Part shown: positions 1-64,000 of the stretch, piece after piece
How the letters are laid out: each line of letters opens with the position of its first letter
Position numbering within the stretch: position 1 is the first letter of the stretch
Virus record (IMG/VR): IMGVR_UViG_3300014205_000174
Strand: one strand, 5' to 3'
DNA: 64,000 bases
Source of the DNA: a virus
Lineage: Duplodnaviria > Caudoviricetes
Made by a program: the position numbers and the translations under genes
Notes under the pieces: model-generated
The model's database searches: none
What the model was told of the DNA's origin: nothing
The model's input: only the letters and a program-made list of their open reading frames with translations

Positions 1-1
1 G

Positions 2-286
2 GGGATAGGATATTGGCAGAAATTTAGGGTGGATTTCCCAGACAGGTATTATAAAATGGCTATGCGGGAACATTATTATACCAGGCTAAAAGGAGAACCC
101 GTAACCATTTGTAAAGACCAATCAAAAGACGGAGGCCTTGTTTTTTTGCTGCCAAATCCAGATTATCCGCACATGAAAGACCTTTCAATGATGAAAGGTC
201 GAATGCCGGAGCCATTAATGGAGTGCAATGGCTTCTGTAGCGTAAACGATGTTGTAAATAATATTAAGAAAATAGCCAACAAATAA
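2..286 (+). CDS. 3' part of a PAPS-reductase/adenine nucleotide alpha-hydrolase-like phage protein (starts before the window)
   Basis: Frame is open from position 2 (GIGYWQKFRVDFPDRYYKMAMREH), resembling the GGxGYWxK...FP...MA..E tail of this phage family; ends with ECNGFC. Confidence 0.5.
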   Translation, partial: GIGYWQKFRVDFPDRYYKMAMREHYYTRLKGEPVTICKDQSKDGGLVFLLPNPDYPHMKDLSMMKGRMPEPLMECNGFCSVNDVVNNIKKIANK

Positions 287-293
287 CAAGGAC

Positions 294-815
294 ATGAACA
301 CATACGAAAAAGCAGCAATAGCAGTTGCAGAAAGGCGCGTACCGTACTTTCCGCTATCTGACAGAGCGATTCAATTACAAGTAGAAACCATAGAACTGGC
401 CTTGGCCTTGGGCGACAACAGCATGGATAAAATTGGGGCCAAAATTGGACATATAAGTTTTTTGTTGCTTGTTATAGCTTATAGGGTTAATGCTCAAAAA
501 TCGCTTCAAACCTACATTGACGAGGCAATGGCCAATATGGGCGTACATGACACAAACAAGCAGGACTTGCTAACAACATCCGTTTCGGATTTCGCCACTA
601 CTGTCATAAAATTGTGGGCCTCCTTAATGCCATCGCCCAAGAGCAACACAGATTCCCTTATCGGCACCTGCGCATACCTGCTTTACCAAATAAACGATGC
701 CTTCAATGATATCTATTCACGTCACTTGGAGTACAAGCGCAGTATCTTCTGGCGCATAGAGGACGCTTCCGAAAATATAGAATGCGCCGCCTTAAACATA
801 CCTATCGACAATTAA
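294..815 (+). CDS. hypothetical protein
   Basis: 173-aa ORF tightly packed between co-oriented genes. Confidence 0.6.
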   Translation: MNTYEKAAIAVAERRVPYFPLSDRAIQLQVETIELALALGDNSMDKIGAKIGHISFLLLVIAYRVNAQKSLQTYIDEAMANMGVHDTNKQDLLTTSVSDFATTVIKLWASLMPSPKSNTDSLIGTCAYLLYQINDAFNDIYSRHLEYKRSIFWRIEDASENIECAALNIPIDN

Positions 816-828
816 AATAACACCCCTG

Positions 829-2373
829 ATGTTTAACAGAGATTTTTATCCAACGCCTGACGATGTCATTGACCGTATGATATACGGGATTGATGTATCC
901 GGCAAAGTCATCCTGGAGCCCAGTGCCGGGAAGGGGAATATAGTGGACTACCTGCATGCCAATGGCGCAAAGGAAGTAATTACCTGCGAACTCAATAAAG
1001 AACTCAATATTATTCTTCAGAGCAAGAGCCGCGTTATTGCTCATGACTTCCTGACGCTAAAGTCCGATGATGTAAGCCACATAAACCTCATCATAGGCAA
1101 TCCCCCATTCAGCGCAGATGACAAGCACATTCTGCATGCGTACAACATTGCTCCGCCTGGGTGCACCGTGGTCATGCTGTGCAACTACTCTATATACAAA
1201 AACCCATATACTAAAGTTCGGGAACAACTCTGGAGCCTTATCCGTGAAAACGGGAAAATAGAAAACCTCGGTAACTGCTTTGATAATGCAGAGCGGACTA
1301 CCAATGTCGAGGTTGGCTGCATCCATTTAAAGAAGCCAGGCAACGGCTACGACCAGGAATTTGAAGGTTTTTTTATGCAGGAGGAAGTAGAGGCGCAGGA
1401 AAACGGCATAATGCCCTACAGCATCATACGCGACCTCGTAAACAGGTATGTGGCCGCAGTGAAGTTATTTGACGAGCAAACGGACATGGGCGTAAGAATG
1501 AACCAGCTCACGTCTACGTTTTTTAGCAGCGAGCTGTCCTTTTCCTGCTCCTCTGATAAAGCACCGATACTGCGCAAGGATTTTCGCAAAGACCTTCAGA
1601 AATCTGCATGGCGCTGGGTATTCAGTAAAATGAATATGCAGAAGTACACGACCAAGGGCCTGATGGACGATATCAATAAGTTTGTTGAGAAACAAAACGA
1701 TGTACCTTTTACCATGCGCAACATCTATAAAATGATAGAGATTGTGGTCAATACCACTGATAGCCGCATGGACAGGGCCATAATAGAGGTTTTTGACAAG
1801 CTGACGTCTCACTATAAGGAGAACCGGTATAATGTCGAGGGATGGGCCACGAACAGCCATTACCTTGTAAATGAGAAATTTATCATGCCTGGGCTTTGCA
1901 CGCCTGGATTTAAGGGGCAAATAGAAATAAAATCCTATCGGAGTTCAAATTACGAATTGGTAGAAGATATGGCAAAGGCCCTGTGTTTTCTTACCAGAAA
2001 AAATTATGATGAAATCATATCGCTCCAGTCCTTTATTGATTATAGGTATCTACTGATGAAGGATGGGCACATTGTAAGCAGAACAACCGAAAATTACAGC
2101 GCCTGCTTTCACAGGTTGTCGGAAGCGAAATCGGCACAGAAAAAATTCGCAGAAAACGGGGTGAATGTCAGCATACATGACCGGCAGATTTATTGGGGAG
2201 AATGGTTTGAATGGTCTTTCTTCGAAATAAAGTGCTACAAAAAGGGTACAGCCCATATGAAATTTAAAGACAGGGATATCTGGGCCTTGTTCAACCAAAA
2301 TGTGTCGCGCATCAAGGGTTACCCGCTTCCGGAAGGCGTTTTCAGAAAAGAAAAAACAAAAAAAGCAGTATAA
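829..2373 (+). CDS. N6-adenine DNA methyltransferase with DUF4942-like C-terminal domain
   Basis: DFYPTP, motif I ILEPSAGKG, motif IV IGNPPF; C-terminal FFEIKCYKKGTAHMKF. Confidence 0.85.
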   Translation: MFNRDFYPTPDDVIDRMIYGIDVSGKVILEPSAGKGNIVDYLHANGAKEVITCELNKELNIILQSKSRVIAHDFLTLKSDDVSHINLIIGNPPFSADDKHILHAYNIAPPGCTVVMLCNYSIYKNPYTKVREQLWSLIRENGKIENLGNCFDNAERTTNVEVGCIHLKKPGNGYDQEFEGFFMQEEVEAQENGIMPYSIIRDLVNRYVAAVKLFDEQTDMGVRMNQLTSTFFSSELSFSCSSDKAPILRKDFRKDLQKSAWRWVFSKMNMQKYTTKGLMDDINKFVEKQNDVPFTMRNIYKMIEIVVNTTDSRMDRAIIEVFDKLTSHYKENRYNVEGWATNSHYLVNEKFIMPGLCTPGFKGQIEIKSYRSSNYELVEDMAKALCFLTRKNYDEIISLQSFIDYRYLLMKDGHIVSRTTENYSACFHRLSEAKSAQKKFAENGVNVSIHDRQIYWGEWFEWSFFEIKCYKKGTAHMKFKDRDIWALFNQNVSRIKGYPLPEGVFRKEKTKKAV

Positions 2374-2399
2374 TTTTGGCAATAAAACAACCAAACGAT

Positions 2400-2891
2400 A
2401 TGAAAAAGACAGTGCTACTATTATTAATCATGTGCTTTGCGTGTAATGCAAACGCACAACACGATACCGCATATACCTTACCGCTGGGACAGGCTTTGCT
2501 ACTCACTTGGGACGTGAGCAAAGTTCGGCATGTGTACACCAGGTACTTTGATACAATTCCTGAGATGTCGGGCAACCTGGGTTTAACGTTGCGAACAGAA
2601 CGGGCGGGCGGGGATGGCTCAGATAACAACCCCGACACCATTTATGCCTGGAATCACTTTGAGTATATGCGATGCTGGGTGGACAAGGAAATGAATTGGT
2701 GGGATGTAGTTATGGATAAGGCATGGAACAGGTATCAGAAAAACCATTTTGCGAAAGACTATAACCAATATTCCACGGCAGCATTGAGGTACTATTATTG
2801 GAGCGGTGTCCGGGCCGGCATTCAATTGGTCATTCATGAAAGATATACTGACCCGCACTTTGATTTTGAGTTCAAAAGCAAGAAGCCGTAA
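2400..2891 (+). CDS. secreted hypothetical protein
   Basis: ATG at 2400 gives signal peptide MKKTVLLLLIMCFACNANA. Confidence 0.6.
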   Translation: MKKTVLLLLIMCFACNANAQHDTAYTLPLGQALLLTWDVSKVRHVYTRYFDTIPEMSGNLGLTLRTERAGGDGSDNNPDTIYAWNHFEYMRCWVDKEMNWWDVVMDKAWNRYQKNHFAKDYNQYSTAALRYYYWSGVRAGIQLVIHERYTDPHFDFEFKSKKP

Positions 2892-2927
2892 CCAGCACAT
2901 CAAATCATCAACTACAAACATTTTTAT

Positions 2928-4909
2928 ATGAGTATTTTTGAAGACCTGCAATCATCTGCATCGTGTATTAACATGGATTTGCAGACACTCCTGGCCGAAA
3001 CGGACGAGGAAAAGAAGAAAGTGATAGTCGAGCGCATGCAGCAGAACATTGACAGGTGCATGAAGTTATCGGTAGATGTACGCGATAATGCAGGGGCCAT
3101 ATACAACCTACTAAATAAGTTTTATCCGGTAGCGCTTAAGGATGTCACAGGGGCGCTGATTGCTGGCATGGCGCAAAACGCTCCTAAACCCTGGATAAAC
3201 AGTGGCATTAATCCGCGTAGTAGGCGTAAACGGTAAGTTTAACCGACGAAAATAACTTCAACAACATGAGCAAGAAAGCCAGAAATAAAAAAGCCACCGA
3301 CCGCTGGGAGTGGCGGGATTTGGATAGATACTTATTCGAACCTAAATTTTTAAAAGGCAATCGCAACTATTTGCGCCAGCCGCCACCGCTACGCATATTT
3401 TCAATATTTAATTTCCCGATAAAGGATTAAAATCAAGAGACTAATTATGAAAGAGAGACTACGTAACACCCCAATACCTGAAGAAACACCAGAACTAAAC
3501 TATAGAATAAAAAAGAAGATACTAAGACTATGGGATGGCGATAGGACAATATACAGAGTACAGAAGAAAGGATGGTTAGGTTGGTACTATATAGGAAAGC
3601 CATATACCACATCAGAGGCTGCTGCAAAAAATCAAATAAAAGAGCATATAAACAGGAGGCAAGCAAGAAAAACTGAAATAATACCAGCGATATGAAAGAA
3701 AAACTAATGGCTATAGCGTCATACATGGGCTACAAGACGTGGATTGCCGACAATGGGAATATTATGGCGGAAAACGCAGAAGGCGGTGCCGGACATATTG
3801 ATAGTATGTGTTTGCCATTCCAGTACCATACGAAAATAGAACTGCTTTACCCTGTGGCGGGTAAGGTTGTGAAAGAGTTGAGAGAAATGCATAGCGGTAA
3901 GGCTACCATGTGCGTATGCGACATTGAAGATGCCAACAGCCTATTTGAATCGCCACCTACAACACTTTTTGAGGCTGTTTTTGAAGGAGCGAAATTTTTA
4001 AATCAATTTTCACCACCACAAAATCAACCCAAATGACAACAATATTTACACGCGGGCCGCAGCAGCCTGACAAGAAAGAAAAGTCGATAGTATTTCAATC
4101 GTTCCTGGTGTTAGGGCACGAGCCTACAAACGGAAGATTGGCCGAAGCAATGAAATCGCCTAAAGAATACGCCAACATTGAAATAATATGTGAGGACTAT
4201 GAGCACGGGGGCAAGTCCCTGATGTTTGCATATGACACCGACAGGGCCAACGGCCATTTGTACATAGGATACGCAAATGATAAATTCGTAGAGTAGCGCC
4301 TGGATTGCAAAATAATTACTAATAAACATGAACCGACACTGCCCCCATACCAACCTTCCTTGCGAATTCGAAAACTGCTTCCTGGATTGCAGCGCAGATG
4401 ATGCCTCTATTGACTCCCGGCAGCATGCAACGCCAGCTCCCGGCAGGGGAGCCCACTACCTTCCGGCAGGGCAACCCTCTATACCGGTATCCGAACCAAA
4501 ACCAGTCAACACCGGGAAGAAATCGAGAAAGCAAATAAGGAAGGACAACCAGGTTACCGCCGATGCGTGGCGAATATCGAAACCTGAACAGCTACTGGAT
4601 ATCCAGCATATTGACCTTGTCGCATCTGAAAAGTACGAAAAACACAAGGAAAATGTGGCCCGCAGAATATCCCTGGCAATGGGCGATGGTGATTACGCAA
4701 AATATCTCCCGGCGGCAAGGGCACTGGTGCAATTCGAATACCAGGCATTTATCAGGGGCGTAATGAGCAGGGATATTATCCCGCACTTCACGCATAAGTT
4801 TGGCAAAAAAGTGTATTTTTTGCCACTTTCGAAGCCGCTGGACATCGCGCTTAAAAAATTCGGATACGCTCCGGAATATAGCAAGGAGCTCGGATATGCC
4901 GAGTATTAA
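2928..4909 (+). other. run of small co-oriented phage hypothetical genes (2928-3236, 3266-3430, 3447-3695, 3692-4036, 4033-4296, 4328-4909)
   Basis: Abutting or ATGA-overlapping ORFs with AT-rich leaders; no family motif recognised. Confidence 0.6.
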
Positions 4910-4938
4910 ATTTATATTTTAAAAAACACGCATACTAT

Positions 4939-5361
4939 ATGGAAAACAGAATTACATCGGAAAATATTACATCGCTCAAAGAAGGCGAGATATTTGTCTT
5001 CGGCTCCAACCTTTCGGGCAGACACGGCAAGTTTGCGGCCAAGCTTGCATTAAACTTTGGCGCTGTATGGGGCCAGGCTGCCGGCCTACAGGGAAACAGC
5101 TATGGCATTCCTACCAAAAACCATTCGATTACCAAAACGCTGCCTATTGACGAAATTAAACCCTATGTGGATAAATTTATCGCTGTGGCAAGGGAAAACA
5201 GCCATCTGACCTTTTTAGTTACCCAGGTTGGATGCGGGGCCGCTGGATATAAGCCAAAAGATATTGCGCCGCTCTTCCAGGAAGCCTTTGGCGTTGAGAA
5301 CATTCATCTCCCAAAATCATTCTGGCGCATCATTACCGCGCGTCACCTTAAAAAAAAATGA
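4939..5361 (+). CDS. A1S_2505-family phage protein (macro-domain-like)
   Basis: EIFVFGSNLSGRHG, GLQGNSYGIPT, FLVTQVGCGAAG motifs. Confidence 0.75.
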   Translation: MENRITSENITSLKEGEIFVFGSNLSGRHGKFAAKLALNFGAVWGQAAGLQGNSYGIPTKNHSITKTLPIDEIKPYVDKFIAVARENSHLTFLVTQVGCGAAGYKPKDIAPLFQEAFGVENIHLPKSFWRIITARHLKKK

Positions 5362-6170
5362 GCACAATGCCTGATTTCCTGTTTCAAATAAAGGGTAAAA
5401 ACGAACAGCGCGCGTGGCTATGGCCACCGCTGTGGACGGATAAGGTAACGGCCAGCGATGCCAAACAGGCCCGTTTAATGGTGGAGGAGCAGTTTGGTAT
5501 AAAAATGCCTGGACGTGTAATGCGCAAAGACATTGAAACACAGACCATCCTGCTTATTATCAAGGAAATTAAGCCAGAGGATACTTATACTTTGGCTATG
5601 TGGGATAAACACCAGTGTAAGTTGTGCGCAAAGGAGTACACGCTTGTCGAGCGCTATCAGTTAGGTTATAACGGAGGTGGGCAGGAATTTTGTTCCTACA
5701 AATGCAGCAAAGAATATAATACGGTAGCTTCTTACGTGGAAGCCTTTAACCAGAGTGGCAACGGCAAGCACCCGCCTGTTATTTATAAGGTTACCAACAA
5801 GATTAATGGCATGTGCTACATTGGCAAGACCATGCAGGCCTTTACCTTCAGGTGGTACCAGCACTTCTTCCAGGGCCGCACCAGCAAATTTCACAAAGCC
5901 ATTAAAACCTACGCATACACTGACTGGACATTTGAGGTCATAGAGATTGTGCAGCTCCCATCGGATACTAAGAACATATCCACCATGAATGATTTCATCT
6001 TCAGCCGGGAAATGCACTGGATTAACCACTATGACAGCATAAAGAATGGCTACAACTCGGTGAACTCAAAAAATGAATTCGAGGAGGAAGTAACGGATGT
6101 ACACCCAAATATTTCCAGTACTATTTTCGAATGCCTCGACAACCAACAAACTGTTGAAAACTCGCAGTAA
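5358..6170 (+). CDS. GIY-YIG nuclease with N-terminal zinc finger
   Basis: VIYKVTNKINGMCYIGKT, RWYQH, E..WI..YDS..NGYN; upstream CxxC...FCSxxC. Confidence 0.8.
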   Translation: MSTMPDFLFQIKGKNEQRAWLWPPLWTDKVTASDAKQARLMVEEQFGIKMPGRVMRKDIETQTILLIIKEIKPEDTYTLAMWDKHQCKLCAKEYTLVERYQLGYNGGGQEFCSYKCSKEYNTVASYVEAFNQSGNGKHPPVIYKVTNKINGMCYIGKTMQAFTFRWYQHFFQGRTSKFHKAIKTYAYTDWTFEVIEIVQLPSDTKNISTMNDFIFSREMHWINHYDSIKNGYNSVNSKNEFEEEVTDVHPNISSTIFECLDNQQTVENSQ

Positions 6171-6172
6171 AC

Positions 6173-6189
6173 TTGGCACACATTTTGCC
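6173..6189 (+). promoter_or_regulatory. sigma54-type -24/-12 promoter
   Basis: TTGGCACACATTTTGCC (GG-N10-GC), intergenic upstream of 6233. Confidence 0.6.
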
Positions 6190-6232
6190 ATTGTTATAAT
6201 ACGCTACAAATACATCGCTACAAATAATTATC

Positions 6233-7301
6233 ATGGATAGTCCAATTGATGTAAATAAAATACTAGAGCTGCTTTTTGATTGTGATGAGTATGCAAGTAC
6301 ACGGGATAGGCTCGCAATATCGCGAAGCGTTACTTTAAAAACACTTAGGCAACTGGGCGCTGCATTCAACTGGCATCTGTGTGAGAATGCTGTTTCTACT
6401 AAGGAGTCTGTAGCCGACTGGGTAAAACATTTTGGCCATTGGCTAAATCAACAAGGCTCCGCACCCGTCTCTATACCCACAGATAGGATATCAGCAGCAA
6501 AAAACTTCGGAATAGAACCACGCAACCTGGATAACCTACTGGCTGGTAAAGCCGATATCGGCACCGCAAGTGCATTAGGGATTACGACAACTAAACTTCA
6601 GGAGTTTTTAGATTGTCAGGCAAATGCAGACATGGGAATATTGCTGAGCACTTCAACCGCCGCATTGCAGGAGTTTTTATATAAATTAGGCAAACAAGGC
6701 GCTGTTGGCCTTATTCTCGGACTGCTTATTAAAATAAAAAAATGACCTTAAGCGATAATCAAATAGCAATTATACGGCGCATGAAAAAGGGAGAGCCATT
6801 GACTCGCTCAAAAGATTCCGGTCTTTTCTGGATAGACACCTATGACCAGGTGAAGAGCAACGTAGCCAATAGCCTTATCTACTTAAACATAATCCAGGAA
6901 GATACCGACAAGCGGGATAACTACAGTGTTTTTTATAAGCTCGACCCAACGCTTCCCGGCTAACTATGGCTTGCGCTGACACTTACATTGACCCAAGCGA
7001 ACTAGCACACAGCTTCATTTACAGCCTCCGGGCCGGCGACTCCTTTAAGTTACATGGGAAAAATATAGAGGTGGTCAAAAAATCAGCGACTGGAGCTCTT
7101 ACGCTGAATATTGAGGGTCGCGGTACAAAGCGACTGCATTTTAAATATGGGCAATACTTTGGAACCATGGGCCGTGGCGTTGATTGGTTTGATAACTACT
7201 TCAGGGACATAGAAGGAGTCATTATTGTAGACCTGCTTAACCGGTATAATCCATTTCACACGCCATCAGTCTTCAGCACTAAGCCACAAGAACATTCCTG
7301 A
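6233..7301 (+). other. three hypothetical genes (6233-6745, 6742-6963, 6966-7301)
   Basis: Overlapping or abutting ORFs; no family recognised. Confidence 0.55.
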
Positions 7302-7652
7302 ATGCTATATTGAGCAATTGCCATTTATCCATGCTGGTTAAAGCTGGCTTTTGCTCCTGCACCCACTCTGGCCCATACTTATCTTCCAGCATCACCAGTA
7401 TTTCCTTTTCCGTGTAACTATTTTCAAATTCAGAAAGACACTGCCGCTCAATGCATTCAGCCTCGTCCCTGGCTCCTATTACCTGGTTAATGCAAACAGT
7501 GCCGTCAATACCCAGCAGGGCAAATGATTTGTTCTGTTTTTTATTTACGACAGTGTAGAAAAACACGCCGGTAAATCCCTTGCTGAGCGTTGCCTTTAAA
7601 TTTTCAGTTTGTATTTCGTTCCTCATAATGGCCATAAGTTACATAAAACAAG

Positions 7653-7677
7653 AAAAACCTGCTATTCCCATAGCAGG
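7653..7677 (-). terminator. intrinsic terminator after 7702-7914
   Basis: CCTGCTAT-N4-ATAGCAGG stem, T-tract on the minus strand. Confidence 0.65.
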
Positions 7678-7701
7678 CAATAAATAAAGAAATGTGCGGT
7701 T

Positions 7702-7914
7702 TTATGCAGTAGCCGCAGGCGTAACTGCCGCAGCAGCGACCGGAGCCGCAGACATACTGCCGCCCTGATTATAACCCACTACAAAACCTAACGCAGCACA
7801 TATAAAACCTATGTGATGGGCGTACTGTGGCTTTAAAAAACGTCCACCTACTTCGCCAATCGCAAAACCAACGACTGCACCTATAGCACCATTACGCAGT
7901 TTAATGTTTTCCAT
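7702..7914 (-). CDS. small two-helix membrane protein (moron-like)
   Basis: Two Gly-rich hydrophobic segments and an Ala-rich tail; terminators on both sides. Confidence 0.55.
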   Translation of the reverse strand: MENIKLRNGAIGAVVGFAIGEVGGRFLKPQYAHHIGFICAALGFVVGYNQGGSMSAAPVAAAAVTPAATA

Positions 7915-7981
7915 AAAATAGATTTAGTGTGTTATAAAAATGTATAAGATGGCACAAATATAAATAAATTATTTTGGAAAT

Positions 7982-8005
7982 AAAAAACCCTGCATAAAGC
8001 AGGGT
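7982..8005 (-). terminator. intrinsic terminator ending the leftward operon
   Basis: ACCCTGC-N5-GCAGGGT stem with T-tract on the minus strand. Confidence 0.7.
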
Positions 8006-8034
8006 AGATATTATAAATAAATCAAGGCATTATG

Positions 8035-8358
8035 TTACTGGTTCCGATAGGCATCTATCATGTCGTAATGATTGCTGTACACCAGCGGGGATGGGGTAAA
8101 ACCGTCCGGCCCAGGGATGCCCTCATTTATCTGAAACGTAATAAAGCCAGCGCACTCCTTGGTATTTTCATCGCATTCCCGATTGTTGCCATCTTCGCTG
8201 GATACGGTCGTTTTGTGGCAATGGAACGAGCCAAATACATTCGTAGCGTGCTCAGCCAGCTCGTGGCCAAATGCAGGCCGCAGGAATGGCTTGACGTCCA
8301 TGCGGAATGGGCATTTATTGCACGGCTGCTTCATGAAATATGCATTCTCGCTACTCAT
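8035..8358 (-). CDS. Cys/His metal-binding phage protein (DUF6283-like)
   Basis: PCNKCPFR...FHCHK...CAG. Confidence 0.55.
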   Translation of the reverse strand: MSSENAYFMKQPCNKCPFRMDVKPFLRPAFGHELAEHATNVFGSFHCHKTTVSSEDGNNRECDENTKECAGFITFQINEGIPGPDGFTPSPLVYSNHYDMIDAYRNQ

Positions 8359-11300
8359 GCACCAGTTTTAATGCGTTTGCGGCCACCTCCTCAAACTTGC
8401 GCATGTCGTATGGCAGACCGTGCACGACTTTACGCATTTGCATTTCACACGACTCAAGCATAAGCCTCAACATCTTTATTTGCTCATCCTGGTTACTTTC
8501 CTGCGGCGCAAAATGTGCATGCAACTGGAGATAAAGCGCATGCAGCGTGGTGTCAGAGAAAATAATCTCATTTTTTATTTGCCGGAATGAAATATTCCCG
8601 CCAGCATCCATACGCTGCTTCACTTCTATTTTCGGCCCTATCGACTGAAGTAGGGTAAATGCCAGTGGCTCGGTGGTGTCTTTATTTTTCATATTGGTGT
8701 TTACTTGTTAAATCCCGCATGTAATGTTTTCGTTTGTCCGTCTCGTCACTTTCGTGAAACCAGGTATTCCATTTGGTACCAGGAAAGAATACGCCAACTT
8801 CTTTGTTTTTCTCTCCAAAAATTCGAATCTCCTGCACTGTCCCTATACGGGATGTCGCATGCTGAATATCATGGTTTACCTCTACTGTAAAATTACCAGC
8901 AGCGGCAGCGTTTAAAATATCTTGCATGTTCATAATGACTATGGTAGTTGTTGTGTTTGCAATTAAAGCTATTCCCAAATATTAGTATCCTGATTAAAAA
9001 CCGGTTGCTTGCCCATCCGCCCAAGCTTGTACGCATAATCCACTATATCAGAAAATGACATGCCGCTTTCATTGTAATTATGCAGACATGCGTCATGTAT
9101 AGCATCTGACGGCTCTATTTTTCCAGGGAACAAAGCATTGAGCTCCGCCTGGAGCGCAACGGCTGTGGATTCATTCATGCTGATTTCAACATCTACCTTA
9201 TGCACGTACTTTTCATGCAGGTAGATTGTTTTTTGTTTCGTTGAGTTTTCAAGTACCTGAAAGATTATGGTACTGGCTCCTTCGTATAGTGTTTTCTTTT
9301 CCATTATTAATCAATATTTATTGCGCTGCCAACAGGCGTGAGCACTAGCATTTGTTTGTTTTTAGTCACCTCTCCGCATGCGATAACTTCACGAAATAAA
9401 GGCAATACCGCATCAAAGTTTGCCGACTTGGCTTTACCAGCCTTGTATAGTTTATAGTTTACCAAGTCGTTGTGCACAACGGCATAAAGCTTCCAGCCAT
9501 CGCGCATTAACCGCAGAATTGCTTTCTGCTTTTCCGTGAGATTGATTTTATTTTCCATTTTAAATTTTCTTTTTACAGCCTGTCATATCGGTTCTACGCT
9601 GGCGTGTTAGAAAGTAATGGTGCGCCATAAACCTCCTCTGTCTGCTAAGTTTTTCTGTGCAGCATTAACTACCGCCTTACAAGCATCGTCATAATCGAGG
9701 TAATAGCAAAATGATGGGCCTTTCTCTCCGACGTATTTACCTTTCATGTGCTCAACGCTACCGCTATCTATAAGCATTATGTATCGCGGATTCCTTGGCA
9801 TCTTGCCGCCATAGTACCATGACTTTATGTGCGTGGGCGTTACCTCATGCAAATCTGCGCCTAATGGCACATTGTCAAAATCGGATAGTTGCGTTATTTT
9901 CATCTTTGGTTGTATTAAATGTTATTTGCGTTCTGACGGAGAATTATATCGTTGGTAGATGTAAAAATGCTTGCCGGTTTCTTCGGTGCACCTTTCCATG
10001 AGCGTATCCCCAAATATTTCTTTAATCTGGGTGAATGATTCGTCATGGTCTTTTTCTGAAAGACTTGGGTGAAACTTTAACTCCCATTTAATGGATTTAT
10101 CCCCCATTTCAACCTCAATAACTGCGGTTGGGAATAGTTGTCTTAGCCTTTTTTGGTAGCGGGTAATGTCCATTGTGGTGTCTTTACCCTGTGGCGCATT
10201 GCCTTTCAAAAACAAACTGGCAATTTCAGCAAAAGCCGCACCGCTTATCACTATGTAACTATTCCCTTGCCATAAGCAAAGATTTCCGCTTTGACTTATT
10301 CCGGCCTCTATCTTAGGATGCGCATTCCCTGATTCTATAAATTTAGTTTCCATTGCTAACGTGTTTTTCGTAAAAAATCAGTAAAATAACTGTTCGGTGT
10401 TTGAGTCTACTATTCTGACAAATTCATCCCTCGTTAAAGGCCTGTATCCAGCTTCATCCTTGTTAAGGTAATCCGCAACGCAATCTTTTGTAAAGCCTAT
10501 CGGAAACACCATGCCGTCTGTAGCAACGGAAATCAGGCAATACTGTTGGTTGTGCGCCCGATTTTCCTCTCCGCCAGTGCCCCCTGGGCCAAAATAGCCG
10601 AAACCAATTTTGTAAGTAACGGTGCACGCAAACGATGTGTCGATGCTGTTTTTAGGGGATGTTTCTTTTATTAGAAGCATTCCCGATTTTATGTCTTTGG
10701 GTAAAAATATATTTTTCATGTTTTATTGTTTTTAATAAACGGTGCTTTTATCTGACAAAATAAGCCTCTTTCTTTTTGCCTCTGATTTATGCATATCAAT
10801 ATACAATGATTGAAAGCATCCACCCGACTCATACCCTACATGCACATCATGGTTGGGTTGGATTGCCGACTCCTGATAATGCGTGGCCAGAGACAACCTA
10901 TCGGCGTAAGGCATATCTATAATTTTAGTTTTCTTTCGTTTCACGCGCTTACTTTTTGTTTAAATGCCCCTGTGGTTTGTAAACAAGTTCTTTTTGATGA
11001 ACTGGGCAATGCTTGCTTTCATTCATCCATTTGTTTTGTTTGGGTGTCGGGAACTTCGCGAATGACACCAATGCCCGTGATGTATAATTACACCCTTCTA
11101 TTGGACAACTCGTTGTCTTTTTATGACCTTGGTGGTGGCTCATTGCTTGTTGCTTGTTTCCGGCAAAATACCTGATTTTATACAATGCTCTTCATATAGG
11201 GTCACTAGTTGCTCATTGGTAACGATGCCGTCTGTTTTAGCCATTCTTCGCTCTTCGCATCTCCAGTATGTATTCAAGTCAATCCAATTAATGAAATTGA

Positions 11301-12945
11301 GCAGGTGTAATTTCGGGAGATTATTTTGATTGTCGTTTTCGTTTAGCATATTTCTAATTTATAAAATAGTGGTATTTAAAATGCCCCGGACGCAATTAAC
11401 CTGTAGTGCTTCTCAGTTGGCTCCAGTAAACCAACATCAAAGATATCGTCGTCAGTTTTCTTTGGGTACCGTTTAAGAAACTTTTTCTTAGCATCTTCCT
11501 CGGTGGCAGCTTTAACTGGCTGCACCGCAGTACCCAGTTTACCCATAAACCATATCGTAAAAATTGGTAGTTTTTTCATGTTGTTGTTGATGTTAAGTTA
11601 CGCGTCCTTTGCGTTTATCAATACCTCTCCATCATCTCCGGGCGAGGCGTAGTCTACGGTTATTTTACCGTCTGTATTTTCCACAGAGGATATGTCTATT
11701 ATCACTTCTGCGTCCTGGTCTAAGTGGCGCAATTCCGACATCAATTGAGATACTGTCATTTTGATTAAGTTAAAGTTGAATTTATTTATAAAATCTTGTT
11801 TTCTTTTTTTAATACTTAACAATCTTTTCTTCAAAGTCAGCAAGAGTTATCTCACCGCTATTTAATTGCAGCAGCATTGACCTGCCATGCGCAACCCCCT
11901 CGTTATAAATCTTATTGCGCTCATTTGCAATCACCTCTTTTCTTTGAGTCTCTACAGATGCAAATCCATCGCGCAATTCTGCCTGTTGCAACCCTAATGC
12001 ATCTACAATTTTCTTTAACGCATCTGCATATTTCTTTGAGATAATTACGCTTTTTGATGAAGTGGTGGCGCTACAATCCGTTAAATCTACGCGACTGGTA
12101 AACCCAACCCGCCTGGCCATCGCATCCAAAAGTTCGAAAAAAGCCTCTTCTATTTCTACACCATGGTGTTCGTGATTATAGAATCTAAGTTTATACCACT
12201 GCGCACTTGCCATTGTATAGTCCTCTGGCCGATAATCATTCCTCAATTCCTTACCAATGGTGTATACCTTAAGGCAATCGTCACATAGTTTATTAATGTG
12301 TATGCGGGGGCACTCCTTGCCGGATTTCCCACAGCCCTGGCACGGCTTTTCACCTTCGTACTTTTTCATAGTTAATTTAATTCACCACAAGCATATCTAT
12401 CCTTGTAGTATTTTCCGTTTGTCAAATATTGTTGAAACTCCTTTTCGGTAATCATAATGGCCAATTCAATAGAAACCAAACAAAAAGGAACACGCCTTAC
12501 TACCCTGCGACCACACCTGCATTCATAAATAACCTCCCGCCAATTAAAGCTAACATACCTGGCAACTACCGGCACACTATGTAAATGAATATGCAACTTG
12601 CTTTTTATGTATTCAAAAATGCTCACCATATTAGCTGTATTGAAAGTTATTTCATTAGTTTTTCAACGTTTCTTATGCTTTCTTCGTCAACAGAAACCCA
12701 TGCATCTTCATACGTGGGCAGTATTAAGGCCTGTTCGTCATAACACAAAACATGGCCCTTTTTTCTTATTATAATCCGGGATTTTTGCCAAAACATATTT
12801 ACAAACTGCTTTGCGTATTCAATCGCCGCAAGTTCGTGATTGTCCGGGTACTTCTCCAACATCTGCTTTGCCGTTAGCAAATCTTTAGACCGCGTTGGAC
12901 TTACTGTAGAATGGTTTTCCATATTTTCGTTTATACACCCTGTAA

Positions 12946-12962
12946 TGCAAATCCCGTGCCAA
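12946..12962 (-). promoter_or_regulatory. sigma54-type promoter driving the leftward block
   Basis: Minus-strand TTGGCACGGGATTTGCA, 24 nt before ATG at 12922. Confidence 0.7.
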
Positions 12963-13014
12963 ATAAAAAGCGCTGGCAAAAAACCAGCGCTGTAGTATAT
13001 AATGTAAGATTATG

Positions 13015-13299
13015 CTATGAAACCACGTTCAAAGCACCAATAAGCCTATTTTCCATCTTCTTGCGCAGCTTGTCGCCGTGCTTGATGAATAAAATGCGAT
13101 GGGCCTGGTGATTTGCTCGCTCATTTGTTATATCGTATATCTTGGAAATGGTCACACCCATCTGGTCTGCCAGTTTCTCGCTCCAGTTAATATCCAGCCG
13201 CCTAAGCGATGCGGCCATGTCCTTTATATGGTCGATGGTGATTTCATTAACCACCTCATTACCATGCATTTTTTCAATATTTTCGGTATCGGTCTTCAT
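13015..13299 (-). CDS. putative HTH transcriptional regulator
   Basis: WSEKLADQMGVTISKIYDI HTH-like segment; preceded by TACATTTG promoter element; divergent from 13437. Confidence 0.5.
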   Translation of the reverse strand: MKTDTENIEKMHGNEVVNEITIDHIKDMAASLRRLDINWSEKLADQMGVTISKIYDITNERANHQAHRILFIKHGDKLRKKMENRLIGALNVVS

Positions 13300-13324
13300 T
13301 AAATAACTTTTCACAAATGTAAAA

Positions 13325-13376
13325 AAAGTTTGGGTTTTCTTTGTGGAAAGTTTGGAGAAAGTTTGGGTTTTCTTTG
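13325..13376. repeat. direct repeats, putative operators of a divergent switch
   Basis: AAAGTTTGGGTTTTCTTTG at 13325 and 13358, partial AAAGTTTGG at 13347. Confidence 0.7.
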
Positions 13377-13436
13377 GAATTTGTTAGAAAGTGTAAAAAA
13401 TCTTTCTTTACTTTGTCCCCCTCCAATTAGTTTTTT

Positions 13437-13703
13437 ATGTCCGTGATAACAAGGAAGCATATAGATATGGCCTCGAAGCTATACAAGATGATGGATTATG
13501 TAAAAGAAGCCAGATTACGGAGCCCGGATACATACAAAACCGTAGAGACGCTGCTTAAGAACTACTCCGCAGCACACAAACTTACTATCCTGGAAGCAGC
13601 AATAGAAATAGCAAAAGACCACGAAGGGATGCAAGTCATGTGGCTTCTGGGTGTAGCGGGTATCCTATCAGAAGAAAAAGAAGACGCGCCAGCCCCAACT
13701 TAG
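13437..13703 (+). CDS. hypothetical protein
   Basis: 88-aa ORF divergent from the HTH gene. Confidence 0.55.
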   Translation: MSVITRKHIDMASKLYKMMDYVKEARLRSPDTYKTVETLLKNYSAAHKLTILEAAIEIAKDHEGMQVMWLLGVAGILSEEKEDAPAPT

Positions 13704-13868
13704 TTATCCCACGCCAGCCCCAAACCACTATCAATAAATTAAACACCACTTACCTCCACATCCTACCTCATTAACTACCAGCAACTTACAACGCAATTAC
13801 TTTTTTATCGAAACCTAACTACAGTCCGCAATGGCCTTTTTTTTATCTCAAAAACTCTTTGTCGCTTA

Positions 13869-14737
13869 TTTTGCCGCAGCAAAAGGTGCAGCGAAGTGCG
13901 TAGCAACATGCGCAACTGGTTTCAATTCAATACACAGCACGAATAAATATGGCACGCATTTTGCTGTCATACACTTTGATTCTCCATTTTTCACCTTATG
14001 AATTTCAAAAGCAACACACCGAGGGGCCACCCAGGGTAATCTTTTTGATTACTTTTTTACAAATCAACTACATACACTATATTTTATTACCAATATAACT
14101 AAAAGACATTCCCGGAATGGCTCTTTTTTCGCTCAAATTCTGTTTGATTAATTCTTTGCTCAGCATTTTGCCGCAGCAAAATTTACAGCAAGTGTGCAAT
14201 CAAATAGTTCACCAACCTCATTTTTTACCACAATCACACATTTATGTCGACCAGAAAGAAGGAATACTACATGAAGTTCAATGTAAAGGACTTCATGACC
14301 GACCAAAAGCTCCAGGAGTGCGGCCCAGCGGCCAATGGAGTCTACATTCACATACTTTGCGTGCTCTTTAATTCTGAAGAAAGGGGCAGATATTTATTCA
14401 AAACGGACGAAATAAAGCAATTTGCAGACATTTTGCCGCAGCAAAATGCGCAGCAAATAAATCAGCAAACGGAACAGCAAATAAAAAACATTTGCTGTGT
14501 TTTTGCCGGACGACTTGTTAAACATTTGCCGTTTTCAGAAAGAGAGGTTGAGTCTGGTTTAGTGGAGCTTATATTAAATAATGTATTATACTTTGAAGGC
14601 TTTTATCTATGTCAAAAAAGGATGATTCATGACGCAAGTGTAAGTAAATCAAGGAGTAACGCTGGCCGTAAAGGTGCAATGGTCACAAACAGCAGAAAAA
14701 ACGGGGCAAATCCGGGTGTAATTTTGCCGCAGCAAAA
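13869..14737. repeat. palindromic iterons, putative replication origin
   Basis: TTTTGCCGCAGCAAAA at 13869, 14166, 14431 and 14722 (last two inside the initiator gene), with CAGCAAA sub-repeats. Confidence 0.75.
13949..13965 (+). promoter_or_regulatory. sigma54-type promoter upstream of the replication genes
   Basis: ATGGCACGCATTTTGCT. Confidence 0.7.
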
Positions 14738-15326
14738 TGCGCAGCAAAAGAAGCGGCTAAGTAAACAGCAAAATCCTAACTATAACTATAGTAATAAAGA
14801 AGTAGTAGTTAATAAGGATAAAAAGGGGGTATTACGTAATACGGGAGGGGGTACGGGGGAAAAAAAATCTGGGGGAAAAAAAGGATTAAACGATTTAAAC
14901 GAAATTGAAAACAAAATGATGAATCAACTTTACGAGGTAAACGATTTCCTGGAGCTTTACTTCAGAGACCGCAAGTATGCATCGCCAAGGGAAAGCCTGG
15001 CGGCGTCCAAATACATGGACTTGGAAACACTTGAGGAGTGGGCCAAAGCATTCAATAAATTCCTGGTGATAAGCGGCGCTGACCTTGATGACGATGGCCG
15101 CACTGTGAAAACCAACGCAGACTGGGTAAGGCACTTCGGGTTCTGGCTGGCAAAGCAAGACCTGAATCAGAATCCTCAAAAAATTAACGAAGAAAAAAAT
15201 AAAAATCACAATGGAAAGCAAAAACAGCACAGCAGTGCAGCAAACGGAACAGGCGGAAATGTTGATATACTCTCAACGTTCGCAAAAATTGATTCAGTGC
15301 TTAGGAATAATGGAAAGCACGGATGA
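14244..15326 (+). CDS. replication initiator (DUF1376/YdaU-like N-terminus)
   Basis: YMKFNVKDFMTD...GVYIHILC; SRSNAGRKG linker; internal iterons; C-terminal DWVRHFGFWL. Confidence 0.7.
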   Translation: MSTRKKEYYMKFNVKDFMTDQKLQECGPAANGVYIHILCVLFNSEERGRYLFKTDEIKQFADILPQQNAQQINQQTEQQIKNICCVFAGRLVKHLPFSEREVESGLVELILNNVLYFEGFYLCQKRMIHDASVSKSRSNAGRKGAMVTNSRKNGANPGVILPQQNAQQKKRLSKQQNPNYNYSNKEVVVNKDKKGVLRNTGGGTGEKKSGGKKGLNDLNEIENKMMNQLYEVNDFLELYFRDRKYASPRESLAASKYMDLETLEEWAKAFNKFLVISGADLDDDGRTVKTNADWVRHFGFWLAKQDLNQNPQKINEEKNKNHNGKQKQHSSAANGTGGNVDILSTFAKIDSVLRNNGKHG

Positions 15327-16215
15327 AAATGCACGGTCTGTCGCAAAATACGAATTAGTAATTCTAACCACCGAGCTTATGCCGGCAGGGGTGCCTGATT
15401 TAGCTGGCGTCGTGAATTATCCGAGCATACAGTCTTTGTTGAAAAGTTTAGGATATTCAAATATGCTAAAATTACTAATTCTGATGGTTAAGGATTTTTG
15501 CGGGAGCTTCAACATCAAGTACAACATGAACGGCGAGCAGATGCTTGAGGCGGCGGCTATGCTGCTTGACGAATGCGATAATTTCCGGCTTGAGGACTAC
15601 CACATCATGTTCACGCTTGGGAAAAGAGGGCGGTTGGTGGATGTGATGCACGAACTTGATATTTCGGTTATCAGCAAAATGGTCGACGAGTACTACCGGC
15701 TTAGACGTCAGGCTGGGGAAAAAGTGTATGAGCAGCAGGAATTAGCGACAAGGAACCTAGCCGCCAGTAAAAACCTGCTTTTACCAGCTCCGGACGGCAA
15801 CTCCGAAAAAACAGAAGCGGATTTGGAGTCGGAGAAGCGCTTCTCCGAAGTCACTAGGATGTTGACCGACTGGAAACGTAACGACGACCACGCCAGGATG
15901 CAGCAAATGCGGCAGCACCAGGAGCAATGGGCGCAGCAATTTTCCAACCATTCCGGCATAGACGTGAATGAAATCCTGGCCCAGTTCGGGAAAAATAAAA
16001 AATCAGCAAGGCTTAACGACACGGAAAAAAGTATCCTTGGCGTATACCGCATCCTGCGCAGCAACCAAAAGCTACTGAACGAGGTGCTGAAAAAATGCGA
16101 AATCACCATAGATGATTTCGTGAATCTGGGGAACTTAAACTTTCATGATAAAAATAAAATAGATGTTTTTATAAAAACCGGAAATAAACTAATTTCTGAA
16201 AACTACCGGAAATAG
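15211..16215 (+). CDS. replication-associated protein in the helicase-loader position (DUF6633-like); start uncertain
   Basis: Overlaps the initiator end; FRLEDYHIMF..GKRG...LDISVI resembles Bacteroidota phage proteins found after initiators. Confidence 0.45.
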   Translation: MESKNSTAVQQTEQAEMLIYSQRSQKLIQCLGIMESTDENARSVAKYELVILTTELMPAGVPDLAGVVNYPSIQSLLKSLGYSNMLKLLILMVKDFCGSFNIKYNMNGEQMLEAAAMLLDECDNFRLEDYHIMFTLGKRGRLVDVMHELDISVISKMVDEYYRLRRQAGEKVYEQQELATRNLAASKNLLLPAPDGNSEKTEADLESEKRFSEVTRMLTDWKRNDDHARMQQMRQHQEQWAQQFSNHSGIDVNEILAQFGKNKKSARLNDTEKSILGVYRILRSNQKLLNEVLKKCEITIDDFVNLGNLNFHDKNKIDVFIKTGNKLISENYRK

Positions 16216-16466
16216 ACAAAAAACATGCCATTGCGTGTAGTTGGGTTAGGGGCTCCCTGTTTGTGGAAATTTAGCCACATAAATGCGGCAAAAAGCACGA
16301 CTTTAATAAAAGCATGCCAACCTATGTTAAAATGAATTAAAAATAATTAAAATATAGTTAAAAACAAGGAAAGTGCTAGGTGGGGTAAAAAAACTAAGTT
16401 TTTGAAATCCGGCACGCAAATTGATGTATATTCTTTAACACACAAAAAAACAAAAAATCAACTTTT

Positions 16467-17171
16467 ATGGGACGTCCTGCAATCGGCATAAAAATAGAGT
16501 GTAAAAAGCGGTTTTATACCTACGGAAGTTGTGTATATAAACTTTTTTACAATAAGGTGTATGTTTGGGTAAAGGCGAAGAATTGTTACGGGTCATTGAA
16601 AATGATTGAAAAATCAATGAACCAGTATATGAAGGGTGCGGAATCCCAAATGAAGGACGATAATCTGTATAAATACTTCTTTGATTATATAAAGAAGCAT
16701 AAAAACGGCACTTTTAATGTAGAGGTGTTGTCGGAGCCTGAAGCAACAGATTACGAGCTACTGATGCTGGAGGAGGAAATGGTCAAACAATCCCGGACTG
16801 ATACCAAGTGTCTTAATAATATAAGTGGTGCGTATATAAATCAGTGGAATCCCGAAACGGGAGAATACAACTGGTTGTCCAGGGCTAGTGTGGCTAACTT
16901 CATCCGTAACAGGAGAAGGGTGGTTAGTTTGTCTAAGAAGAAAAAGAAAAAAGCTAGCCTGGCTGAGGTGGGTGCATCTGAGGTGAAATCAAAAAAGAGT
17001 GCATCTTCTTCTGTGAGAAAATCGGCGAAGAAAAAAAGTGCGCCTGCGAAGGCTGGTAAAAAGAAAGCTGCGGGTAAAAGTGCGGCGAAGGCCAAGACGG
17101 CTGTTAAAAAGGTAGTTGCCGCGAAGAAAAAGCTAGCCCCAGTTAAAAAAGCTACCAGTAAGAAAAAATAA
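16467..17171 (+). CDS. degenerate GIY-YIG-like domain with Lys/Ala-rich histone-H1-like tail
   Basis: CVYKLFYNKVYVW...LEEEMV...CLN; last ~80 aa rich in K, A and S. Confidence 0.5.
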   Translation: MGRPAIGIKIECKKRFYTYGSCVYKLFYNKVYVWVKAKNCYGSLKMIEKSMNQYMKGAESQMKDDNLYKYFFDYIKKHKNGTFNVEVLSEPEATDYELLMLEEEMVKQSRTDTKCLNNISGAYINQWNPETGEYNWLSRASVANFIRNRRRVVSLSKKKKKKASLAEVGASEVKSKKSASSSVRKSAKKKSAPAKAGKKKAAGKSAAKAKTAVKKVVAAKKKLAPVKKATSKKK

Positions 17172-17183
17172 AGGCATTATAAT

Positions 17184-19949
17184 TTGGTAATCATGAGCAA
17201 GCGAAATATTAAAAAAGCAGATGTTGTCTGGAGTGAGCAGGAAAATTTAAACGCCACAGCTTCGGCATTACATGGCTACTATTCCAACGAAAGGGTATGT
17301 GGCATTGGAGTTTATACTGGCGAATCTCATTTAGGGAATTCTGCCCTGTGTAATAAAAAAATGGGCGTATCTGAAGATGGCGAAATTTTTTTACCTATTG
17401 CCGATGTGCCGGTATCGAAACTTAATAAAAACGCGGCATGTAAAAGGTGCCTGAGGATTTTTGATAACATTGTTTAACCCAGAAAGGTAAATTAGGGGAT
17501 ATGGAGAGGCACCCAAAATTCGTAATAGTTGGCGATAACCTTTATATGGGAAAAGTTGTTTATCACAAGGAACTAATAAATACTGGCGATGTTGTATTGG
17601 GTGGCGGGTATTTTTTATACAACGATAAAGACGATTCATTTACGTTCTATGGGGATAGCCACGACTTCGGGCGGGCAACTGAAGAGCAGGTAAGGAATGC
17701 GGTTGAGAAAGGCAATGTAGGTGAAAGATGCAGGCCGCAACGATACGCGCAGCATAATTTGTATTACACGTATGATATTGGCCTTATGTCCGAGCGGGTG
17801 AAACTTAACAATAGAAACAGAAACCCAAAAAGATGAATGGTGAAATAAGCCTTTTGGCCGAAGATTTGAGAATAGGCAACTGGATACACAGCGAAGGTAA
17901 GAACTACAAAGTTTTAGCCATTGACCCGCTGAATGTATATCAGGACTGTAAAGGAACTATTCAGATAGAAACAGCAAAGCACGACATTGTTGGCAGGTGG
18001 CTGCATAGGTGCTCTCCAATTTTATTGACGCCGGAAATATTGGAGAAAGCAGGGTTTGAGCAAAATGGTTTTAAGGCGTGGGATATATCAATTAACCCAC
18101 ACAAGGGCGGGCATAAGGTTTTGAGTTTTAGCGGGGACTACCTATACATAAAAGAGGGTTCGAACATTTTTGCTGCAAAAGATGATGATATTGTTTGCTT
18201 GTGGAATAAAGATTTAATGAAGGTGTTTTACCTGCACCAACTTCAAAACCTTTACTTCGCGCTTTGCGGTACCGAGCTAAAAATAGAAATGTAATGGATA
18301 ATAAAACAAGTAAATTAGTGAATACCTCTGCATTTGAGAGGGCGTGCAAAAATCTTGCAATGGGCAATAATATACACCGTGGATTTAATCGGGCTGAAAT
18401 AATTGATTCCCTAAATAATCCCGGTGTTTTTACAAATGGCATAAAAGCGGAGGTGACGGAATCCTGTGGCAGTGTGCAGGTAAAAGTGTGGTATAGCGAA
18501 GAGTACTGGGTCTCGGCATCTTAAAAATTCACTTAAATAACCTGGTTAAAGCGAAAATTATGGGCATCGTACTACTGAGAAAACTTACCGTAAAATCAAT
18601 TATAGGGTTTGGTGCATATAGGGATTTGCGGGTGCAGGATTTGATAAATCTAAAAAGACACAAAGAACTTATAAACATTTACTACAATCTCGGTAATATT
18701 GATTTTTCCGAGGAAGTAAAGGAGTATTGCTGTATAACCCCGGACAGGGAAATAACTAAACCTGGTAAAGACAATAGTGCGTATAGATTTTTTGTCGGCG
18801 ATTGTCTGTACGATATAATAGGCCGGGACGACAGTTACAATAAGAACAATGAATATAAATTAAGGAATGAAGTTCGGCTTTTGCGCAAATCAGAACAAAA
18901 TGCAAAAGTAAAGGCTAATGTAATTCGTCAAAACAAAGAGAAAAGCAAAATCCATAATAGAAACAGAAACCAAAAAAGATGAAAGGTAAAATAAGCCTGT
19001 TGGCTGGGGATTTGAGAGTAAATAATATTGTACGCCTTAATAATCTGGAGTATCACCCCGAATTTAATGGCAGGCTGTGTATTGTGCAGGGTGTGCAGGC
19101 TAACAATGCTAATGGTTGTGTGGTTTGGTTAAGGGTTGCAGGGGATTTGCCCATACATGAAAAGATAGTCAGCAATATTTGCCAGCTCATTGAGTATGTA
19201 GCGCCGGTAGAGCTGACGCCGGAAATATTGGAGAAGTGCGGGTTTGAAAGGAAATTTAATTATGCCTCCAATAGAAATTCCTTCCACGTAAGTAGTAAGG
19301 GTAGGGACTTTGCATTAGAGGTTATTGATGAAAATCAATGGTCTTTTTATCAGATTAATAACGTGGGTATGATTCATAGGCTCGCTTCATTACAATACCT
19401 GCACCAGCTACAGAATCTCTATTACACGCTTTGCGGTACCGAGCTAAACATTAACTTGTAACTACCAGGCGTATGAAAAAGAGAGACACTAAGGAGCAGG
19501 CAATCATAGTAGCCCTTTGCCGTTGTGCGTTGGCTATTAATCCGACAGCCGCCACCAAACATCAGGTTAATAGATTAAGAGACCACTATAGGGATGTTGG
19601 CAATGATATCTCGTCAAACAAGATTGATAGAGTAATAAATGCTAGTGATGAAAATAGAGAAGATTTCAAAATTGTCAGAAGTGAACTGGATAAGGAAAAA
19701 GAGAAAGCGGAGTTTATTCAAAAGGTCTTTACAGAGTTTAAATGTAATTTAGAATTGGCATTTGAAAGGAAATTAAGCTTTTATAAAACGTGTCATCCTG
19801 AATTGACATACCACCATTGCGAAATACAGCCTTTAGATAAAGATGGCCATAAGTTGTTTGTTGTGCTTCACTTTGAATTTGAACAAAGCGAATTAAACCC
19901 AGCAAGACTGAGTGAACTTGTAACAGCCATGCGCGAAGCAGGAAAATAA
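17184..19949 (+). other. hypothetical gene run including paralogs 17833-18294 and 18979-19461
   Basis: Both paralogs share ISLLA.DLR..N, LTPEILEK.GFE and YLHQLQNLY..LCGTEL. Confidence 0.7.
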
Positions 19950-19982
19950 ATATTCTCACCAACTAAATAATAATCACACAAA

Positions 19983-20528
19983 ATGTATAGGCCAACAGCT
20001 AAAAGTTATTTTTCCGGAGCCGGAGGAATGGATATCGGCATGATGAATGCCGGAATAAACATGCAGCAATCATTAGACCTGGATAAGGACGCGGTGGATT
20101 GTATGCACAAGAACCCGAAATATTTTTCTCACTCTATTATTCACGGGGACATAAAGGATATTACCGTACTTGAGCAGGAGTTTACAGATATTGTCATTGG
20201 TACATATCCGTGTACGGCATACTCAACGGCTGCTGATATTCACGGTACCAGGACTGGAGACGACTTGTTTCTTCATTTTTTCCGGCATGTAGCAATAGGT
20301 CAGCCGGAGATGTATGTTCTGGAGAATGTGCCTGGGATGAAGAAGTTTCCGGTCGTTATGGAGGCCATGAGTAAGATTCCCGGATATTACATAAATATAT
20401 TTTGCCCACTGGATGCGTCTATCTGGTTGCCGCAACGCAGAAAACGATTAATTCTAATAGGGACAAAAAAGCCATTTACAATAAGTGCCCCTCAGTCTCC
20501 GTTGCGTAAAAAATCTGGCAACTACTGA
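19983..20528 (+). pseudogene. dcm: C5-cytosine DNA methyltransferase, 3'-truncated by the cargo element
   Basis: FSGAGG (I), YPC (IV), ENV (VI), QRRKR (VIII); ends inside the left TIR, lacking TRD and motifs IX/X. Confidence 0.85.
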
Positions 20529-20559
20529 CGTGTTTGGCTGAAAATAATTCATAATGTGA
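20517..20559 (+). repeat. left terminal inverted repeat
   Basis: GGCAACTACTGACGTGTTTGGCTGAAAATAATTCATAATGTGA. Confidence 0.9.
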
Positions 20560-20664
20560 TGCTAAGTTAAGTCAATCCTGCAATACAGATATAAGCGGTT
20601 TAAAAAAAGTTATCCATAAGTTTGGCTTTTAACTCTACACAATCTTACATCTACCCGGTTGGAA

Positions 20665-21681
20665 TTAATTACGGAAGGTGTAGGTATTATGTCCTCTGCT
20701 TATTGCGACTTTGGAAAATTGTTTGCTTATGCAACCTGTTCGCTTAGACATTTTGAATTGAGATTCACCTACGCAAAACATGCTGTTGCCTTTTAGCGAA
20801 TTCTGCACAGCCTCATGCAAATATACTGTGTTGTTATCAATGTGTAGCTCGTCTAAGTCTATACTATAGTAGTTGTTTGCGTCTATGCTATACCAACCTC
20901 TACTAACCCATGCACTTTCGCCATTATCAAAGTAAGCAAGGGCTACTGATATTTTTCTGCCGGTATTATTTATCAATTTTAAGTAATGGGTATTATGATT
21001 GTCATTGTTGGAATTGTCGTTGTCGCTTGACGAACTTGGTATATCGTTACCAGCATATAACTTAGATGAAGCGATGCCATTTGCGCCATGCGAAGATGAA
21101 TTGCTCCCACCTGAATAAGTATTATGGTCGGCTTCTCCTTCAACTATAGCAACAATATCTACAGTCACAATAATCCTTGTGGTTAATGATGGGTTTCGTA
21201 GCCCTAAATATAAAAATCTATCCCCTCTTCGGACTTGATAATTTCTTTTGCAACCTAATGAGTTGAGGCAAGTATAATCAGTAAATGTACTCCATTGTCC
21301 ATCCTGTTTATTAAGGAACATGTTTAGGTTCGAGCCGTCTTGGGGTAATAGAAATGCATCTATCTTAGCGTTACTGGGAGGAATGTCAATAAAATCAATT
21401 GCTCTTGATAAAACAAAACTTCCAGTCAGGGTAGCAGTTAACTTAGCTGCGAGTTTTATATCAGGGGCGGCATCATAATCTACAGATGATTTTACAACAT
21501 AGACTATTGATACAGCACCTTCTGGGATACTAACAGGTAGATAAGTCCGCGTAGTACCACCAAGCCGCCCTCCAGAGTTTAATTCAAAAGACTGTTTTGC
21601 TGCAACTTGTACAACTTTGTAGTTTTGTGAATAAATATTGCTGCCACATAAAAAAGCGATAAAGAAAAAGACTGTTCTCAT
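20665..21681 (-). CDS. secreted protein with C-terminal DUF1036-like domain
   Basis: Signal peptide, Ser/Asn-rich linker, LINNTGRKISVALAY...WVSRGWYSI. Confidence 0.6.
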   Translation of the reverse strand: MRTVFFFIAFLCGSNIYSQNYKVVQVAAKQSFELNSGGRLGGTTRTYLPVSIPEGAVSIVYVVKSSVDYDAAPDIKLAAKLTATLTGSFVLSRAIDFIDIPPSNAKIDAFLLPQDGSNLNMFLNKQDGQWSTFTDYTCLNSLGCKRNYQVRRGDRFLYLGLRNPSLTTRIIVTVDIVAIVEGEADHNTYSGGSNSSSHGANGIASSKLYAGNDIPSSSSDNDNSNNDNHNTHYLKLINNTGRKISVALAYFDNGESAWVSRGWYSIDANNYYSIDLDELHIDNNTVYLHEAVQNSLKGNSMFCVGESQFKMSKRTGCISKQFSKVAISRGHNTYTFRN

Positions 21682-21741
21682 ATTTTAATCTTTCTTCAAA
21701 ACTAATATAAGAGACCGGAAATTCTATATCGGTCAAATGAA

Positions 21742-21925
21742 TTACATAAAATTTGTTGACAGCCGTACACGCAAAGCCGGTAGTTCATTTCCAGAGGCAC
21801 GAATAGCACCGCTCAAAATATCAACGTTAGCATTTGCTGTGTCATACTTCGATTTATATTGCAACATAAAGTAGGTAACAGTAATCAGGCCCAACAGGCC
21901 TGTTATTTCCAGTGCAATGCGCATA
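21742..21925 (-). CDS. small membrane-anchored protein
   Basis: MRIALEITGLLGLITVTYFML hydrophobic N-terminus within ORF 21742-22020. Confidence 0.4.
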
Positions 21926-22184
21926 AAAAAATGTTTAAGTGTAAGAAATAAGTTATTTTTGTCTTGTTCTGGGAGTGGAATTTTAGAACAAGACATTACT
22001 GGGTAGTTAGCGCTACCCATTTTTCATACACCAAATATAACACATTCCTTTTGGTAAATACATTTTGCAAACTACGGCAAGTCGGACGTATACCTGTTCA
22101 AAGAAAGTTATCCATAAAAATCTGGACTGAATTTCAAGAATTGAATTGCTGACCGGTTGAAACTCACTGTTGGGGCAAGGATTA

Positions 22185-22367
22185 TTAATGTATTTTGTCC
22201 AATATCTTACGAGCCCTTTCCGTCATATCCTCTAATGCCTTTGGTTCATCATAAAACGCTTTTTGAGTATTTTTTATTTGCCGTTGGTATAGGTCTTCGA
22301 TTCGCTGAAAAATAATGGCCTGATTTGCTATAACTTGTCTCAGCATATCTTTTATTTCTTTGTCCAT
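22185..22367 (-). CDS. small hypothetical protein
   Basis: 60-aa helical ORF. Confidence 0.45.
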   Translation of the reverse strand: MDKEIKDMLRQVIANQAIIFQRIEDLYQRQIKNTQKAFYDEPKALEDMTERARKILDKIH

Positions 22368-22421
22368 AATGGTTTGTTTTCTTTAAAGGTAATAAAAAGG
22401 GTAACCCCAGTTTGGGTTACT

Positions 22422-23489
22422 TCATCTTTTTGCTGCTTTAATTACCCTTCTGATTCCGTTGTTCTGTCTTTTCGATACCTGTGCCTTATTGTATTCTGTG
22501 TTCTTTTTTTGTACCCACCCGTTACCCGGAAGCCCATCTTCTCGAGATGTATAACTGATATAGCACCATTTATTCTGGGAGTCTAGAACAACAACGTTTA
22601 GATAATCTTTAATTGAATCAATAATCAAAGAACCAGTTTTAGGCTTGAGATACACAGAGCAATCATTTACTATCATTCTTACCTCGTTCTTTCCCTCTAA
22701 TAGTTTATGTATGGCTGCAAGTTCCTGATGTATTGGCACCAATTCCTGGTGTACTGACGTTAATACCTGATGTATCGGAACTATATCATTTTTCGTCACA
22801 GCATTTGAATCGGGTGGGATTACATACGGCAGAACACATTGAGCAACGGATACAACAAGGCTCAATAAAGTGACCACAAATATTATCTTTTCTCTTTTCT
22901 CTTTATTAGCACCTGACACACTTTTATACAGGTCAGCGCATATTTTCAATATATGTGTTTTGAAGAATTCAAAATCTTCCATTGTAATACCTGAGCCTCC
23001 GCCGGTAAGTCTTTCACTCATCTCCGCTACATCAGCCGTCACCTCTGCAAATTCATCCAATGATTCCCAGTCTTCGATTTTCGCATAGTATCTGGCAAGG
23101 GAGCTGGAAATGCCTGCCATCGCTGTTTGTAGAGTAGATATCTGGACAGCGGAGACCCGGTGACTATAGAAATTCTCTCGGATGCCATTTAGCGTAGACA
23201 TACCCCGTATTGAATTATACAGAGCGGGGTTAATGCTGATTGCTTTACTTGCTACCGACATGCGTTCGAAATGCTGCCCCATTGATATTACAGCGGTCAT
23301 TGCGCTATCGGGTATTCTAGGAACATTGAACCTGTTTGCTAAATTAGCAAAGGCCGAGAACGAGGGTATTTGCGTTTGAAATCTTTCAGGCAAGCGGGAC
23401 ATAGAATCAAAACGAGAAAATGTTTGCATCATCTCGTTTATCTTATTAAACCTGCCAAAAAAGTTATTCAGTCCATTGAAATCATGCAT
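22422..23489 (-). CDS. membrane protein with C-terminal SH3b-like domain
   Basis: Central TM IIFVVTLLSLVVSVAQCV; C-terminal VYLKP...WCYISY...GWV. Confidence 0.55.
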   Translation of the reverse strand: MHDFNGLNNFFGRFNKINEMMQTFSRFDSMSRLPERFQTQIPSFSAFANLANRFNVPRIPDSAMTAVISMGQHFERMSVASKAISINPALYNSIRGMSTLNGIRENFYSHRVSAVQISTLQTAMAGISSSLARYYAKIEDWESLDEFAEVTADVAEMSERLTGGGSGITMEDFEFFKTHILKICADLYKSVSGANKEKREKIIFVVTLLSLVVSVAQCVLPYVIPPDSNAVTKNDIVPIHQVLTSVHQELVPIHQELAAIHKLLEGKNEVRMIVNDCSVYLKPKTGSLIIDSIKDYLNVVVLDSQNKWCYISYTSREDGLPGNGWVQKKNTEYNKAQVSKRQNNGIRRVIKAAKR

Positions 23490-23572
23490 AACGTACGGTT
23501 GTACGTCAATTGTAACAAAAAAAGTTTACGCTTTCATGTTTCTTCGAAAATTTATAGAAACTTTGAGTATCC

Positions 23573-24229
23573 TCACGGAATGTAAGACTTAGCAATATCT
23601 TGCACTTTGGTGCGGACTGAAGACATAACGGCATTTTTCCAACCCTTGCTCTCATATCTTATTTCATTTCCAGTCGCATCATCTTGAATAACTAGCTCGC
23701 AATGGCTTACGTTAGAATACGTTGGCCTGTGGCGAACTTTGACACGAAAATAGACAGTCCTAGCCGGTTTCGAAGCAACTACTATAGAATCGGTATAATC
23801 ATCTATTAGTCCTATAGGGATAAAAAAATGTTGCTTTTCGTAATCCCGTTTATAGTCACCCCTTTTAGGACGCAGACCTCGTTTTTTGCCGTACCAATTG
23901 CGTATGAATTCTGGTTTTCTTTTTGAAATGAACTCCACTTGCGTATCGTGCGGCTTGCTATATGGCACTTTGTTCGTGGAATAGCCTGGAAGTTCTTTCA
24001 ACCCTATCGCTAGCGGACTAATCAAACCATCGAATTGAGTAAGTGGAATATTGGCCTTAACCGCCCTACATAGATATTCAGTGGCCTTTAGCCTGCTAAG
24101 TAGTCGGGAATAGGATTTCGGAACTAAGTATAGAGGATATCTCTTCTTGCAACGATTTCTGAAACGGGTAATACGAAGAATAGGCTGGACGGCGAGCTTG
24201 ATTCTTATGAATGATGGTATATATTTCAT
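23573..24229 (-). CDS. hypothetical protein, possibly RES/ART-like; start uncertain
   Basis: LCRAV...YSTN..PYSKP.D...NVSHCEL pattern. Confidence 0.3.
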   Translation of the reverse strand: MKYIPSFIRIKLAVQPILRITRFRNRCKKRYPLYLVPKSYSRLLSRLKATEYLCRAVKANIPLTQFDGLISPLAIGLKELPGYSTNKVPYSKPHDTQVEFISKRKPEFIRNWYGKKRGLRPKRGDYKRDYEKQHFFIPIGLIDDYTDSIVVASKPARTVYFRVKVRHRPTYSNVSHCELVIQDDATGNEIRYESKGWKNAVMSSVRTKVQDIAKSYIP

Positions 24230-24760
24230 TTACACTTCCAAAGTAGGACTGTAATTTAGTGTCATTTTCGTAAATATGCAGCACTGCCTCAACATCATTT
24301 TCATCATTTTTATCGAAAGTATAAAAAAGTTCCAATTTATACTGATTCCCATTATCAAACTGAAGTGTTAAATACAGACTAGAAGAGTCGGTTAATGATG
24401 CCATAAAGTTCTTGAATTTGTACATTCTGAACTCATCGACCGTCCTACTTATGTAATGACGAATGTGCTTGATATGCTGTTGGTCTTCGTCAGCAATCAT
24501 GTTGAACTGCTTATTGATAGTGGAATATGCAATTCCTTTAAGAAGATTGTTTTGCTTAACTCCTTGTTATTAGATAACGTAATTGTTATCGTTTGCTCTC
24601 CCGATTCTATTTTTTTCACGGCCTCTTTATATTTTTCAGCATCATCTTTATTAGACAAAATTTGTCTTACTTCCTCACTCATAACATCAAGGTCGTTACT
24701 AAAAAATGAATTAATAACACTCCTCAATGCACCCGATATCTGTGTCAGAACAACTTTCAT
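24096..24760 (-). other. two hypothetical genes (24497-24760, 24096-24500) co-oriented with 23573
   Basis: ATGA overlap at 24497-24500. Confidence 0.5.
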
Positions 24761-25042
24761 AATAAGTATGGTAAATAAACTATGCCATCAAGCGGCTGGT
24801 CAAATATAATATCTTTCTACCCACATTTCCAATAGCTCAAACGTTGTAACTGGCCAAAAATTGCAAAATGAGTTGAAATTTAACCGTTTTTTTACCTCAA
24901 GATGCTTAATGGTCGCACTAATTATTTACCATGGTGGTATCTGGAAAGCTCCATGACAGTACCCGAGCGGTACTGTCATGGAACTTGTGTTTTGCAGTTT
25001 TACTATATACCATTACGTTTGCATTGTACCCAAACTTTTGCA

Positions 25043-25783
25043 ATGAGATACTATATGTTTATTGATGAAAGCGGAGAGGCGAACATTACAAATCCAGACC
25101 CGCGATTTAATATATTTGTTCTGTGCGGGGTTATTTTTCGAGAAGACTGTTACCATACATTCAATCAACGATTCAAGGATATTAAGAACAATATATTTGG
25201 CAAAGAGGATATAGTATTTCATTCAGTTGAAATGAGGCCAAAGAAAGGAGTATTCAAAATTTTCTTGGATAAAGGGATTCTGGATAATTTTTATTTAGAG
25301 ATTGACGATATACTTAAAAATTGCGATTACCATATTATTTCCTGCGTTGTAAATAAAGAAAAGTACAAAATGGTCTATCCGGAAAAAAACCACGCTTATG
25401 AAGACGCCCTAACGTTTATATGCGAACGTGGGATTCATCTGATGGGAAGCAAAAACCGGCAAAACGTTTTGCATTTTTGCTTAGAAAAACGAGGAAAAAG
25501 CAAGGATGCGCAAATAAAGAAATACTACACTCGGTTTCTAAAATATGGGACTCAATATGTCAGCACCTACGACTTCCAATTGTGTCACCCTCATTTGCAC
25601 TTTCGAGGCAAAGACGAGAACATAAACGGGTTGCAACTTGCCGACTTAGTTGCATACCCTATTGCCCGAAAAATTCTTTCCCCCGAAAAGCCACAGCTAA
25701 CATTTAATATTTTTGAAGAGAAGTTATATTGCGGGAGCAATACCCGCTCCTATATTGGATGGGGTATAAAGCACTTCCCCTAA
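25043..25783 (+). CDS. DUF3800 domain protein
   Basis: YMFIDESG, FHSVE, GLQLADLVAYPI; ATG 25043 follows the TACGTTTG promoter element at 25014. Confidence 0.85.
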   Translation: MRYYMFIDESGEANITNPDPRFNIFVLCGVIFREDCYHTFNQRFKDIKNNIFGKEDIVFHSVEMRPKKGVFKIFLDKGILDNFYLEIDDILKNCDYHIISCVVNKEKYKMVYPEKNHAYEDALTFICERGIHLMGSKNRQNVLHFCLEKRGKSKDAQIKKYYTRFLKYGTQYVSTYDFQLCHPHLHFRGKDENINGLQLADLVAYPIARKILSPEKPQLTFNIFEEKLYCGSNTRSYIGWGIKHFP

Positions 25784-25842
25784 ACGGTGAAACCTCAAAT
25801 TAATGAGGCTTCCCTACGGCAAGGCATCCGCCTGACACGTAT
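25784..25842 (-). ncRNA. putative DUF3800-associated small RNA, convergent with the gene
   Basis: Minus-strand TATCTTTG promoter (25847-25854), GC-rich foldable 5' part, terminal hairpin GAAGCCTCA/TGAGGTTTC. Confidence 0.5.
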
Positions 25843-25885
25843 TCAGCAAAGATAGACGCATTTTCTTAAAATTCGATTTGTTTAA

Positions 25886-25913
25886 CAAAATACCGTTATT
25901 TAACGGTATTTTG
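25886..25913. promoter_or_regulatory. perfect palindrome (operator-like) between divergent promoters
   Basis: CAAAATACCGTTA-TT-TAACGGTATTTTG; TAGCTTTG promoter element at 25930. Confidence 0.6.
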
Positions 25914-25955
25914 CTAAACTTCTATTGTATAGCTTTGCCTGTAAACTAAACACTT

Positions 25956-27122
25956 ATGAAGAAGTATTTTCCAATATTGGTATCAAAACTCGGTGAAATA
26001 AAAGCCTTAGAATGTTTGACGCAAGCAGCGAAGGAAGAAATATCTCCCGTTATCGAGTTAACCCCAGATATGTTTTTGGATGGATGGACTGAGAAGAAGA
26101 AAAACGCTGAAGCTGCTGCCGATGAAAAAAGAATGAAGAATAACCTAGACCCTATTGACAGAACTGCACGTAAACAGAAAGGTTATGAAAACATATTACT
26201 TACAAGCCTGAAAAAACATTGGATATTTCCTGATAACCAGATTCTGTTAGATTTTACCCATTGCGGCCTCACACTGCCTCGATATATATCTGAATTTCTA
26301 GCAGTCCTTAACTCAAGTAACATTAATGTAGTTCCGGTTGTATCTGCGACAAATTCACAAGATATCATCGATTTAATTTTAAAATTCGTGACTGAAAATG
26401 ACAGGCCTATCTGCCTACGTTTTGATTCGAATAATTTCGATAAAATATCTGAGCAAACCATTTTTGATAATCTCGTCACATCATATAATGTCAATAGAAA
26501 CCGTGTTATGATTTTGTTGGATGGCGGATATATTGAGGGGCACACTTACGAAATGTTTAAAAAATACACCTTAGAAGCCCTAAGCAGTCTGCCGAATACT
26601 AACGACTGGCGGGAGATTATTGTTAGTTTTGGTTCATTCCCTAAAGACCTATCAGATAGTAGCCTAGTCGCAAGAAAGGAACCACATCTACTTAAAAGAC
26701 ACGAGTGGGTAATATGGCAGGACATTAAGAAAGCAAATGCATGCGGCGGAAGGGTTAGATACAGCGACTACGGAATTAAGCATCCCGCATATGAAGAAAT
26801 AGGGTTTCCAGGCACTGCAAGCATAAAGTACAGTAGCGAAAATAATTTTGTCATTTATAAAGGCAAAAAATCGGGTGAAACTAAGTTAGGTAATGCTCAA
26901 TATATTATGCATGCGAAGGAACTAGTAACATCCGAATATTATACTAATGAGCACTTTTGCTGGGGGGACGAAAATATTATGGAATACTCAAAGAAAAGCC
27001 CAGAACCAACGCCAGCTAAAAAACCGGAAGGAAAACCCAAAAGGCCGGAATCTGGAGCCGCCAAAGAATGGATAGCATTTGGTCAAAATCACCATTTAAC
27101 TTTAATGAACAGCTTACTTTAA
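25956..27122 (+). CDS. Beta family protein (P4 Beta-like)
   Basis: YFPILVSKLGEIKAL, PVIEL, GSFP, YSDYG..HP, IKYS, WGD..I, W...GQNHHL. Confidence 0.8.
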   Translation: MKKYFPILVSKLGEIKALECLTQAAKEEISPVIELTPDMFLDGWTEKKKNAEAAADEKRMKNNLDPIDRTARKQKGYENILLTSLKKHWIFPDNQILLDFTHCGLTLPRYISEFLAVLNSSNINVVPVVSATNSQDIIDLILKFVTENDRPICLRFDSNNFDKISEQTIFDNLVTSYNVNRNRVMILLDGGYIEGHTYEMFKKYTLEALSSLPNTNDWREIIVSFGSFPKDLSDSSLVARKEPHLLKRHEWVIWQDIKKANACGGRVRYSDYGIKHPAYEEIGFPGTASIKYSSENNFVIYKGKKSGETKLGNAQYIMHAKELVTSEYYTNEHFCWGDENIMEYSKKSPEPTPAKKPEGKPKRPESGAAKEWIAFGQNHHLTLMNSLL

Positions 27123-27134
27123 GGCAGATTAAGG

Positions 27135-27677
27135 CTATCTTCTTTTCAAAATTTCACGTACAGATGCGGAGAGTGCGTCAATGTCTAAACTTTCGGATAA
27201 TAGCTCACACATATTCCAAACTCTATCGGATTTATAGAACGGAATACCGTGCTTATGAAGCACGGATATAAGCTCTTCTTTGCATAAAAGTTTGGCTATA
27301 AAAAATCCGTTTTTCGAAGGGTTTATGCCTCCTTCCTTTTCAACTTTATATTCCACCTCATCAGGACAATCGGAGCAAATTGCAACAGATACCCAGTCTG
27401 GAGTTATTGTTTTTATTTTTTCAATGTATCTCTTTTCCGTAACTACGGTCAAATAGTCAAAAACATTTGAGTATGCCAATAGCTGGTTTGGTAGGCGATT
27501 TAGAGTGTCAACTGCACTCTTAATCTCATATCCATGAAATGCACCATTAATAACAGCCATATCAATCCTAGCCCCCGCAACGGGCAATTTCATTTCCTCT
27601 ACAATCTTATCAATGTTATTAGTGTACTGCTGCAATTCTGTGCGTTTCAGAATCTCCCTAATGGCTGGGTCTTTCAT
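27135..27677 (-). CDS. sce7726-family PD-(D/E)xK protein
   Basis: ARIDMAVING..HGYEIKS..DTL.RL..Q...YS.VFD. Confidence 0.8.
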   Translation of the reverse strand: MKDPAIREILKRTELQQYTNNIDKIVEEMKLPVAGARIDMAVINGAFHGYEIKSAVDTLNRLPNQLLAYSNVFDYLTVVTEKRYIEKIKTITPDWVSVAICSDCPDEVEYKVEKEGGINPSKNGFFIAKLLCKEELISVLHKHGIPFYKSDRVWNMCELLSESLDIDALSASVREILKRR

Positions 27678-27835
27678 GTTTTTTTCTTTTGGGCATGCGA
27701 AAAATAATATTTAGCTTTGGCTACTAAAGTCAATTAAATATTAACCCATAAGAAAAATATAATTATTTTCTATTAAATTCACAGTAGTGGATGGCAGTCC
27801 GGCTACCGTGACAAAGATAAAAACATTTAGGGAAT

Positions 27836-27863
27836 AAAAAAGCCACCGAAAGGTGGCTTTTTT
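27836..27863. terminator. bidirectional intrinsic terminator
   Basis: A6-GCCACC-GAAA-GGTGGC-T6. Confidence 0.8.
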
Positions 27864-28152
27864 AGTGTATTATTTTATAGTCAAATACGCGGCAGGCGGT
27901 GAAAATAAAATCATTCTGACATATTGGGTGCAAAAATTGCGAGATACCAACCTGACAATACCACTGGCATGTAGTTTGAATATCGTTACTTGCGATTTGG
28001 CAAAGCCGTTATCAACATATTCCGAAAGTAATTACATTTGCTGTCGTTGTTTGCTTCAAAACGAACAAAATTATTTACTAAAACAAAGCACATGATTAGA
28101 TAAAAAGAGAATAATTCGACTACATACAAATTTTGTATTGTAACATTTAGTT

Positions 28153-28290
28153 GCTACTCTAAATCTCGAAAATTTAAAATTTCTCGCAACAAATGACTAC
28201 GGTACGCCCGTGTGGCGTAGCTGTGTCTTTTGCGAGAAAGGGCTTTCGAGAGCCTTGAGTAGCGGGAGATTTCAGTTACGCTATTTTTTT
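28153..28290 (+). promoter_or_regulatory. structured leader / attenuator-like RNA
   Basis: TTTCTCGCAA/TTGCGAGAAA stem enclosing TACGCC/GGCGTA, a second hairpin, then TAGCG/CGCTA + T-tract; alternative GCTACTC/GAGTAGC pairing. Confidence 0.5.
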
Positions 28291-28313
28291 GCTCACAATA
28301 AAACAAACCAACA

Positions 28314-28616
28314 ATGAAAAACACAATTAGAATTACAGCAGTAGTACTTTTTACATTCGCCACTAACGCAAGTCCTTGCATAGCCCAGACCGGTAAGAAG
28401 ACAATGGAATCATCTTTACATGCAAGTGGTGGCGACGCAGCAGCAGCCAACAAGAGCAGAGGTGCATTGGGCGCGGGGAATAACAAGTCAACCCCAGACA
28501 AAGCGCGGGGCGCAGGAGCATCCAAAACAAGAGGTGGAGGTAATGTACATAATGCTCAAAATGCCACAGAGCGAAAAAAGGCGAGAGATATTGTAAAAGA
28601 AAGAGGAGAAAAATAG
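28314..28616 (+). CDS. small secreted basic low-complexity protein
   Basis: Signal-peptide-like N-terminus; G/A/K-rich repeats (KSRGALGA, KARGAGAS). Confidence 0.5.
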   Translation: MKNTIRITAVVLFTFATNASPCIAQTGKKTMESSLHASGGDAAAANKSRGALGAGNNKSTPDKARGAGASKTRGGGNVHNAQNATERKKARDIVKERGEK

Positions 28617-28806
28617 CCCTAATTAGTTCGTTTTTTATTTACGTGTTTGGCTCAGGGGACTTTTGTTCGATAATTTCGCCTGTGGCTATATTCCTATGCA
28701 TTTTGCCAGGCGCATATTCTCTAAACAAGCAAGTGGACTTCTGGCATAATAGTTGTGCATTTCTTATTGCAATTGCTGTTTTTTAAAATCTACGTAACTT
28801 TACAAC

Positions 28807-28950
28807 ATGTCAACTGACAATAAAAAGAGAAAACCAAGGGTAAGTAAATACGACATGACGCTTAAGCTCGATTGCTCATTTGAGGAAGCAATTAAGAAAA
28901 CTCTTGTGGCTGCCGATAAGAAGATAAAGGAAAAGCAGGTCAAAAAGTAA
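28807..28950 (+). CDS. 47-aa basic protein near the right TIR
   Basis: MSTDNKKRKPRVSKYDMTLKLDCSFEEAIKKTLVAADKKIKEKQVKK. Confidence 0.5.
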   Translation: MSTDNKKRKPRVSKYDMTLKLDCSFEEAIKKTLVAADKKIKEKQVKK

Positions 28951-28988
28951 AAATCACCCACATTTTGCTAGCCATAAACTGCATGTTG

Positions 28989-29031
28989 TCACATTATGAA
29001 TTATTTTCAGCCAAACACGTCAATAGTTGCC
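28989..29031 (-). repeat. right terminal inverted repeat
   Basis: Reverse complement GGCAACTATTGACGTGTTTGGCTGAAAATAATTCATAATGTGA. Confidence 0.9.
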
Positions 29032-29795
29032 CCAAATTTGATGGTGTATTGGTACGAGGGCTCCGGCCTACCGAAATACGCCAGATAGCGGGCCGCACAG
29101 GGCGGTTTGGTGTTGCCGGTGCCGAAAATTGCTTTGTGTCCGCCAGCAGCAGCAAGATGCTCAAATATATTACCGACCAATATCACCAGCCGGACGAGGT
29201 GAAGAAAGCCTATGTGGGTCTTGATTTTGAAATGTTTTCCGGTTTTCCGGAAAGCATGTCGGTTCTGGAGCGCGTGCTGATGTTTGAAAAGGTGGATTTC
29301 ATTTTAGATAAACTGAAAGATATAGTGCGCAAGGAAAATGTTGGTAGGTATAAGGAAATTGCGGAAATGGTTAACCGGAAGCAGTTTTGCCTACACACCA
29401 AATGGACTTTGCTGACAGCGCCGGTGAAGGAAAATAATAAAAGCTACTTTTCCGCTACGGTAGATGCCTATGCGCGCAATGGCATTATAAGGCCCCCGGT
29501 AACAGAGATTCTTTCCGAAATCCGGGAATATGAGGATAAGATATCGGAAATAGAGCTGTATTTAAATCTTAGTAGAGTTCTAAATCACGACAATGACGAG
29601 CGGGAATGGATTATGCAGGAAAAGGTTGTGCTGATAAGCCAATTGAGTCAAATGCTCCTGGATAAGAAATTGTCAGTCAAGAAGAAATGCAAAACCTGTA
29701 CGACCATGTTGGCGCTCACTTATCCATATCCTTACTGCGAACCCTGTTATATGAATAGCGTAAGGAATCATTTTGACGATGACGGGTGGTTTTAA
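29032..29795 (+). pseudogene. 5'-truncated SUV3-like SF2 helicase
   Basis: KFDG...R.L...EIRQIAGRTGRFG (motif VI) begins immediately after the TIR; Walker motifs absent. Confidence 0.75.
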
Positions 29796-29808
29796 AGGGA
29801 CTATAAAT

Positions 29809-29825
29809 TTGGCACGCTTATTGCA
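29809..29825 (+). promoter_or_regulatory. sigma54-type promoter
   Basis: TTGGCACGCTTATTGCA before ATG 29855. Confidence 0.7.
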
Positions 29826-29854
29826 GAATATAGGTTAAATATAAGATTTTAACA

Positions 29855-31796
29855 ATGAACGAAGCGGAGATTATAAAAAGTTTGCTCAGGCCCAGGTACC
29901 GATGTATCGGCAATATACCATGGGTGAATTCCATTAAGAAGGGAGATGTCCTTCAGTTCCAGGATGCCGTTGAATCTGCTTCCGGCTCGTTATTGGGTCA
30001 GTATTATATTCTTCAAGAAAAAGAAACATGGATTGACACTATGTTTTTAGATGAATATCCTCATTTGTTCGAGCGTTTATTTTGGTACGAAGACCGGCCT
30101 GTCGATACACCTATGCCAAAATATATGCGTATAGCGGATAATTATCCAAAAAAGAGTAGTGTTGTTTACAGGGTTGATGAGTGGGAGAAAGAACCATACG
30201 GCAATGCGCTATACCCCATAGAGCATGACGATAACGACAAGACGAAGCAATTCCTTAGCATAAAATGGTGGTTTGGCAAGAAGAGAAGCCAACCAGCTTC
30301 CGAGGAAGAATATATACAATACCAGCAGTCGCTTTTAGTACCTGAGCCCAAAATGGAACCGGTAAAAGACGAAGGCCATGTATACGGCAGCTATAAATTT
30401 GGTTCTAAGAAATAGTTTTAATTTTTCAATTCTTAATTTTAAACACGCAAAAATGGCAATAGTACAAGAGCAATTCCGCTGGCCAGCACTGGCTCACAGC
30501 CCAATTTTAACAGGCGATGTTTGTGAAAAAGTAAAAGGAGAGCACCAGGAGCCGTGGGAGATAATATCTATTCAGGTTGATACGATGAAATCCTATACGC
30601 CTGATAATGTAATTAAATTAGGCGAAATATTAATTGAGCTAGGTAACCGCGTTAAAAAGCAATACACATCTACCGGTAAATTTAAAGGCAAAAAACAAAA
30701 GTGATAGACGCCTGGTACATAGAAAATAAAAAGGCCATACTGCACTTTATGCCACAAGTGCAATATGGGACTAGTCATGCATCAGACGAAACGCTGATTC
30801 GGGAAGTATTGAATTCCGCCAGTGTTGCCCGTTTTTTCATTGAATATCATGGGGAACTGCCTAAGCGCACTATTGATATGCATAAAGAATATTTTGCACC
30901 GCTTTTGCAAATCAACGAACACGATAATGTAGAGGCTGCTATTGACATAGAAGAAGTGCCAAAAGGTTCTAAAGGAGTGGTGGTGTATGTGTACAGTAAT
31001 AAAACCACTTTAGAAGTAGAGTTTATCGTTAACGAGAACAGTATTGTTGAGACAGTAGAATATAACCAGATTTTTAAAAGCATCAATTAACACACTATGG
31101 CGAACCTGACTAGTTACATTGTAAAGGCCAAATACCCCAAAATGCCATATCAGGTAGGGGAATTACTAACTGAAATCACCTGCTACCATCCAGATGGGCA
31201 GCCTTACACTATGTTTCGTTGCGAAGCATTAGGGAAAACTACCGGCTCGCAATTTGATTTAACCGAACAGGAGATTACTGATTGCCCTGCTGTTTTTGAA
31301 AAAGTTGAATAATGGTCGTTTGCTTTAAAGCAAACAATGAACTACTGGTGTAATTTAATGCCAGGGTATTTACAACGATAAAACAAACTGAATGAAATTC
31401 ATAGAATGCAAGACTTTTGCGGACGTATGTGCCGCCATGGGAAGAAGCGAGGCGGAGTTCCAAATAGTTCCATCTGCTTCTGCCGTTTTTAATGAATCAA
31501 TATGCCGGGAGCGGTTATTTCTTCTGTCGACGTGCGCAAATGGAGACCGGCAGGTTGACCTTACTGATACTACACAGGAGAAGTGGACGCCAATACATGA
31601 AATAATTAAAGACGACGGTGCTCTTTTTGGGTTTCGCTTGACGTATCACGACTACGACTACGTCATCTCGTGTTCGGCCCTTGGTGCCCGCCCGCCATTT
31701 TTGGATACAGGGGATGCGCGTTACGCGGGAGTGCAGTTTATTGACGAATTTGCGCGATGGCTGTATTATTTGAACAAGGTGTACCAGGAGATGTAA
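29855..31796 (+). other. hypothetical gene run; 30701-31090 has a DUF4926-like C-terminus
   Basis: INEHDNV...VPKGSKGVVVYVY...EVEF in 30701-31090. Confidence 0.55.
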
Positions 31797-31805
31797 AAAT
31801 ATTTC

Positions 31806-32204
31806 ATGCAACAGATGACGGGAAGAGTAATATTCGTGGGCATGTACTATAAAACTGGCCTAAAGGCCCTGGACAGTAGCACTAAGAGCGGCAAGATGGT
31901 TGACCGCATAATGGACAAACTCCCCATGGGGGTAAAGGTCAAAAAGTGCAACCTGTACTGCCTCGACCGCATGCCGCTCGATTCCGAGAAAGAAGAGCTA
32001 AAGCGGTTCTGGCTCGATGACATAAAACCTACCTCTGAAGACATAGTGGTTTTGCTGGGAGCCATGGTGCATAATGACTGCCCTGATATAAAAGTCAGGG
32101 ACTTGATTAAGATTGCCCATCCTGCCAGTAAACGGTCACACAAGGAGATGGACGAATATGTCGACAAGGCTATTTCTCTTATATGCAGAACTATTAAAGC
32201 GTAA
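31806..32204 (+). CDS. uracil-DNA glycosylase-fold protein
   Basis: VIFVG, IVVLLG and HPAS motifs. Confidence 0.45.
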   Translation: MQQMTGRVIFVGMYYKTGLKALDSSTKSGKMVDRIMDKLPMGVKVKKCNLYCLDRMPLDSEKEELKRFWLDDIKPTSEDIVVLLGAMVHNDCPDIKVRDLIKIAHPASKRSHKEMDEYVDKAISLICRTIKA

Positions 32205-32213
32205 GTGCAATAT

Positions 32214-32230
32214 TTGGCACGTAATTTGCT
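32214..32230 (+). promoter_or_regulatory. sigma54-type promoter
   Basis: TTGGCACGTAATTTGCT before ATG 32255. Confidence 0.7.
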
Positions 32231-32254
32231 GTAATTTAACAAATCAGTCTTTAA

Positions 32255-34184
32255 ATGGGTGCTTCATCAAATAAAGGAAAGTCGGTTCATGAGGAGCGTG
32301 ACGACTGGGGCAATAAGTTGATTGCGGAAAAAAATGGCAATACGATAACAATGTCCCTGCTTTTGGCCGGAGCGAAGAAGCGTAAGCAGTTAGGCTATAT
32401 TGACGTAGCAAAAAGGCGTTTCCATGCATTTCGGGAGCGGGAGGAGCACTTATTTCGAAAAGCAAACGGTTACGGGTTCAACTATGATTTTTTGGCAAAA
32501 GCCAGAGCGTTTGACGACATCTGCCTTTCTGATGAAACCCAGTCGTGGAAGATACCGGTAGCTTTTGTGCTTGAGAATAAGAAATTTCTGCACTTTAAAC
32601 AAGTGGGATTTGAACGCCAGGTATTTGTGTCGCTTGAGCAAATAAAGCCTTTTGAAATGAGAAGAGGTGGGCCGTCGTTTTAAAAATTAAGGTAGATATG
32701 AATGTGAATGATGGCCAAAGCCGCAAGACGCCGCAGGACGTGGAAAAATTTGAGGGGAGTCTGATTGCGGAATGTAATTATGCTACCCAGCGGCTAAAGG
32801 AATACGAACAGTTTATCAAGTGGTTGAATGATAAACCCGAGTATAGGCATGTTTACCAGCAGTATTTACAGCAAAAATACCCATAAGAAAGTAAATTTTA
32901 CAGTTACCTTTGAAGCAAACAATAAGTCGCATGGCACTAGAGAAATTCGAGCAGATTATACCGATGGGTAAGCAGGAGTTTGCCTACCAGTGCGAAGATG
33001 TCAGCTCCATATGTGTCATTTCCGGCAGAATGCCAAGGAATAATGGGGCGCTGCCATATCCATCAAAGGAGAAGGAAGATTTCGATGAATACGAGCTGCG
33101 GATATCCAAATTTACCAGTAATGCCCTGATGGTGGAACTAATCAAGTTCCCATCGCAGGCCAACAGAATGGCTAATCGTCGGGAAGGTAAGTTGGTGCGA
33201 AGTAAAATATATCAGGCCAATATGAGCTTTTCCGGTTTGGTCAACCAGATATTCAAAAACGTTGAGGTTGCTGAATACCAAGAAGAAATTCCTATACCCC
33301 AGTCAGTGGCTGACGAACTTAAACGGCAAACAAAATAATGGAAACAAATATAAACATAACCACCGGTACTGTTAAGCGTGTGCTGCCAACAATATATGGT
33401 AGTCTTACCACCAAAAAAATAATTATCCTTATTGAGGCTGCCAACAAAATAGATGGCCAGGTGTTTTCTGGTGTAATTACCGAGGATGGCACATTATACG
33501 GCAATGGCGAGATGGGAATTATAAAATGGTCTGAATTTCTGGATATGAAGGTGCAAATAGGCGATTTGAGCATTACCCCAAACAGTTAGATTATATGGTA
33601 AAGAAATCGGAGCTGCTGCAAATCAATATGAATATGTCCGTCTATGTAATAATGGATGATGAGGACTTTCGGCACTGGCATAAGCACGATAATGCAGGTC
33701 AACCCGCAACTTTAAAAATAAAGTACGACCCCAAGGTGTATGAAAATAGAATAAATAAAAAAACTGGACTTGTCTGCATGCAGCTATACGAGTTCATGAG
33801 GATATTTGGGAATTACACAAAAGAACCAACGGACTGGTTGCCATGCAGGGCCACAATGATGTTTGATGCAAAAGATTTCAATAATGTAAAAAAAAGTAAC
33901 TTTAAAAAATGAGCAAGGGAAAGGAAATAGTAAAAAAACTTAAGCGGAAGACGCCCATTGAAATCGAATACGAGGTGATACAAAAAGAAGATTATTACTC
34001 TTGCTATATACCCAGTATAGATTCTTACTTTTCGGTTTCCGGTAAATCCAAGACGCGGGCTCAGATTACCGCCGCCATTAAAAAGAAGGTAACTGGGCTT
34101 ACTATGCTGTGGATAAAATTCTGGAATGAAGAAAATAAAAAAGGGACGGCACTAAAGCCTACTGATACAAAAAAGAAAAAATAA
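32255..34184 (+). other. run of six hypothetical genes
   Basis: Abutting ORFs at 32255, 32698, 32910, 33338, 33595, 33909. Confidence 0.55.
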
Positions 34185-34228
34185 GGCAACGTCACAACTA
34201 TCGGTATAAATTTATAAGTTTGTAAACT

Positions 34229-35428
34229 ATGTTGAAAGCATACAAATACCGCATATACCCTGACTGGAATCAGCGCAGCCTGATTAACCAGACGATGGGT
34301 TGTTGCCGATTAGTGTATAATTTGGCGCTGGAGACTAAGATACGTGCGTACAAGGAGCATGGGGTGAGTTTATCTGGCTTTGACCTTATCAACCAGTTTT
34401 CGGAAATGAAGAAGGACTACGACTGGATGAATATACCGTATAGTCACAGCATACAGTCGTCTATCCGCAACGTAGAGCGTGCATACAAGAACTTTTTTAA
34501 CGGAGCGGGGTATCCAAAATACAAAAAGAAAACCAGCCGACAGAGCTATGCCTGCCCTGACGGGAAAAGGCATATTGACTTCGATAAAAGTCTTCTAACA
34601 ATCCCCAAAATACCCGGCATTGCAATAAAGCTTGATAAGCGTGCTATAATGGGAGATATAAAGACCGTTACGGTTGCTAAAACACCAACCGACAAATACT
34701 ACGTCAGCATCCTGGTCGATACAAAGAAGGCGCTGCCGGAGAAGAAAACCATAGACCCGGACAAAACGGTAGGTATAGACCTTGGCCTTACGCACTTCAT
34801 CATACTGGATAACGGAGATAAGTTCGACAACCCGCGCTTTCTGCGAGAGCATCTTGATAGGTTGAAATACCTGCAAAGGAAAGCGTCAAGAAAACAAAAA
34901 GGCAGTAAGAACCGGAAGAAAGCAAATAAGCTGGTTGCTGCCCAACACGAGAAAATAGGCAACAAGCGTAATGATTATCTGCAAAAACTCAGTACTAAAT
35001 TAGTTGGCGATAACCAAGCTACTACATTCTGTATTGAGAACCTTGCAGTTGCAAACATGGTCAAGAACCATAAACTGGCCCTAAGCATAAGTGATGCAAG
35101 CTGGTCTGAGTTTATCCGCATGCTGAAGTATAAATCAGAGTGGGCGGGTAAGAACGTGATAGAAATAGGCCGGTTTGAGAAAAGCACGAAAACATGTTTC
35201 TGCTGTAAGCAGGTAAACGAGACGGTAGACCTCGCTGACCGGATATGGACATGCCAAGGCTGCAATACTACCCACGATAGGGACATAAATGCGGCAAAGA
35301 ATATAAAGGAAATGGGGCTGAGTGAAGCAGGGCGGGGTACGTCCAAAAAGTCTGTGGAGCCACGAAGATTACCTCGGGCGCGGAAGCAGGAAGTCAGTAA
35401 TTACAAAGGCATCTACCTTAAAGTATGA
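34229..35428 (+). CDS. tnpB: RNA-guided endonuclease TnpB (IS200/IS605 family), no adjacent TnpA
   Basis: MLKAYKYRIYP HTH; RuvC GIDLG, IENL, DRDINAA; CxxC...CxxC zinc ribbon. Confidence 0.92.
   Translation: MLKAYKYRIYPDWNQRSLINQTMGCCRLVYNLALETKIRAYKEHGVSLSGFDLINQFSEMKKDYDWMNIPYSHSIQSSIRNVERAYKNFFNGAGYPKYKKKTSRQSYACPDGKRHIDFDKSLLTIPKIPGIAIKLDKRAIMGDIKTVTVAKTPTDKYYVSILVDTKKALPEKKTIDPDKTVGIDLGLTHFIILDNGDKFDNPRFLREHLDRLKYLQRKASRKQKGSKNRKKANKLVAAQHEKIGNKRNDYLQKLSTKLVGDNQATTFCIENLAVANMVKNHKLALSISDASWSEFIRMLKYKSEWAGKNVIEIGRFEKSTKTCFCCKQVNETVDLADRIWTCQGCNTTHDRDINAAKNIKEMGLSEAGRGTSKKSVEPRRLPRARKQEVSNYKGIYLKV
35300..35415 (+). ncRNA. putative omegaRNA overlapping the tnpB 3' end; boundaries approximate
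   Basis: GGGCGGGGTACGTCC...CTGTGGAG...GAAGCAGGAAG scaffold-like motifs. Confidence 0.55.
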
Positions 35429-35614
35429 CATTACCATATATGACTGGTGCAGGGCGCAGATGGCCCTGATTGAGGCGGAGCAGGCTGATATAGCCACAGT
35501 TTTTCTTCCTTATGTTATTATCAAGGAAAAAAAACGCTGTACGAGACTTTTATCATCAGTGTTTCAGGCAATAGCGAACCTTTTTTATTAAGTTCACCAA
35601 ATCCATAAAGCAAT

Positions 35615-36244
35615 ATGCGACCAAAAAACAACCAGGCGGCCATAATCAATCGATTAGGCAAAAAACTAAAAGCAGCTTCAGCGGCACCAGCTAAAAAACA
35701 GGCTAAGTCAAAGCTTAGTGGTTCTTCCGGTAAGAAAACTGCTTATAAGAAGGCAGTTATCCCGGCTCCGGCCCCAACCACACGCTCTTCCGGCAATAAT
35801 TATCCGTCAGTATCTGGGCCATTTACAACGAAGCCGGCAACTGATTCAGTAACAGCGAGGCGTAAGGCCCTTGCATCAAAAAAAGTAGTAAAAACTGCAA
35901 GGAAATCTTTTTTTGATGAGCTTGACCATATATTTCCTATACGGGTAACACCGGATACGGTAGCGGCGAAAAAGGGGAAGAAGGTCGGTAAGGCTTCCGC
36001 TTCGGGAAAGCCAGGTGCCGAGTGGATAAATGAAAAGCCTAAGACCAAGGCCGCCCCCGGTAAGAAGCAAAATCATAAGCAATCTACTGAGGAGTTGGCC
36101 AGGTCGCTAATGCCATTATTTGCAGTGGCTGGGTATCATTTGGTAAAAATGATGTGCGGAATTTCCGAAAGTAAAGCCAAGGCCCCTGTAGCCAGAAAGG
36201 CTGCGCCGAAGAAAGCGGCAGTGAAGAAAGCCGCGAATAAGTAA
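35615..36244 (+). CDS. Lys/Ala-rich histone-like basic protein
   Basis: AAPAKK and KAAPKKAAVKKAA repeats. Confidence 0.6.
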   Translation: MRPKNNQAAIINRLGKKLKAASAAPAKKQAKSKLSGSSGKKTAYKKAVIPAPAPTTRSSGNNYPSVSGPFTTKPATDSVTARRKALASKKVVKTARKSFFDELDHIFPIRVTPDTVAAKKGKKVGKASASGKPGAEWINEKPKTKAAPGKKQNHKQSTEELARSLMPLFAVAGYHLVKMMCGISESKAKAPVARKAAPKKAAVKKAANK

Positions 36245-36401
36245 TATTGATTTAGTTGTTTTTTTAAACACACACACAACATGGGAATACTTCCGGAACA
36301 TGACTGGGCCATATTTGGCAAATTCGTTTTTGTTGTTTTATTGCTTGTAGTCCTAGAGGGTGTGATTGTAAATATTAAGAAAAAACGAAAGAAAGAAGTC
36401 G

Positions 36402-37208
36402 ATGAGTAATATCCTTGTACGCAAGTTTATAGCAACTAACCTACACAGCAATGATACTCATACCTGTGATGATGAGGTAGCCGCATGTGAATATATCCGC
36501 AGTCGGCCTGTAGGGGAAAAGTATATGATATTGCCTTGTTATGAGGTTGTGTCCGATGCGGATATATCCTACCGTGTAACTATTGTGCTGCCGGTATGGG
36601 CTCATCCGCAAAAAACTATCAGGGCCATTGAAAGTGTCCTTAATCAGGATACCAATGGATGGGAGCTGTTGATAATTGGGGATTGCTGCCCGAATCTCCA
36701 GCGCCTCATAGACACTCGCTACTTCGATGCCATTATTTCCGCGCAGCAGCTTAAGGGCAATAGCGTAGTGGTAATTAATTTGCCGGAGCATTCGGGCGGC
36801 TTTGGATATAAGCAGCGGAACAAAGCAAGGGAAATAGCCAAGGGTAAGTATACCATGTACCTTGATAACGATGATTTCCTGCTTCCTGAGCATGTTTCTG
36901 CGCGCATGCGGGCTGTAGAAGGAGAAAATGAGGGTTCTTTAGACCTTGTTGCGTTTGAGACGTGGAAGAACTGGCTTGGCTTTTACCGGGATACGATTTT
37001 TGAATCCGGGAAAATAGGGCATGCGGAGATATTGATAAAAACATCTTTGTTGCGGGAGCTGCCGGAGAGCGACGGGGTGTACGGCCACGACTGGACATTG
37101 GTAGAGCAGTGCATTGCCCGGAACGTCAATAAGGCAATTATACCAGGCAGGCCCTACTCATATATAATAATGAGCGATAAGGAGCACCCGGAGGAGGGTA
37201 TTGATTAA
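36402..37208 (+). CDS. glycosyltransferase family 2
   Basis: VTIVLP...IRAIESVLNQ...WELLIIGD, RN..., YLDNDD, HDW. Confidence 0.85.
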   Translation: MSNILVRKFIATNLHSNDTHTCDDEVAACEYIRSRPVGEKYMILPCYEVVSDADISYRVTIVLPVWAHPQKTIRAIESVLNQDTNGWELLIIGDCCPNLQRLIDTRYFDAIISAQQLKGNSVVVINLPEHSGGFGYKQRNKAREIAKGKYTMYLDNDDFLLPEHVSARMRAVEGENEGSLDLVAFETWKNWLGFYRDTIFESGKIGHAEILIKTSLLRELPESDGVYGHDWTLVEQCIARNVNKAIIPGRPYSYIIMSDKEHPEEGID

Positions 37209-37226
37209 GCAGTAAAAAAAGCAAAA

Positions 37227-39247
37227 ATGCGTATAAGAAATTTATTTAAGTGGCGCAAGCCGTACATCCTGGATAAGTCTGGGCTTGATGAAATCAAGCA
37301 GGGCGTAGTAGAAGAGATGAGGAAGCAAATTGCCGCCTTGCAAAGACCGGAGCCGCTAACAACAAATTACGCATTATTCAATCCGACCACGCCGGATGGC
37401 GCTGGCCTGGATAAAGCCGTATACCTGTACGATTTTCTGGGAGAGTGGGGAAGTAATGCCTTAAATGTTGTGGGTGGTACGGGAATTGTTATTGGCGGTA
37501 CGGCAATTGATGTTCCTGCTGATGAAAATTCACCGGTAGGCCCAATATCGATAGGCGGACAGGTTATCGGCGAAGCAAAACGGATAAAACCAATAGATGT
37601 GCTCAATGAACTGGAAACCTTTGCCGGGCCGGATATGCTTGATGGCATTGATGCCAAGATTGCTGTCATGAAAGCCAAAATAGACCTCATTCGCAATAAT
37701 AGCTATGCGGAAAAGGAAGTGATAGATATGGTCACCCGCTTGGAGAACAGGAAGAAATGGGAGGAATTTAAAGAGTTCTATTCGCAATTCAACAACACTA
37801 CCTCAGACAAGGTGCAGACGCTGGTGAATAAATATGAACTGGTTCTTAAGGGTTCTGATTTATTCATAGGCAATATGCCCGATGAGGCAATCAATATCAT
37901 GAAGGAGTATGTCGACCAGACCGTTAACCTTTGTGGTAAGAGGCCTGTGTTTTATGTGATTGCCGAACAGCAGGAGTTCAAAGACCAGTACAAGAAGAAA
38001 GACCCAATACTTCTGGTTCAGTCGCCATTTGGAGCGTACTGGCAGATATTGGGTGCCTGGGACAAAGAAATGATATTGCTTGAAGAACTTTAATAATAAC
38101 CAATGCAACAAACTGAAGAAAACATAATAACCTGGCCGGATATTTCACAGTGCCCATACGACATGATAGCGGGTAAAATTACGGAAATGTGCAAAGAGCT
38201 AAGAGGCCGTGATTTGTCAGTTAGAGAAGATGCGCTTAGTGCCGCCAAGGTAATCTGGCCGACATTGCAGTCTGCATTACGCAGTAAAGGTAAAGTCGTA
38301 GGGTTAAACGATTTTGCCGAACCGGTAATGCCAGAGTGGGCTACGGAACCGATAGTTTGCTTGGGAACAATCCCAGTAAAGGTTAAAAACAAGACCCACG
38401 CCATGAATGTTGCAAAAAGTACAGGTCACGGCGGCTGGGCTACAATAGGCGAGTTGTGGCTGTGGGTGGCAGACGGCGGCCCTATCATTGAGAAAACCAT
38501 GAGGCATTACGGCTATTTAAAAGGGGGCGAAGATGGAAAAATCAGATAAAGAGAAAGTTAAAGAGCAATTCCCCGATGCATATGCGACTTGGGGCGTAAA
38601 GCTTTTTAGTTCAGCGCGACAGTGGCGCATTGAAAAAGGGGACGGTACCACCATAGCCTCCCGCTGTAGAAGTGAAAAAGCAGCATGGAGCCAGGCGGTT
38701 AAGAATATTGAAAGTAAAAACAAATCACATAAAACACAAACCAATGAAATTTAAAATTCTTCCCGGCTCGAAATTGTTCGATACGTTAACTGACGTCAAC
38801 AACGGTATGATTGCGGCAAGGGCCGCAATAACTGACACGCTTAAAGCCATGGGGTATACCGGGCAATATGCGTCATCAATGAATGATTATTATTTAGTTC
38901 ACTGCAATGCGGTACGAATAGAATTTGGTAAGCCGGATGGCTGGAAGTGCCTTGACTCCGGTCTGGAGTATTACTGGCCAAAGGCTAAAAATAAGGCTGC
39001 GCTTGCCCAGTTAGAAGCTTTACCGGCTATAAAGGTTGAGGCGATTAATAATCCGCTAAAATTCTCTTTTGGCCTTGGAGAAGACAACTGTATTTATCAT
39101 AGGCCGGCAATAGCGTGGCATAAAAAATACATCCTTATAGATACTGGCAGTATGGACTACAAGCCGGTAAAAGGGATGACCGAGATATTGGAGTCGGAGT
39201 ACAAAAAATTGCTAAAGGCTATAAAAGAACCAATTGAGGCTCGATAA
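37227..39247 (+). other. hypothetical genes 37227-38093, 38103-38549, 38533-38754, 38744-39247
   Basis: Overlapping ORFs; 38744-39247 is paralogous to 43059-43571. Confidence 0.6.
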
Positions 39248-39494
39248 CGAAAAAGAGGTGCTTCTTGGTAAGCCGCTATCCAAGCAACAGGAATTTTTTA
39301 TAGCGCTTTGCTGCGAAGATATCACCTATGCGCAAATTGCAATAAAGATGGGCCACAAGTCAGTCAGAACTATTGAGGGGTACCGGGATGAGGTATATGC
39401 CAAATTGGGACTGCATTCGAGAATTGGACTTATGAGGTACGCTATCAGAAGCGGAATAATTTCGTTTGATGACATTGTAAATGAGAAAGTATGA
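39234..39494 (+). CDS. LuxR-type HTH regulator
   Basis: LSKQQ...TYAQIA..MG..SVRTIEGYR..VY.KLG..SR.GL..YA. Confidence 0.8.
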   Translation: MRLDNEKEVLLGKPLSKQQEFFIALCCEDITYAQIAIKMGHKSVRTIEGYRDEVYAKLGLHSRIGLMRYAIRSGIISFDDIVNEKV

Positions 39495-39928
39495 TTATTA
39501 ATAGAAAAATAAAGTTCCGGTTCTTCATTCATTCCAAAAAGCGGATGATAGACGCCATCGGTTTTTGCATGGAGAGCGACACGCAGATTCGCATCTGGTA
39601 CATGGGTGTGCATAGCGATGGAGACGCAATGATTATGAATGAAAGCTTTGCTTTCCATGATGTGGCCCAGATGCAGTTGGTGGGGACTACTGATGTAAAG
39701 GGCAAGTATGTTTACGAGGGCGATGTAATAACATCAAAGTCCCATAGCCCTTCCCGGTACCTGGTGCAGTTTATTGAAGGTGGATTTTGCGCAACTCACC
39801 CATCTATTTCTGGGTATCCAATTGACATCAATCATTTTTACCCGAGCGTAGGTACGGACATTGAAATCATTGGGAACATTTTCCAAAATCATGAGTTTTA
39901 TCATGAACTGGGTAAGCTGCGAACATAA
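39491..39928 (+). CDS. YopX family protein
   Basis: IKFR...MQLVG..D..GK.VYEGDVI...IEIIGNIFQN. Confidence 0.8.
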   Translation: MIINRKIKFRFFIHSKKRMIDAIGFCMESDTQIRIWYMGVHSDGDAMIMNESFAFHDVAQMQLVGTTDVKGKYVYEGDVITSKSHSPSRYLVQFIEGGFCATHPSISGYPIDINHFYPSVGTDIEIIGNIFQNHEFYHELGKLRT

Positions 39929-40130
39929 ATTGCCAGATATCCCGTATTGTAAACAGGATGGAACAAGATTGATATCTGGCTGGGTAAAGGTGTTGACGGA
40001 AGATGGGAATGAGGTTACTGCCTATTATCATGCTTTATTAGGGTGGATGGTCAGAGGCGAGCCAGTTGGAACATATAAATACGGCTATGTGCCTTTAAAT
40101 AGTAAAGTTACTCACTGGAAGGTTTTGTAG
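39900..40130 (+). CDS. DUF551-like small protein; start approximate
   Basis: MNWVSCEHKLP...VTHW. Confidence 0.55.
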   Translation: MMNWVSCEHKLPDIPYCKQDGTRLISGWVKVLTEDGNEVTAYYHALLGWMVRGEPVGTYKYGYVPLNSKVTHWKVL

Positions 40131-40379
40131 ATATTAAATATATTTTATGAGCAATAATCGTTTTTTTTGATGTAGATAAAGCCAAGACCGAAACTATTCA
40201 TATGGCTAATGCCCGCCGTCAGTACAAAGAAAGGGAAGAGGGCAACGACAATATCCATGACCCTGGCGTTGGTCTTTATTGGCAGACGTTTGAACAATGG
40301 TACGATGCCGGCAACTATGACCCAACTGAATGGGGCGATGAAGCATATGATATACCAATAACGCGAGAAGCATAACATT

Positions 40380-43300
40380 ATGTCACGACCAATATCAGAA
40401 AAATTTGTAAAAAGCAGGAAGCCCGGCGCATGGTGCGTTAAGGTGAAAGGAGTATATGTTATCCGCACCTGGCCGGACAAGCCTGGACAGGCAATAAAGC
40501 TTGGTGAAGGAGCTTCACAAGGTAAAGCGTGGTGGGATGCAAAACGTTTTCTTGAAAAAGAGGGTGTGGAGGAGTTTAAACTGTAAACTATGCCTACAGT
40601 AAAAAACAGAACAAAAAAAGGTAAAACTACCTCTGTCTATATCCCAGAGCTGAAAATGACGGTTCAGGTTAAGCCCGGTAGTACTGTGGAGGAGACAAGG
40701 AGGAAATATTTGTCTGCTAGGGAATTTGAGAACAAACGGCACGTGTACTTTATTGAGAATGAAAATATAGATTAAATCACCATGACGACAATTACAATAC
40801 CCATAGGGTGCGAAGGGGGTGCGTCAGAACAACAGTTCCGGACATTCTGCGAACACTTTTCCTGTACGTTAGAAAAAAGAAAACTCGGTGCGGTAGAGTG
40901 GGTTATCCATGCCGAAGATGCAAATGATATCTTCTGGCTTGGAGCAAACATGAACTTCCGTCATAAGGATGGCGTCTCTATTAGTGTGGCTAGCAAACTT
41001 TTGAATAATGAGCAAGGGCGGTGTTATAGTTGAAGTTGTTTCCGGAAAAAGGGCTGGTAAGTTTGGTCAGGTTCCAATTGCAAAACAGCAGTTGAAGTTT
41101 GCAAAATTACTTAAGGTGTGGGTGGAGTACTTTGAAGACTGCAATTGTCAGGTGCCGGTACTTGAGAACGGACGCAAGGTTGATGGTCTTACTTCCGCAA
41201 TAAATATTAGACGCATTGGATTCTACGATTAAAAAACGTATAAATTAGGTTGAAATGAAATTTGAAAATCACATAGTACGTAAAGCGCTGGAGAATCCTA
41301 CAGATTTCACCATTGAGGTAATAGAGGCAATAAAGGGCAGCCAAGTGACCGCAGAAGATATTGAGGGAGAAAAGTACAATGACGTGGTACACGCCATGAG
41401 CCTTAAGGGTAATAAAACCTACTACGTTACAAAGTCCGTTGTAGACAGGTTGGAATTACTTGATACAAAGAAGTGCATGGATATAGAGGGATGGAAGTTA
41501 TTCTCCGGTTTGCCGGACTTCAAAAAAACGTACATCCTGCCGGAAATGCCAAAGGATTATTCAAAATACGGCGGCAGCGGATATGTGCGCGTGGCTAAAT
41601 ACGGGGATGTAATTATCTTCATACACGTAACCAGTAAGTTTCTGCCACCAGAAGAGCGTACCAAGACTACAGATGCTAGTATGTACATAGTCATGCTTTA
41701 TATTGACATGCGGGAAAACGGGGATGGTATGTGCGCGCATTGGAATAGTGCAGACGGCAAATCCTTAGCACCATTCCTATTTTCGCTTATGTGCTTTGTG
41801 GAGCTTTGTGATAATGAGGTAATTGTGGTTGAGCCAAAAGCTAAGTACGGCACGCAGAAATCCGGTAAGATAATAAATACCACACCATTCCCGATAACCA
41901 TTATCAACAACACATGGAACATAACGAAGGTGCTGCAAGGTACTATATGGGTTTGCGGCCATGCTCAGATATATTGGACGGGTTCCGGCAGGACAGTACC
42001 TAAGTTGCTATACAAAGAGCCCTTTACGAAGGAAGGGTATACGCTACCGTCTGGGAAGGAAAGGCAGCAGAAAAAACTAACTTTATCTTCATAAATTCAA
42101 CCAATAAAAACAACATATTATGGATACTCAAAACAAAAACACACCCGCTACAGGGGATATTTCAGAGTTTATACCAACCGCCAGCAATGATGGGGCTATT
42201 TATTCCGTTCCTTGTGAGCCGACTTGTGGCCCTGCCAGTCGGTGGGAAGAAGGTGAGAAGGCCTACATCGGCACCAAGGTTGTTCGCGGCATCGCTATGA
42301 CCGAAAGCGACTTTCTCAAAAAGCATAAAGGAATAACCGAGGATGAGCTCAGTAAGCGCGAAACATACGGGGAGGGTTACAAGGTCACCTATGAGGACGG
42401 CTATGTGTCCTGGGCCCCGAAAGACATATTCGAGCGGTGCTACCGCGAGGTGTCCAATAAGGAATTTGGCATTTTATCAGCATTTTAATAACCTGCATTT
42501 TGGCTAAGAAGAAAGATAATACGGGATTCCGGAACGGAGATTTGTTCTGCTTTAATTGCGGGGGTAGTAAAAAGCTTGTGCTCCCAATGGAGATGGGGAA
42601 GGCTGGGAATATGATGATTGCCTTTGCCGATGAGCACAGCGAATGCAAAAAAACCTGGGAGGAGCCACATTGGTCTGAGACGGAGCATCTTCCGATAGAG
42701 GGGAAAATTTTTTGGTGGTTTACAAAAGCCAGCCGTGGTTCAAGTAGCATGGCTATATATGATTTCATGACCGTTGGTTTGCTTCCGAACAAACGATACG
42801 AAACGCCATCAGACCCATCAGATTTACACCGCTGCTATGTTTTGCTAAAGGCTATACCCGAATGGCGGGAGCGACTTCCTGAAATGAAAGTAGTTGGCGA
42901 GGTGTGGGCCAGGATTATAGATGAATGGGATAAGTTATCGGGCCTACTGGAAGAGCATATGGAGGGTAAGAAAGGCGGCGGTATCCTGTACAATTTTATG
43001 AAGACGCTTGGGTGTTAAATCAAAAAAAGGAGATACTTAAAAAACAAACCAAAATATTATGAAATACAAAATCTTAAAAGGAACGAAATTGTTCGACCAG
43101 TTCATTGAGCTGAAGAAAAAGATGGTAACGGCCAAGAAGGCTGCAAAAGAGCTGGTAAAGGAAGTTGCGCCAGTTGACACCGAATGGTATGCCCCGCATG
43201 AATCCATAGCCGGAGGTGTTGACGCCTTTATAATACCTGGCGGCAAGCCAGATGGGTGGGTAAATGCTTACATCCCGCATGAAAAGGATGTATATAGGCC

Positions 43301-43571
43301 CAAAAAGACCTTAGCCAATAAGGAGCTGCTGGACAAAATAGCCAATTTGCCGGTTGTTAGTACTTCGGACTTTAATAGCATTATAAAGTACGATTGGAGA
43401 AAGACCGGCGCTAAGAAGCAACTGGGCCGGCGCATTACATCCTATAGTCCCGGATTCGATATTCGCGCGAACTACGTGCTCATTGATGTCAGCGAACATG
43501 CGCCAAACTATAAGCCGGTACCGGACATGATAGAAATTACTGTTTCTGAATATAACAAGCTATCTAAATAA
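40380..43571 (+). other. hypothetical gene run (including 41255-42094, 42120-42488, 42500-43018, 43059-43571)
   Basis: 42120 has the YIGTK...GYKV.YEDGY.SWAPK..FE..Y phage motif; 42500 has CxxC and PSDPSDL.RC. Confidence 0.6.
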
Positions 43572-43577
43572 TATATT

Positions 43578-44354
43578 ATGTTGTACTTCATAGATTCCGA
43601 GTTTATCGAAAGCTTCCATAAGCCGTTTTTCGGCAAGCGCCGACACTTTATTGACCTGATTAGTATTTCACTAATTGCTGAGGATGGCCGGAAATACAAT
43701 GCTATCAGCAGCGAATACCGGTTCCGGGACGCAAGCGACTGGGTAAAAGAGAATGTCATAAGGCCGCTGTACAGCAATAAAGTTTCTGGCCTTGGCCGCC
43801 AATTCATTCATCCAGACAATTTCCATAAGCAGCCCGGTATCGGTAAGTCCAATGCCCAGATAGCAAAGGAGATAGTGGCGTTTGTTAATCCGGGCCTGAA
43901 TTATCCCGAGTCTGCGCATGCTGTTTCGGAAGTAGGGAAAGGCGAGAATCTTTACGACCACTTTGAAAAACATGATGTGGCGGTCATAAACGGCCACTAT
44001 GTAGCCCGTCCACAGTTTTATGCGGATTACGCCGACTACGACTGGGTGTTATTCTGTTCTCTTTTTGGCACCATGATGGATTTGCCGGCAGGGTTCCCCA
44101 TGTTCTGCAATGACATTCAGCAGATGTTCAATGATACGGTGAGAATGGAAATGCGTCATAACAGAGTGCCCATGTCTCGATTTGATGAGTACTCGAAATT
44201 GTTTAAGGAAAGGCCGGAGTATCCCAAGGAAGAAAATTGCCATCTGTCCGAGTACGATGTACGGTATTGCAAAGACCAGTACGATTATTTCACCTTAACG
44301 CAGAATGTGCTATTGATGCGGTTGCGTGAACAAAATCCGAACGACAATGGCTAA
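43578..44354 (+). CDS. DEDD 3'-5' exo(ribo)nuclease (Rv2179c-like)
   Basis: YFIDSEF, LISISL, YDWV...LFG.M..LP..FP, H.S..D. Confidence 0.8.
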   Translation: MLYFIDSEFIESFHKPFFGKRRHFIDLISISLIAEDGRKYNAISSEYRFRDASDWVKENVIRPLYSNKVSGLGRQFIHPDNFHKQPGIGKSNAQIAKEIVAFVNPGLNYPESAHAVSEVGKGENLYDHFEKHDVAVINGHYVARPQFYADYADYDWVLFCSLFGTMMDLPAGFPMFCNDIQQMFNDTVRMEMRHNRVPMSRFDEYSKLFKERPEYPKEENCHLSEYDVRYCKDQYDYFTLTQNVLLMRLREQNPNDNG

Positions 44355-45006
44355 CCAGTGGGGGGATACCAAGCCGGTATACCAGAAGTGCGCAGAGCCA
44401 ACCTGTGACAACCAGGTACGGCGCGTACCTCATGAAGTGAAAAGCGGACAACATACATACTGCTCTCCGGGCTGCGCATATAAAAAGGCATCGAGGCCTA
44501 GAAAGTATAATGATGACGCAGTGCTTTGGATATCCCAAAATATACTGACCATGGATATAGCGACCATGGCAAAAAAGATGAAGGTGACCGAAAATGCCCT
44601 GAAGCGCTCCATATCAGCCCTAAGACGTAACGGACACGCAATACCAAGGAAAAAGAAGCGCCGCGTCTTTACCGGTGAAGAAATAAAGTACATCAAGGGA
44701 AATATCCGTAAGTTTACTTTAGAGGAGCTGGCCAAGAAACTAAACACATCCGCCAGTAAGTTAGGCCGTGATATTACAAACTTACGCAAAAGCGGACACG
44801 ATATCCCTACCGGTCACAAGGGGATTGTAAATGCCAGCGGTCGTAAAGCAAAGGCCGGTACTGTAAAGCGTAAGGCCGAAACAAAAGTTAGCTACCGCTT
44901 GCCAAAGAAGGAGGTTATTCCAATACCCACTAAGGTTGTTCCGGTAGACAACAGGCAGTTTGTGTTGATTCGTAAAGGTACCTATGCATTGAGGGCTGTG
45001 TCTTGA
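44347..45006 (+). CDS. zinc finger plus tandem HTH DNA-binding protein
   Basis: C...C...YCSPGC and two HTH repeats ending LR..GH.IP. Confidence 0.6.
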   Translation: MANQWGDTKPVYQKCAEPTCDNQVRRVPHEVKSGQHTYCSPGCAYKKASRPRKYNDDAVLWISQNILTMDIATMAKKMKVTENALKRSISALRRNGHAIPRKKKRRVFTGEEIKYIKGNIRKFTLEELAKKLNTSASKLGRDITNLRKSGHDIPTGHKGIVNASGRKAKAGTVKRKAETKVSYRLPKKEVIPIPTKVVPVDNRQFVLIRKGTYALRAVS

Positions 45007-45106
45007 TGGGTGATAAAAAATGAAACAAAAATAAATATTACAAAAAATTAGGGTTTGCTTAAAAACAAACTATTTTTGTGATGTAAAGAGTAAAGAACAA
45101 ACCAGC

Positions 45107-45154
45107 CCTGCGGCTGTAGGCAGATTAAAATGCAGGCAGCCGCAGGTTTTTTTT
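45107..45154 (+). terminator. terminator/attenuator just downstream of a TATTTTTG promoter element (45071)
   Basis: CCTGCGGCTG/CAGCCGCAGG stem plus T8. Confidence 0.7.
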
Positions 45155-45173
45155 AATGCTTCAATAGTTTCTT

Positions 45174-45912
45174 ATGTCTGAAACAAATAATAAAACCTAT
45201 AGGACATTGTTTATCTTCTTCTTATCCCTGATAGGTGTATCTGGATTTGTTGTAATCTTCTACAGTAATATTTTAAAGAAGCAAGCCACCACAGAAAGCC
45301 TGTACAAGTCATGGGCAGACTCCGTCAAGAAATCATACGACATTGTAATACAGCTTAAGGAAGACTCCATTGATATATCCAGGGAGAAGGTGGAACTATA
45401 TGCCGACTCTATCGTTCTATTGAACAGGAAGGTGGAATTGAATAACGAAAAAATATTAGTCATTAAAAAGGAGTATCATGAAAAAATACATCATCTTAAT
45501 AGCTTGTCTACTGATGAGCTTGCCGAGTTTTTCAAAAAGCGATACGGCGAAGAATAAAATTGATGGAAGTAAGCCGGTTTGTTTGCCAGATAGTATTTTG
45601 CGTAAGGCCGCGCAGGATATCCTTAAGTACGAGGAGCTGAAAGCTATAATGGTACACAATGACGACAACCTGAATATCCTTAATGAGGAGATTGGGTTCA
45701 AGGATAAAATCATCATTGAGAAAGACCTTCAGTTGAACAAAAAGGACGACATTATTGGTACGTGGAAGAAGAAATTTACCTTATGCGAATCCGAGACCGC
45801 GCAGGTAAGCAAGGACTTTTTGCAATTTAAGAAGAAGGACAAAAGAAAAATGATAGGGGCCGGTGTTATTATAGTTGCACTTATAGCTGGCTGGGGTGCA
45901 ACGGCGAAATGA
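45174..45912 (+). other. overlapping membrane coiled-coil gene pair (45174-45557, 45478-45912), possibly spanin-like
   Basis: First has an N-terminal TM; second has a signal peptide, coiled coil and C-terminal TM; 80-bp overlap. Confidence 0.4.
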
Positions 45913-46736
45913 TGATAGAAACTATGAAAGACATAATTAATTATTTTGAGACACTGGGCCTGTATTGCAGGGTATTCACGCAGCAGGAAGTTGAGGATAT
46001 TACCGGTTTTATATGCCCTGTACTTGAGCCATATGCCGCAGGGCGTACAATCCTTGTAGATAGGGAAACGAAAAAAGTTGTAGAGCAGCCCAATGTATAC
46101 CTGGAGAGCAGGCCCCCTGTGTTTTTGAACAACATTACTGTATTCATTGACGCCAAAGTAGCCAAGGACTTGGGTTACGAGGTAAAGAAATGTTTTTCTT
46201 TTTGTAAGGAAGATTTGCAGGAGGTGTCGCTTGTTTTTATTGGGAACAGTATTCCCCAAACAGAAGGCGTTATTGTAAACGGTGATAGGCATTGGGGCAA
46301 TCGCATCTATCCACTGTTTCAGCGTATGGTATCCACCCTGCTTACAAAAGAGGTATGGGATGTTGAGCCAGTTGTTGCCGATGTAATGCCTAAAGGCGAT
46401 GCCGTTTTCTTATCTGGCCCGGACAAAGAGCTTGGTCTTTATGCTGTTTTCTATTCAGGAAACAGGCGCGTACACCCAACTAAGCCAGGGCATCTACCTG
46501 TAGTAATAAATCCATACGCTCTTTTCTACCTTGATTTAGTCCAGGACGATATTTCTAACCTGTTTAAAACTAACTGGCTAGGTGGTCTGAAAATGGACAA
46601 TGATACTACAAGAGCTGAAATTCAGGAGATAGTTAGTAAATATGTTGCAGAACATCCCGAAGCCACTGTAGTCATGTTCTGTTTTAGGCGTGACAGCCCT
46701 AATTTAATTTCTTTGCCTGATTTACCAACTACCTAA
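45909..46736 (+). CDS. hypothetical protein
   Basis: 275-aa ORF. Confidence 0.55.
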   Translation: MMIETMKDIINYFETLGLYCRVFTQQEVEDITGFICPVLEPYAAGRTILVDRETKKVVEQPNVYLESRPPVFLNNITVFIDAKVAKDLGYEVKKCFSFCKEDLQEVSLVFIGNSIPQTEGVIVNGDRHWGNRIYPLFQRMVSTLLTKEVWDVEPVVADVMPKGDAVFLSGPDKELGLYAVFYSGNRRVHPTKPGHLPVVINPYALFYLDLVQDDISNLFKTNWLGGLKMDNDTTRAEIQEIVSKYVAEHPEATVVMFCFRRDSPNLISLPDLPTT

Positions 46737-46763
46737 TAAAAACCACAAAAATCACACCCATAT

Positions 46764-47015
46764 ATGAACTACCCGATTTTCGAAAAAGTACAGGATATCC
46801 TCTGTGACACATTTGGCATCAAGAGGGAGAAAGTCACTCTCGGTGCTGAGTTATCCCAGACACTGGACTTGGATTCCCTGGAGATAATTGAATTTGTTGT
46901 CGCGCTGGAAACGGAGTATAGCATCTCTATTCTTGCCGACACCTTTTCTGCCGACACGACCATAGAACAGGTGGTGGATTATTTAGAACAAAGAATAGCA
47001 GCTCACAAAAATTAA
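46764..47015 (+). CDS. acpP: acyl carrier protein
   Basis: LDLDSLEIIEFVVALE.EY.ISI phosphopantetheine site; acidic, 83 aa. Confidence 0.85.
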   Translation: MNYPIFEKVQDILCDTFGIKREKVTLGAELSQTLDLDSLEIIEFVVALETEYSISILADTFSADTTIEQVVDYLEQRIAAHKN

Positions 47016-47022
47016 GTAAAAC

Positions 47023-48302
47023 ATGAAACCAAGAGATATAGTAAATAAATACATCAACATTTATTCCGGTACCCCGGCTTATGCCGTACAGACGCTGGAA
47101 CAAAGACGGGAGACTGCTCACGGGTTAATAGTCGGTTATGGCCAAAAATGCTTTGAAACGGCAAGGAAAAGAACCGACGGCCTATACGACTATGCCGAGT
47201 CGTATGAGTACTTCAATGTAAATGACGAAAATGATATTATAGCTGACAATGCCATCGTAGAATACGAGACGCTTGTTCCCGGTGCTAAAGCCCGTATAGA
47301 GCAAGACCGGGAGGCAATGGCCGGTGATATATTGCAATACGGCATGGAGTGCTTTGCTGACGCACGCAAAAAACACGAAGCTGGATACTTAATGTATGAT
47401 AACTTCGATAATTATTTGGCCGAAACCACCTGGCCAAAACCAGATGCTGAGCCCACGGAAGGGGATAAACCAAAATTTCCAAGCCACGGACAGTATACGA
47501 TACATAGAATCTGTGACTACCAAGGCAGTGACTATCTGTCGATATATGCGCGTATGCATACCGGTGGCCATCAACTGCAAACACCTCAAGGGTTTGTTTA
47601 TTCCGAATGGTCTATGTTTTTAGACCCATATGCAATTGAGTATTACGACTGTATATCCCAAAAACCAGTTGATGCGTTTAAGGAAGACTGGGCCAAAGTT
47701 TATAATCAAACCTTGGAGGCGCTTATTGCATTTAAGGAGAATACCAGCCTGGCTCATTCCGAGGCAACGAGGAAATCATTACTAAACGTTACCAAGCACA
47801 AATGCGTAGCATATGAGTTACGTAAGCCGGAAATTAAAACTTTTGTCGAAAAATACATTTCTGCGAATAGCGATGTTTCATTTATCGAGATATACATCGG
47901 TGATGATACCGGCAAGGCTGTTACTGGCGTAGACAGCAATACCTGTGTCGACGAGCAAGTAATTCCCGCTGAAGCAAACCCATAATTTTTACACTAAACA
48001 AACCATTAAATATTATGCAAAAAGAAAAGAAATTCTCAGCGTTGCCATTCGGCGAAAATAAAGTGCTGACCGTAAAAAATAACGCCGGCGTAGATTTACT
48101 CTGCAATTGCCATAAGACACCGCCGTACCCGGTACAAAGCCCGTCGTCTAATATTGTAGGCGCTATGTCTGTGACTATGAAGGAGCGCTCCTGCAATACA
48201 GGCTGCCTGCGTGCGACAATAATAGAAAAAGACGGAAAACCGTTCTGGCAGCAGGACTGCGAGGCCAACATTCTTCAGCTTGAACTAACAGAAGTGAAAT
48301 AG
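47023..48302 (+). other. two hypothetical genes (47023-47985, 48015-48302)
   Basis: First has an internal repeat (YG..CF..ARK, twice); second is Cys-rich. Confidence 0.55.
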
Positions 48303-48303
48303 C

Positions 48304-49617
48304 ATGAACAAACCAATAACTGTAAAAAAAGTAAAGCGCATGCTTATCCTTGCCGACTGGCATGGAGCGTCCACTGGTTTCGGTACCGTAACCAACAACA
48401 TCCTTCCATATATCCAGGCTCATTACGGCAAAGACCTGCTTATTGTAATGGTTGCCATTAATTATTTTGGCGAGGAATATACGGTTGGCAATCTTACCGT
48501 GGTGTCGGCAAAGAATTACTTTGTCCCGGAGCCGCAAGCGGCGGGAGAGGGCCAGCCAATGAAAGTAATTGAGCCCGACCCATTTGGCCGACACTCCTTC
48601 CTGCGGATACTGGCAATAGATGAGGTTGGGTTCGACCTTTGCTTCATCATACAGGACTTGTCCATCGTAAGCGACCTTGCGGTTACTATGAAGGAAATGA
48701 AGAAATACAAACAGGCCCAGAATAAGCGCAACTTTAAGTCTTTGGTGTATATGCCGGTAGATGCAAAGTTGACAAAAGCGGAACTGTATAACATTGATTT
48801 CTTCGACACCATTGTCACATACAATGAATTCTCCCGTAATGAAATTGTCAGGAACAGGCCGGAACTGCTGAAGAAGGTAAAAAAGATACCGCACGGTAAT
48901 TCCAGCAAGGACTTCTTCCCCATGCCGGAGCAGGAGGTTGCGGAATTCAGAAAAGCATACTTTGGCGACAATGCCGACAAAATAATATTTGCCAACATTA
49001 ACCGCAACCAGCCGAGAAAGGCAATCGGTGAAACCATTCTTGCGTTCATTGAGGCAAAAAAAGAATGGGCTCTTGAGCGCCAGCCGTTCCTGTACCTGCA
49101 CATGATGGAGAAAGACCCGCTGATGTGGGGTTATGACTTAAAGAAAATATTTGCGCAGACCGACCTGGTAGAGAACGTAGATTATATGATTGCACCACAG
49201 GAATTCTTTACCAAGAGCAATGGAGCGCCAATAAGCTTACTACGTAGTATCTACAATGCTGTAGACATCTGCATCACCACTACTACGGGCGAAGGCTGGG
49301 GCTTATCGGTCACCGAGGCTTTTGCCTGTCGCAAGCCGGTAATACTCCCGCTGAATACTTCGCTCATTGAAATCAGCAACAATGGGCAAAGGGCTTATGG
49401 CATGACCAATATGGTTCCCTTCATCAATGAGTTTGACCATGTTATCCGGGAGCAGACGGACATATATGAATGCGCTGATACAATGAAGGGGGCGGCAAAA
49501 AACTTGCTTTCCGGAATAGACAAGCCGATTATAGATGCTGCACAGCGGTATGTCGGCACCCTTACCTGGAAGTCGGTGTCCGATAAATTTATTGCATATT
49601 TCGATGAGTTGTTTTAG
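48304..49617 (+). CDS. glycosyltransferase family 4 (GT-B)
   Basis: TGFGTV, IPHG, NRNQPRK, YNAVD..., GEGWGLSVTEAFAC. Confidence 0.88.
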   Translation: MNKPITVKKVKRMLILADWHGASTGFGTVTNNILPYIQAHYGKDLLIVMVAINYFGEEYTVGNLTVVSAKNYFVPEPQAAGEGQPMKVIEPDPFGRHSFLRILAIDEVGFDLCFIIQDLSIVSDLAVTMKEMKKYKQAQNKRNFKSLVYMPVDAKLTKAELYNIDFFDTIVTYNEFSRNEIVRNRPELLKKVKKIPHGNSSKDFFPMPEQEVAEFRKAYFGDNADKIIFANINRNQPRKAIGETILAFIEAKKEWALERQPFLYLHMMEKDPLMWGYDLKKIFAQTDLVENVDYMIAPQEFFTKSNGAPISLLRSIYNAVDICITTTTGEGWGLSVTEAFACRKPVILPLNTSLIEISNNGQRAYGMTNMVPFINEFDHVIREQTDIYECADTMKGAAKNLLSGIDKPIIDAAQRYVGTLTWKSVSDKFIAYFDELF

Positions 49618-50449
49618 TTTTATGGCGAAAAGCAGACTAAGCGACCGTGCTAATTTAGTTTCACCACTAAAACTAAACTAACGCCTATGAATGATTTTTT
49701 CAGGTACTTATATTACGCACTGTGGCTGCACCTGGCGTTTTCGGTCATAAATGCCGGACTGACTGTTTACTCCATTGAATCGGATGAAGTTGAGTCCGAT
49801 GATGATATAGACGAGCAGCACAGGCGTGCGGAGCTTAAGAGGGTGTCCCAAGATGTCCTGAAAGCAATTTCTAACATTGTAGGCAGACGCTGGGCATTGC
49901 TGTTTGCGTATCTCGGGATGATAATAGCAAATTTCATTCATTTCATCTATGTCTTTAAGTTTAAAAACTACATTAAGAAGAGGCTTAGGAAGGTATTCAA
50001 AAAAAAGAAGAAGGCGGGAATATAAATTTATCGGAAATTATATTTAGCTTTAATGATGGTTACGCTGGCTATAATATTTCTTATTGTCACAAAGTACTTA
50101 AAAAGAAAAACAACATTATGACCTTTCACCAATTAGCGGACGAACTCAGAAATGTATTTGCAGAGGAGAATCGCGTCTCCAGAAAGAAAATGAATATGTT
50201 TACTGACAAGGAGGTTGTTAACATTTTCAATACCTGCGGATGCTGTAACAACGACATTTTGGATAAGGATGAACTTGCGACTGTGTTATCTGATGTTTCT
50301 AGCGCAGATGAGTTCTTTGTCGCGATGGATATTGTTATAAGTAACAGGGGAGATGCGGAACATATATCCGATATAGAGGGAGAGCAACCGCGCAGTGCAG
50401 ACGGCTTAGGAATGATGCGCATCGACCAGGCCCGTTTAAACTAAGTTTT

Positions 50450-50689
50450 ATGTCACAGAAAAAGCAATCTTTCGGACAAAAAATAATTTGCGACAAGCAT
50501 ACCGGCATACCTGACCTGGATGCGGTAAAGAAGGCATCGGCGGCCTACCTGGATATGCTCGATGAACTTCGCGGTAAGGCTGAGGCGGAAGGCGACCTGG
50601 ACAAGATAGCGAACTACGATACGGCCATAAATCTGGTCATTCACGCAAATTACAAGGCCTGTAATGCGGTTATAGGGAATTTTAAATAA
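50450..50689 (+). CDS. possible Acb2/Tad1-like helical nucleotide-sponge protein
   Basis: SFGQK...VKKASAAYLDMLDELR...AI...A...ACNAV; resemblance by eye, divergent. Confidence 0.35.
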   Translation: MSQKKQSFGQKIICDKHTGIPDLDAVKKASAAYLDMLDELRGKAEAEGDLDKIANYDTAINLVIHANYKACNAVIGNFK

Positions 50690-50733
50690 TGCGTGATGTG
50701 GATTGGGTAATCTGACAATAATAAAAAAAGACT

Positions 50734-50934
50734 ATGGAATGTCCGAATTGCAGTGGTTCTAAAATAGAACCTAAACTAAAAACATCTACTTTTAAGCACA
50801 TAAACCCCTTTTCTGTACCATGCGAAAGATGCAAGGGGACTGGGCAAATTGGGGATGATTCTCCTTTTGAAGTTAAAAGAGAAAGATTTCATGCTTTAGT
50901 AGAATATAATTCTAGTAGAATTCGTAATACATGA
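50734..50934 (+). CDS. DnaJ-type zinc finger protein
   Basis: CPNCSGS...CERCKGTG. Confidence 0.55.
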   Translation: MECPNCSGSKIEPKLKTSTFKHINPFSVPCERCKGTGQIGDDSPFEVKRERFHALVEYNSSRIRNT

Positions 50935-51380
50935 AAAACGGCTGGATACGATTTATGGATGAAACTCCTCCAATAGGAGACCGTGTGATAGTTGCATATT
51001 CATCCGCGCCTTACAATGGTCTGTCTTGGGCTGTATCAGGTAAAATGATTGACAATGACACCGTGTTGCTGCTATATGGTAGTGAATCCGATTTCACGGT
51101 ACCTATATACAATACAAAAGATTTTGATTCTATAAATAGGGCGAATGGCGTTTTTTGTATGGCCTATGCGCATCATTGGGCTTATGATACAGAAGAAAAC
51201 AAAAAAAATCTTCATATTAAGCAGGTATGTGAAGCTGACAGAAGAAATAGGGGTGAAAAACAGCCCGTTGATGTTTCATTAGCCAAATAATACTTGGTGC
51301 GTCCTGCGCCAATAATCATTCCCGTCTACAGGTTTTCAAATTATTGGTTTTAAATCGTATATTTACGCCAAATAATTTTT

Positions 51381-51776
51381 ATGGCAACAGGTCAAGCGAG
51401 CAAACCGAAAACAAAGGCAGTCAAAAGCGGTGTTGAGAAGTCAAAGGCTACCGCGAATAAAGCTGCGCATAAACCGACACCAGCCAAAGCGGATATGCCG
51501 TCTCTCGAAAAGAGAGTAGGTGCACTGGAGATGCTGCACGGGATTCCCCCTCGTGGCAATCCCGGAAACGGCCAAGGCCCTATAGCGGGTGCTTTTTCCG
51601 TGCCTTTTATCGGCCCTTTACTCATGAGTGATGATTGTGACGAGTGCAAGGAAGCTGCTTATCGTAAGCAAAAGCTGCAACGCAAAGTGGTTATGAATGT
51701 CTTTGTGATGGGTATAGGCGTAGGTATGATACTTTCCTCATTTATTATCTCCTCTCTTATGAGGCGGTACGACTAA
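51381..51776 (+). CDS. basic protein with C-terminal TM helix
   Basis: K/A-rich N-terminus, CxxC, hydrophobic C-terminus. Confidence 0.55.
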   Translation: MATGQASKPKTKAVKSGVEKSKATANKAAHKPTPAKADMPSLEKRVGALEMLHGIPPRGNPGNGQGPIAGAFSVPFIGPLLMSDDCDECKEAAYRKQKLQRKVVMNVFVMGIGVGMILSSFIISSLMRRYD

Positions 51777-51781
51777 AATAT

Positions 51782-54700
51782 ATGGGCGTAACAAAGGCCA
51801 CTAAAAATAAACCGACCAGTAAAAAGCCTTCTGCCGCGAAGGCCGGTGTTGTATTGCCTGTACCGGCAACGCCAGCTCAATTGCGCCGTCGCTGGAATAA
51901 AAAAACTAGCCAGGTGGAAAAGCTGGCAAATAATATCCAAAGCCTGCGGTATAATCTCACTACTGATATGAAGAGTGATGACCAGAAGGTGTTTCTGACG
52001 GCTCTTTGTGTAAAGTGCATGGAGCTTACTGGTGAGCGTGTCGGCAATGACGAAAGCGCTGCTAATGGGCATAGGGGTATTACTGGATTGCTTAAATCCC
52101 AGGTAAAGGTAGAAGGTAATAAGGTTTCATTCCGGTATACCGGTAAGTCCGGGGTTAACCAGGATAAATCCGTAACGGATGAAAAACTCGCTGATGGCAT
52201 ACGTCGTGCGAAGGAAATATCCAAAGCGAAGTATCTTTTTTGTACAGATGACGGGTTTAAGATAAAGAATGACCGCGTCAACAGGTATCTGGCTGACTTT
52301 GAGATTACGGCAAAGGACTTGAGGGGCTTTTCTGCCAACCGCTGGCTGATACAGAAGTTAGTGGCCAATGATATCGCTGACGAGGAGAAGGACAGAAAAA
52401 AAGACTTCAATGCATTTGCAAAGGTTGTTGCTGCGAAAGTGGGCCACGGTACCGGCATGCTGAAAAACCAATACCTCATACCGGGGTTGGAAAAGGCGTA
52501 TGTAGAGGAAGGCAAAATAATAGACATCAAGGATATTGCCGGATATAAAAAAGGTGGTGGCGTTGAAAAGATGGAAAAGGGTGGTGTTGTGGCTAAAAAA
52601 GAATCCACTAAAAAACCAAGTCCCAGTGAACCTGCGGGAAAGACAATAAAATATTCCGAGTTTAAAGAAGATATCCAAACGTTTATATTTCAGTTCCTAG
52701 AGGATAGCGGGGCTCCGGATAAGATTCTCGATAACCTATACCGCGCAAGGTTTGTGGTTAAGCCGTATCCTATAAAAAATATTTCTCCGGAAGTAAATGA
52801 GGCGTCCCTGGATAAAGACCGGGGTGTACAACATGCGGCAAAGTTCAAAAAAGACAAGTACCAGCCGGTAATATTTTTCAACAACAAACTGATTGATGGC
52901 TTCCACAGGGCCTATTCTGAAAAACAAAAGGGTGCATCGGTTCTGTATGGTATCGAGCTGTCTGATGTTTTGCATGAAAAGAAGGCGGAGCTGAAGGCCG
53001 GCGGCCAGGTATCCAAGCCCGACCCATTTAACGAATGGTTTGCCGGCAGTAAAGTTGTCGATAGCAAGGGCCAGCCACTTATTGTTTATCATGGCACCGA
53101 TGCTGAAAATATTACAACATTCAATATTGATTTAGTTCGCGATAAATTTGGTTTCTGGTTTTCTGACGATAAGGAGTTCTCGGAAATGTTTGGCACTACA
53201 GCCATACCGGTATACCTGTGCATTAAAAACCCGCATGTAATAAGCAAAGAAAAATGGGACGATATCCGACGTGCGCATGCAAAAGATGCAGTGTGGTTTG
53301 CATCATGGCGTGACCAGTTAATATCCAAAGGTAAAGATGCGCTGATAATTGAAAGCAGCGATACGACCTTTGCTGGCACGAAAATACGTAATCCAGAAAT
53401 TTATGCGGTATTCCATCCAACGCAAATAAAGCTTGCTGACGGCTCCAATACCACATTTGACGGCAACAACCCAGACATTCGATTTGAGAAGGGCGGCCAT
53501 ATATATCGCAGTGTTGGCATGGAAGGTTACCTGGTGGGTAAAAGCAGGTGTCCATATATCGGCAAAGAAAAAGAAATTGATGCTTACGACACGGATATCC
53601 GTTGCTTCGTTTCCGAAACCAACGATACCTACCGGTTTATTTATGTTGTAAACAAAAAGAATGTTTCCGTTCTTCATATTCAAAAGGAAGGTGCTGACTG
53701 GGTAATCCGCAATGCATTTACCTTAGAGCATCACCGCAGACATGGGTATGGCCGGAGTCTTTACCTTGAGGCGCAGAAACATTTGCGCAGAGTTGTATTT
53801 TCGTCCAATTTGAGCCAGGAAGGCAAGGCATTTAAAGAAAATGTTACTCTAGAAATGCATATTGGTAATAATACGGAAATCGGTAGGATTGACGATGAAA
53901 CAGATACCCAGTTTCAGATAAAAGGAACGTGGTATGCAAAATGGATAATAAAGCCAGCGGCGGTCGCTGAAGATAATGAAGGTATACTTGTTCCGGATAA
54001 GATAAAGCCGACGATGATTATATCTGCATTTTCAAATGAGATGGATTGGGATAAGGTAGAGCGGTATGCTGATATTATGAAGGAAAGTGGTATGGAGCAT
54101 GGTTTCCCTGCTATATCTGGGTATCCTATTATTATTGATGAAAACGAAATTGGAGACCAGTTTCTTACCGGTGAGGAAGTGTCTGAACATCATGTTGGTC
54201 AGTTAGCGTGGAAGGTAACCAACGGCCATCATCGTTCTTTGGGGGCCATAAAGGCAGCTCTGCCATGGATTGACGTTGAGCTTGATTATAGTACGGTAAC
54301 TAACATGGAGCGCCATAAGCGCACAAACGGCAAGTACTACGAATCTGGCGGCATTACCGAAGATGATGAACCGAAGTCGACATTAGACCAGCTAAAAGAA
54401 GATGTTTCCGCTTGCAGGAACTTTGACATTTTCAGGGGCAGAATTGCCCTGCGCGAACCAGATGAGGTTAACGAGATAATGACTGTCCTTGGTCTTGAAA
54501 AAGCAACTACCAGGGAAATTGGTGATATTAATCTGAAAAAGCTGAAGGACTTTTATACTCAGGAAAAGCGCATAGTAAATGAGCGTCGTAAGATAAGGGG
54601 CAATGAGGCGGCAGCTATCCGCACTGAAAAAAATGTTGAGAATATCTTTGACCTTGCTAAAATATTAGGTGACGACATGGATAAGGCTGTACTGGATTAC

Positions 54701-56251
54701 GAAGAAAAGAAAGCCGCTATCAAATACCCGGTACAATTAATTACCGTGGAGCCATCTATTTTAGATGTGCTCAATGGCCTTTCGGATAAAGGATGCAGGG
54801 CGCTGATAGTTGGTGGCGCTGTCCGTGACGCTATTCTGGGCATCACCCCGAAAGATATAGACATAGAGGTTTATAACATAACCTACGCAGACCTGAGCGA
54901 ATACTTATCGCAGTACGGGAGAGTTAACCTTGTTGGTAAGAACTTTGGGGTTATTAAGTTTAATCCGGCAGCAGGTGGAATGGAATACGACTTCTCCGTT
55001 CCAAGAAGGGAAAACAAGATAGGTGTAGGCCACAAAGAATTTGAAGTGACCTTTGATACCACCATGACCATAAAGGATGCCGCAATGCGCAGGGACTTTA
55101 CGTTTAACTCCCTTGCGTATGACCCGGTATCCAATACGGTGTATGATTACTTTAATGGCCTGATGGATATCCGGCTCAAAGTAATAAGGCACACGTCTGA
55201 AAAGTTTACTGAGGACGCGCTGAGAATACTCAGGGCCATGCAGTTCCAAGCCAGATTTGATTTCACCATCGCTGAGGATACCAATACCTTAATGCGGGAA
55301 ATGCTTACTACCTCTGATGAGTTTGCATCCTTGCCAAAGGAGCGTGTTTTCGAAGAGTGGTACAAGTGGGCCTCAAAGGGCGTCCGCCACGACCTTATAT
55401 TCTCGTTCATGCGGGATTGCGGCCTTATCGACTGCTACCCGGTATTAAAGGCGCTGGCAGAAACGCCGCAGGACGCTGTGTATCACCCGGAGGGGAATGT
55501 GGAGGTGCACACTACCTTATGTCTGACTTATATGGACTCTATCTTGTCCCGGATGCCGGATATCCCGGCTGACGAGAAAGTAGTGCTGGTAATGTCCACG
55601 CTGCTTCATGATGTCGGTAAGCCTGCAACTACAGAGGAGCAGCTAAAGAATGGCAGAATGACGATTACAAGCAATGGCCATGAGGCATTGGGCGGTAAGA
55701 TGTGTCATGATTTTTTACCTTCGCTTGGGTTCCATAAAGATTTGGTAGACCCTATAGCTAATATTGTAGCTAATCATTTGGCTGGCGTGAATATTACCAT
55801 GATACCGCATGAGAGTGGCAGGGTAAAGGCAGTAAAGAAGCTAAGTAAGCGATTGTACCCGGCAACTATCCAGCAATTGCTGCATGTGATGGATGCAGAC
55901 AGTAATGGGCGTGGCTGGGAAGAATACAAAGAACCTACCGGTGCAAAGGAGCTGACGACCATAGCCGCAGACATAAACGTGACGGACAGGCCCTATGAAT
56001 TTATACTTCTGGGGCGTCACCTTATAGAAGCAGGGCTAAAGCCGTCTCCTGCATTCGGGGAGATTTTACGTAAAGCAAACGAGGCCCAGTTAAACGGCGA
56101 ATTTAATGATATTACCGGTGGCAGGCAGTGGCTGAAGGATAATTTGGATAGCTTTGTCAATGGCGGCATTATTAGTGCACCAGTTGATTTGTTTGCCGAC
56201 TCGCCTGGTGCACCAGTTGTAAATAGTGCAGTGCCGGACTTATTTCAATAA
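51782..56251 (+). CDS. polyvalent protein: topoisomerase IB / ParB-like / ART-like / GNAT / ParB-like / CCA-adding enzyme with HD domain
   Basis: TopoIB R86, K122, R181, H222, Y231; IDGFHR; PLIVYHGT...GFWFS...E.YAVF.P.QIK; HRRHGYG; VTNGHHR; VGGAVRD..DIDIE, RRDFT.N, EDALRILR, HPEG.V..H, LLHDVGK. Confidence 0.85.
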   Translation: MGVTKATKNKPTSKKPSAAKAGVVLPVPATPAQLRRRWNKKTSQVEKLANNIQSLRYNLTTDMKSDDQKVFLTALCVKCMELTGERVGNDESAANGHRGITGLLKSQVKVEGNKVSFRYTGKSGVNQDKSVTDEKLADGIRRAKEISKAKYLFCTDDGFKIKNDRVNRYLADFEITAKDLRGFSANRWLIQKLVANDIADEEKDRKKDFNAFAKVVAAKVGHGTGMLKNQYLIPGLEKAYVEEGKIIDIKDIAGYKKGGGVEKMEKGGVVAKKESTKKPSPSEPAGKTIKYSEFKEDIQTFIFQFLEDSGAPDKILDNLYRARFVVKPYPIKNISPEVNEASLDKDRGVQHAAKFKKDKYQPVIFFNNKLIDGFHRAYSEKQKGASVLYGIELSDVLHEKKAELKAGGQVSKPDPFNEWFAGSKVVDSKGQPLIVYHGTDAENITTFNIDLVRDKFGFWFSDDKEFSEMFGTTAIPVYLCIKNPHVISKEKWDDIRRAHAKDAVWFASWRDQLISKGKDALIIESSDTTFAGTKIRNPEIYAVFHPTQIKLADGSNTTFDGNNPDIRFEKGGHIYRSVGMEGYLVGKSRCPYIGKEKEIDAYDTDIRCFVSETNDTYRFIYVVNKKNVSVLHIQKEGADWVIRNAFTLEHHRRHGYGRSLYLEAQKHLRRVVFSSNLSQEGKAFKENVTLEMHIGNNTEIGRIDDETDTQFQIKGTWYAKWIIKPAAVAEDNEGILVPDKIKPTMIISAFSNEMDWDKVERYADIMKESGMEHGFPAISGYPIIIDENEIGDQFLTGEEVSEHHVGQLAWKVTNGHHRSLGAIKAALPWIDVELDYSTVTNMERHKRTNGKYYESGGITEDDEPKSTLDQLKEDVSACRNFDIFRGRIALREPDEVNEIMTVLGLEKATTREIGDINLKKLKDFYTQEKRIVNERRKIRGNEAAAIRTEKNVENIFDLAKILGDDMDKAVLDYEEKKAAIKYPVQLITVEPSILDVLNGLSDKGCRALIVGGAVRDAILGITPKDIDIEVYNITYADLSEYLSQYGRVNLVGKNFGVIKFNPAAGGMEYDFSVPRRENKIGVGHKEFEVTFDTTMTIKDAAMRRDFTFNSLAYDPVSNTVYDYFNGLMDIRLKVIRHTSEKFTEDALRILRAMQFQARFDFTIAEDTNTLMREMLTTSDEFASLPKERVFEEWYKWASKGVRHDLIFSFMRDCGLIDCYPVLKALAETPQDAVYHPEGNVEVHTTLCLTYMDSILSRMPDIPADEKVVLVMSTLLHDVGKPATTEEQLKNGRMTITSNGHEALGGKMCHDFLPSLGFHKDLVDPIANIVANHLAGVNITMIPHESGRVKAVKKLSKRLYPATIQQLLHVMDADSNGRGWEEYKEPTGAKELTTIAADINVTDRPYEFILLGRHLIEAGLKPSPAFGEILRKANEAQLNGEFNDITGGRQWLKDNLDSFVNGGIISAPVDLFADSPGAPVVNSAVPDLFQ

Positions 56252-56271
56252 CACACGCTTAATCACACAAT

Positions 56272-58773
56272 ATGTCAGTAAAAACTTTACCAAAACCAAA
56301 TAGGGGTACTGGGTACCTGGCTGGCAAGCAGAACGGCAAGACTGTTATACATACAGATGGCGACCTTGGGGGCGTACTCGTTGGTGCGCGGCACAGCGAT
56401 GGCGGCATACCTGCTGTCAACGAGAGCACCAATAAGCCGCTGGAGGTGGAAAAGGGTGAGGTGAGCATTACGTCTAAGGCCGTGACCAATACTGAAGTAT
56501 ATAATTTTGATGGGCAAGAAATGACCGCTAAGGAAGTGCTTTCGAAAATAAATAGTGACGCCGGCGGGGTTAAGTTTAAAAAGGGCGGTACGGTTGAGCG
56601 TACCTATAGCCTGAATGGTCAGCAAATGACCGATAAGCAGATTGAGCAAAAACTGCATGGGAATAAAATTGAAGACAAAAGGGACGGGAATAAAATTTCC
56701 TACTCCGGTGGCGAAATTATAATTACCCGACCCGCTGTTATGTCTAAGGAGACCCATAATTTCTGCGGTAGTCAGCTTACGAACTTTCAAATCCTATCTA
56801 AGATTAATGTGGATAGTGGCGGCATAGCCTTTGCGGATGACAATGCAGACGTATCAGTAAAGCCTAATGACCTGGAATATGAATTTGGTGGGAAGGTCAT
56901 GAAGGGATATGAGATAGTTGAGCAATATGCATGCGGATGTAAAATGGAAGATGGTGGTGTGGTGAATGATTATCCAACTGTAAAGTTATCAACCATCAAG
57001 AAGCTGCAATGGTATGTGCGTCCTGACGGCAAGACAGAGTTACAGGCGGAAATTAATGGGGAGCATAAAAAAGCCGTATTTGATGATGCCGATAATAAAA
57101 TAGGCTATTATGGTTTATGTAATACTGCGGACAATGCACTTAAGTTACTTGAAAAGTATTTTAAGATAAAAATAAAACGCGATAAGTATCCTGGGTACTT
57201 TGATTCTGGTGGTGAAATAGCAGACACCGACTATGAAATAATTCCCGCAGAGAATAGCGGGCGTGGCGTGACAGAAAAAGTTCGTATTACTGATGATAAA
57301 GGCAGGGTGGCCGAATATTCTATTTTCGGCGGCGATATACCTTATGCCATACAGTGTGCGCGGCAATCATTAAAGTGGCAGCAGGAAATTGACGATATAG
57401 TTGGCCCTGAAGGGGATTTATCTGAATATGCACAGTCTATTTATGACAATGCGCTGACCAGGTATAAAAAAGCGGATGATAGAAAGAAAAAGGAACTATT
57501 GCGTAAGCTCAGGTTTAATATATCCATGATTAGGCCCGTTCTTAATTCAGTACAGGCTGGCAGTATTGAAAACATAGAATTTGTCCGCGCCGGTGAAAAA
57601 TTCCTCAAAGACCACGCCCCTGATTTCATGAGACATGGTGGTGTCGCAGAAGGCGGCAGGCAGTCAAACTTTGATTTCCTCAGTGAAAAAATATCCTCTG
57701 GTGATTTAATCATTGACCGTAATGGCATAGTGAGAACATACGCATGGCATAGCGGTGATGGCAGGCTCGTCGTTGAATCCGATAATATACCAAGCCGCCA
57801 TGGGCCAGTTACTATGTACAAAATAAAAGTAGACGGTGTTGAAAAAGAAACTACCGATGATTACGCCATGGCCCTGAATCATACGCGGGAATATTTCTTA
57901 AAGCATCAGGCTGGCTCTCACATGGAAGAAGGGGGCGTTATAGAAAGCCTTACTCCTCAGCAGCAATATGACATAGGGAATTACCTGCCAGTTAGAATAG
58001 GAGGCATAAATAATGGGTGTGCCTGGGCTGACGTATTTAATGACGAGGGCCTGCTATCTTCGGAGCCGAAGTCGCTGGATTACTATTATCAGATTGCCAT
58101 TAAAATAAAACCCGGAGCGGCATACCTTGAAAGGGAGGGGTTCTGGGATGATTTCGCAGACCGCATGGAAGAGTTAGGGCGGCCGTTGTCGTATGAGCAA
58201 GGCGGTAGGCTCCAGGGTCGGGAAAATTGCACTTACGAGCAACTGGTTGCAAAATATCCAATGCGTGACGGCTATAGCATCGGCAATCTCCAGCTCGATA
58301 ATGCTGCAACGGGTAAGACTACACCCTATTGCGTTGTAAATAAAAAAACCGGTGTATTAAATAAGCATGGGCGTGATGAAATGGAAGTTGTAGCATATTA
58401 CCAGCAGATAGGGCAAAATACACTGCAACTATGCGAAAATCCATATGCTGCACGTAGCCAGGAGAAAGCGTTGGATAAGGACGTTATTGAAGATGTGTCC
58501 ATAGAAATGGCTGATGTTAGTCAGGATAGTATGGAAGATAATATAGCAGAATGCATAAAAAACCAGAATGCTCTTTACAAAAAAGTCAAGGCATCGAACT
58601 GGGACAGGCTTGCGAAAGCTACTTTTTATAGCATGAAACTTACTGAAGCAAAGGCTAATTTCAGTACGTATCAAAATATAGAAGGGGAATTCATGTCGGA
58701 ACTAATGAATATGTGCGATTGGTTGATGAACAAGTGGCAGAATGCGCTTGACGAGGTGCGGGTGCAAAAGTAG
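56272..58773 (+). CDS. large multidomain protein with repeated xxGG linkers
   Basis: GGVLVGARHSDGGI...EVEKGE domain, partly duplicated; seven [FYM]xxGG motifs. Confidence 0.65.
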   Translation: MSVKTLPKPNRGTGYLAGKQNGKTVIHTDGDLGGVLVGARHSDGGIPAVNESTNKPLEVEKGEVSITSKAVTNTEVYNFDGQEMTAKEVLSKINSDAGGVKFKKGGTVERTYSLNGQQMTDKQIEQKLHGNKIEDKRDGNKISYSGGEIIITRPAVMSKETHNFCGSQLTNFQILSKINVDSGGIAFADDNADVSVKPNDLEYEFGGKVMKGYEIVEQYACGCKMEDGGVVNDYPTVKLSTIKKLQWYVRPDGKTELQAEINGEHKKAVFDDADNKIGYYGLCNTADNALKLLEKYFKIKIKRDKYPGYFDSGGEIADTDYEIIPAENSGRGVTEKVRITDDKGRVAEYSIFGGDIPYAIQCARQSLKWQQEIDDIVGPEGDLSEYAQSIYDNALTRYKKADDRKKKELLRKLRFNISMIRPVLNSVQAGSIENIEFVRAGEKFLKDHAPDFMRHGGVAEGGRQSNFDFLSEKISSGDLIIDRNGIVRTYAWHSGDGRLVVESDNIPSRHGPVTMYKIKVDGVEKETTDDYAMALNHTREYFLKHQAGSHMEEGGVIESLTPQQQYDIGNYLPVRIGGINNGCAWADVFNDEGLLSSEPKSLDYYYQIAIKIKPGAAYLEREGFWDDFADRMEELGRPLSYEQGGRLQGRENCTYEQLVAKYPMRDGYSIGNLQLDNAATGKTTPYCVVNKKTGVLNKHGRDEMEVVAYYQQIGQNTLQLCENPYAARSQEKALDKDVIEDVSIEMADVSQDSMEDNIAECIKNQNALYKKVKASNWDRLAKATFYSMKLTEAKANFSTYQNIEGEFMSELMNMCDWLMNKWQNALDEVRVQK

Positions 58774-58775
58774 GT

Positions 58776-59216
58776 TTATTGTTCACTGCATGGCGGGTGG
58801 CCATATCGGGAAAAGTACCGGAGCGGGCGCATCATTTTGCCCTTAATCCAAAATCCCCAGTTCCGTAATGGTCGGCCAGTGATTAATATTGTCCAGCATC
58901 CACCTTTTTCTACATCTACATAATGTTTATGTAGTGCGGGCCGGTACCGGATACAGCCACGAGTAAGTTGCTCCTTCACAATTACACCGTCTTTTGATTC
59001 GGATACATCAGTATAGCTGCCACTTAAAACCAATGTAACAAACCACCAGGCATGGTCGTGAAGATACCTTTTATCGTCACTCCTTAAAAAGTGATGTATG
59101 CGAATGGAGAAGCCGAATAATATCAGCACCCAGCGGTAGGCATATGGGCAGGATTTTTCGCCTAACGGCTCATTCCACCTGAGCTGAATGTTTTTTGTTT
59201 TCCAGAAAGGTTTCAT
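58776..59216 (-). CDS. cupin-like phage protein
   Basis: IHHFLRSDD...HDHAW.F...VLSG.Y...H.V. Confidence 0.65.
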   Translation of the reverse strand: MKPFWKTKNIQLRWNEPLGEKSCPYAYRWVLILFGFSIRIHHFLRSDDKRYLHDHAWWFVTLVLSGSYTDVSESKDGVIVKEQLTRGCIRYRPALHKHYVDVEKGGCWTILITGRPLRNWGFWIKGKMMRPLRYFSRYGHPPCSEQ

Positions 59217-59746
59217 CGTTTATATATTCTAAGCATTGCAGTAGGTACAGTGCGGTCTTTTTCCATAAAGGTATTGTCTGGCAGCATATGGAGGGAGTAT
59301 TCTTTGTCAGATAACCACTCCCTGAATTTCACCTGGATAGGTTCGTTATTTGTCAGCCAATACGGTGATGTGAGCGTCACCAATAATCCTTTCTTCTTCA
59401 GGTGGCTGTACATTTTTTCTATATGCAGCACATCGGTATTGCCTTTAAAGGGAGGACATGCAATAATTCTGTCGAACTTGATATCTGTTTTGAATTCAAG
59501 AAAGTCGGCGTGGTAGATAGTTCTTGATGGGTTGGTCATTGCCCCTAAAGAAAGATAGCGACATTTTTCTTTGTTCAATTCCACCATATGATACTGCATG
59601 CCGGTGAAAGAATAGCACCTATCTATAGTGTCAATTATTTTACCCATGCCTGCTGATGGTTCAAGTAAGGTCATGTTGTCCGACAAGGCAGCCATGTTTA
59701 TTAAGCCCTTGCAAACGCTATGGGGCGTTTCTCTTATTGTGCTCAT
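59213..59746 (-). CDS. small N6-adenine methyltransferase
   Basis: ETP, LLEPSAGMG, DFL, IIACPPF (variant of NPPF). Confidence 0.7.
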   Translation of the reverse strand: MSTIRETPHSVCKGLINMAALSDNMTLLEPSAGMGKIIDTIDRCYSFTGMQYHMVELNKEKCRYLSLGAMTNPSRTIYHADFLEFKTDIKFDRIIACPPFKGNTDVLHIEKMYSHLKKKGLLVTLTSPYWLTNNEPIQVKFREWLSDKEYSLHMLPDNTFMEKDRTVPTAMLRIYKR

Positions 59747-59766
59747 TGAATGTAAGATTTGAAATT

Positions 59767-59811
59767 AAAAAGTGGCAATGAAATAGTAAACTAAACTATC
59801 ACATTGCCACT
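59767..59811 (-). terminator. intrinsic terminator after the tRNA-like gene
   Basis: AGTGGCAATG/CATTGCCACT stem followed by T-tract on the minus strand. Confidence 0.75.
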
Positions 59812-59821
59812 CACATCATCG

Positions 59822-59983
59822 TCGCGCTTCATGGGCTCGAACCACGGGCCTCCACCATTGAAACTCAAAAGCTCCGGCATTATTTACACAAAGGCCAGCT
59901 TGCAATCCGGCTCCCATGCTTTAGGGCGTTTACTATTAAGTTTGCGCATCAGGGTGACGCTCTACCAACTGAGCTAAAGCGCG
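59822..59983 (-). tRNA. tRNA gene with an 89-nt insertion in the anticodon loop; isotype unresolved; no encoded CCA
   Basis: Acceptor CGCGCTT/AAGCGCG+A; D arm GCTC-AGTTGGTA-GAGC; anticodon stem TCACC/GGTGG; T arm CGTGG-TTCGAGC-CCATG; loop 96 nt instead of 7. Confidence 0.85.
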
Positions 59984-60020
59984 ATTTATTTAAAGAACTT
60001 GTTTGATTTGAATAGTGTAT

Positions 60021-60037
60021 TGCAAAGTGCGTGCCAA
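60021..60037 (-). promoter_or_regulatory. sigma54-type promoter of the tRNA-like gene
   Basis: Minus-strand TTGGCACGCACTTTGCA. Confidence 0.7.
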
Positions 60038-60064
60038 ACTTTCTACCTGTCGCACAAAGGTTTG

Positions 60065-60760
60065 TTAATACCCATCTGCATCGAAAATCGGAAAGAATAA
60101 TCTATTATCTTCTGTCCAAAAACCCTCAATTACTCTCTTGTATAAAGTTGTTACTTCAATCTCTTTGGGTGGTGGTATTTTAGCAGATGGATATATTTCC
60201 TGAAAATCACACTCCCACATGCAAGCAGCAATGTTTTTTTTATTGTCAAGTAAATCAACAAATGAATAAGATTGCCAAGAAGCCCTATTTACTCCATTAA
60301 CTTTCTTAGTTGGTTTGCTATGGAATATGACTATGCAGTTATAGTGTCCACCATATGACCCTATCCAAACAGGGCGAGAAGAAATCTTCGGTAATTTCAG
60401 TTTTACATGATTCATTTTACAATAGCTTTAAGTGCGTCATTAATGTTATGCGGCCACCCGCTTGTAGCTAATAGTATAGATGTCATGTATGGGTACGTCG
60501 ATAAACCCGCCATTGGTTTCCGGGTCTGTATCTTCGTCATTTATGTTTTCCTGCCGGTGGTGGTCTACGTTGAACTGGTACCCCTCCGCCTGAAATGAAT
60601 CTTCGCCCAGGTTGTTCATTACACATTGGATAACTCCACCGTTGATATCACCATGGCTAAAATGGAAGTAATAAGCATCTCCGTACTTTTCCAGGATACG
60701 CTGTATGGTAGCTTGATGTGTTTCTGCTACAGTATCGGTATTTGATTGTATCGTTGTCAT
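60065..60760 (-). other. two hypothetical genes (60446-60760, 60065-60415)
   Basis: ATG 60760 lies just downstream of the promoter at 60786-60802. Confidence 0.55.
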
Positions 60761-60785
60761 AAAATAAACGTTGATACTTAGGTAA

Positions 60786-60802
60786 TGCAATTGGCGTGCC
60801 AA
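60786..60802 (-). promoter_or_regulatory. sigma54-type promoter
   Basis: Minus-strand TTGGCACGCCAATTGCA. Confidence 0.7.
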
Positions 60803-60844
60803 ACTTTGGCAATCCCGTAATATTATTGCCAAACTTTTAAAACA

Positions 60845-61028
60845 CAAAAGCCCCCCGGAATCCGTTGGGCTTTTGCTTTGATTTAGAACTTGTACGCTTG
60901 CGGCCATTTCCTGCCATTTCCGCCCGAGCTTGTCCAGTATGCTCGGTTCGTTTCTTGAAAGCTGCGGTATGTGGCCACCTTCCCGTCGCTTTCCTTTTAA
61001 TCTTTCTCTTAAATCAGTACTACAAAAT
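60845..61028 (-). ncRNA. putative structured ncRNA of unknown class
   Basis: Promoter TTGGCATGAAATTTGT-TATATTTG; nested stems TGATTTA/TAAATCA, GTGGCCA/TGGCCGC, CCGC/GCGG, CCGAGC/GCTCGG; terminal hairpin CAAAAGCCC/GGGCTTTTG. Confidence 0.5.
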
Positions 61029-61128
61029 ATAAATCAAATATAACAAATTTCATGCCAAAATATATTATTGTTATAATCCGATTTGTCTCGGTTCCACTTT
61101 TTTAATAAATTTACAGGAAAGATTCAAA

Positions 61129-61671
61129 ATGACACCAGATAAAGTAAAGAAAAGAATTTCCCCATACCTTGAAACCATTACAGAAGCATGTATATTTTAT
61201 CCTTTATTGGATACTAAAGGATATGGCAGCATTCAATATAGGGTGCCAGGGAAGAAAGTGCATTACAGAGCGCATAGGGTCTCTTTTGAATTAGCAAATA
61301 ACTGCGAATTACTGCAAGCAGATGTAATATTACACTCCTGCGATAATCCAGCATGCATTAACCCGCGCCATCTTACTAAGGGTACTCACGAAGATAATCA
61401 GCGGGATAAGATGGCTAAGGGCAGGCAGGCCAAGGGTAAAACCAATGGCAGATACGTGCATGGTTATTATTCAAAGTTTGAGCCTGTGGCAAAACCTGTT
61501 CCGGATTTTCAGACTTTATGTAACAGAAGTATTTCTCTTGAAACTGCAAAAGCGATTAAAAGCAGAATTAAAGTCGGCGGCTGCAAGTTAATAGACCTAT
61601 CTAAGGAGTTCGGCATACCGTACCAAACTATAAAAGATATTAGTGCAGGAAGGGCATATAAAAACGTATAG
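61129..61671 (+). CDS. HNH endonuclease with C-terminal HTH
   Basis: GYG...AHRVS...ILHSCDNPACINPRHL..GT..DN..D...KGR. Confidence 0.88.
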   Translation: MTPDKVKKRISPYLETITEACIFYPLLDTKGYGSIQYRVPGKKVHYRAHRVSFELANNCELLQADVILHSCDNPACINPRHLTKGTHEDNQRDKMAKGRQAKGKTNGRYVHGYYSKFEPVAKPVPDFQTLCNRSISLETAKAIKSRIKVGGCKLIDLSKEFGIPYQTIKDISAGRAYKNV

Positions 61672-61690
61672 CTGTCCAAAATTTTGATTT

Positions 61691-61714
61691 TTGGCACGAG
61701 TTTTGCTATATTTG
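61691..61714 (+). promoter_or_regulatory. overlapping sigma54-type and Bacteroidota primary-sigma promoter of the tmRNA
   Basis: TTGGCACGAGTTTTGC immediately followed by TATATTTG. Confidence 0.7.
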
Positions 61715-62126
61715 TGTTGCACGTTTGTTGAGGCTTTTTGAGAATCTGTAAGACCCGAGTTCGACTCTCGGCGACTCCTCAAAATTGCGGTTAGTAATAT
61801 ATGTTGGTGTACAACAATTTATATGAAAGGGTGTATCCATTATTGCAGCTCCTGGAATTCAAACGGTTGAGCGCGAAAAAAATACACGGCGGCAGCCCGC
61901 AATGATATTATTAGTCATGAGTAAGTACATGACTCGCCACCCTATCAACACGGGGTCGACTGGCTATCGATTGCAGAGGATGGAAAGTGGAGAATGTGTA
62001 ACATTGAACGGCAACACAATTGCTTTTACTCCGGTTTACTCTATGAGAAAAACTGCGTAGTACGAAATTAAGCTCCAGCGAAAACGGGGCCAGAAGGAGC
62101 AGGCGTAAGTCTGCTCCTTTGCTTTT
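61715..62126 (+). ncRNA. ssrA: circularly permuted (two-piece) tmRNA
   Basis: Acceptor piece first (T arm CCGAG-TTCGACT-CTCGG, CGACTCC 61772-61778); coding piece starts GGGGTCG at 61952 (G3.U70); P2 TTGCAGA/TCTGTAA; tag frame 62010-62060. Confidence 0.85.
62094..62126 (+). terminator. intrinsic terminator ending the tmRNA
   Basis: AAGGAGCAGGC-GTAA-GTCTGCTCCTT with T-rich tail. Confidence 0.75.
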
Positions 62127-62132
62127 GCGAAT

Positions 62133-62149
62133 TTGGCCCGATATTTGCG
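62133..62149 (+). promoter_or_regulatory. sigma54-type promoter
   Basis: TTGGCCCGATATTTGCG upstream of the small ORF ending at 62351. Confidence 0.55.
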
Positions 62150-62347
62150 AATAAATAAAATACAAAATACAAATAGCACAATCATGACAGCAGAAGATAT
62201 ATCTACAAGCATTGAATCCATCCTGAACGGCGCTTCCAAAGAGTTAGGCCCTATGGATTATAAGCGTCTCTTGCGCGACATCCGTTCTGAAATTGATATT
62301 AGGATTGATTGTTTGGAATTGGATGAGCAGAATGCCCAGGCTGAGGG

Positions 62348-62765
62348 CTAAGCGGTCATTTTTATTTCCATCGTAATGGCTAATTTAGCTTTTTGCCTTT
62401 CTGTTTTAGGGCTAATTACTTTATTTGGCTGGCAAAATATGCACGAACATGGCTTTCCATGAGACCGGAATGCGTGGAGGTTACTGGTATCGGATTCCTT
62501 CAGACCATAATTTTTAAGACGCTTTTTGTACTTAAGCATCTTCTTTTCATGTCGTAGGGCTTTGTTTGCGTTTTTCATTACCATCGTTTTTGATATCCAG
62601 CATGATAGATGCCGCTGTTAAAGATACACCAATAGTCATGGCTGTATTCCACCTGTATGCATCCGGATTGGTTGCCTGTGATATCGCATAAACAAACGCG
62701 CCAAGAGCTATAATGGATAAGCACTGCGACAATTCACTTTTTTTACCACCCTCAATCGTGTACAT
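62348..62765 (-). other. two small genes (62547-62765 membrane; 62348-62584 basic with CSC..C)
   Basis: Overlapping minus-strand ORFs. Confidence 0.5.
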
Positions 62766-62885
62766 AGTAATCTGGCTGCTTAATAAAGAGAAATATTTGT
62801 AAATATATGAAATCTACTTTAAAATAGGTCGGCAATAGTTTTTTTTATCGAATTAAACAACTATTTTTGTAAATATTTTAATTTT

Positions 62886-63365
62886 ATGCTGTTTACTAAT
62901 AGCCAGATAATCAAGAGTGGAAAGGATTATATGATAGGCGCTGCTAATACTAAAAGCGAGGTATCGTATAACAACTATATACTTGCGGTGGAAAATCGCA
63001 TACTAACGCTTGTGGTGCATTCTGTGAAAGAGAATATGTCACATGGCGCTACTAAAGAAAAGGCTATTTCGGACATTGTTACGTTTATTTATTCCAAAAT
63101 ATCCATACGTAATAAAACATACCCTGATACAGAAGAGGGGATTGTGGATGAAATCATGGAGTCTGAGGAATTTCGGAACTGGAGTTATGATATCTGGTAT
63201 AAGTTCAAAAATACACATCTGGGCGTAGTTGGTAAGGATACGCCAATATCGGCACACGGGAAATTGCATCCCGATATTGATGCCGATACTGTGGAGCTGG
63301 TAGAAAAGGAAGATTCATTGCAATTGGTTATTGACGGGCTTGCAGGATTAAATTTTACTGACTAA
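62886..63365 (+). CDS. hypothetical protein
   Basis: 159-aa ORF after a TATTTTTG promoter element. Confidence 0.55.
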   Translation: MLFTNSQIIKSGKDYMIGAANTKSEVSYNNYILAVENRILTLVVHSVKENMSHGATKEKAISDIVTFIYSKISIRNKTYPDTEEGIVDEIMESEEFRNWSYDIWYKFKNTHLGVVGKDTPISAHGKLHPDIDADTVELVEKEDSLQLVIDGLAGLNFTD

Positions 63366-63380
63366 ATAATTAGTTTTCTC

Positions 63381-64000
63381 ATGGCGGATACAACCCTTAA
63401 GGAATTAACGGAGATTGTAGAAAATGATGGTAAAAGATTAGAAAAAAATCTTTCCATTGTAAGTGATGTTATTGTAAAGGAGGAGACTATCTATGACGGC
63501 ACCGATGCCGGAGAAGATGAATTTAAAGTGATACCCACGCCGAATTTTAGCGATGCAAAATCTGTAGGTACCGTGCTCCCTATCAACATGGTGAGCGAAA
63601 CGGTAAATAATCTTTCCCAGTTAGCCAACCAGTTTGACCTGGTAGACCATGTAAAGGAAAAACTAAATTACGCAAGCAGGATTGAGGTGATACGTATATT
63701 CTCCAGTGAGCAGGTGGACGCCATTGTGTTGGCTATCCGCCAGTTTGAGAAAGGGAATGCCTTTATCCTTGGTGATTCTGCCGGTATAGGTAAGGGCCGC
63801 GTTGTTGCGGGCATGCTTCGTTACGCATACCAGAACAAGCATATCCCTATATTCGTTACACATAAGCCATTCCTGTTTTCGGATATCTATCGCGACATTA
63901 AAAAAATAGGTGGTTTTGGCGCTGAGAAAGCTGGCAAAATCATTGAGCCGGTACCATTTATTTTAAATTCAGGCAATAAAGAAGAATGCATCATCAAGGA
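63381..64000 (+). CDS. strawberry-notch family SF2 helicase, 5' part (runs off the window)
   Basis: Open from ATG 63381: SSEQVDAIVLAI...AFILGDSAGIGKGRVVAG...LFSDIYRDI; missing from the ORF track because no stop is in the window. Confidence 0.8.
   Translation, partial: MADTTLKELTEIVENDGKRLEKNLSIVSDVIVKEETIYDGTDAGEDEFKVIPTPNFSDAKSVGTVLPINMVSETVNNLSQLANQFDLVDHVKEKLNYASRIEVIRIFSSEQVDAIVLAIRQFEKGNAFILGDSAGIGKGRVVAGMLRYAYQNKHIPIFVTHKPFLFSDIYRDIKKIGGFGAEKAGKIIEPVPFILNSGNKEECIIK

Follow-up and report, generated by a model that had tools for sequence, protein, structure and literature searches.

The window analysed here, i.e., the whole 64-kb stretch of viral DNA, contains two neighboring open reading frames, P0001 and P0002, whose products, judged from their sequences, are probably polyvalent proteins with multiple effectors, encoded by an uncultured, large (211-kb) bacterial virus (Table 1). 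Pfam searches with P0001 yielded matches to Topoisom_I (residues 40-226), ART-PolyVal (427-559), PolyA_pol (1008-1136), and HD (1263-1354), and the PHROG search matched residues 1007-1440 to the tRNA nucleotidyltransferase family phrog_2244. P0001 can be described from these matches as a predicted polyvalent protein composed of a topoisomerase IB (TopoIB), an ART-PolyVal domain, a weak GNAT match, a CCA-adding enzyme, and two modules without assignment. For the first of these, residues 275-400, no Pfam match was obtained, and its ParB-like appearance was not supported by HMM searches.

P0002 matched no family in Pfam or PHROG. Its conserved N-terminal domain, which has eight invariant residues (G34, G38, H41, G45, G81, N94, G99, and G106) and 746 clusters at E<=1e-3, gave no match in a fold comparison either. 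The Atlas gave a lead from this domain to crassvirus cargo protein 1, but the HMM search provided no support for that family.

Polyvalent proteins have been described from phages and conjugative elements (Iyer, Burroughs, Anand, de Souza, and Aravind, 2017, J Bacteriol; PMC5512222). P0001 and the related proteins resemble this class in that unrelated conflict-type enzymes are strung on one polypeptide, P0001 including the family-signature ART-PolyVal domain, and in their highly mosaic domain order; further modules found in the relatives are LPD11, DUF5661, DUF2958, Zeta toxin, and Eco57I methylase.

Table 1. Features of P0001 and P0002 (coordinates refer to the window).
Feature	Coordinates	Strand	Basis or remark
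P0001, predicted 1489-aa polyvalent protein	51782..56251	+	ORF
Topoisomerase IB module, residues 40-251	51899..52534	+	Pfam; PDB 2f4q (bacterial TopIB) aligned to 40-251
Joint YKKGGGV (255)	52544..52564	+	Begins 4 residues past end of TopoIB match
Joint MEKGGVV (264)	52571..52591	+	Second of tandem pair with YKKGGGV
Module without assignment, residues 275-400	52604..52981	+	ParB-like by eye only (DGFHR)
Joint LKAGGQV (404)	52991..53011	+	BLAST matches of ART module begin at 402-423
ART-PolyVal ADP-ribosyltransferase module, residues 416-567, C-terminal NPDIRF	53027..53482	+	Pfam, BLAST
Joint FEKGGHI (568)	53483..53503	+	Phe is final residue of ART signature NPDIRF
GNAT-like module, residues 574-688	53501..53845	+	Weak Pfam Acetyltransf_1/_7, E ~0.03
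Decayed joint TLEMHIG, residues 689-695	53846..53866	+	Counterpart in P0162 is YADGGLL
Module without assignment, residues 696-852	53867..54337	+	ParB-like by eye only (NGHHR); homologues in relatives
Joint YESGGIT (853, loose form)	54338..54358	+	Present at this residue
CCA-adding enzyme/poly(A) polymerase-type nucleotidyltransferase and HD module, residues 990-1440	54749..56101	+	Pfam, PHROG, PDB
Joint FVNGGII (1458)	56153..56173	+	18 residues past end of CCA match
P0002, 833-aa multi-module protein	56272..58773	+	ORF; AF2 fold model
Conserved N-terminal domain (~90 residues), residues 13-110	56308..56601	+	Alignments; pLDDT >90 in full model
Joint FKKGGTV (102)	56575..56595	+	Directly behind N-terminal domain; pLDDT <50 at 105-108
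YEFGGKV (203)	56878..56898	+	Hairpin turn of fourth beta-beta-alpha unit in model, not linker
Joint MEDGGVV (225)	56944..56964	+	pLDDT <50 at 222-233
Joint FDSGGEI (310)	57199..57219	+	pLDDT <50 at 305-319, one folded unit on either side
Joint MRHGGVA (453, loose form)	57628..57648	+	pLDDT <50 at 452-472, behind helical bundle
Motif MEEGGVI (551)	57922..57942	+	Within low-confidence stretch 502-623 of model
Motif YEQGGRL (641)	58192..58212	+	Within low-confidence stretch 636-749 of model

Occurrence and placement of the Gly-Gly motif

A preceding sequence-only reading had listed thirteen heptapeptides of the type [FYML]xxGGx[VIL] in the two proteins and suggested that they are selected as peptides, those of the 1489-aa protein falling at domain boundaries. 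All 13 were found at the residues given there, with nt 52544 as first base of YKKGGGV and nt 58212 as last base of YEQGGRL; two of them, YESGGIT and MRHGGVA, match a looser pattern only. LIVGGAV at residue 1008 of P0001 is a further strict match, though not a joint, as its glycines are the catalytic pair in the head domain of the nucleotidyltransferase. Altogether, P0001 and P0002 (2322 aa) contain 12 strict motifs, compared to a mean of 0.49 and a maximum of 4 in 2000 shuffled versions, none of which reached the observed count. Only three were counted in the remaining 103 ORFs (16,702 aa) of the window (Poisson p ~4e-14), and the share of GG dipeptides lying in a strict-motif context is 12/26 in the two proteins vs. 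3/59 in the rest of the window. An excess over background is thereby confirmed. P0002 is somewhat rich in glycine (9.2%) and its GG count exceeds that of the shuffles, which would suit an origin by chance or from the composition of Gly-rich proteins. Nevertheless, the failure of all shuffles to attain the count, an approximately 54-fold enrichment in 148 related proteins, and the conservation of motif positions in alignments leave this explanation a negligible probability, and it can be regarded as refuted.

At the DNA level, the motif copies have in common only what the peptide forces, namely GGY GGY and, in the four Met-type copies, additionally ATG GAA, while their synonymous sites vary. 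This is in accordance with the suggestion that the DNA is not repetitive and that selection acts on the peptide. The GG motif is real and under selection.

The proposed placement at domain boundaries holds for P0001, in which TopoIB ends at residue 251 ahead of the motif at 255, the ART-PolyVal match (427-559) is flanked by motifs at 404 and 568, and the CCA match ends at 1440 ahead of the motif at 1458. The tandem pair YKKGGGV/MEKGGVV is kept in the related proteins P0164 and P0165. Counterparts of the GNAT-like module in P0162 and P0174 (58-63% identity) are each followed by a motif, and homologues of residues 696-852 in P0162, P0163, and P0167 have a motif just ahead of them and, in P0162 and P0167, also behind. 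For P0002, the AF2 model supports a linker position only in part: the motifs at 102, 225, 310, and 453 coincide with pLDDT dips, whereas the one at 203 belongs to a folded unit made up of strands 202-205 and 208-211 and a helix (212-218), and those at 551 and 641 fall into low-confidence stretches of the model. The Gly-Gly residues have no assigned structure in this model. F102, G105, and G106 show little or no variation in the alignment, MEDGGVV is missing from some homologues, and the counterpart of MRHGGVA in P0003-P0007 is MAQGGMA.

Distribution among relatives and exchange of modules

In 148 representative related proteins, 515 motif copies were counted vs. 9.6 expected. An unbiased look at the context of 1917 GG dipeptides revealed that F/Y/M are enriched 4-5 times at position -3, where I and V are not among the nine commonest residues and L occurs at background frequency, and that V/I/L are enriched about 3 times two residues after GG. 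This asymmetry is specific and not that of a generic domain end. The two x positions ahead of the glycines carry extra information (A/E/K, then K/D/E) and the flanks are uninformative, giving the junction consensus [Y/F/M]-[A/E/K]-[K/D/E]-G-G-x-[V/I/L].

Proteins with an ART-PolyVal domain are bimodal, 30 having 2-9 motifs per 1000 aa and 33 having 0-0.7. All 53 ART copies of the motif-rich class continue after NPDIR[FY] with xxGG (followed two places on by an aliphatic residue in about two thirds), whereas all 14 copies of the motif-poor class continue with non-Gly sequence. Other polyvalent proteins with an ART-PolyVal domain, among them those of cultured Dolichospermum and Bacteroides phages, do not contain the motif and differ in this respect from the proteins studied here; the words "linker", "glycine", and "GG motif" do not occur in the main text of PMC5512222. 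Within the two complete relatives, 15 and 23 copies lie in the polyvalent gene cluster vs. 1 and 2 outside of it, the latter corresponding to the chance rate (0.6 and 1.3 expected). The motif therefore represents a lineage-wide junction code, a feature of one uncultured virus lineage.

Modules are gained, lost, and moved in the relatives exactly at motifs, with BLAST breakpoints falling on motifs in both partners, as had been supposed from the sequence. For example, P0164 and P0165 lack residues 572-853 of P0001, the gap lying exactly between two motif copies, so that 568 and 853 are joined at one motif, and residues 275-400 are exchanged for a different, longer segment in P0164. Individual motif sites are lost in close homologues, which implies that no single site is essential.

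Such exchange might suggest that the motif is a passive hinge and recombination scar, i.e., a minimal flexible linker that travels with the modules without any factor reading it, its uniformity stemming from shared ancestry and from exchanges between Gly-Gly codons that keep the reading frame. The unstructured Gly-Gly in the AF2 model and the restriction of common DNA to GGY GGY fit this idea, and losses of modules could have left tandem copies as scars. However, six common bases cannot drive homologous exchange here, the preferences for F/Y/M but not I/V before and V/I/L but not F/M after the glycines persist where flanking modules share <30% identity, and other polyvalent proteins of equal size with shared domains do without the motif. 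Moreover, in 24/142 relatives the protein ends 0-2 residues past the motif; counted differently, 31/224 proteins end 1-4 residues after GG and none (0/224) at GG itself. Since the x positions of these C-terminal copies vary while G-G-x-aliphatic is kept, selection maintains the motif even where no hinge is called for, and because about 1 protein in 6 ends with it, a passive hinge does not account for it. This explanation is considered unlikely.

Possible roles in docking, maturation, or processing

The frequent copies at the extreme C-terminus are more in line with a recognized tag, whether cleaved or intact, than with a site serving for release alone. A capsid-loading or ejection tag, as suggested in the sequence-only reading, is possible. 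An uncut tag for docking or loading would imply that every copy acts as a short linear motif for binding by a viral component, such as a packaging-vertex or inner-particle protein, the MoxR/vWA-like pair of the relatives' polyvalent cluster, or the N-terminal domain of P0002, and that many copies provide avidity for loading into the particle or threading out of it. The invariable G-G-x-aliphatic of terminal copies, the conservation of tandem copies without intervening domain in orthologues, the restriction to the polyvalent cluster, and the empty protease searches described below all suit such a tag. The same applies to the N-terminal domain, which is found in 13/30 motif-rich but 0/33 motif-poor ART proteins, with one occurrence in each complete genome, and to a trio of beta-propeller, AAA_5 MoxR, and DUF7192 proteins within the relatives' cluster. 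On the other hand, all of these are candidate partners, the N-terminal domain matches no known fold, all associations lie inside one lineage, and packaging of these proteins into particles is deduced from Iyer et al. (2017; PMC5512222) only. Docking without cleavage therefore appears possible, if somewhat doubtful.

The sequence-only reading had also proposed a search for a protease. Neither glycine-specific (C39, Ulp1/C48) nor prohead (S78, S14) enzymes nor MPTase-PolyVal were found in the 64-kb window or in the related records searched, complete ones included; S77 was not found in them either, but the S77 control matched nowhere, which deprives that one search of weight. A candidate protease of 261 aa with the signature HExxH...E-x-E-A-D-x-N-G is present in 11/11 related viral contigs. 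Searches of Pfam and PDB gave no match for this protein, and the leads from language models were weak. As it belongs to the core genes of one lineage, finding it together with the motif does not constitute independent evidence.

In T4 and phiKZ, the maturation proteases gp21, cutting at L/I-x-E, and gp175, cutting at S/A/G-x-E, also cleave internal proteins. By analogy, the motif could be a general head-maturation site common to capsid, scaffold, and other structural proteins. The motif occurs only at chance rate outside the polyvalent cluster of the two complete relatives, S78 and S14 were not found in the related records searched, and the window contains no structural genes according to Pfam, all of which makes this reading very improbable. 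Together with P1, for which processing of DdrB and DarA is cited in PMC5512222, these systems would resemble the present one in that anti-host proteins delivered with the virion bear a short consensus recognized by a viral protease. They differ in having a recognizable protease and a site common to capsid and scaffold, whereas the motif described here is confined to polyvalent genes.

Several other processing systems center on Gly-Gly. Ubiquitin-like precursors (polyubiquitin, SUMO, and NEDD8) consist of head-to-tail units ending in Gly-Gly with a short tail on the last unit; the tail of 1-4 residues after GG is reminiscent of these, but the units ahead of Gly-Gly are unrelated enzymes here, not beta-grasp domains. 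Double-glycine leader peptides, cut by C39 peptidases, are N-terminal and single, in contrast to the multiple motifs at module and protein C-terminal ends. Adenovirus proteases, clan CE cysteine proteases, recognize (M/I/L)-X-G-G|X, with the upstream hydrophobic residue one position closer to Gly-Gly than in the motif. Similarly, the pS273R protease of ASFV processes the polyproteins pp220 and pp62 at Gly-Gly-X (PMC10308890). As in these large eukaryotic DNA viruses, a Gly-Gly-centered motif recurs at product or module boundaries with a hydrophobic residue upstream and often another after the glycines. The substrates are enzymes instead of core-shell proteins, cleavage is putative, and searches of the complete relatives yielded no Ulp1/C48-type protease.

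Iyer et al. (2017; PMC5512222) argued that polyvalent proteins have to be processed to yield functional units, and the zincin MPTase, the processing enzyme proposed for the class, is absent from P0001, P0002, and the relatives searched. In the lineage studied here, the first residue of the motif would often be the one with which the buried part of the preceding module ends (in ART-PolyVal the Phe/Tyr of NPDIR[FY]), followed by a flexible and exposed Gly-Gly. With about 4-5 residues from GG to the next domain, the motif would make up nearly the whole linker and form part of each module's C-terminal end. Read in trans, it may direct proteolysis at or beside Gly-Gly, after delivery or during particle maturation, and thereby separate the modules; for a zinc protease, cleavage would be expected immediately ahead of the aliphatic residue, and the sole candidate enzyme is the HExxH protein conserved in the virus group and presumably encoded outside the window. 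Against this, copies 0-2 residues from the C-terminus would free a tiny peptide only, and the very short linkers may hinder a protease. The empty protease searches, the loss of individual sites in close homologues, and the position of the motif at 203 within a folded unit also speak against it.

The analysis thus shows a genuine motif that is conserved as a peptide, lies at the ends of modules and of proteins, is restricted to a single virus lineage, and is the site of module exchange. Beyond that, we tentatively favor (with a probability of about 0.45) that it is a lineage-specific junction peptide read in trans, most likely a signal for proteolytic processing with the HExxH protein as candidate enzyme, by which these viruses would plausibly release the separate effectors of their polyvalent proteins.

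Joints of P0001 and P0002

The sequence-only reading had reported thirteen heptapeptides of the type [FYML]xxGGx[VIL] in the giant protein P0001 and its neighbour P0002, and all thirteen were found at the residues named, with the interval 52544-58212 extending from the first base of the first motif to the last base of the last one. The motif lies above background, the strict pattern occurring 12 times in the two proteins as opposed to a mean of 0.49 and a maximum of 4 in 2000 shuffling trials, whereas the remaining 16,702 residues encoded in the window contain three strict copies (Poisson p ~4e-14); an origin by chance is refuted. At the DNA level only GGY GGY is common to the copies, together with ATG GAA in the four Met-type ones, and no longer direct repeat was detected at the motifs, so that the DNA is indeed non-repetitive. 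A DNA-level repeat or recombination site was rejected, the similarity being limited to what the peptide forces, and, as judged from this DNA without repeats beyond peptide-forced bases, the view that selection acts on the peptide is upheld. Internal translation starts at the Met-type motifs were rejected as well, because the majority of copies begin with Phe or Tyr. A 74-residue ORF elsewhere in the window (41008-41232) carries MSKGGVI at its very N-terminus and showed no similarity to modules of polyvalent proteins.

The two genes are separated by 20 bases, and the 211,455-bp contig that contains the window has phage-type gene content. On the basis of its domain matches (TopoIB, ART-PolyVal, PolyA_pol plus HD, and a weak GNAT), P0001 can be classed from sequence as a polyvalent protein as defined by Iyer et al. 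2017 (PMC5512222). As in the proteins described there, at least two unrelated conflict-related domains are combined, the signature domain ART-PolyVal is found in P0001 and LPD11, DUF5661 and DUF2958 in relatives, and both P0001 and P0002 are encoded by a phage-type contig. A ParB-like reading of two P0001 modules stands as no more than a by-eye remark, as HMM support was not found. No tRNA genes were found in the window, though P0001 ends in a CCA-adding enzyme. For P0002, Pfam and PHROG searches yielded no family; its AlphaFold model (built on 56 sequences; pLDDT averages 61 and exceeds 90 in the N-terminal 100 residues) contains at least five folded units, and comparison of the full model with known folds (Foldseek, VIA-align) gave only generic helical-bundle matches.

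Features in the window, in its two motif-bearing proteins and in related loci
Feature	Position	Basis or remark
P0001	window 51782-56251	1489-aa ORF, same orientation as P0002
P0002	window 56272-58773	833-aa ORF, same orientation as P0001
Topoisom_I	P0001 residues 40-226	Pfam
ART-PolyVal (PF18760)	P0001 residues 427-559	Pfam, 73 bits vs cut-off 31
GNAT	P0001 residues ~618-671	weak match, E ~0.03
PolyA_pol	P0001 residues 1008-1136	Pfam
HD	P0001 residues 1263-1354	Pfam
tRNA nucleotidyltransferase	P0001 residues 1007-1440	PHROG
Decayed joint TLEMHIG	window 53846-53866, P0001 residues 689-695	P0162 has YADGGLL after homologous GNAT module
Conserved N-terminal domain of P0002, ~90 residues	window 56308-56601 (first ~110 residues)	G-x-R-H-S-x-G-G ... 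E-V-E-x-G-E ... L-S-K-I-N-x-D-x-G-G
Beta-hairpin plus helix unit, ~20 residues, 4 copies in P0002	window 56497-56925	residues 76-96, 111-128, 161-181, 202-218
HExxH protein, 261 aa	L026:5177-5959 (G002); also L034-L043	HExxH ... E-x-E-A-D-x-N-G
Beta-propeller-like (weak TrAA12-like) / AAA_5 MoxR ATPase / DUF7192 trio	L003:14998-19760 (G002)	interrupts motif-gene cluster
539-residue gene of no family, AAA_5, DUF7192 in that order	L001:12802-18288	AAA_5 and DUF7192 after polyvalent gene
Two SLT lytic transglycosylase genes	L025:6432-8526 (G002)	directly downstream of polyvalent cluster

The claim that the motifs fall at domain boundaries holds for the module ends of P0001 and for four copies in P0002. 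Motifs 255 and 264 of P0001 (numbered by their first residue) come after the TopoIB match, which ends at residue 251 in the alignment of a solved bacterial TopIB to residues 40-251; motifs 404 and 568 flank the ART module on either side, motif 853 divides a module common to the related proteins P0162, P0163 and P0167 from a helical segment, and motif 1458 follows the CCA enzyme match ending at 1440. In P0002, the model confidence dips at residues 105-108, 222-233, 305-319 and 452-472, which correspond to motifs 102, 225, 310 and 453, each predicted to lie between folded units. Motif 203 (YEFGGKV) does not conform to the claim, since it forms the beta-hairpin turn of the fourth modelled beta-beta-alpha unit (consensus aromatic-x-aromatic-x-G-x-x-M/L-T-x-x-E-I/V-L) and thus sits within a folded unit, and motifs 551 and 641 are located in a stretch without resolved model structure. 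Comparison of TLEMHIG in P0001 with YADGGLL in P0162 shows that single joints can be lost.

A junction code in the relatives

An exhaustive profile-free search (E<=1e-3) yielded 746 protein clusters, in whose 148 best representatives (132,991 residues) 515 motifs were counted, compared to 9.6 expected from shuffling. Homologues of P0002 carry 3-9 copies each, on either side of Pfam domains. The logo of 174 contexts reads [Y.36, F.34, M.20, L.10]-[A.41, E.24, K.21]-[K.26, D.22, E.15, N.11]-G-G-x-[V.37, I.32, L.30], with uninformative flanks. When every Gly-Gly dipeptide in the motif-rich proteins (1917) was considered without pre-selection, F, Y and M were enriched 4-5x three residues before Gly-Gly, where L had background frequency and I and V were outside the nine commonest residues, and V, I and L were enriched ~3x two residues after it. 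This asymmetry is not as expected from generic domain ends.

An internal comparison is provided by 63 ART-PolyVal proteins found via the middle of P0001, whose motif density is bimodal, with 30 proteins at 2-9 and 33 at 0-0.7 motifs per 1000 residues. Both classes have the C-terminal ART signature NPDIR[F/Y]. In the motif-rich class x-x-G-G follows it in 53/53 copies, about two thirds of which have an aliphatic residue as the second one after Gly-Gly; in 14/14 copies of the motif-poor class, residues such as Ser, Lys or Gln follow and Gly-Gly is missing. Since the next domain often starts only 4-5 residues past Gly-Gly (e.g., GGSTLLAPNGKP), the motif is practically the whole linker. By sequence comparison, it is a lineage-wide junction code.

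The relatives sit on IMG/VR viral contigs, some of them complete by CheckV estimate. Searches of 50,697 phage records with P0002, its N-terminal domain and the HExxH protein (a 261-residue protein of the relatives) yielded no match, and a pattern scan of 185,579 species genomes found no relatives of the N-terminal domain. The ART-domain polyvalent proteins of Dolichospermum phage Dfl-JY45 and Bacteroides phage BF1-TP2 contain 0.4-0.6 motifs per 1000 residues, and a TopoIB relative (L044) is a stand-alone gene without motif and is uninformative. The giant genes gp79 and gp80 of uncultured phage cr130_1 (L046) were excluded from the motif count; read with table 11, they contain 26-31 in-frame stops, in keeping with a crass-like phage that has reassigned a stop codon.

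Swapping of modules at the motifs, as had been proposed, was recovered in the relatives, where BLAST alignments of P0001 modules break off at motifs in P0001 and in the partner alike. The orthologues P0164 and P0165 (849 and 853 residues; ~67% identity to P0001 over the TopoIB part) align to P0001 residues 1-274, 342-572 and 853-991 in order, and one YEDGG motif of theirs matches both 568-572 and 853-857; thus, the GNAT and the next module of P0001 were inserted exactly between two motif copies. The TopoIB module of P0172 is found between motifs 1149 and 1385, the GNAT module of P0162 at the protein start, followed by motif 119, and the module after GNAT between motifs 1684 and 1842 in P0162 and between 1758 and 1924 in P0167. 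Across L002-L005, four related proteins of 31-58% identity, the motif columns are kept; one 106-residue indel falls between motifs, whereas other indels do not.

These exchanges might be read as leaving behind a passive hinge, inherited along with the shuffled cassettes, which we regard as improbable since copies are retained at C-termini though nothing is left there to hinge. In 24 of 142 relatives the protein ends 0-2 residues past the motif, with varied x positions (e.g., ...DIRFKNGGYVRI and ...WRFENGGKIKN). A separate count gave 31 of 224 proteins ending 1-4 residues after Gly-Gly, only one of them after a single residue, and 0/224 stopping at Gly-Gly itself. Because terminal copies are common and copies near the N-terminus rare, the motif forms part of a module's C-terminal end, and the retention of terminal copies with nothing to hinge is the strongest argument for a reader of the motif.

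Motif-gene clusters and candidate readers

The two relatives G001 (100,322 bp) and G002 (102,228 bp), IMG/VR contigs rated 100% complete, were analyzed whole. Their motif copies (15 and 23, respectively) lie in a single cluster of adjacent giant genes, as opposed to 1 and 2 in all other genes, which is at the level expected by chance (0.6 and 1.3). Hence the motif does not serve as a general maturation site common to structural proteins. A site of a general head protease, as for T4 gp21, phiKZ gp175 and HK97 gp4, would be expected to show the same consensus in structural proteins, and with the motif at chance level outside the polyvalent cluster this explanation is very improbable.

The G002 cluster comprises Zeta toxin, ART-PolyVal, DUF5661, LPD11 and DUF2958 modules and is interrupted by the AAA_5-containing trio, of which AAA_5 and DUF7192 also follow the polyvalent gene in L001, another related locus. 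The ATPase gene there has a weak LAGLIDADG match as well, possibly an intein. A gene beside the G002 cluster annotated as 'peptidase' by PHROG is really an SLT lytic transglycosylase, and the SLT genes at this position are the only, circumstantial, pointer to co-delivery of polyvalent proteins with DNA. The window also contains an IS605 OrfB/TnpB-type gene (window 34229-35428; phrog_506, E 1e-116; the Pfam families of the window include OrfB_IS605 and Cas12f1-like TNB), with a fragment of this family at the start of G002, and an HNH/His-Me finger homing endonuclease gene (window 61129-61668), with two HNH endonuclease genes in G002. At window positions 63381-63998 a gene begins that encodes a helicase domain of the AAA_34 family (P-loop pore-1, strawberry-notch type) and continues past the window.

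A Pfam scan of the 103 window ORFs revealed no peptidase or virion gene. S78 (PF04586), S14 (PF00574) and MPTase-PolyVal gave no match in the related records covered, which include four complete ones; the S77 (PF03420) search of relatives gave none either and is uninformative, as its control found no match anywhere. A scan for HExxH led to one 261-residue protein conserved in G001 and G002 and present in 11/11 related viral contigs at 42-91% identity. The HExxH, a Glu ten residues further and A-D-x-N-G are all invariant, with H188, E189, H192, E202 and D206 identical in nine sequences. It has no match in Pfam or PDB, and the Atlas leads were weak at only 0.83-0.84 (DUF4344 and M48, both metallopeptidase families). 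It is possibly a new zincin and is the only candidate for a processing protease; its co-occurrence with the motif proves little because it is a core gene of the lineage. The more distantly related L013 and L015 carry a SprT-like zincin gene, located directly after the polyvalent gene in L015.

A second candidate reader is the ~90-residue N-terminal domain of P0002. It was detected in nearly all of the 150 clusters listed among the 746, where it may be N-terminal, central or C-terminal in proteins that reach 2109 residues; 13/30 motif-rich versus 0/33 motif-poor ART proteins have it, and each complete genome encodes it once. Neither a Pfam family nor a PDB fold match was found for it (Foldseek, VIA-align; best Z 2.4), and profile searches of PDB sequences with P0002 or the domain gave nothing. 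It could be a motif reader, a particle anchor or an enzyme. A language-model lead to crassvirus cargo protein 1 (PF25725; Atlas feature score 0.93, 150 common features) has no HMM backing, the PF25725 HMM matching neither the relatives nor P0002 at E<=5.

Possible processing at Gly-Gly and its meaning

These findings fit a short linear motif that marks the end of each module and would be recognized in trans. To the reading as a processing signal we assign a rough probability of 45%; it is favored because enzymes with different targets need separating, as argued by Iyer et al. (PMC5512222), because of the Gly-Gly-X processing precedent in ASFV (PMC10308890), and because of the candidate zincin. 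That the motif is a docking or loading tag and stays uncut, an option raised along with cleavage, is conceivable, if unlikely.

Processing by ASFV pS273R and adenain involves a Gly-Gly-centered consensus at product boundaries, and here the Gly-Gly motif is found at module boundaries. Compared with the adenain consensus, the hydrophobic residue before Gly-Gly is set back by one more position here. In contrast to these systems, which have a clan CE protease, no Ulp1-like C48 match (PF02902) came up among five related records, of which four are complete (E<=0.1), and none came up in the window. Double-glycine leader systems have a C39 peptidase nearby, whereas C39 (PF03412) was found neither in the window nor in the five related records.

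In a more extended form of the processing reading, anti-host enzymes of this large uncultured bacterial-virus group (contigs of 60-211 kb here) would be built as polyproteins joined by the Gly-Gly code and then injected, and a dedicated viral protease outside the known glycine-specific families would cut at the Gly-Gly joint. The released modules would each end in a uniform and itself functional C-terminal tag, which would explain the motif even on the last module. The scheme as a whole is rather improbable.

No description of this junction peptide was found in the searchable literature, and the main text of the founding polyvalent-protein paper (PMC5512222) contains neither 'linker' nor 'glycine' nor 'GG motif'. 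While polyvalent proteins are known, what appears to be new, from the sequences compared here, is their defined, lineage-specific junction code. It predicts exact module starts and ends, which is useful for dissecting unknown domains, shows the sites of evolutionary cassette exchange and offers a defined peptide for cutting or binding tests. Polyvalent proteins are regarded as the first weapons brought into a cell by a phage or plasmid, and a seven-residue code common to hundreds of protein clusters provides a handle on how up to 15 unrelated enzymes per string are packed, delivered and converted to working units. If cutting at Gly-Gly holds true, this would be polyprotein maturation as in large eukaryotic DNA viruses, but in a bacterial virus and by an unknown enzyme; if a dedicated protease reads the code, bacterial viruses would have a counterpart of the Gly-Gly-X maturation known from ASFV and adenovirus.

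Follow-up and report, generated by a model that had tools for sequence, protein, structure and literature searches.

What does the gene at positions 51782-56251 encode, and for what purpose would a phage-like element join so many different enzymes in one chain? The window, the whole 64-kb stretch of DNA that was analysed, belongs to a 211-kb contig of a large, phage-like element. Its content is also phage-like, with homing endonucleases, a DNA methyltransferase and TnpB, and the majority of its genes have no match. The gene, which like all features described below is on the plus strand, is a single ORF of 1489 codons plus a stop, in which the frame is open over 4470 nt with zero internal stops. 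Its conserved neighbourhood consists of ACP and glycosyltransferase genes upstream and of genes for a Sno-like helicase (AAA_34/Helicase_C_4), a MoxR AAA protein and LPD23 downstream. No virion, portal or terminase gene is found within the 64-kb window, and there is thus nothing that would tie the gene to late or structural expression.

The fused gene proposed in the preliminary description is real. The sequence is metagenomic, and in one relative the topoisomerase module (63% identity) is encoded by a 270-aa gene of its own, which lies immediately upstream of P0004, a polyvalent gene, such that the long ORF might be thought an artefact in which separate genes or frames have been joined by the assembly. 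This is extremely improbable, as the Logan contig L001, made by a second assembler, is identical to window positions 41782-64000 across 22,219 bp and reproduces the ORF base for base, and the gene is therefore not a chimera. The junctions of the modules also recur: the step from ADP-ribosyltransferase (ART) to GNAT is present in P0033, the step from the module without family assignment to the CCA module in P0002, P0004 and P0006, and an N-terminal topoisomerase with other modules behind it in P0002, P0009, P0010 and P0034.

The chain starts with a basic tail (51782-51898, residues 1-39), recognized by its composition (10 K/R and zero D/E within the first 40 residues), which occupies the place of the N-terminal domain of bacterial and poxviral type IB topoisomerases. 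It is followed by the type IB catalytic domain (51899-52534, residues 40-251), matched by Pfam Topoisom_I over residues 40-226 (E 1.3e-16; 61 bits, with the cut-off at 23.7) and by phmmer with the Deinococcus radiodurans TopIB 2f4q (E 1.8e-14), for which about 210 residues can be aligned. The predicted pentad Arg86, Lys122, Arg181, His222 and Tyr231 is aligned with Arg137, Lys174, Arg239, Asn280 and Tyr289 of 2f4q, which we take to be its catalytic residues, and in 15 related modules the pentad is invariant apart from one His to Asn change. This is in agreement with the intact pentad, having a spacing of 9 between His222 and Tyr231, that had been noted before. The alignment starts at residue 40 of the query and residue 90 of 2f4q, and thus the N-terminal, DNA-clamping domain of about 80-90 residues is missing; the enzyme could be weak or nick-prone and not a relaxase. 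The module is terminated by a double [FYM]xxGG punctuation (YKKGG and MEKGG; 52544-52597, residues 255-272), and the stand-alone topoisomerase gene of L003 ends 9 residues past the same motif.

The next region (52640-52996, residues 287-405), with a DGFHR motif, is probably a ParB/Srx-like domain, as suggested by its homology to P0004 (46% identity with residues 53-180, the DGxHR motif being kept) and by weak fold similarity. Its AF2 model is poor (pLDDT 65.8); the best 24 Foldseek matches listed are all ParB/Srx (E >= 0.036), as are the best 7 of 48,161 chains when compared by VIA (Z <= 3.9). A second such domain (53978-54337, residues 733-852) is clearly predicted: its DGHHR motif is invariant across 28 sequences, the AF2 model has a pLDDT of >95 in the core and a Z of 8.9 with ParB, and the best 32 fold matches listed all belong to the ParB/Srx superfamily. 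Neither region matches a Pfam ParB family at E <= 10. The second domain is preceded by what may tentatively be modelled as a small SH3/Sm-like β-barrel (53855-53956, residues 692-725), on the basis of the AF2 strands (11-44 of the model) and a Z of about 4 with SH3 and Hfq; this segment is common to P0092, P0103 and P0107. The module that follows (54353-54766, residues 858-995) has its only homologues at the C-terminal ends of P0009 and P0010 (42-43% identity), with nothing above chance in the Pfam search and no match in the Atlas search.

Between the two ParB/Srx-like domains are an ART-PolyVal ADP-ribosyltransferase (53027-53503, residues 416-574; Pfam residues 427-559, E 4.6e-20), terminating in NPDIRFEKGG, and a minimal, RimI/RibT-like GNAT acetyltransferase with an RRHGYG motif (53504-53851, residues 575-690). 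The predicted catalytic positions of the ART are His437, Trp459 and Asp519. The Trp replaces the strand-2 Tyr of the family, as in 3 of 46 ART copies when considering the column statistics, and the activity of this module is therefore uncertain. The GNAT domain is below threshold in a single-sequence search (E 0.013), whereas a 30-sequence profile matches the GNAT structures of RibT (8e-5) and RimI (1e-3), acetyltransferases being 19 of the 20 among the matches listed. Stand-alone homologues of GNAT (about 115 aa) exist, as they do for the ParB modules (about 115-130 aa for both kinds).

The C-terminal third is formed by a class II nucleotidyltransferase head, neck and body (54779-55471, residues 1000-1230; GGAVRD, DIDIE, RRDFTFN, EDALR and ERVFEEW), an HD phosphohydrolase domain with the C-terminal part of the CCA module (55472-56164, residues 1231-1461; HPEGNVEVH and LLHDVGKP), terminating in FVNGG, and a 27-aa tail (56168-56248) that lies beyond this last GG and contains [PV]DLF twice. 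The module has motifs A-E as well as the H...HD motif. Pfam finds the PolyA_pol head (E 3.9e-21) and HD (E 2.4e-6), phrog_2244 is matched at E 1.5e-69, and the PDB matches are CCA and poly(A) enzymes. Among the NCBIfam models the best match is with NF008137, "multifunctional CCA addition/repair" (E 9e-52, aligned across residues 1008-1400); at 176 bits, far below the equivalog cut-off of 451, this match is too weak to set CCA-adding apart from A-adding or poly(A) specificity. The predicted catalytic residues of the topoisomerase, the CCA/HD module and the second ParB/Srx domain are thus kept. The inventory of topoisomerase, ART, GNAT, ParB-like and CCA/HD domains in the preliminary description is correct as far as it goes; it slightly understated the chain, which has two ParB/Srx-like domains, the putative β-barrel and the uncharacterised module.

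Across 85 relatives these modules have been reshuffled, and every module recurs elsewhere, either stand-alone or in a different order. ART-PolyVal is present in 16 of the 21 relatives carrying the topoisomerase or CCA module, which also have Kinase-PolyVal, LPD3, DUF3990, NUDIX and GNAT in shuffled orders. With the ART-PolyVal hallmark of the present chain, this bears out its assignment to the polyvalent proteins. In the preliminary description, such proteins were not known to combine with a type IB topoisomerase and a complete CCA/HD enzyme. This agrees with the founding paper of the class (Iyer, Burroughs, Anand, de Souza, and Aravind 2017; PMC5512222), whose single "topoisomerase" is in the title of a reference and which has neither "CCA" nor "HD domain". 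The present protein does not stand alone, as the topoisomerase module is also found in at least 14 other metagenomic clusters of polyvalent proteins, accompanied in two of these by ART and CCA.

A conserved [FYML]xxGG motif is found at every module boundary of the 1489-aa protein. In the relatives it is enriched about 5-fold (572 observed against 118 expected), at the end of the CCA module it is kept in P0003, P0007 and P0008, and among non-polyvalent CCA homologues it is nearly absent. These motifs are probably flexible joints or protease sites that would free the modules. It is possible, though we think it rather doubtful, that the protein is a viral polyprotein and not delivered cargo, made within the cell and then cleaved at these motifs into free enzymes, the fusion being only a device for expression and stoichiometry. 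The position of the motif exactly at module ends, its presence at the ends of modules that are separate genes, its 10 copies in a neighbouring 833-aa protein and a candidate C39-like peptidase, of a family that cuts after Gly-Gly, at the C-terminal end of P0004 would all fit such processing. Against this, the C39-like domain is limited to 1 of 21 relatives, and no peptidase domain is found in the 1489-aa protein or its window neighbours. The hydrophobic residue of the motif is also at -5 from the putative cut, whereas in double-glycine leaders it is at -4. Processing at the GG motifs and delivery in the virion are compatible, and neither excludes the other.

On balance we favour the view that a large phage-like element here encodes a true polyvalent protein, a chain of autonomous enzyme modules that would act as a multi-effector package for host takeover or counter-defence. 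As for other polyvalent proteins, the package may be delivered with the DNA and be ready for infection, or it may be made very early in infection. The topoisomerase would relax or nick DNA with no need of ATP, as in vaccinia, host proteins would be the substrates of ART and GNAT, and the ParB/Srx domains would serve as NTP-dependent nickases or NTPases. The CCA/HD module would restore the 3' ends of tRNAs that the tRNA-directed immunity of the host has damaged or blocked, or it would mature the tRNAs of the phage itself. Stand-alone type IB topoisomerases of some jumbo phages are thought to serve the replication and transcription of their own genomes. It is conceivable, but in our view unlikely, that the present protein is likewise a housekeeping fusion, its topoisomerase serving the large phage genome and its CCA/HD module the maturation of phage tRNAs, with no role in host conflict. 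Jumbo phages phiRSL1, Lu11 and PaBG are reported to have a stand-alone tyrosine-recombinase-fold topoisomerase I, and many jumbo phages have CCA-adding enzymes (PMC7824862); topoisomerase matches are also found in 6 phage records, five of them 227-229 kb long and the sixth 485 kb. Such a role is less in keeping with the fusion to ART-PolyVal, GNAT and ParB/Srx, which are typical conflict domains, and with the relatives, where the topoisomerase adjoins NUDIX, kinase and multiple ART copies and the domain order is shuffled as in conflict proteins; there are also no tRNA genes within the window.

The proposed host-takeover package can be compared with several known systems. The catalytic domain can be aligned with vaccinia Top1 and 2f4q, the R-K-R-H-Y set being complete with the same His-Tyr spacing, whereas 2f4q has an Asn at the His position, and in the present protein a basic tail replaces the N-terminal domain and the enzyme is embedded in a multi-enzyme chain. 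The vaccinia topoisomerase is packaged in the virion and aids early transcription, which provides a functional analogy for the phage enzyme. The order of a class II head followed by an HD domain is shared with Escherichia coli Cca and the phrog_2244 enzymes; the present module differs in its low equivalog score, in having at most about 32% identity with any deposited phage tRNA nucleotidyltransferase, and in forming the last module of a polyvalent chain and not a free enzyme. The topoisomerases of phiRSL1, Lu11 and PaBG (PMC7824862), and of the Xanthomonas phages PhiXhv-12/15/16, are encoded by genomes of >200 kb and have the same fold, but they stand alone as proteins of about 500-670 aa (28-38% identity), not fused with conflict domains. 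Phage T4 Alt, cited as the precedent for an ART that is injected with the DNA and modifies host RNA polymerase (PMC5512222), is a model for virion packaging, although Alt belongs to the R-S-E clade and the present ART to the H-Y-D clade, with Trp for Tyr. The closest likeness is with the polyvalent proteins themselves (PMC5512222), giant chains of unrelated enzymes in which ART-PolyVal is the commonest domain, with an adjoining RimI-like GNAT in phage versions, and which share the ParB/Srx domains, the module shuffling and the nearby helicase, methylase and zincin (LPD23) genes. The present chain differs in that its ParB/Srx domains fall outside the Pfam ParB families, in its [FYML]xxGG punctuation, which is unmentioned in that paper ("glycine" and "linker" 0 times each), and in its type IB topoisomerase and full CCA-adding/HD enzyme, two enzyme types added beyond those described there for the class.

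The polyvalent gene (positions 51782-56251, plus strand) is a single open frame of 1489 codons carried by a 211,455-bp contig of the protein collection. Its product combines, from N to C terminus, a type IB topoisomerase (Topo IB) module, a probable first ParB/Srx-like domain, an ART-PolyVal module, a GNAT module, a small β-barrel, a second ParB/Srx domain, a region without family and a CCA-adding/HD module. The preliminary description had considered that such a fusion might be an assembly chimera. The locus is also present in a 49-kb contig of the Logan assembly of run SRR6484325 (L001), the product of an assembly pipeline other than that behind the window, which covers positions 41782-64000 and is identical at 22,219 of the 22,219 shared bases. 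Several internal junctions of the protein are also found in unrelated proteins: the ART to GNAT junction recurs in P0033, the junction between residues 858-995 and the CCA module recurs in P0002, P0004 and P0006, and an N-terminal Topo module followed by further modules is also seen in P0002, P0009, P0010 and P0034. Because of the identity of the second assembly and the recurrence of these junctions, a chimera is very unlikely. The fused single gene is real, as seen from its intact frame, the second assembly and the domain matches, and its content extends beyond what was first described. No match to the gene is found by megablast in 50,697 phage records, and the IMG/VR scan with the whole protein as query finds no relative.

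The Topo module is a type IB topoisomerase of the poxvirus/bacterial type, as judged from core homology and the catalytic pentad; its predicted catalysis would be relaxation of supercoiled DNA via a 3'-phosphotyrosyl intermediate. The Pfam model Topoisom_I (PF01028) matches residues 40-226 (E 1.3e-16, 61.1 bits, cut-off 23.7), and the nearest solved structure is that of D. radiodurans TopIB (PDB entry: 2f4q; E 1.8e-14). In this alignment the pentad R86, K122, R181, H222 and Y231 superimposes on R137, K174, R239, N280 and Y289 of 2f4q, which we take to be the catalytic residues of that enzyme, and the His-Tyr spacing of 9 noted previously is confirmed. The pentad is kept in 15 homologous polyvalent Topo modules, with one His to Asn change as the sole exception; 2f4q, having an Asn at the His position, is in the same state as this lone module. 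Query residue 40 pairs with residue 90 of 2f4q, so that the N-terminal domain of the bacterial and poxviral enzymes is missing: the aligned core begins after just 39 residues, and the first 40 positions have 10 Lys/Arg and no acidic residues.

At the other end of the protein, the CCA/HD module is complete as far as its sequence motifs are concerned. The class II motifs A-E are all present (GGAVRD/DIDIE, RRDFTFN, DYFNGLMDI, EDALR and ERVFEEW), as is the H...HD motif of the HD domain (HPEGN...H, LLHDVGKP). The Pfam PolyA_pol head domain (E 3.9e-21) and HD domain (E 2.4e-6) are matched, the tRNA nucleotidyltransferase family phrog_2244 aligns over residues 1007-1440 (E 1.5e-69), and the PDB matches are structures of CCA-adding enzymes and of poly(A) polymerases (about 1e-18). 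The best NCBIfam model, NF008137 (multifunctional CCA addition/repair), covers residues 1008-1400 with an E value of 9e-52 and a score of 176.2 bits, far under the equivalog cut-off of 451. The module is thus classified by sequence as a divergent relative of the E. coli Cca-type enzyme, a class assignment that does not tell CCA, A or poly(A) addition apart. For the preceding residues 858-995, the C-termini of P0009 and P0010 are the only matches, and a module comprising residues 853-995 has no Pfam match above chance and no Atlas match.

The ART-PolyVal Pfam model matches residues 427-559 with 73.3 bits (E 4.6e-20, gathering score 31.2). The active site of this family consists of a His in strand 1, a Tyr in strand 2 and an Asp in strand 5 (PMC5512222). 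When 46 ART copies are aligned, H437 and D519 line up with the conserved His and the conserved Asp, and W459 occupies the Tyr column, in which Y occurs 22 times, F 14 times, H 4 times and W 3 times. ADP-ribosyltransferase activity is plausible and not assured, since His and Asp are kept with a Trp at the Tyr position. For the adjacent GNAT module, the single sequence matches the Pfam GNAT models under their cut-offs (E 0.013). An exhaustive search with residues 570-1000 finds many stand-alone proteins of about 115 residues that match residues 575-690, with a motif A consensus of the RRKGYA type in which R and G are nearly invariant; the query sequence, RRHGYG, satisfies the R/Q-x-x-G-x-G/A criterion for acetyl-CoA motif A. 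When the profile of 30 such homologues is compared with structures, RibT (PDB entry: 5xxr, 8e-5) and RimI (1e-3) are found, and 19 of the 20 matches listed are acetyltransferases. This is in agreement with the RimI-like GNAT described next to the ART domain in polyvalent proteins of phages (PMC5512222).

The two ParB/Srx-like regions escape the Pfam ParB models, which match neither residues 287-405 nor 733-852. The exhaustive search with residues 570-1000 also finds stand-alone proteins of about 120-130 residues that match residues 733-852, and in the alignment of these homologues the His-Arg of the motif VTDGHHR is invariant. The profile of this alignment has no significant match among PDB sequences, and a fold search was needed. 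The AlphaFold2 model computed from this alignment has a mean pLDDT of 83.5, with values exceeding 95 in the core; among its Foldseek matches, sulfiredoxin and ParB score best (E 4e-3, probability 1.00). The VIA alignment with M. xanthus ParB has a Z score of 8.9 and an rmsd of 2.9 over 79 residues, and the best 32 VIA matches all belong to the ParB/Srx superfamily (ParB, Noc, KorB, sulfiredoxin, SerK, SbnI and PadC). By modelled fold and DGxHR motif, residues 733-852 are classified as a ParB/Srx superfamily domain. Directly before it, a small β-barrel (residues 692-725; positions 53855-53956, plus strand) has a weak likeness to SH3/Hfq (Z about 4) and is common to the stand-alone proteins P0092, P0103 and P0107. 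Residues 287-405 probably form a ParB/Srx-like domain as well. Here the motif is LIDGFHR, conserved with residues 53-180 of P0004 (46% identity). P0004 is the sole homologue of the module 280-425 and was found via the whole-protein search; word-indexed homologue searches with residues 280-425, at near and at shorter lengths, find only the query itself. The model from these two sequences is poor (pLDDT 65.8). Its Foldseek matches are weak (E 0.036-2.5), with the top 24 among the matches listed being all ParB/Srx, and the best 7 of 48,161 representative chains in VIA are also ParB/Srx, again weak (Z of at most 3.9). Comparison of module 280-425 with the domain 2 profile by hhalign gives a probability of 4.6%, and the Atlas feature search with this module gives leads only (scores of at most 0.90), one being a viral cluster in which 21% of the members have ParB_N.

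The boundaries between these modules are marked by a common motif. Six of the ten Gly-Gly pairs of the protein (first Gly at 258, 267, 407, 571, 856 and 1461) are at module ends, each as part of [FYML]-x-x-G-G with x-[VI] after it. The family search comprises 85 proteins, in which this GG motif occurs 572 times, compared with 118 times expected from shuffled sequences, and it is nearly absent from non-polyvalent CCA homologues. CCA modules end in the GG motif if another module comes next, and stop just short of it if they are C-terminal; the ends of the ART modules are highly conserved (QIKLADG-NTTFD--NPDIR---GG). In a relative, a stand-alone Topo IB gene (L003:5104-5916; 270 residues, 63% identical to the Topo module) ends 9 residues past YKHGG, and 85 bp separate it from the downstream polyvalent gene P0004 (L003:6001-11184). 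C39-like peptidases cut after Gly-Gly, and the C-terminus of P0004 is a C39-like peptidase domain (residues 1618-1720), which is seen in only 1 of 21 relatives. In the protein studied here, the 27 residues past the last GG (positions 56168-56248, plus strand) contain two [PV]DLF motifs, a pattern almost absent from its relatives. The next gene (positions 56272-58773, plus strand) encodes 833 residues, in which 10 of the 15 Gly-Gly pairs belong to hydrophobic-x-x-G-G motifs; its product has no Pfam or PHROG match and appears to be a second modular protein punctuated in this way. No recognisable Shine-Dalgarno sequence precedes the ATG in the start region of the polyvalent gene (positions 51760-51784) or in that of the next gene (positions 56255-56274), and the scan for sigma-70 promoters and terminators around the polyvalent gene finds nothing usable. 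A Bacteroidota-type promoter signal was dropped as a host clue, as TAnnTTTG occurs 55 times in the window compared with 73 expected, and the extended -33/-7 pattern twice compared with 1.7 expected.

The neighbourhood of the gene is conserved on both sides. Upstream of the polyvalent gene are genes for an acyl-carrier-protein-like (PP-binding) protein (positions 46765-47016, plus strand; coordinates from L001:4983-5234) and a glycosyltransferase (positions 48304-49617, plus strand), a pair that is syntenic in the locus L006. In L006, an IS605 OrfB/TnpB gene (L006:12619-13830) directly follows P0010, a shorter orthologous polyvalent gene. A strawberry-notch-like helicase of 1555 residues (AAA_34/Helicase_C_4) starts at positions 63381-64000 (plus strand; L001:21600-24470), and MoxR AAA and LPD23 come after it. 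In the locus L007 the same helicase, again with MoxR AAA and LPD23 genes behind it, lies downstream of P0035, a polyvalent gene with a Topo module, and the protein of this comparison is seen on 21 contigs. PHROG matches in the window include homing endonucleases, a DNA methyltransferase, a TnpB-type transposase (positions 34229-35428; phrog_506, E 1e-116) and the phage tRNA nucleotidyltransferase, with most ORFs having no match. Structural genes and T4SS genes are not seen in the window, which by its sequence looks like part of a large phage. ARAGORN detects neither a tRNA nor a tmRNA in the window, including positions 59822-59983 and 61715-62120, and Rfam at gathering scores has no match anywhere in it.

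Among 5.8 billion clusters, at least 14 others have the same Topo module. Most of these also have ART-PolyVal, and different ones have GNAT, NUDIX or Kinase-PolyVal. Topo, ART and CCA modules occur together in P0002 and P0003, and ART and CCA without Topo in P0004, P0005, P0006, P0008 and P0013; Kinase-PolyVal, LPD3, DUF3990 and NUDIX are carried by relatives in other orders. The protein has these properties of the polyvalent class: at least two unrelated enzymatic domains (Topo IB, ART, GNAT, ParB/Srx, CCA nucleotidyltransferase and HD), an ART-PolyVal domain above cut-off with mosaic shuffling among relatives, and coding by a phage or conjugative element, as seen from the 211-kb contig and the PHROG matches. 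Polyvalent proteins were defined in 2017 with ART, GNAT, kinases, minimal Pol-beta nucleotidyltransferases, DdrB-like ParB and other domains (Iyer et al.; PMC5512222). In that paper topoisomerase is named in one reference title only, and CCA and the HD domain never, which agrees with the preliminary description, where Topo IB joined with CCA/HD is not a known content of polyvalent proteins. The architecture is not unique: the combination with ART and CCA recurs in the two proteins mentioned. A further full-text literature search finds no description of Topo IB in polyvalent proteins. In deposited phages Topo IB is rare. It is found, always as a separate protein, in 6 of the 50,697 records, and these six range from 227 to 485 kb. 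In a 2021 survey, some jumbo phages are reported to have CCA-adding enzymes and a stand-alone topoisomerase I with the tyrosine-recombinase fold; the survey does not place these enzymes within polyvalent proteins (PMC7824862).

The analysis shows which domains the protein has, that the catalytic motifs of Topo IB, CCA/HD and the second ParB/Srx domain are intact, that the protein is modular and that this build recurs. That it enters with the DNA or acts early, what its modules act on and whether it is cut at the GG motif are matters of inference. A joint reading, which we regard as rather unlikely in its entirety, is that a large-phage lineage would hand its host a ready-made Topo IB and a CCA-adding/HD phosphohydrolase as polyvalent modules, supplied either in a package with the DNA or through cleavage directed by [FYML]xxGG. 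By repairing tRNA 3'-ends, the tRNA module would forestall host immune systems that act on tRNA acceptor ends by cutting, extension or phosphorylation; the Topo IB, lacking its clamp, would be able to relax or nick DNA ahead of any phage gene expression; and the GG motif would be a so far unrecognised processing or packaging signal for the whole modular family. A host is believed to meet polyvalent proteins before any other phage protein, and to our knowledge almost none has been tested. The family gains two predicted activities with simple and decisive assays, plasmid relaxation and CCA addition/tRNA end repair, and each piece should be easy to express separately, given the GG-marked boundaries and the stand-alone modules; these boundaries also yield a testable hypothesis for the processing of giant proteins. 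A delivered CCA/HD module would suggest that hosts commonly defend themselves by damaging tRNA acceptor ends, to which phages need an immediate answer. Compared with the bacterial and poxviral type IB topoisomerases, the Topo module has a basic low-complexity tail instead of the N-terminal DNA-binding domain and, if delivered, it would be the bacterial-virus counterpart of the poxvirus virion topoisomerase.

Follow-up and report, generated by a model that had tools for sequence, protein, structure and literature searches.

The window analysed here, a stretch of 64,000 nt taken from the ~211-kb contig of a jumbo phage, carries on its minus strand a tRNA gene with a greatly enlarged anticodon loop. 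The coordinates of the gene are exact, with C1 at position 59983 and the discriminator A73 at position 59822. A preliminary description of the locus had claimed four intact tRNA stems, and inspection of the sequence confirms that all four pair (Table 1). The D loop reads AGUUGGUA and the T loop UUCGAGC, and the bases of the L-shape are all there (U8, A14, G15/C48, G18G19, A21, G26/A44, G53-C61, U54U55C56 and A58). The 21 stem pairs and the conserved tertiary bases of the tRNA body are thus all intact. The encoded 3' end of the gene lacks CCA. The two strands of the anticodon stem, however, are separated by 96 nt (CUGAUGCGC...GAGUUUCAAU) instead of the usual 7, which is the length that had been claimed. 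Default ARAGORN and Rfam at gathering scores make no call across the whole window, and the Rfam tRNA model (RF00005) scores the unspliced gene at 14.8 bits, compared to a cut-off of 29, aligning to its 5' half only. Intron-enabled ARAGORN, a check that had been proposed, calls a tRNA-Ile(GAU) with an intron of 89 nt. Moreover, when 89 nt are deleted, the resulting tRNA is accepted by default ARAGORN in eight out of eight registers.

The gene has a transcription unit of its own, as the preliminary description had also stated. Upstream of it lies an exact sigma54-type -24/-12 motif, TGGCACG-N4-TTGC, and downstream of A73 a hairpin followed by a T-run. The promoter motif is found in the window in seven exact copies and two copies with one mismatch, compared to 1.2 matches expected by chance if one mismatch is allowed. 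Several of these copies immediately precede a gene or RNA gene in the same orientation, and such use of sigma54-type promoters, as seen in the window, is unusual in a phage. Judged by the usual sigma54 geometry, a 5' leader of ~26-28 nt would have to be trimmed, presumably by RNase P. The hairpin of the terminator (59811-59771) begins nine nt past A73 and is fully paired over at least 10 bp. We take the locus to be a genuine phage tRNA gene that is transcribed separately.

Table 1. Features of the interrupted tRNA gene, its insert and related RNA elements (positions in the window unless another contig is named).
Feature	Positions	Strand	Basis or remark
Sigma54-type -24/-12 promoter motif TGGCACGcactTTGC	60022..60036	-	exact match, 38 nt upstream of tRNA position 1
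All exact copies of TGGCACG-N4-TTGC	12947-12961(-), 13950-13964(+), 29810-29824(+), 32215-32229(+), 60022-60036(-), 60787-60801(-), 61692-61706(+)		
Spacer from promoter motif to tRNA position 1	59984..60021	-	contains the inferred start site
5' exon, GAU register (tRNA positions 1-36)	59948..59983	-	ARAGORN; alignment to phage DLP_3 tRNA-Ile; acceptor 5' strand, D arm, anticodon-stem 5' strand, C32 U33 G34 A35 U36
Insert of 89 nt, GAU register, GCGCAAAC...GAGUUUCA	59859..59947	-	ARAGORN and deletion registers
3' exon, no encoded CCA	59822..59858	-	sequence, ARAGORN, deletion registers; A37 U38, anticodon-stem 3' strand, variable loop AGGCC, T arm, acceptor 3' strand, A73
Acceptor stem CGCGCUU/AAGCGCG		-	7/7 pairs
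D stem GCUC/GAGC		-	4/4 pairs
Anticodon stem UCACC/GGUGG		-	5/5 pairs, one U.G
T stem CGUGG/CCAUG		-	5/5 pairs, one G.U
Fold A helix, 5' strand AAACUUAAUAGU	59932..59943	-	folding
Fold A helix, 3' strand GCUUUUGAGUUU, then C-A, then exon AU	59861..59872	-	folding
Fold B, 63-nt four-way junction competing with Fold A	59885..59947	-	minimum free energy fold of the 63-nt piece and of the loop
Hairpin GCCGG-AUUGCAAG-CUGGC, then CUUUGUGU	59894..59911	-	simple terminator-like pattern
Hairpin GGAGCU-UUUG-AGUUUC (Fold B context)	59860..59875	-	folding
Intrinsic terminator AGUGGCAAUG...CAUUGCCACU, then UUUUUAAUUU	59762..59811	-	sequence; hairpin drawn in Rfam alignments
Candidate two-piece (permuted) tmRNA	61721-62023	+	Rfam tmRNA_permuted RF04321, 32.4 bits, E = 7e-5
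Contig L073: permuted tmRNA (tag VVDYTGLQEAA), mini tRNA-like hairpin pair, then 170-nt tRNA-like gene	1801-2366	+	

The insert sits exactly inside the 7-nt anticodon loop, to our knowledge the sole site that tolerates introns of all known tRNA types. The loop signature is kept on both of its flanks, as C32 U33 upstream and A37 downstream of the insert, and U33 and A37 are retained in every register. The register itself is ambiguous by up to 5 nt, and depending on it the 89-nt deletions yield UCA, GCA, GAA or GAU, the same four anticodons that had been put forward from the sequence. With CU-GAU of the 5' flank taken as positions 32-36 and AU of the 3' flank as positions 37-38, the tRNA reads as Ile(GAU). 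When the exons are provided with a CUGAUAA loop, the GenBank phage sequence that they match best belongs to a tRNA-Ile (84% over 63 nt, E = 1e-8). The tRNA body without its loop, compared with 851 phage tRNAs, resembles those for Val, Asn, Arg and Ile to the same degree, and the isotype therefore depends on the flank alone. Thus, tRNA-Ile(GAU) is the simplest reading of the interrupted tRNA, although the GAA, GCA and UCA registers are possible alternatives. The GAU register produces U38, which is unusual in tRNA-Ile. A Cys isotype is disfavoured by A73 under the tRNA identity rules.

We then compared the insert with the known classes of introns and small RNAs. Group I introns occur in the anticodon loops of bacterial tRNAs, for example in the pre-tRNA-Ile of Azoarcus (PMC13168695, PMC3984707), and like that gene the present one is of the tRNA-Ile type, is split just past the third anticodon base and, in the GAU register, has a 5' exon that ends in U. 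In contrast to the insert, however, group I introns need ~200 nt or more, a P3-P8 core and a terminal G (PMC13168695, PMC3984707). With 89 nt the insert has less than half the length of the smallest known group I intron, its last base in the GAU register is an A, and RF00028 is matched neither at the gathering score nor at E ≤10, in line with the earlier claim that it is too short for this class. The introns of archaeal and eukaryal tRNAs have a bulge-helix-bulge and are spliced by proteins, EndA and RtcB (PMC4090602). They share with the insert the small size, the anticodon loop and, as we infer for the insert, removal by proteins. What distinguishes them is the bulge-helix-bulge at the junctions: a scan for 4-bp helices with flanking 3-nt bulges, which bears out a further statement of the preliminary description, detects none near the exon borders and none that would place cuts at the junctions. 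Moreover, the insert is found in a bacterial-phage setting, with intrinsic terminators and the sigma54 motif, and the window contains no EndA-like ORF. Hammerhead, twister, pistol, hatchet and HDV-like ribozymes give no Rfam match at E ≤10, neither with the region nor with the insert alone. The insert contains no k-turn and no C/D box; a weak match to snoU105B (16-17 bits) lacks the D box. Finally, an origin as a MITE or from an insertion sequence is rejected, as there are no terminal inverted repeats and no duplication of the border or target, and the insert is single-copy in the 64-kb window and the fetched loci. The insert is thus neither self-splicing in a known way nor of the archaeal type. 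A novel RNA of very small size that splices or cleaves itself would fit the final U of the 5' exon, as in group I introns (GAU register), and a window in which no protein machinery is evident. We nevertheless regard this as very improbable, since 89 nt cannot contain a group I core, the last base is not a G in that register, no Rfam ribozyme matches even at the permissive threshold, and the insert shows no excess folding stability (see below).

The textbook view is that the tRNA introns of bacteria and phages are group I ribozymes. Small non-ribozyme inserts in the anticodon loops of phage tRNAs have, however, been known since 2019 (PMC6784885): Lak megaphages, which infect Prevotella, have tRNAs with 'enigmatic introns' that are unclassified in Rfam (Devoto et al. 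2019, Nat Microbiol, PMC6784885). Table S6 of that study lists four such introns of 79-114 nt in tRNA anticodon loops, and in our own reading of the printed sequences they are inserted at or next to 36/37 (PMC6784885). They consist of a 4-5 bp hairpin, an AU-rich linker of the AAAUUAAA type and a nested tRNA-like fold with the canonical T arm GGTTCGAAT, and they end with the 3' strand of the nested acceptor and C(A) directly before the exon (PMC6784885). The introns recur across several tRNAs and cohorts, and the authors consider that they may be common in large phages (PMC6784885). The preliminary description had spoken of an unrecognised small intron class. This is correct in part only, since small phage tRNA introns outside group I are already known from the Lak megaphages (PMC6784885).

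Our insert shares with the Lak introns its presence in a tRNA of a large phage, probably one of Bacteroidota, its size class (89 nt compared to 79-114 nt) and the lack of an Rfam class. The likely position at 36/37 is also the same, with an ambiguous register (CUGAU / ... UGAGUUU-CA / AU, where slashes mark the exon borders), and so is an AU-rich acceptor-like 3' strand followed by C(A) before the exon, here UGAGUUU-C-A and then AU. The best matches of a methyltransferase encoded in the window are in phages of Flavobacteriia. Unlike the Lak introns, however, the insert has no nested tRNA or T-arm motif, no 5' hairpin and no AU-rich linker of the AAAUUAAA type, its leader before the terminal helix is only 4 nt long, and it is a singleton. 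Apart from the outer T arm no GGTTCGA-type motif is present, and the Rfam tRNA model misses the insert. The 63-nt four-way junction, considered as a candidate for a nested tRNA, has an 8-nt AUUGCAAG loop and a folding energy equal to that of shuffled sequences.

We tentatively favour, with a probability of about 40%, that the insert is a small phage tRNA intron spliced by proteins and represents a variant of the poorly understood Lak kind. This reading is supported by the canonical tRNA body, which passes default ARAGORN after every 89-nt deletion, by the strong promoter motif and the terminator of the gene, by the placement of the insert exactly in the 7-nt loop with the loop signature on both flanks and by the match of the exons with the CUGAUAA loop to a phage tRNA-Ile. 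It is further supported by the Lak precedent as regards size, the position at 36/37 and the C(A) ending (PMC6784885), by a stem that starts at the first base of the insert next to a 5-bp hairpin, an arrangement found in only 23 of 5000 shuffles, and by a CCA-adding/HD domain encoded 3.6 kb away from a gene without encoded CCA. Several observations argue against it: no homologue was found in any collection searched, the T-arm motif, nested tRNA, 5' hairpin and linker of the Lak introns are missing, and the U38 of the GAU register is atypical. The folding of the insert and the gene content of the window, described below, weigh in the same direction.

As had been noted before, the insert folds back on itself and contains an inner GCCGG/CUGGC hairpin. 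In Fold A its two ends are joined by a 12-position helix, AAACUUAAUAGU/GCUUUUGAGUUU, made of 11 pairs and one U.U, with four nt (GCGC) separating GAU from the helix. A helix of at least 8 pairs at the termini of the insert was obtained in 80 of 3000 shuffles. Fold B has a closing stem of 7 bp, GCGCAAA/UUUGUGU, which begins at the base directly after GAU, and includes the hairpins CCC/GGG and GCCGG/CUGGC inside its junction. The number of shuffles with this geometry, a stem from the first base of the insert plus an adjacent 5-bp hairpin, rises from the 23 mentioned above, for which the start was fixed, to 139 of 5000 if any of 7 starts is accepted. Both of these geometry tests were picked after the folds were known and their p-values are ~0.005-0.03, so that they provide hints only, which counts against the spliced reading. 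In the context of Fold B a 6-bp hairpin, GGAGCU/AGUUUC, stops 1 nt short of the 3' exon in the GAU register and abuts it in the GAA register. With the cloverleaf held fixed, Fold A has an energy of -40.9 and Fold B of -43.6 kcal/mol, compared to a constrained optimum of -46.0 kcal/mol. An excess of stability over dinucleotide shuffles is absent for the insert (z = +0.37) and the whole RNA (z = -0.35), and the 63-nt piece of Fold B also equals its shuffles (z = -0.05). The tRNA body is far beyond chance, whereas the structure of the insert has no such excess, which again argues against splicing. The same applies to the fact that the junction-defining helices of the two folds are mutually exclusive and that neither alone defines both cuts. 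The GCCGG/CUGGC hairpin resembles a terminator, which, if active, would produce an RNA of ~100 nt with only the 5' half of the tRNA.

If the insert is spliced, the precursor would be transcribed from the sigma54-type promoter, would end at the terminator and would have its 5' leader removed by RNase P. The helices that abut the junctions may then offer the insert to ordinary tRNA end-processing nucleases; these are the 7-bp stem right after GAU and, on the other side, the 12-position helix or the 6-bp hairpin, which end 1-2 nt before the 3' exon. The tRNA halves would be joined by an RNA ligase, and CCA would be added by the CCA-adding domain of a neighbouring polyvalent protein or by a host enzyme. 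A more specific version does without any dedicated ribozyme or splicing endonuclease: the stem of Fold B would direct a cut by RNase P, the helix of Fold A together with a discriminator-like C would direct an RNase Z-type cut, and an RNA ligase acting on 3'-OH and 5'-P ends would seal the exons. We consider this two-fold scheme improbable. If true, it would make the insert a stripped-down relative of the nested-tRNA introns of Lak phages and represent a third general route of tRNA splicing.

The polyvalent protein in question (1489 aa, 51782-56251, plus strand) is encoded 3.6 kb from the tRNA and combines a topoisomerase IB, an ART-PolyVal domain and the head of a class II CCA-adding enzyme/poly(A) polymerase with an HD domain. 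Its equivalent in related phages lacks the CCA-adding part. Pfam scans of 39 ORFs of the window, which covers ~30% of the genome, detected no RNA ligase, EndA or other splicing endonuclease, which argues against the spliced reading within that part of the genome. In four related contigs (L124, L126, L127 and L129) the gene order is kept, with the polyvalent protein and a large protein followed further on by a 160-aa protein and a helicase. The stretch between the large protein and the 160-aa protein, in which the tRNA resides, has nothing in common with these four contigs.

We searched for relatives of the gene in several collections. Among GenBank phages blastn found no homologue, either with the 401-nt region (E ≤1e-5) or with the insert alone (E ≤10). 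An exact pattern in which the strands of the anticodon stem are 85-115 nt apart retrieved from IMG/VR only five unrelated coding matches, and a pattern of the T arm plus acceptor had no match in IMG/VR or in JGI metagenomes, nor did a profile of the conserved 160-aa neighbour. Neither the hairpin of the insert nor the 5' exon was found in GTDB genomes. Syntenic relatives collected through an 833-aa protein (L124-L129), which has no PDB relative, keep the flanking modules and not the tRNA segment. Contigs with homologues of the upstream 116-aa gene that are 59-76% identical (L133-L136) have no tRNA at that place. Since no homologue was found in the collections searched, there is no covariation and no intron-less allele that would fix the junctions. 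A single sequence without found relatives is a lead, not a result.

These results would suit a dead gene, in which a once-normal tRNA in a fast-changing accessory region received an 89-bp insertion, such as the remnant of a larger intron or mobile element, and has not yet decayed. The gene is a singleton that no relative shares, the structure of its insert is not beyond chance, and the segment differs wholly between related phages and has ORFs of the homing-endonuclease type nearby, such as one that resembles His-Me finger endonucleases and lies at a distance of 1.1 kb from the tRNA (61129-61671, plus strand). The 21 stem pairs and the tertiary bases are intact, however, the promoter is exact and the terminator hairpin fully paired, a random insertion would strike the 7-nt loop in only ~1/10 of cases, and terminal inverted repeats, a target duplication or a second copy are missing. 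We therefore find a dead gene somewhat unlikely.

A broader scan of IMG/VR, from D arm to T arm, recovered 118 loci, 113 of which are tandem tRNA pairs and three single ARAGORN calls; the remaining two, L073 and L107, have real inserts. Intron-enabled ARAGORN run over all loci produced mostly chimeras of adjacent tRNAs. L073 (IMGVR_UViG_3300031867_000022) is a complete, unrelated phage of 100 kb with a 170-nt tRNA-like gene that contains a 94-nt insert and lies 83 nt downstream of a permuted tmRNA. Its tRNA-like gene and ours have the same D arm and T loop, carry inserts of comparable length at the anticodon arm, lie near a permuted tmRNA (a candidate in our case) and contain the short words GUGUAAA, GUUUCAA and CAUGG. 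In L073, by contrast, the anticodon stem runs on as an uninterrupted 14-bp helix without remnants of a loop, and its folding stability is significant (z = -2.7), so that its tRNA-like gene looks like an unspliced RNA. A scan of IMG/VR for the combined motifs common to both genes retrieved L073 itself only and does not show a family that links the two. In the other locus, L107 (1479-1630, minus strand), the loop of a GC-rich tRNA opens with a full CUCAUAA (Met), which is followed by a 76-nt insert. This is probably a haloarchaeal-type tRNA-Met intron on a viral contig.

The surroundings of the interrupted gene contain further unusual RNAs. The permuted-tmRNA candidate, 1.7 kb away, stays below the RF04321 gathering score of 47 and is not called by ARAGORN, and it is preceded by the promoter motif at 61692-61706. 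It has the T arm CCGAG-UUCGACU-CUCGG and a CGACUCC ahead of GGGGUCG, which yields a G3.U70 pair. On the minus strand, ~180 nt without a long ORF (~60845-61030) have TGGCATG-N4-TTGT before them and a GC hairpin with a U-run at their end; this small RNA candidate has no Rfam match at E ≤1 on that strand. In related phages the same variable region contains a tRNA-like RNA of 138 nt (L126:14101-14238, L127:15078-15215 and L128:7174-7311, all on the minus strand). Its 7-bp acceptor stem is perfect and its T arm canonical, whereas the body is oversized and includes GGGGUCGA, a complement of the T arm. Because the three copies hardly differ, they provide no covariation.

Such RNAs bear on whether the 162-nt RNA might itself be the final, non-decoding product, in which a folded 96-nt domain replaces the anticodon arm. 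It could serve as a decoy or sponge for host enzymes that target tRNAs, could carry the embedded RNA, or could act together with the trans-translation-type RNAs next to it. A promoter and terminator of its own together with a perfect L-shaped body would confer stability and correct end processing on such an RNA; the tmRNA candidate and the terminator-ended RNA are close by, L073 pairs a permuted tmRNA with an insert-bearing tRNA-like gene that has no loop to splice (z = -2.7), and related phages have their oversized tRNA-like RNA in the same region. On the other hand, neither thermodynamics nor comparison gives a sign that the structure of the insert is under selection, and U33 and A37, kept in every register, are expected of an interrupted decoding tRNA and needless in a mimic. 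Moreover, no target or partner can be named, and the link to tmRNA consists of two cases only, while RNA genes of phages cluster anyway. On balance we judge an unspliced product to be somewhat unlikely.

The proximity of the permuted-tmRNA candidate also bears on whether the gene could be a miniature, one-piece tmRNA-like molecule, made of a tRNA body and a short tag reading frame. The insert contains an ORF of 21 codons, MRKLNSKRPKAWEPDCKLAFV (59884-59949, minus strand), the AUG of which, at 59949, overlaps the anticodon and the stop codon of which is at 59884-59886. By chance alone, roughly a third of all frames would stay open over this length. ARAGORN makes a tmRNA-like call, but only at a score threshold of 60% and alongside eight other spurious calls. 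The gene has C3-G70 instead of the G3.U70 pair, a full D arm and a complete anticodon stem, which are absent from tmRNAs, and no Rfam tmRNA match. A tmRNA is thus rejected, and we see hardly any likelihood for the miniature version.

We know of no study that shows how, or whether, the small inserts of phage tRNAs are removed. If the present insert is spliced, as we favour, its lack of a nested tRNA shape would restrict the features by which the removal machinery can recognise such inserts. If it is not, the gene would show that a tRNA body can occur in nature as the scaffold for another RNA. Spliced or not, it is relevant to the tuning or protection of translation by large phages. Finally, the window contains two more free-standing genes of the nuclease or mobile-element kind, namely a GIY-YIG ORF at 5358-6170 and an IS605-family OrfB/TnpB at 34229-35428, both on the plus strand.

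Follow-up and report, generated by a model that had tools for sequence, protein, structure and literature searches.

A candidate lineage-specific small non-coding RNA gene in an accessory island of a large uncultured phage

The locus described here lies near one end of a 64,000-nt stretch of DNA (the window) that is recorded as part of a tailed phage. The window's proteins are also present on a 211,455-bp contig and are identical on a 49-kb Logan contig (SRR6484325). Its content is phage-like, with an HNH endonuclease, a 1489-aa polyvalent protein and many small ORFs, and the closest match in an isolate is to a Bacteroides phage, through a helicase at 26% identity. The 1489-aa polyvalent protein (51782-56251, plus strand) has a C-terminal tRNA nucleotidyltransferase domain (PHROG 2244, E = 1.5e-69), and a TnpB/OrfB_IS605-type gene is found at 34229-35428 (plus strand). 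At Rfam's gathering threshold and with default ARAGORN settings, no RNA genes were found in the 64-kb window. The candidate stretch sits within an island of RNA genes, with an intron-bearing tRNA-Ile on one side and a permuted tmRNA on the other. The genes and signals around it are as follows.

59821-59983, minus strand: tRNA-Ile(GAU) in which an 89-nt insert follows position 38-39; ARAGORN reports it with the intron option only
60787-60801, minus strand: canonical sigma-54-type promoter TGGCACGCCAATTGC of the 104-aa gene, which separates that gene from the candidate
61129-61671, plus strand: free-standing HNH homing endonuclease gene (PHROG phrog_59, E = 1.5e-22; weak Pfam zf-His_Me_endon match)
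61718-62126, plus strand: circularly permuted two-piece tmRNA gene (RF04321 tmRNA_permuted)

Following the minus strand 3' of the candidate, the promoter at 60801-60787 leads into the 104-aa ORF (start 60760) and a 116-aa ORF, after which come a further sigma-54 promoter and tRNA-Ile(GAU). The sigma-54-type promoter at 60036-60022 is this tRNA's own, a hairpin lies 3' of the gene, and a group I intron would not fit into the 89-nt insert. On the other side, upstream of the candidate and divergent from it, are the HNH gene, which lies between the candidate RNA and the tmRNA, and the circularly permuted tmRNA itself. The tmRNA neighbour is real, but permuted. Against RF04321 it scored 32.4 bits (E = 7.2e-5 in a 551-nt search), short of the gathering score of 47, and it was missed by ARAGORN. 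The acceptor piece comes first, followed by a ~170-nt spacer and then by a coding piece starting GGGGTCG; as read by eye, the acceptor stem (GGGGUCG/CGACUCC) has G3:U70, the discriminator is U and CCA is not encoded. Both tmRNAs and CCA-adding enzymes are known cargo of large phages (PMC7162821). Inside the tmRNA spacer there is also a terminator-like hairpin with a T-run on the minus strand (61885-61901), which would halt antisense transcripts from the minus-strand 72-aa and 76-aa genes (62348-62765).

The candidate stretch begins with a promoter-like element, TTGGCATGAAATTTGT followed directly by TATATTTG, which by direct reading is of the sigma-54 -24/-12 type. Its counterpart on the tmRNA side is TTGGCACGAGTTTTGC+TATATTTG (61691-61714, plus strand). 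The two promoters are 85% identical across 26 nt and form a 26-nt inverted repeat (85% complementary; tmRNA copy at 61689-61714) that brackets the HNH gene. The original prediction, which was made from the letters of the DNA alone, had described the stretch as an unannotated structured RNA with the same promoter architecture as the tmRNA. The likeness between the two promoters stands, but the promoter proved to be phage-wide and not specific to RNA genes. A scan of the window for TGGCAY-N5-TTGY returned 11 sites compared with 0.94 expected, and TGGCATGAAATTTGT+TATATTTG of the candidate is a member of this family. Eight of the 11 are canonical (TGGCACG-N4-TTGC), and these stand at gene boundaries and are directed toward the next gene.

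Canonical sigma-54-type sites (motif scan): 6174+, 12947-, 13950+, 29810+, 32215+, 60022-, 60787-, 61692+
Variant sigma-54-type sites (motif scan): 16216-, 28742+, 61043-

The same promoter type was seen in relatives of the phage, at 68-95 and 623-645 of locus L002 and near 14575 and near 14005 of locus L014. Since the motif is found at the boundaries of many genes and recurs in relatives, we consider it a general phage promoter rather than an RNA-specific architecture; it appears to drive protein genes too, here and in the relatives. In the parts examined, neither an AAA+ activator nor a shared upstream enhancer motif was seen. The promoter of the 104-aa gene is 90% conserved over 30 nt with L014 13980-14009. 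Upstream of it and overlapping it is a 13-nt inverted repeat, AAACTTTGGCAAT / ATTGCCAAACTTT, with an 11-nt spacer (60801-60837, minus strand); the repeat copies the -24 TTTGGCA element and could be an operator or a decoy site. The candidate's own promoter is a weaker variant (TGGCAT/TTGT), in which the -12 element carries GT, not GC. Both deviations are known in functional sigma-54 promoters, for example pspA. From the usual spacing between -12 and +1, the transcription start is predicted at ~61030 +/- 3.

Between this promoter and a terminal hairpin, the following elements were identified or predicted.

61035-61058, minus strand: promoter-like element of the sigma-54 -24/-12 type
60838-61030, minus strand: predicted transcript of ~185-190 nt, bounded by promoter and terminator (14-nt leader, four-way-junction core, terminator)
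60879-61016, minus strand: predicted closing helix P1, in which 61016-61007 (UGAUUUAAGA) pairs with 60887-60879 (UCUAAAUCA), 9 bp with one bulge
60957-60993, minus strand: predicted hairpin P2, with GAAAGC/GCUUUC (6 bp), a 2x2 internal loop, CGG/CCG (3 bp) and a 15-nt loop
60924-60946, minus strand: predicted hairpin P3, with CCGAGC/GCUCGG (6 bp) and the 11-nt loop AUACUGGACAA
60900-60923, minus strand: predicted hairpin P4, with GCGG/CCGC (4 bp) and a 16-nt loop with tandem GGAAAUGGC repeats
60838-60875, minus strand: intrinsic terminator, an A-tract/GC hairpin (arms 60875-60861 and 60859-60845) followed by UGUGUUUU

All of the strings quoted in the original prediction were found where it had placed them, both when the sequence was read directly and in scans. 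The stretch is GC-richer than its surroundings, as had been noticed: the core has 47% GC compared with 23% and 33% in the intergenic flanks, and it is 66% purine and 15% T. The terminal hairpin (60845-60875) likewise has the described form, with 15-nt arms that are 87% complementary and with the U-tract TGTGTTTT after it. We estimate its strength at about -19 kcal/mol, as the difference between folds with and without the hairpin. The plus-strand mirror image of this terminator was flagged too. On the minus strand, the interval between the terminator and the divergent HNH gene holds the candidate stretch only. Terminators placed right before the next sigma-54 promoter close real transcription units elsewhere in this phage and in L002.

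The four nested stems of the original prediction were not borne out. Instead, four different slices were folded, and their MFE, centroid and MEA structures, along with the 15 best suboptimal folds, all gave a four-way junction, in which P1 is predicted to enclose P2, P3 and P4 side by side. P1 has an alternative 5' partner at 61038-61021, and P4 adjoins P3 without a linker. The tandem motif GGAAATGGC was confirmed (60921-60913 and 60911-60903) and is found nowhere else in the window. The loop of P2 holds the palindrome GUGGCCAC, which also occurs once in the window, with ~0.7 8-nt palindromes estimated to be expected by chance in a stretch of such length. No antiterminator that competes with the terminator was seen among the suboptimal folds, in which P1 and the terminator coexist.

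The full-length fold has an energy of -55.4 kcal/mol (z = -3.33). For the core z = -2.54, with 3/200 shuffles equally stable, compared with z = -1.51 for its opposite strand. Set against all 144-nt windows, with GC content regressed out, the core has an ordinary folding energy. The genuine RNA neighbours fold poorly (z = -0.35 for tRNA-Ile at 59821-59983, z = -0.69 for the tmRNA at 61718-62093), so that the core exceeds both in stability. Because a real tRNA and a real tmRNA score this low, folding energies and z-scores are a poor discriminator in this genome, can neither confirm nor dismiss RNA genes, and decide little here.

We next consider whether the stretch is coding. Two of its three frames are open, including the frame that runs from 61033 into the 104-aa ORF (ORF 60446). 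The original prediction had recorded that this frame is open and had named translation of the stretch as an N-terminal extension of the ORF as what would refute an RNA gene. This extension was rejected, as the homologues begin at Met 60760, behind their own promoter. Specifically, the alignment of the homologue P0002 begins with its residue 3, opposite the Met at 60760; P0002 lacks an N-terminal extension, and its contig carries a sigma-54 promoter 40 nt before the same ATGACAAC start. Relatives of the open upstream translation were absent from 1.84 billion representative proteins, and neither open frame matched Pfam or PHROG. A terminator and a promoter inside an ORF would also be odd. As T makes up only 15% of the core, open frames are fairly likely by chance (an estimated ~8% per frame over the core). 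A pseudogene of the 148-aa gene that precedes the L002 homologue was considered too, and there was no similarity. Taken by its sequence, then, the candidate stretch holds no credible ORF.

For known RNA families, the whole window was compared with Rfam 15 at the gathering score, and slices of 501 nt and 161 nt, short enough for the filters to be lax, were compared with it at E ≤ 10. The candidate matched none of 6S, 6S-Flavo, RNase P, T-box, tRNA, Y RNA, group I intron or any other family; the best match was the rnk leader, a terminator look-alike on the wrong strand. A tRNA-like or tmRNA-like gene was also rejected, given that ARAGORN found nothing on the candidate strand with introns allowed and thresholds lowered to 80%, and therefore no acceptor stem, T-arm or tag frame. 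The same relaxed run recovered the intron-bearing tRNA-Ile.

Homologues were sought in several ways. Blastn against phage and plasmid records gave no homologue, and the RNA alone at E ≤ 10 gave chance matches of 22-28 nt only. Four exact or degenerate RNA patterns run on IMG/VR, and one run on JGI metagenomes, likewise returned chance matches only (checked with a single-sequence covariance model), and a tmRNA anchor pattern had no match on IMG/VR. A covariance-model search of the related loci that we fetched (L002-L024, leaving out L003, a shorter piece of the contig represented by L005) found no homologue. There were no paralogues of the candidate in the window, and it shares no sequence with tRNA-Ile, the tmRNA or the tRNA intron. 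The only other copy is in locus L001, which has no population signal because it is 100% identical over the whole overlap (58129-64000). The hunt for homologues proposed in the original prediction thus ended without covariation support, as neither the collections nor the related loci yielded one.

The neighbouring proteins were also used as anchors. The 104-aa protein has two relatives, in which the preceding gene shows no trace of the candidate and the contigs end just upstream of that gene. None of the eight relatives of the 116-aa protein is syntenic, and among the several relatives of the 833-aa protein one locus, L014, is. Proteins P0014 and P0016-P0019 align with a quarter of the 833-aa protein, at 53-58% identity. 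Protein-anchored scans of viral, metagenome and genome collections yielded L015 and L016 only, both without the RNA. L014, the only syntenic relative fetched, shares a glycosyltransferase, a TopoIB/ART polyvalent protein, the relative of the 833-aa protein, a 160-aa gene and a helicase (74% identical). The island itself (58776-62830, compared with L014 11932-14580) is flanked by polyvalent proteins on one side and by a 159-aa gene and a strawberry-notch-like helicase on the other, and its contents are completely different in the two loci, with one promoter shared. By this comparison the island is hypervariable cargo. The candidate RNA is absent from L014, which says little given how variable the island is.

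Pairing partners were sought closer by. Complementarity to the tmRNA and tRNA precursors, as for antisense or guide pairing, was at chance level. A long-duplex run against the tmRNA, the tRNA and the 5' regions of the HNH and 104-aa genes, itself uninformative, gave nothing beyond shuffled controls. The 5' part of the RNA has 16/20 similarity to the HNH 5' UTR, which we estimate to be chance level for AT-rich sequence. A CsrA-type GGA sponge was rejected, as the GGA count equals the estimated expectation.

Overall, the stretch quite possibly represents an independently transcribed small non-coding RNA gene that is specific to this phage lineage, although we hold this reading only tentatively. 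It is the most economical one because the stretch combines a resident-type promoter, a terminator with no other target, a GC-enriched foldable core, no credible ORF and RNA-gene neighbours. The promoter and terminator signals, and the missing ORF and family match, are direct results; transcription, the fold, action in trans and the type of partner are what we infer from them. The following scenario would fit. In a hypervariable accessory island of a ~211-kb uncultured phage with Bacteroidota-style promoters, host RNA polymerase would start at ~61030, at a weak variant of the phage-wide sigma-54-type promoter, transcribe ~185 nt and stop at the strong intrinsic terminator (~60845-60838). The RNA would fold into a four-way junction of P1 and three hairpins with large purine-rich loops, and would then act in trans. 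We favour a role as a platform or decoy that binds a protein or an RNA end, rather than as an antisense regulator, because the exposed segments are A/G-rich and no complementarity to the neighbours was found. Counting against an RNA gene are the degenerate promoter variant, the ordinary energy against the GC-adjusted background and the lack of a homologue. In addition, a decayed coding strand would have this appearance too, purine-rich and with two of three frames open.

That last point leads to the main alternative, which we consider somewhat unlikely: the stretch may be non-functional, a leftover spacer or decayed small gene in a cargo island with fast turnover. The hairpin would then shield the sigma-54 promoter that serves the 104-aa gene against read-through, and the promoter motif of the stretch would be defunct or accidental, such as a duplicate left by the arrival of the HNH cassette. 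Consistent with this, the content of the island is wholly replaced in L014, no homologue turned up in the collections and loci searched, the promoter is of the weakest type (with about one of the 11 motif sites expected by chance), the strand is purine-rich like local coding strands with its two open frames, and the folding energy is unremarkable for the window. However, a 26-nt match of 85% to the promoter of a real RNA is unlikely to be fortuitous, and no residual similarity to a protein was seen. An insulating terminator also needs a transcript from upstream, and no other is available on the minus strand. Finally, the GC contrast and the recurrent four-helix fold would be left to explain.

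It is improbable that the stretch is instead a cis-acting leader or attenuator, in which the hairpin would end some transcripts from the promoter at 61043 and let others continue into the 104-aa and 116-aa genes, providing a second, regulated input to this operon. The stretch does lie directly upstream of the 104-aa gene in the same orientation, with the terminator 85 nt before the ATG. But a full canonical sigma-54 promoter stands between terminator and ATG, in an arrangement that is conserved in homologues; the suboptimal folds offer no competing antiterminator; and no riboswitch or leader family was matched.

Also quite improbable is a small, very basic protein. It would be either a 26-aa peptide that begins with the ATG at 60916 or, given a non-canonical start in the same frame, a product as long as 58 aa. 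The 58-codon open frame (P0025) is K/R-rich, the sense strand is purine-rich and an A-rich stretch precedes the frame; Bacteroidota use such a stretch in place of a Shine-Dalgarno sequence. Against this, the frame has no ATG, GTG or TTG before codon 33, it contains the terminator hairpin, and the RNA probably ends at or before the frame's stop codon. It has no Pfam or PHROG match, and the low T content that makes open frames likely by chance applies to it as well.

A more ambitious version of the RNA-gene reading seems to us a long shot. Here, the candidate would belong to a new class of phage structured RNA that works with a translation-RNA module (the intron-bearing tRNA-Ile, the permuted CCA-less tmRNA and the CCA-adding domain) or that acts as an RNA polymerase decoy toward sigma-54-type promoters. 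Such an RNA could, for example, be a platform that captures the 3' ends or elbows of tRNA and tmRNA, or a decoy that shifts host RNA polymerase.

The specific identities offered in the original prediction, a 6S-like RNA polymerase decoy or a tRNA-elbow clamp with interdigitated T-loops, are very improbable. As an unannotated RNA, the stretch does read as a non-coding promoter-to-terminator unit by the logic of its signals, but these functional guesses were unsupported. The length is near that of 6S, and a regulatory RNA in a phage that reprograms promoters is a shared idea; however, 6S RNA is built of a closing stem, a central bubble and a terminal stem, whereas the candidate is predicted to be multibranched, without a rod and central bubble, and matched neither RF00013 nor 6S-Flavo (RF01685) even at E ≤ 10. 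For the elbow clamp, CAAGAAA and GCGGAAA do lie on either side of the CCGAGC/GCUCGG hairpin (P3), as had been noted, so that two GAAA-containing single-stranded segments flank a hairpin as they do in the J11/12-J12/13 module of RNase P and the distal platform of T-box stem I. The genomic company of tRNA, tmRNA and a CCA-adding enzyme domain would suit such a module, and four UGG motifs might pair with NCCA 3' ends, with a count near chance expectation. The apparent double T-loop resemblance comes down to those two heptamers, and the motif resemblances generally span 4-7 nt of low information.

RNase P RNA itself was rejected, with no match to the bacterial A/B, archaeal or type-T models and, as the original prediction had already reported, no P4 helix. 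Bacterial type A RNase P RNA is ~330-400 nt long, and the ~150-nt core is less than half of that. A T-box leader was rejected on the lack of a match to RF00230 at E ≤ 10, the lack of a competing antiterminator and the independent promoter before the downstream gene; the candidate also lacks the T-box 14-mer and a specifier loop.

The slimmest chance is given to the inverted repeats acting as DNA, as an upstream activating sequence for an enhancer-binding protein at the sigma-54 promoter (60801-60787) 80-230 bp downstream: sigma-54 promoters classically require enhancers 80-150 bp upstream, and the dyad symmetries CCGAGC-N11-GCTCGG and GTGGCCAC lie at roughly the right distance, but the motifs of the stretch are missing in front of the other ten promoters, as is any other 8-mer in common. 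Most of those ten abut the preceding coding sequence. This reading would also leave both the promoter copy and the terminator unexplained.

If the candidate is taken as a small RNA gene, it can be compared with known systems. Phage small RNAs with their own promoter and intrinsic terminator include lambda OOP, prophage DicF and VpdS of a Vibrio phage, and Bacteroidota have Hfq-independent small RNAs, such as GibS. Like these, the candidate would be a stand-alone promoter-to-terminator unit of 100-200 nt in an accessory region, without a conserved ORF. Those RNAs pair through antisense seeds and have mapped targets, whereas no target complementarity was found for the candidate, and its exposed segments are predicted to be purine-rich. 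With the neighbouring tmRNA (RF04321-like) and tRNA-Ile(GAU) it shares the promoter family, the island and a hairpin terminator for each gene, but it has no acceptor stem, T-arm, tag frame or sequence in common with them. As a prediction from a single sequence, it is an unverified addition to the broad class of phage small RNAs.

If the stretch is indeed transcribed, the product would be a third unusual RNA beside the intron-bearing tRNA and the permuted tmRNA, in a phage that seems to rely on promoters of the sigma-54 type, which is a rare lifestyle. An accessory RNA with such a structure could be relevant to the takeover of translation or transcription by large phages. For now, the candidate is useful as a marked target for metatranscriptomics and does not amount to a discovery, and we consider the sigma-54 promoter programme, the permuted tmRNA and the intron-bearing tRNA more remarkable than the candidate itself. 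An echo of the intron-bearing tRNA was seen in L014, where the island contains a tRNA-like gene of ~140 nt (~14250-14105, minus strand) with long internal inserts, the acceptor AGTAGTA/TACTACT and the T-arm GCAGG-TTCGACC-CCTGC.

Follow-up and report, generated by a model that had tools for sequence, protein, structure and literature searches.

We consider it likely that the 64,000-nt stretch of viral DNA analyzed here (the window) carries a genuine two-piece (circularly permuted) tmRNA gene. The gene would be a member of a group of pared-down phage tmRNAs that owe their tRNA-like domain to the one-piece tmRNA of the Bacteroidota type. Two-piece tmRNAs are textbook knowledge for three bacterial lineages. 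They have been described in Alphaproteobacteria, in some Betaproteobacteria and cyanobacteria, and in marine phages (Melnitz and pelagimyophages) (PMC9004378). These tmRNAs are circularly permuted like the one of the window, and tRNA-processing enzymes are believed to cleave their precursor, leaving two pieces held together by base pairing. Their carriage by phages is well documented, with 53 of 133 unique phage tmRNAs being two-piece according to ARAGORN (PMC9004378).

Organization of the permuted tmRNA gene

A preliminary description of this locus, made from its letters without database searches, had proposed a minimal tmRNA gene in which the acceptor piece precedes the coding piece. Our reading of positions 61500 to 62400 confirmed all of its elements and their coordinates, base for base (Table 1). 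The gene is organized as one unit, where a promoter is followed by the acceptor piece, a 172-nt spacer, the coding piece, and a terminator. The two strands of the 7-bp acceptor stem (GGGGTCG/CGACTCC) pair at all seven positions, with the G3.U70 pair that had been noticed. The P2 helix has the three parts described (7, 6, and 11 bp), forms an interrupted helix of about 25 bp in all, and comes to within 6 nt of the resume codon, GGC. These 6 nt are all that separates P2 from the resume codon, which bears out the proposal of a permuted and minimal gene with no room for pk1. The offset from G1 to the resume codon is 58 nt, and past the tag the gene contains nothing beyond a short tail and the terminator. 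In sum, the gene presents an acceptor stem with G3.U70, a T-arm and a D-loop analogue, a long P2, and a tag frame, and it lacks two features of tmRNAs, the A73 discriminator and a pk1 upstream of the resume codon.

Transcription is predicted to start at about 61717 to 61721 by either of the two overlapping promoter motifs, i.e., at the first P2 strand. Among the related genes described below, TATATTTG or TAAATTTG is found at the equivalent relative place in L241/L242 and L240. The segment TTGTGTTGC (61712 to 61720) lies at the predicted transcript start or just upstream of it, and all of its 9 nt are complementary to GCAACACAA (62011 to 62019) at the start of the tag frame. This pairing would be an alternative to the outer P2 helix, is possible only with a start upstream of about 61713, and was not seen in L199.

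Table 1. Coordinates of the permuted tmRNA gene, its neighborhood, and related features in other records
Feature	Record	Position	Strand	Remarks
Polyvalent protein, 1489 aa	Window	51782-56251		Topoisomerase IB core, ART-PolyVal, CCA-adding and HD domain; 5.5 kb upstream of the tmRNA gene
CCA-adding enzyme and HD domain (aa 1007-1440 of the polyvalent protein)	Window	54800-56101	+	Domain matches
HNH endonuclease gene	Window	61129-61671	+	PHROG and Pfam HNH matches; ends 44 nt before the acceptor piece
Promoter region	Window	61683-61714	+	Sigma-54-type -24/-12 motif overlapping Bacteroidota-type TTTG...TATATTTG
Sigma-54-type -24/-12 motif TGGCACGAGTTTTGC	Window	61692-61706	+	Motif match
Bacteroidota-type motif TTTG...TATATTTG	Window	61683-61714	+	Match to TTTG-N-TAnnTTTG
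Acceptor piece	Window	61715-61779	+	Three P2b strands, T-arm, acceptor 3' strand, discriminator U
P2b strands TGTTGCACGTT; GCTTTT; TCTGTAA	Window	61715-61725; 61733-61738; 61745-61751	+	Sequence reading
T-arm CCGAG/TTCGACT/CTCGG	Window	61755-61771	+	Perfect; sequence reading
Acceptor 3' strand CGACTCC	Window	61772-61778	+	Sequence reading
Discriminator T (U in RNA)	Window	61779	+	Followed by CAA; CCA not encoded
Intervening segment (spacer), 172 nt	Window	61780-61951	+	Presumably discarded in maturation
Coding piece	Window	61952-62126	+	Sequence reading
Coding piece, 5' part	Window	61952-62009	+	Acceptor 5' strand, D-loop analogue, three P2a strands, spacer TTGAAC
Acceptor 5' strand GGGGTCG	Window	61952-61958	+	Pairs 7/7 with CGACTCC; G3.U70
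D-loop analogue ACTGGCTATCGA	Window	61959-61970	+	Includes GG and TCGA
P2a strands TTGCAGA; GAAAGT; AATGTGTAACA	Window	61971-61977; 61983-61988; 61993-62003	+	Sequence reading
6-nt spacer TTGAAC	Window	Within 61952-62009	+	Between P2 and resume codon; sequence reading
Tag reading frame	Window	62010-62060	+	Resume GGC at 62010; tag GNTIAFTPVYSMRKTA; 16 codons; stop TAG at 62058-62060
Coding piece, 3' tail	Window	62061-62126	+	GTACGAAA motif and intrinsic terminator
GTACGAAA motif	Window	62060-62067	+	Its G is the last base of the stop codon
Intrinsic terminator hairpin AAGGAGCAG/CTGCTCCTT	Window	62094-62119	+	Strong hairpin, then T-run to 62126
Sigma-54-type motif sites	Window	6174, 12947, 13950, 29810, 32215, 60022, 60787, 61692, 62134
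HNH-homologous ORF	L190	2565-2929		Directly upstream of permuted tmRNA
HNH-homologous ORF	L165	1704-2225		Directly upstream of permuted tmRNA
cr10_1 tmRNA	NC_055875.1 / MT774382.1	26352-26737		Annotated; crAss-like phage
cr130_1 tmRNA	NC_055901.1	82000-82390		Annotated; crAss-like phage

Folding and model searches

The structure exceeds what chance would give. The P2 duplex has an energy of -25.2 kcal/mol versus -12.5 ± 2.6 in 2,000 dinucleotide shuffles, none of which was as good (z of about -5). When the 412-nt precursor was folded without constraints, the acceptor stem was recovered together with each of the three P2 helices in both the minimum-energy and the centroid structure (z = -2.6; none of 100 shuffles as good). 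A simple scan for permuted tRNA-like domains, run over the window and about 100 kb of related loci, returned this gene as its sole site. A highly structured spacer was unsupported (fold z = -1.7; 10 of 200 shuffles as good), and Rfam had no match within these 172 nt.

The standard tools proposed in the preliminary description as checks gave a mixed answer. ARAGORN made no call on the gene, even with thresholds down to 70%. The model for permuted tmRNAs (RF04321, tmRNA_permuted) does align to positions 61721 to 62023 with 32.4 bits (E = 1.3e-4, 1 kb searched), which is below its gathering cut-off of 47 bits, and an Rfam search of the whole window at gathering scores gave no match to the tmRNA gene. 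The models of the alphaproteobacterial, betaproteobacterial, and cyanobacterial types (RF01849, RF01850, and RF01851) had no match to the window at E ≤ 10. In the RF04321 alignment the spacer is taken as one insertion and the hairpin of the model between P2 and the resume region is deleted. The low score of this copy is accounted for by its U discriminator, its inserted tag with a KTA end, and its spacer, the longest in the group.

Relatives in metagenomes and crAss-like phages

A pattern scan of metagenomes for the T-arm retrieved at least 120 loci, mostly ordinary one-piece tmRNAs. Six of the matches listed were called permuted by ARAGORN (L199, L165, L190, L221, L239, and L187). One of them, L187, is of a different permuted type, with an encoded CCA, 54% G+C, and 125 nt before the tag. 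L199 lies inside a tRNA cluster on a 170.7-kb contig and has the tag GNTNHMSIAA. When IMG/VR was scanned with additional patterns, L240 joined the list, as did L241 to L244 with the tag GKTIEMKMAA, and a blastn match of the T-arm of L241 led to the phages cr10_1 and cr130_1, whose records already annotate a tmRNA that ARAGORN calls permuted in both. Altogether, we found 10 further distinct relatives of equal build (permuted, CCA not encoded, no room for pk1), originating from JGI metagenome contigs, IMG/VR viral contigs, and the two RefSeq crAss-like phages. The members of the group are L199, L165/L190, L221/L239, L240, L241 to L244, cr10_1, and cr130_1. ARAGORN called every one of these relatives permuted except L240, which it missed. 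Their RF04321 scores range from 45.6 to 54.8 bits, with only L165 (45.6) below the cut-off of 47. The betaproteobacterial model gave partial matches of 25 to 34 bits (cut-off of 84), and the alphaproteobacterial and cyanobacterial models gave no match to them.

The gene of the window is 83% identical to that of L199 in the acceptor piece and 77% in the coding piece, and no near-identical relative was found. Exact 19-nt and 24-nt patterns of its tRNA-like domain had no match in IMG/VR, and blastn of the genes of the window, L240, L199, and L190 against 50,697 phage records gave none. A degenerate 5' pattern (GGGGNNGACTGGNTNTCGA) had 25 matches, all of them by chance within coding DNA.

The genes of cr10_1 and cr130_1 resemble that of the window in the succession of acceptor piece, spacer, and coding piece, in the unencoded CCA, in the Bacteroidota-type tRNA-like domain, and in a resume codon 61 to 68 nt from G1, so that pk1 is absent. 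They match RF04321, match the betaproteobacterial model weakly and partially, and in cr10_1 the tag also starts with Gly (GNNF...). They have no blastn-level similarity to the window outside the T-arm and differ from it by an A discriminator, by tags ending in VA, and by being accepted by ARAGORN and Rfam, whereas the copy of the window, with its U73, its KTA end, and its spacer of 172 nt, is missed by these tools. Their spacers (99 and 103 nt) contain T-arm-like hairpins, AGAGG-TTCGACT-CCTCT at about 1245 to 1265 of the cr10_1 locus (L245) and CCAG-ATTCGACT-CCTGG at about 1300 to 1325 of the cr130_1 locus (L246). Neither ARAGORN nor Rfam called a tRNA there, and the hairpins may be processing signals.

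These relatives bear on the novelty of the gene. The permutation had been read as an invention of this phage, which is contradicted by the same build in 10 other distinct sequences, two of them annotated in RefSeq. The gene is therefore no one-off, since it belongs to a group present in public phage genomes. In the literature we found no description of a permuted tmRNA lineage of Bacteroidota phages, of its lack of pk1, or of its Bacteroidota-type origin. The group is thus known in public records, yet we did not find it described in searchable papers.

Shared architecture of the group

All members have the acceptor piece first, then a spacer of 27 to 172 nt, and then the coding piece. In all of them the CCA is unencoded, the discriminator is followed by C and then by A or G, and P2 consists of three parts, with the extreme 5' end of the acceptor piece making up the outermost helix. 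The resume codon follows G1 at a distance of 58 to 68 nt, and 6 to 13 unpaired bases precede this codon in a hand alignment, implying that pk1 is absent in the whole group. Among the matches listed, one-piece tmRNAs with the same T-arm have 80 to 124 nt at this place (mostly 93 to 98, with an outlier of 196). Behind the tag, the genes of the group have only a short tail, in which a GTACGAAA-like motif is frequent, before a terminator or the next tRNA. The gene of the window fits this definition in its permutation, its CCA-less end, its offset, its three-part P2, and its Bacteroidota-type tRNA-like domain. The GTACGAAA-like sequence TACGA[AC]A recurs after the tag stop in the window, L240, L165, and cr10_1, and in our reading of the related sequences this motif or a close variant often lies in a hairpin loop.

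The helices covary. Pairs of the T-stem and acceptor stem vary on both sides, with G3.U70 kept in nine of nine cases. P2 was not recovered by MAFFT plus RNAalifold, because its segments are of unequal length, and we folded cognate against non-cognate strands instead. Cognate P2a and P2b strands had a mean energy of -29.3 kcal/mol versus -20.3 ± 3.8 for non-cognate combinations, the cognate partner came first in its row for six of eight members, and the pair of the window was the most stable.

The tag frame has homologues as well. The resume context AACGGCAACACAA is identical in the window and L199, and the resume codon is supported by homology, since ARAGORN calls GGC in L199 and L241 where they align with it. 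When aligned (L241, GKTIE------MKMAA; L199, GNTNH------MSIAA; window, GNTIA-FTPVYS-MRKTA), the tag of the window is homologous to those called by ARAGORN in the other two, with an insertion of 6 codons (18 nt) and a change of AA to TA. Its penultimate codon (ACT, Thr) is one base away from the GCT of L199.

The homologues elsewhere in identical order argue strongly against a chance resemblance or a tRNA or tmRNA fragment, such as the 3' end of a host ssrA left behind at an attachment site, beside unrelated sequence. The T-arm and acceptor are indeed identical to the 3' ends of host-type tmRNAs, which integrating elements often carry. The window, however, has both tRNA-like halves in permuted order between a promoter and a terminator, its P2 covaries, its tag frame has homologues, and no integrase was seen among the window proteins scanned. 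The locus could also be a minus-strand gene for a small protein, given an ORF of 84 codons (61911 to 62165) that overlaps it, but the ORFs overlapping the tmRNA gene have no family matches. We regard such explanations as very improbable and close to refuted.

Discriminator, tag, and spacer of the window's copy

The T discriminator, which had been pointed out as unusual, is real and stands out in the comparison with other T-arm sequences. Among the matches listed, 117 of the 119 sequences with the same T-arm have A at this position, one has C, one has G, and none has U. All 10 relatives have A, making U peculiar to the copy of the window. Outside mitochondria, every known tRNA-Ala sequence retains A73, and its alteration severely affected the recognition of minihelices by AlaRS (PMC9976931). 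U73 shields Gly-tRNA-Gly from the DTD deacylase (PMC9976931). The uniqueness of the U suggests that charging could be weakened. The lack of an encoded CCA is common in this class, where only 42 of the 119 sequences listed encode it. The tag is also atypical: in six of the eight distinct tags of the relatives, the final AA or VA comes after a hydrophobic residue (the remaining two have the ends MAS and HVA), unlike the KTA of the window. Finally, its spacer is the longest of the group, with 27 to 107 nt in the relatives. In our reading, the U discriminator and the KTA end are oddities derived in this copy, and they may lower charging and weaken protease targeting. The RKTA end had been proposed to alter the proteolytic fate of tagged proteins, and the U discriminator may just as well signal reduced charging.

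The same oddities would fit a copy that is decaying or has changed its function, i.e., a true homologue that is poorly charged or does not tag because of U73 and the altered tag. It would be a pseudogene-to-be or a tRNA-like decoy that binds the SmpB or ribosome of the host and disturbs its trans-translation. The unique U73 and the weight of A73 for AlaRS (PMC9976931) speak for this, together with the RF04321 score, the lowest of the group, the spacer, the longest of the group, the inserted tag, and the KTA end. A precedent comes from mycobacteriophage DS6A, whose tmRNA-like RNA has no CDS and reportedly inhibits the tmRNA of the host (PMC11915505). Like the gene of the window, it is a phage-encoded reduced derivative of tmRNA; it has no tag frame, while the window keeps a homologous frame with resume and stop codons. 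Against this reading stand a promoter, a terminator, a 7/7 acceptor stem, a G3.U70 pair, and a T-arm that are all intact, a resume context identical to that of L199, and a frame open to its stop. Moreover, the P2 of the window is the most stable in the group although it is unlike that of every relative in sequence, which points to compensatory maintenance. We therefore consider a decaying or repurposed copy unlikely.

If the gene encodes a genuine two-piece tmRNA, as we favor, RNase P would cut before G61952, an RNase Z-type or exonuclease step would trim after U61779, and a CCA-adding enzyme, either of the host or a domain of the phage itself, would complete the 3' end. The spacer would be lost and AlaRS would charge the RNA via G3.U70. 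SmpB and EF-Tu of the host would then bring it to ribosomes stalled on broken mRNAs, where translation would resume at GGC and append (A)GNTIAFTPVYSMRKTA. The benefit for the virus would be to keep ribosomes free during infection.

Origin of the group

The tRNA-like domain links the group to one-piece tmRNAs. The 20 nt of the T-arm and its junction are identical in many one-piece bacterial tmRNAs, and the T-arm is identical in more than 100 bacterial tmRNAs among the matches listed. In L121, L144, and L204, one-piece tmRNAs with the tags GENNYALAA or GEGNYALAA, we find the complete acceptor stem of the window, its GACTGG motif, its T-arm and junction, and an end that likewise lacks CCA. One-piece tmRNAs of this type, including those with the tag GNTQYAMAA, also have a Gly resume codon, and their 3' end reads ACAA in place of the TCAA of the window. 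They differ in having pk1 to pk4 and a resume codon at about 93 to 103 nt, whereas the gene of the window is permuted and has lost everything between the tag and P2b. Most other members of the group carry the D-loop form GGTTTTGA. This TTTTGA form of the D-loop was found in 13 of 31 one-piece genes with Gly-start tags and in 0 of 44 with Ala-start tags, among the matches listed.

Gly-start tags ending in ALAA or AMAA are what we take to be the Bacteroidota type. "GENNYALAA" occurs in no searchable paper, and a weak taxonomic lead for the label is that one protein of L121 belongs to a cluster in which most of the known members are from Bacteroidota. The virus itself had been described as of the Bacteroidota type, and this is supported: a Shine-Dalgarno-like motif precedes just 5 of 80 window genes, and the match of the tRNA-like domain agrees. 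The primase of L244 has relatives in phages of Cellulophaga, Flavobacterium, and Olleya, and crAss-like phages infect Bacteroidales (PMC6235969). A TnpB-like transposase of the window has its best genome matches (40 to 44% identity) in cyanobacteria and Firmicutes and gives no host assignment. This large uncultured virus probably belongs with Bacteroidota hosts.

The tmRNA database sorts every permuted gene into the alpha, beta, or cyano type (PMC11915505), and in 29,415 Bacteroidota genomes it counts 24,380 one-piece genes and just 48 permuted ones (PMC11915505, Table S2). An independent permutation had been proposed for the gene of the window. The idea is unsupported for this virus alone and is plausible for the group as a whole, because its domain matches the Bacteroidota-type one-piece tmRNA and its members fall short of the alpha, beta, and cyano models, which likewise miss the gene of the window. 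The comparison is one of short tRNA-like domains, and on it a separate permutation of a Bacteroidota-type tmRNA is plausible.

A broader scenario, which we hold to be possible though short of probable, is that the group forms a fourth independently permuted lineage, derived from a Bacteroidota-type one-piece tmRNA by loss of all four pseudoknots, including pk1. It would circulate in mostly Bacteroidota-linked viruses (crAss-like phages, viruses resembling Flavobacteriia phages, and this jumbo virus), moving at least in part together with the gene of an HNH homing endonuclease as one cassette, and U73 and the KTA end would mark a shift, in this copy, to ribosome rescue without canonical proteolysis.

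Genomic neighborhood

In L190 and L165, an ORF stops a few bases short of the permuted tmRNA, and its product is 50% identical over 116 aa to the HNH protein encoded upstream of the gene in the window. These contigs have nothing else in common with the window. Syntenic relatives of the window (L001 to L006; contigs of 174 and 199 kb, among others), found through an 833-aa neighbor protein, have no tmRNA in the corresponding region, where the whole RNA island is missing. As they keep the surrounding gene order, the tmRNA gene lies in a variable island, where it probably arrived together with the adjacent HNH gene. Adjacency elsewhere and absence in the syntenic relatives suggest either that the HNH and tmRNA genes form a mobile cassette or that the endonuclease homes to sites beside tmRNA genes. 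The HNH gene probably accompanies the tmRNA gene as a partner of the homing type.

The polyvalent protein encoded further upstream has homologues in the syntenic relatives (439 to 853 aa) that lack the CCA-adding part. This domain could supply the CCA, but the gene can be explained without it: most tmRNA genes with this T-arm do not encode CCA, so the CCA enzyme of the host would suffice. The sigma-54-type motif TGGCACG-N4-TTGC occurs nine times in the window (seven exact copies) versus 1.2 expected, with one copy before the tmRNA gene and one before the next small gene, of which they are the predicted drivers.

Implications for annotation and tmRNA biology

Standard annotation (ARAGORN, or Rfam at its cut-off) overlooks the copy of the window, and it is not alone in this. 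ARAGORN also missed the permuted gene of L240, which scores 53 bits on RF04321, and twelve one-piece genes that have 60 to 175 bits on RF00023 (L125, L127, L142, L143, L154, L155, L156, L166, L179, L207, L216, and L233). With these two permuted genes and at least a dozen one-piece genes missed, counts of phage tmRNAs are underestimates.

Should the group stem from its own permutation of a Bacteroidota-type tmRNA, it would represent a fourth origin of the split form. If functional, its members are natural tmRNAs that make do with a single long helix besides the tRNA-like domain and the tag frame, and such minimal tmRNAs bear on the long-discussed need for pk1. The conserved pairing of HNH and tmRNA genes suggests a route by which such RNA genes move between unrelated viruses.
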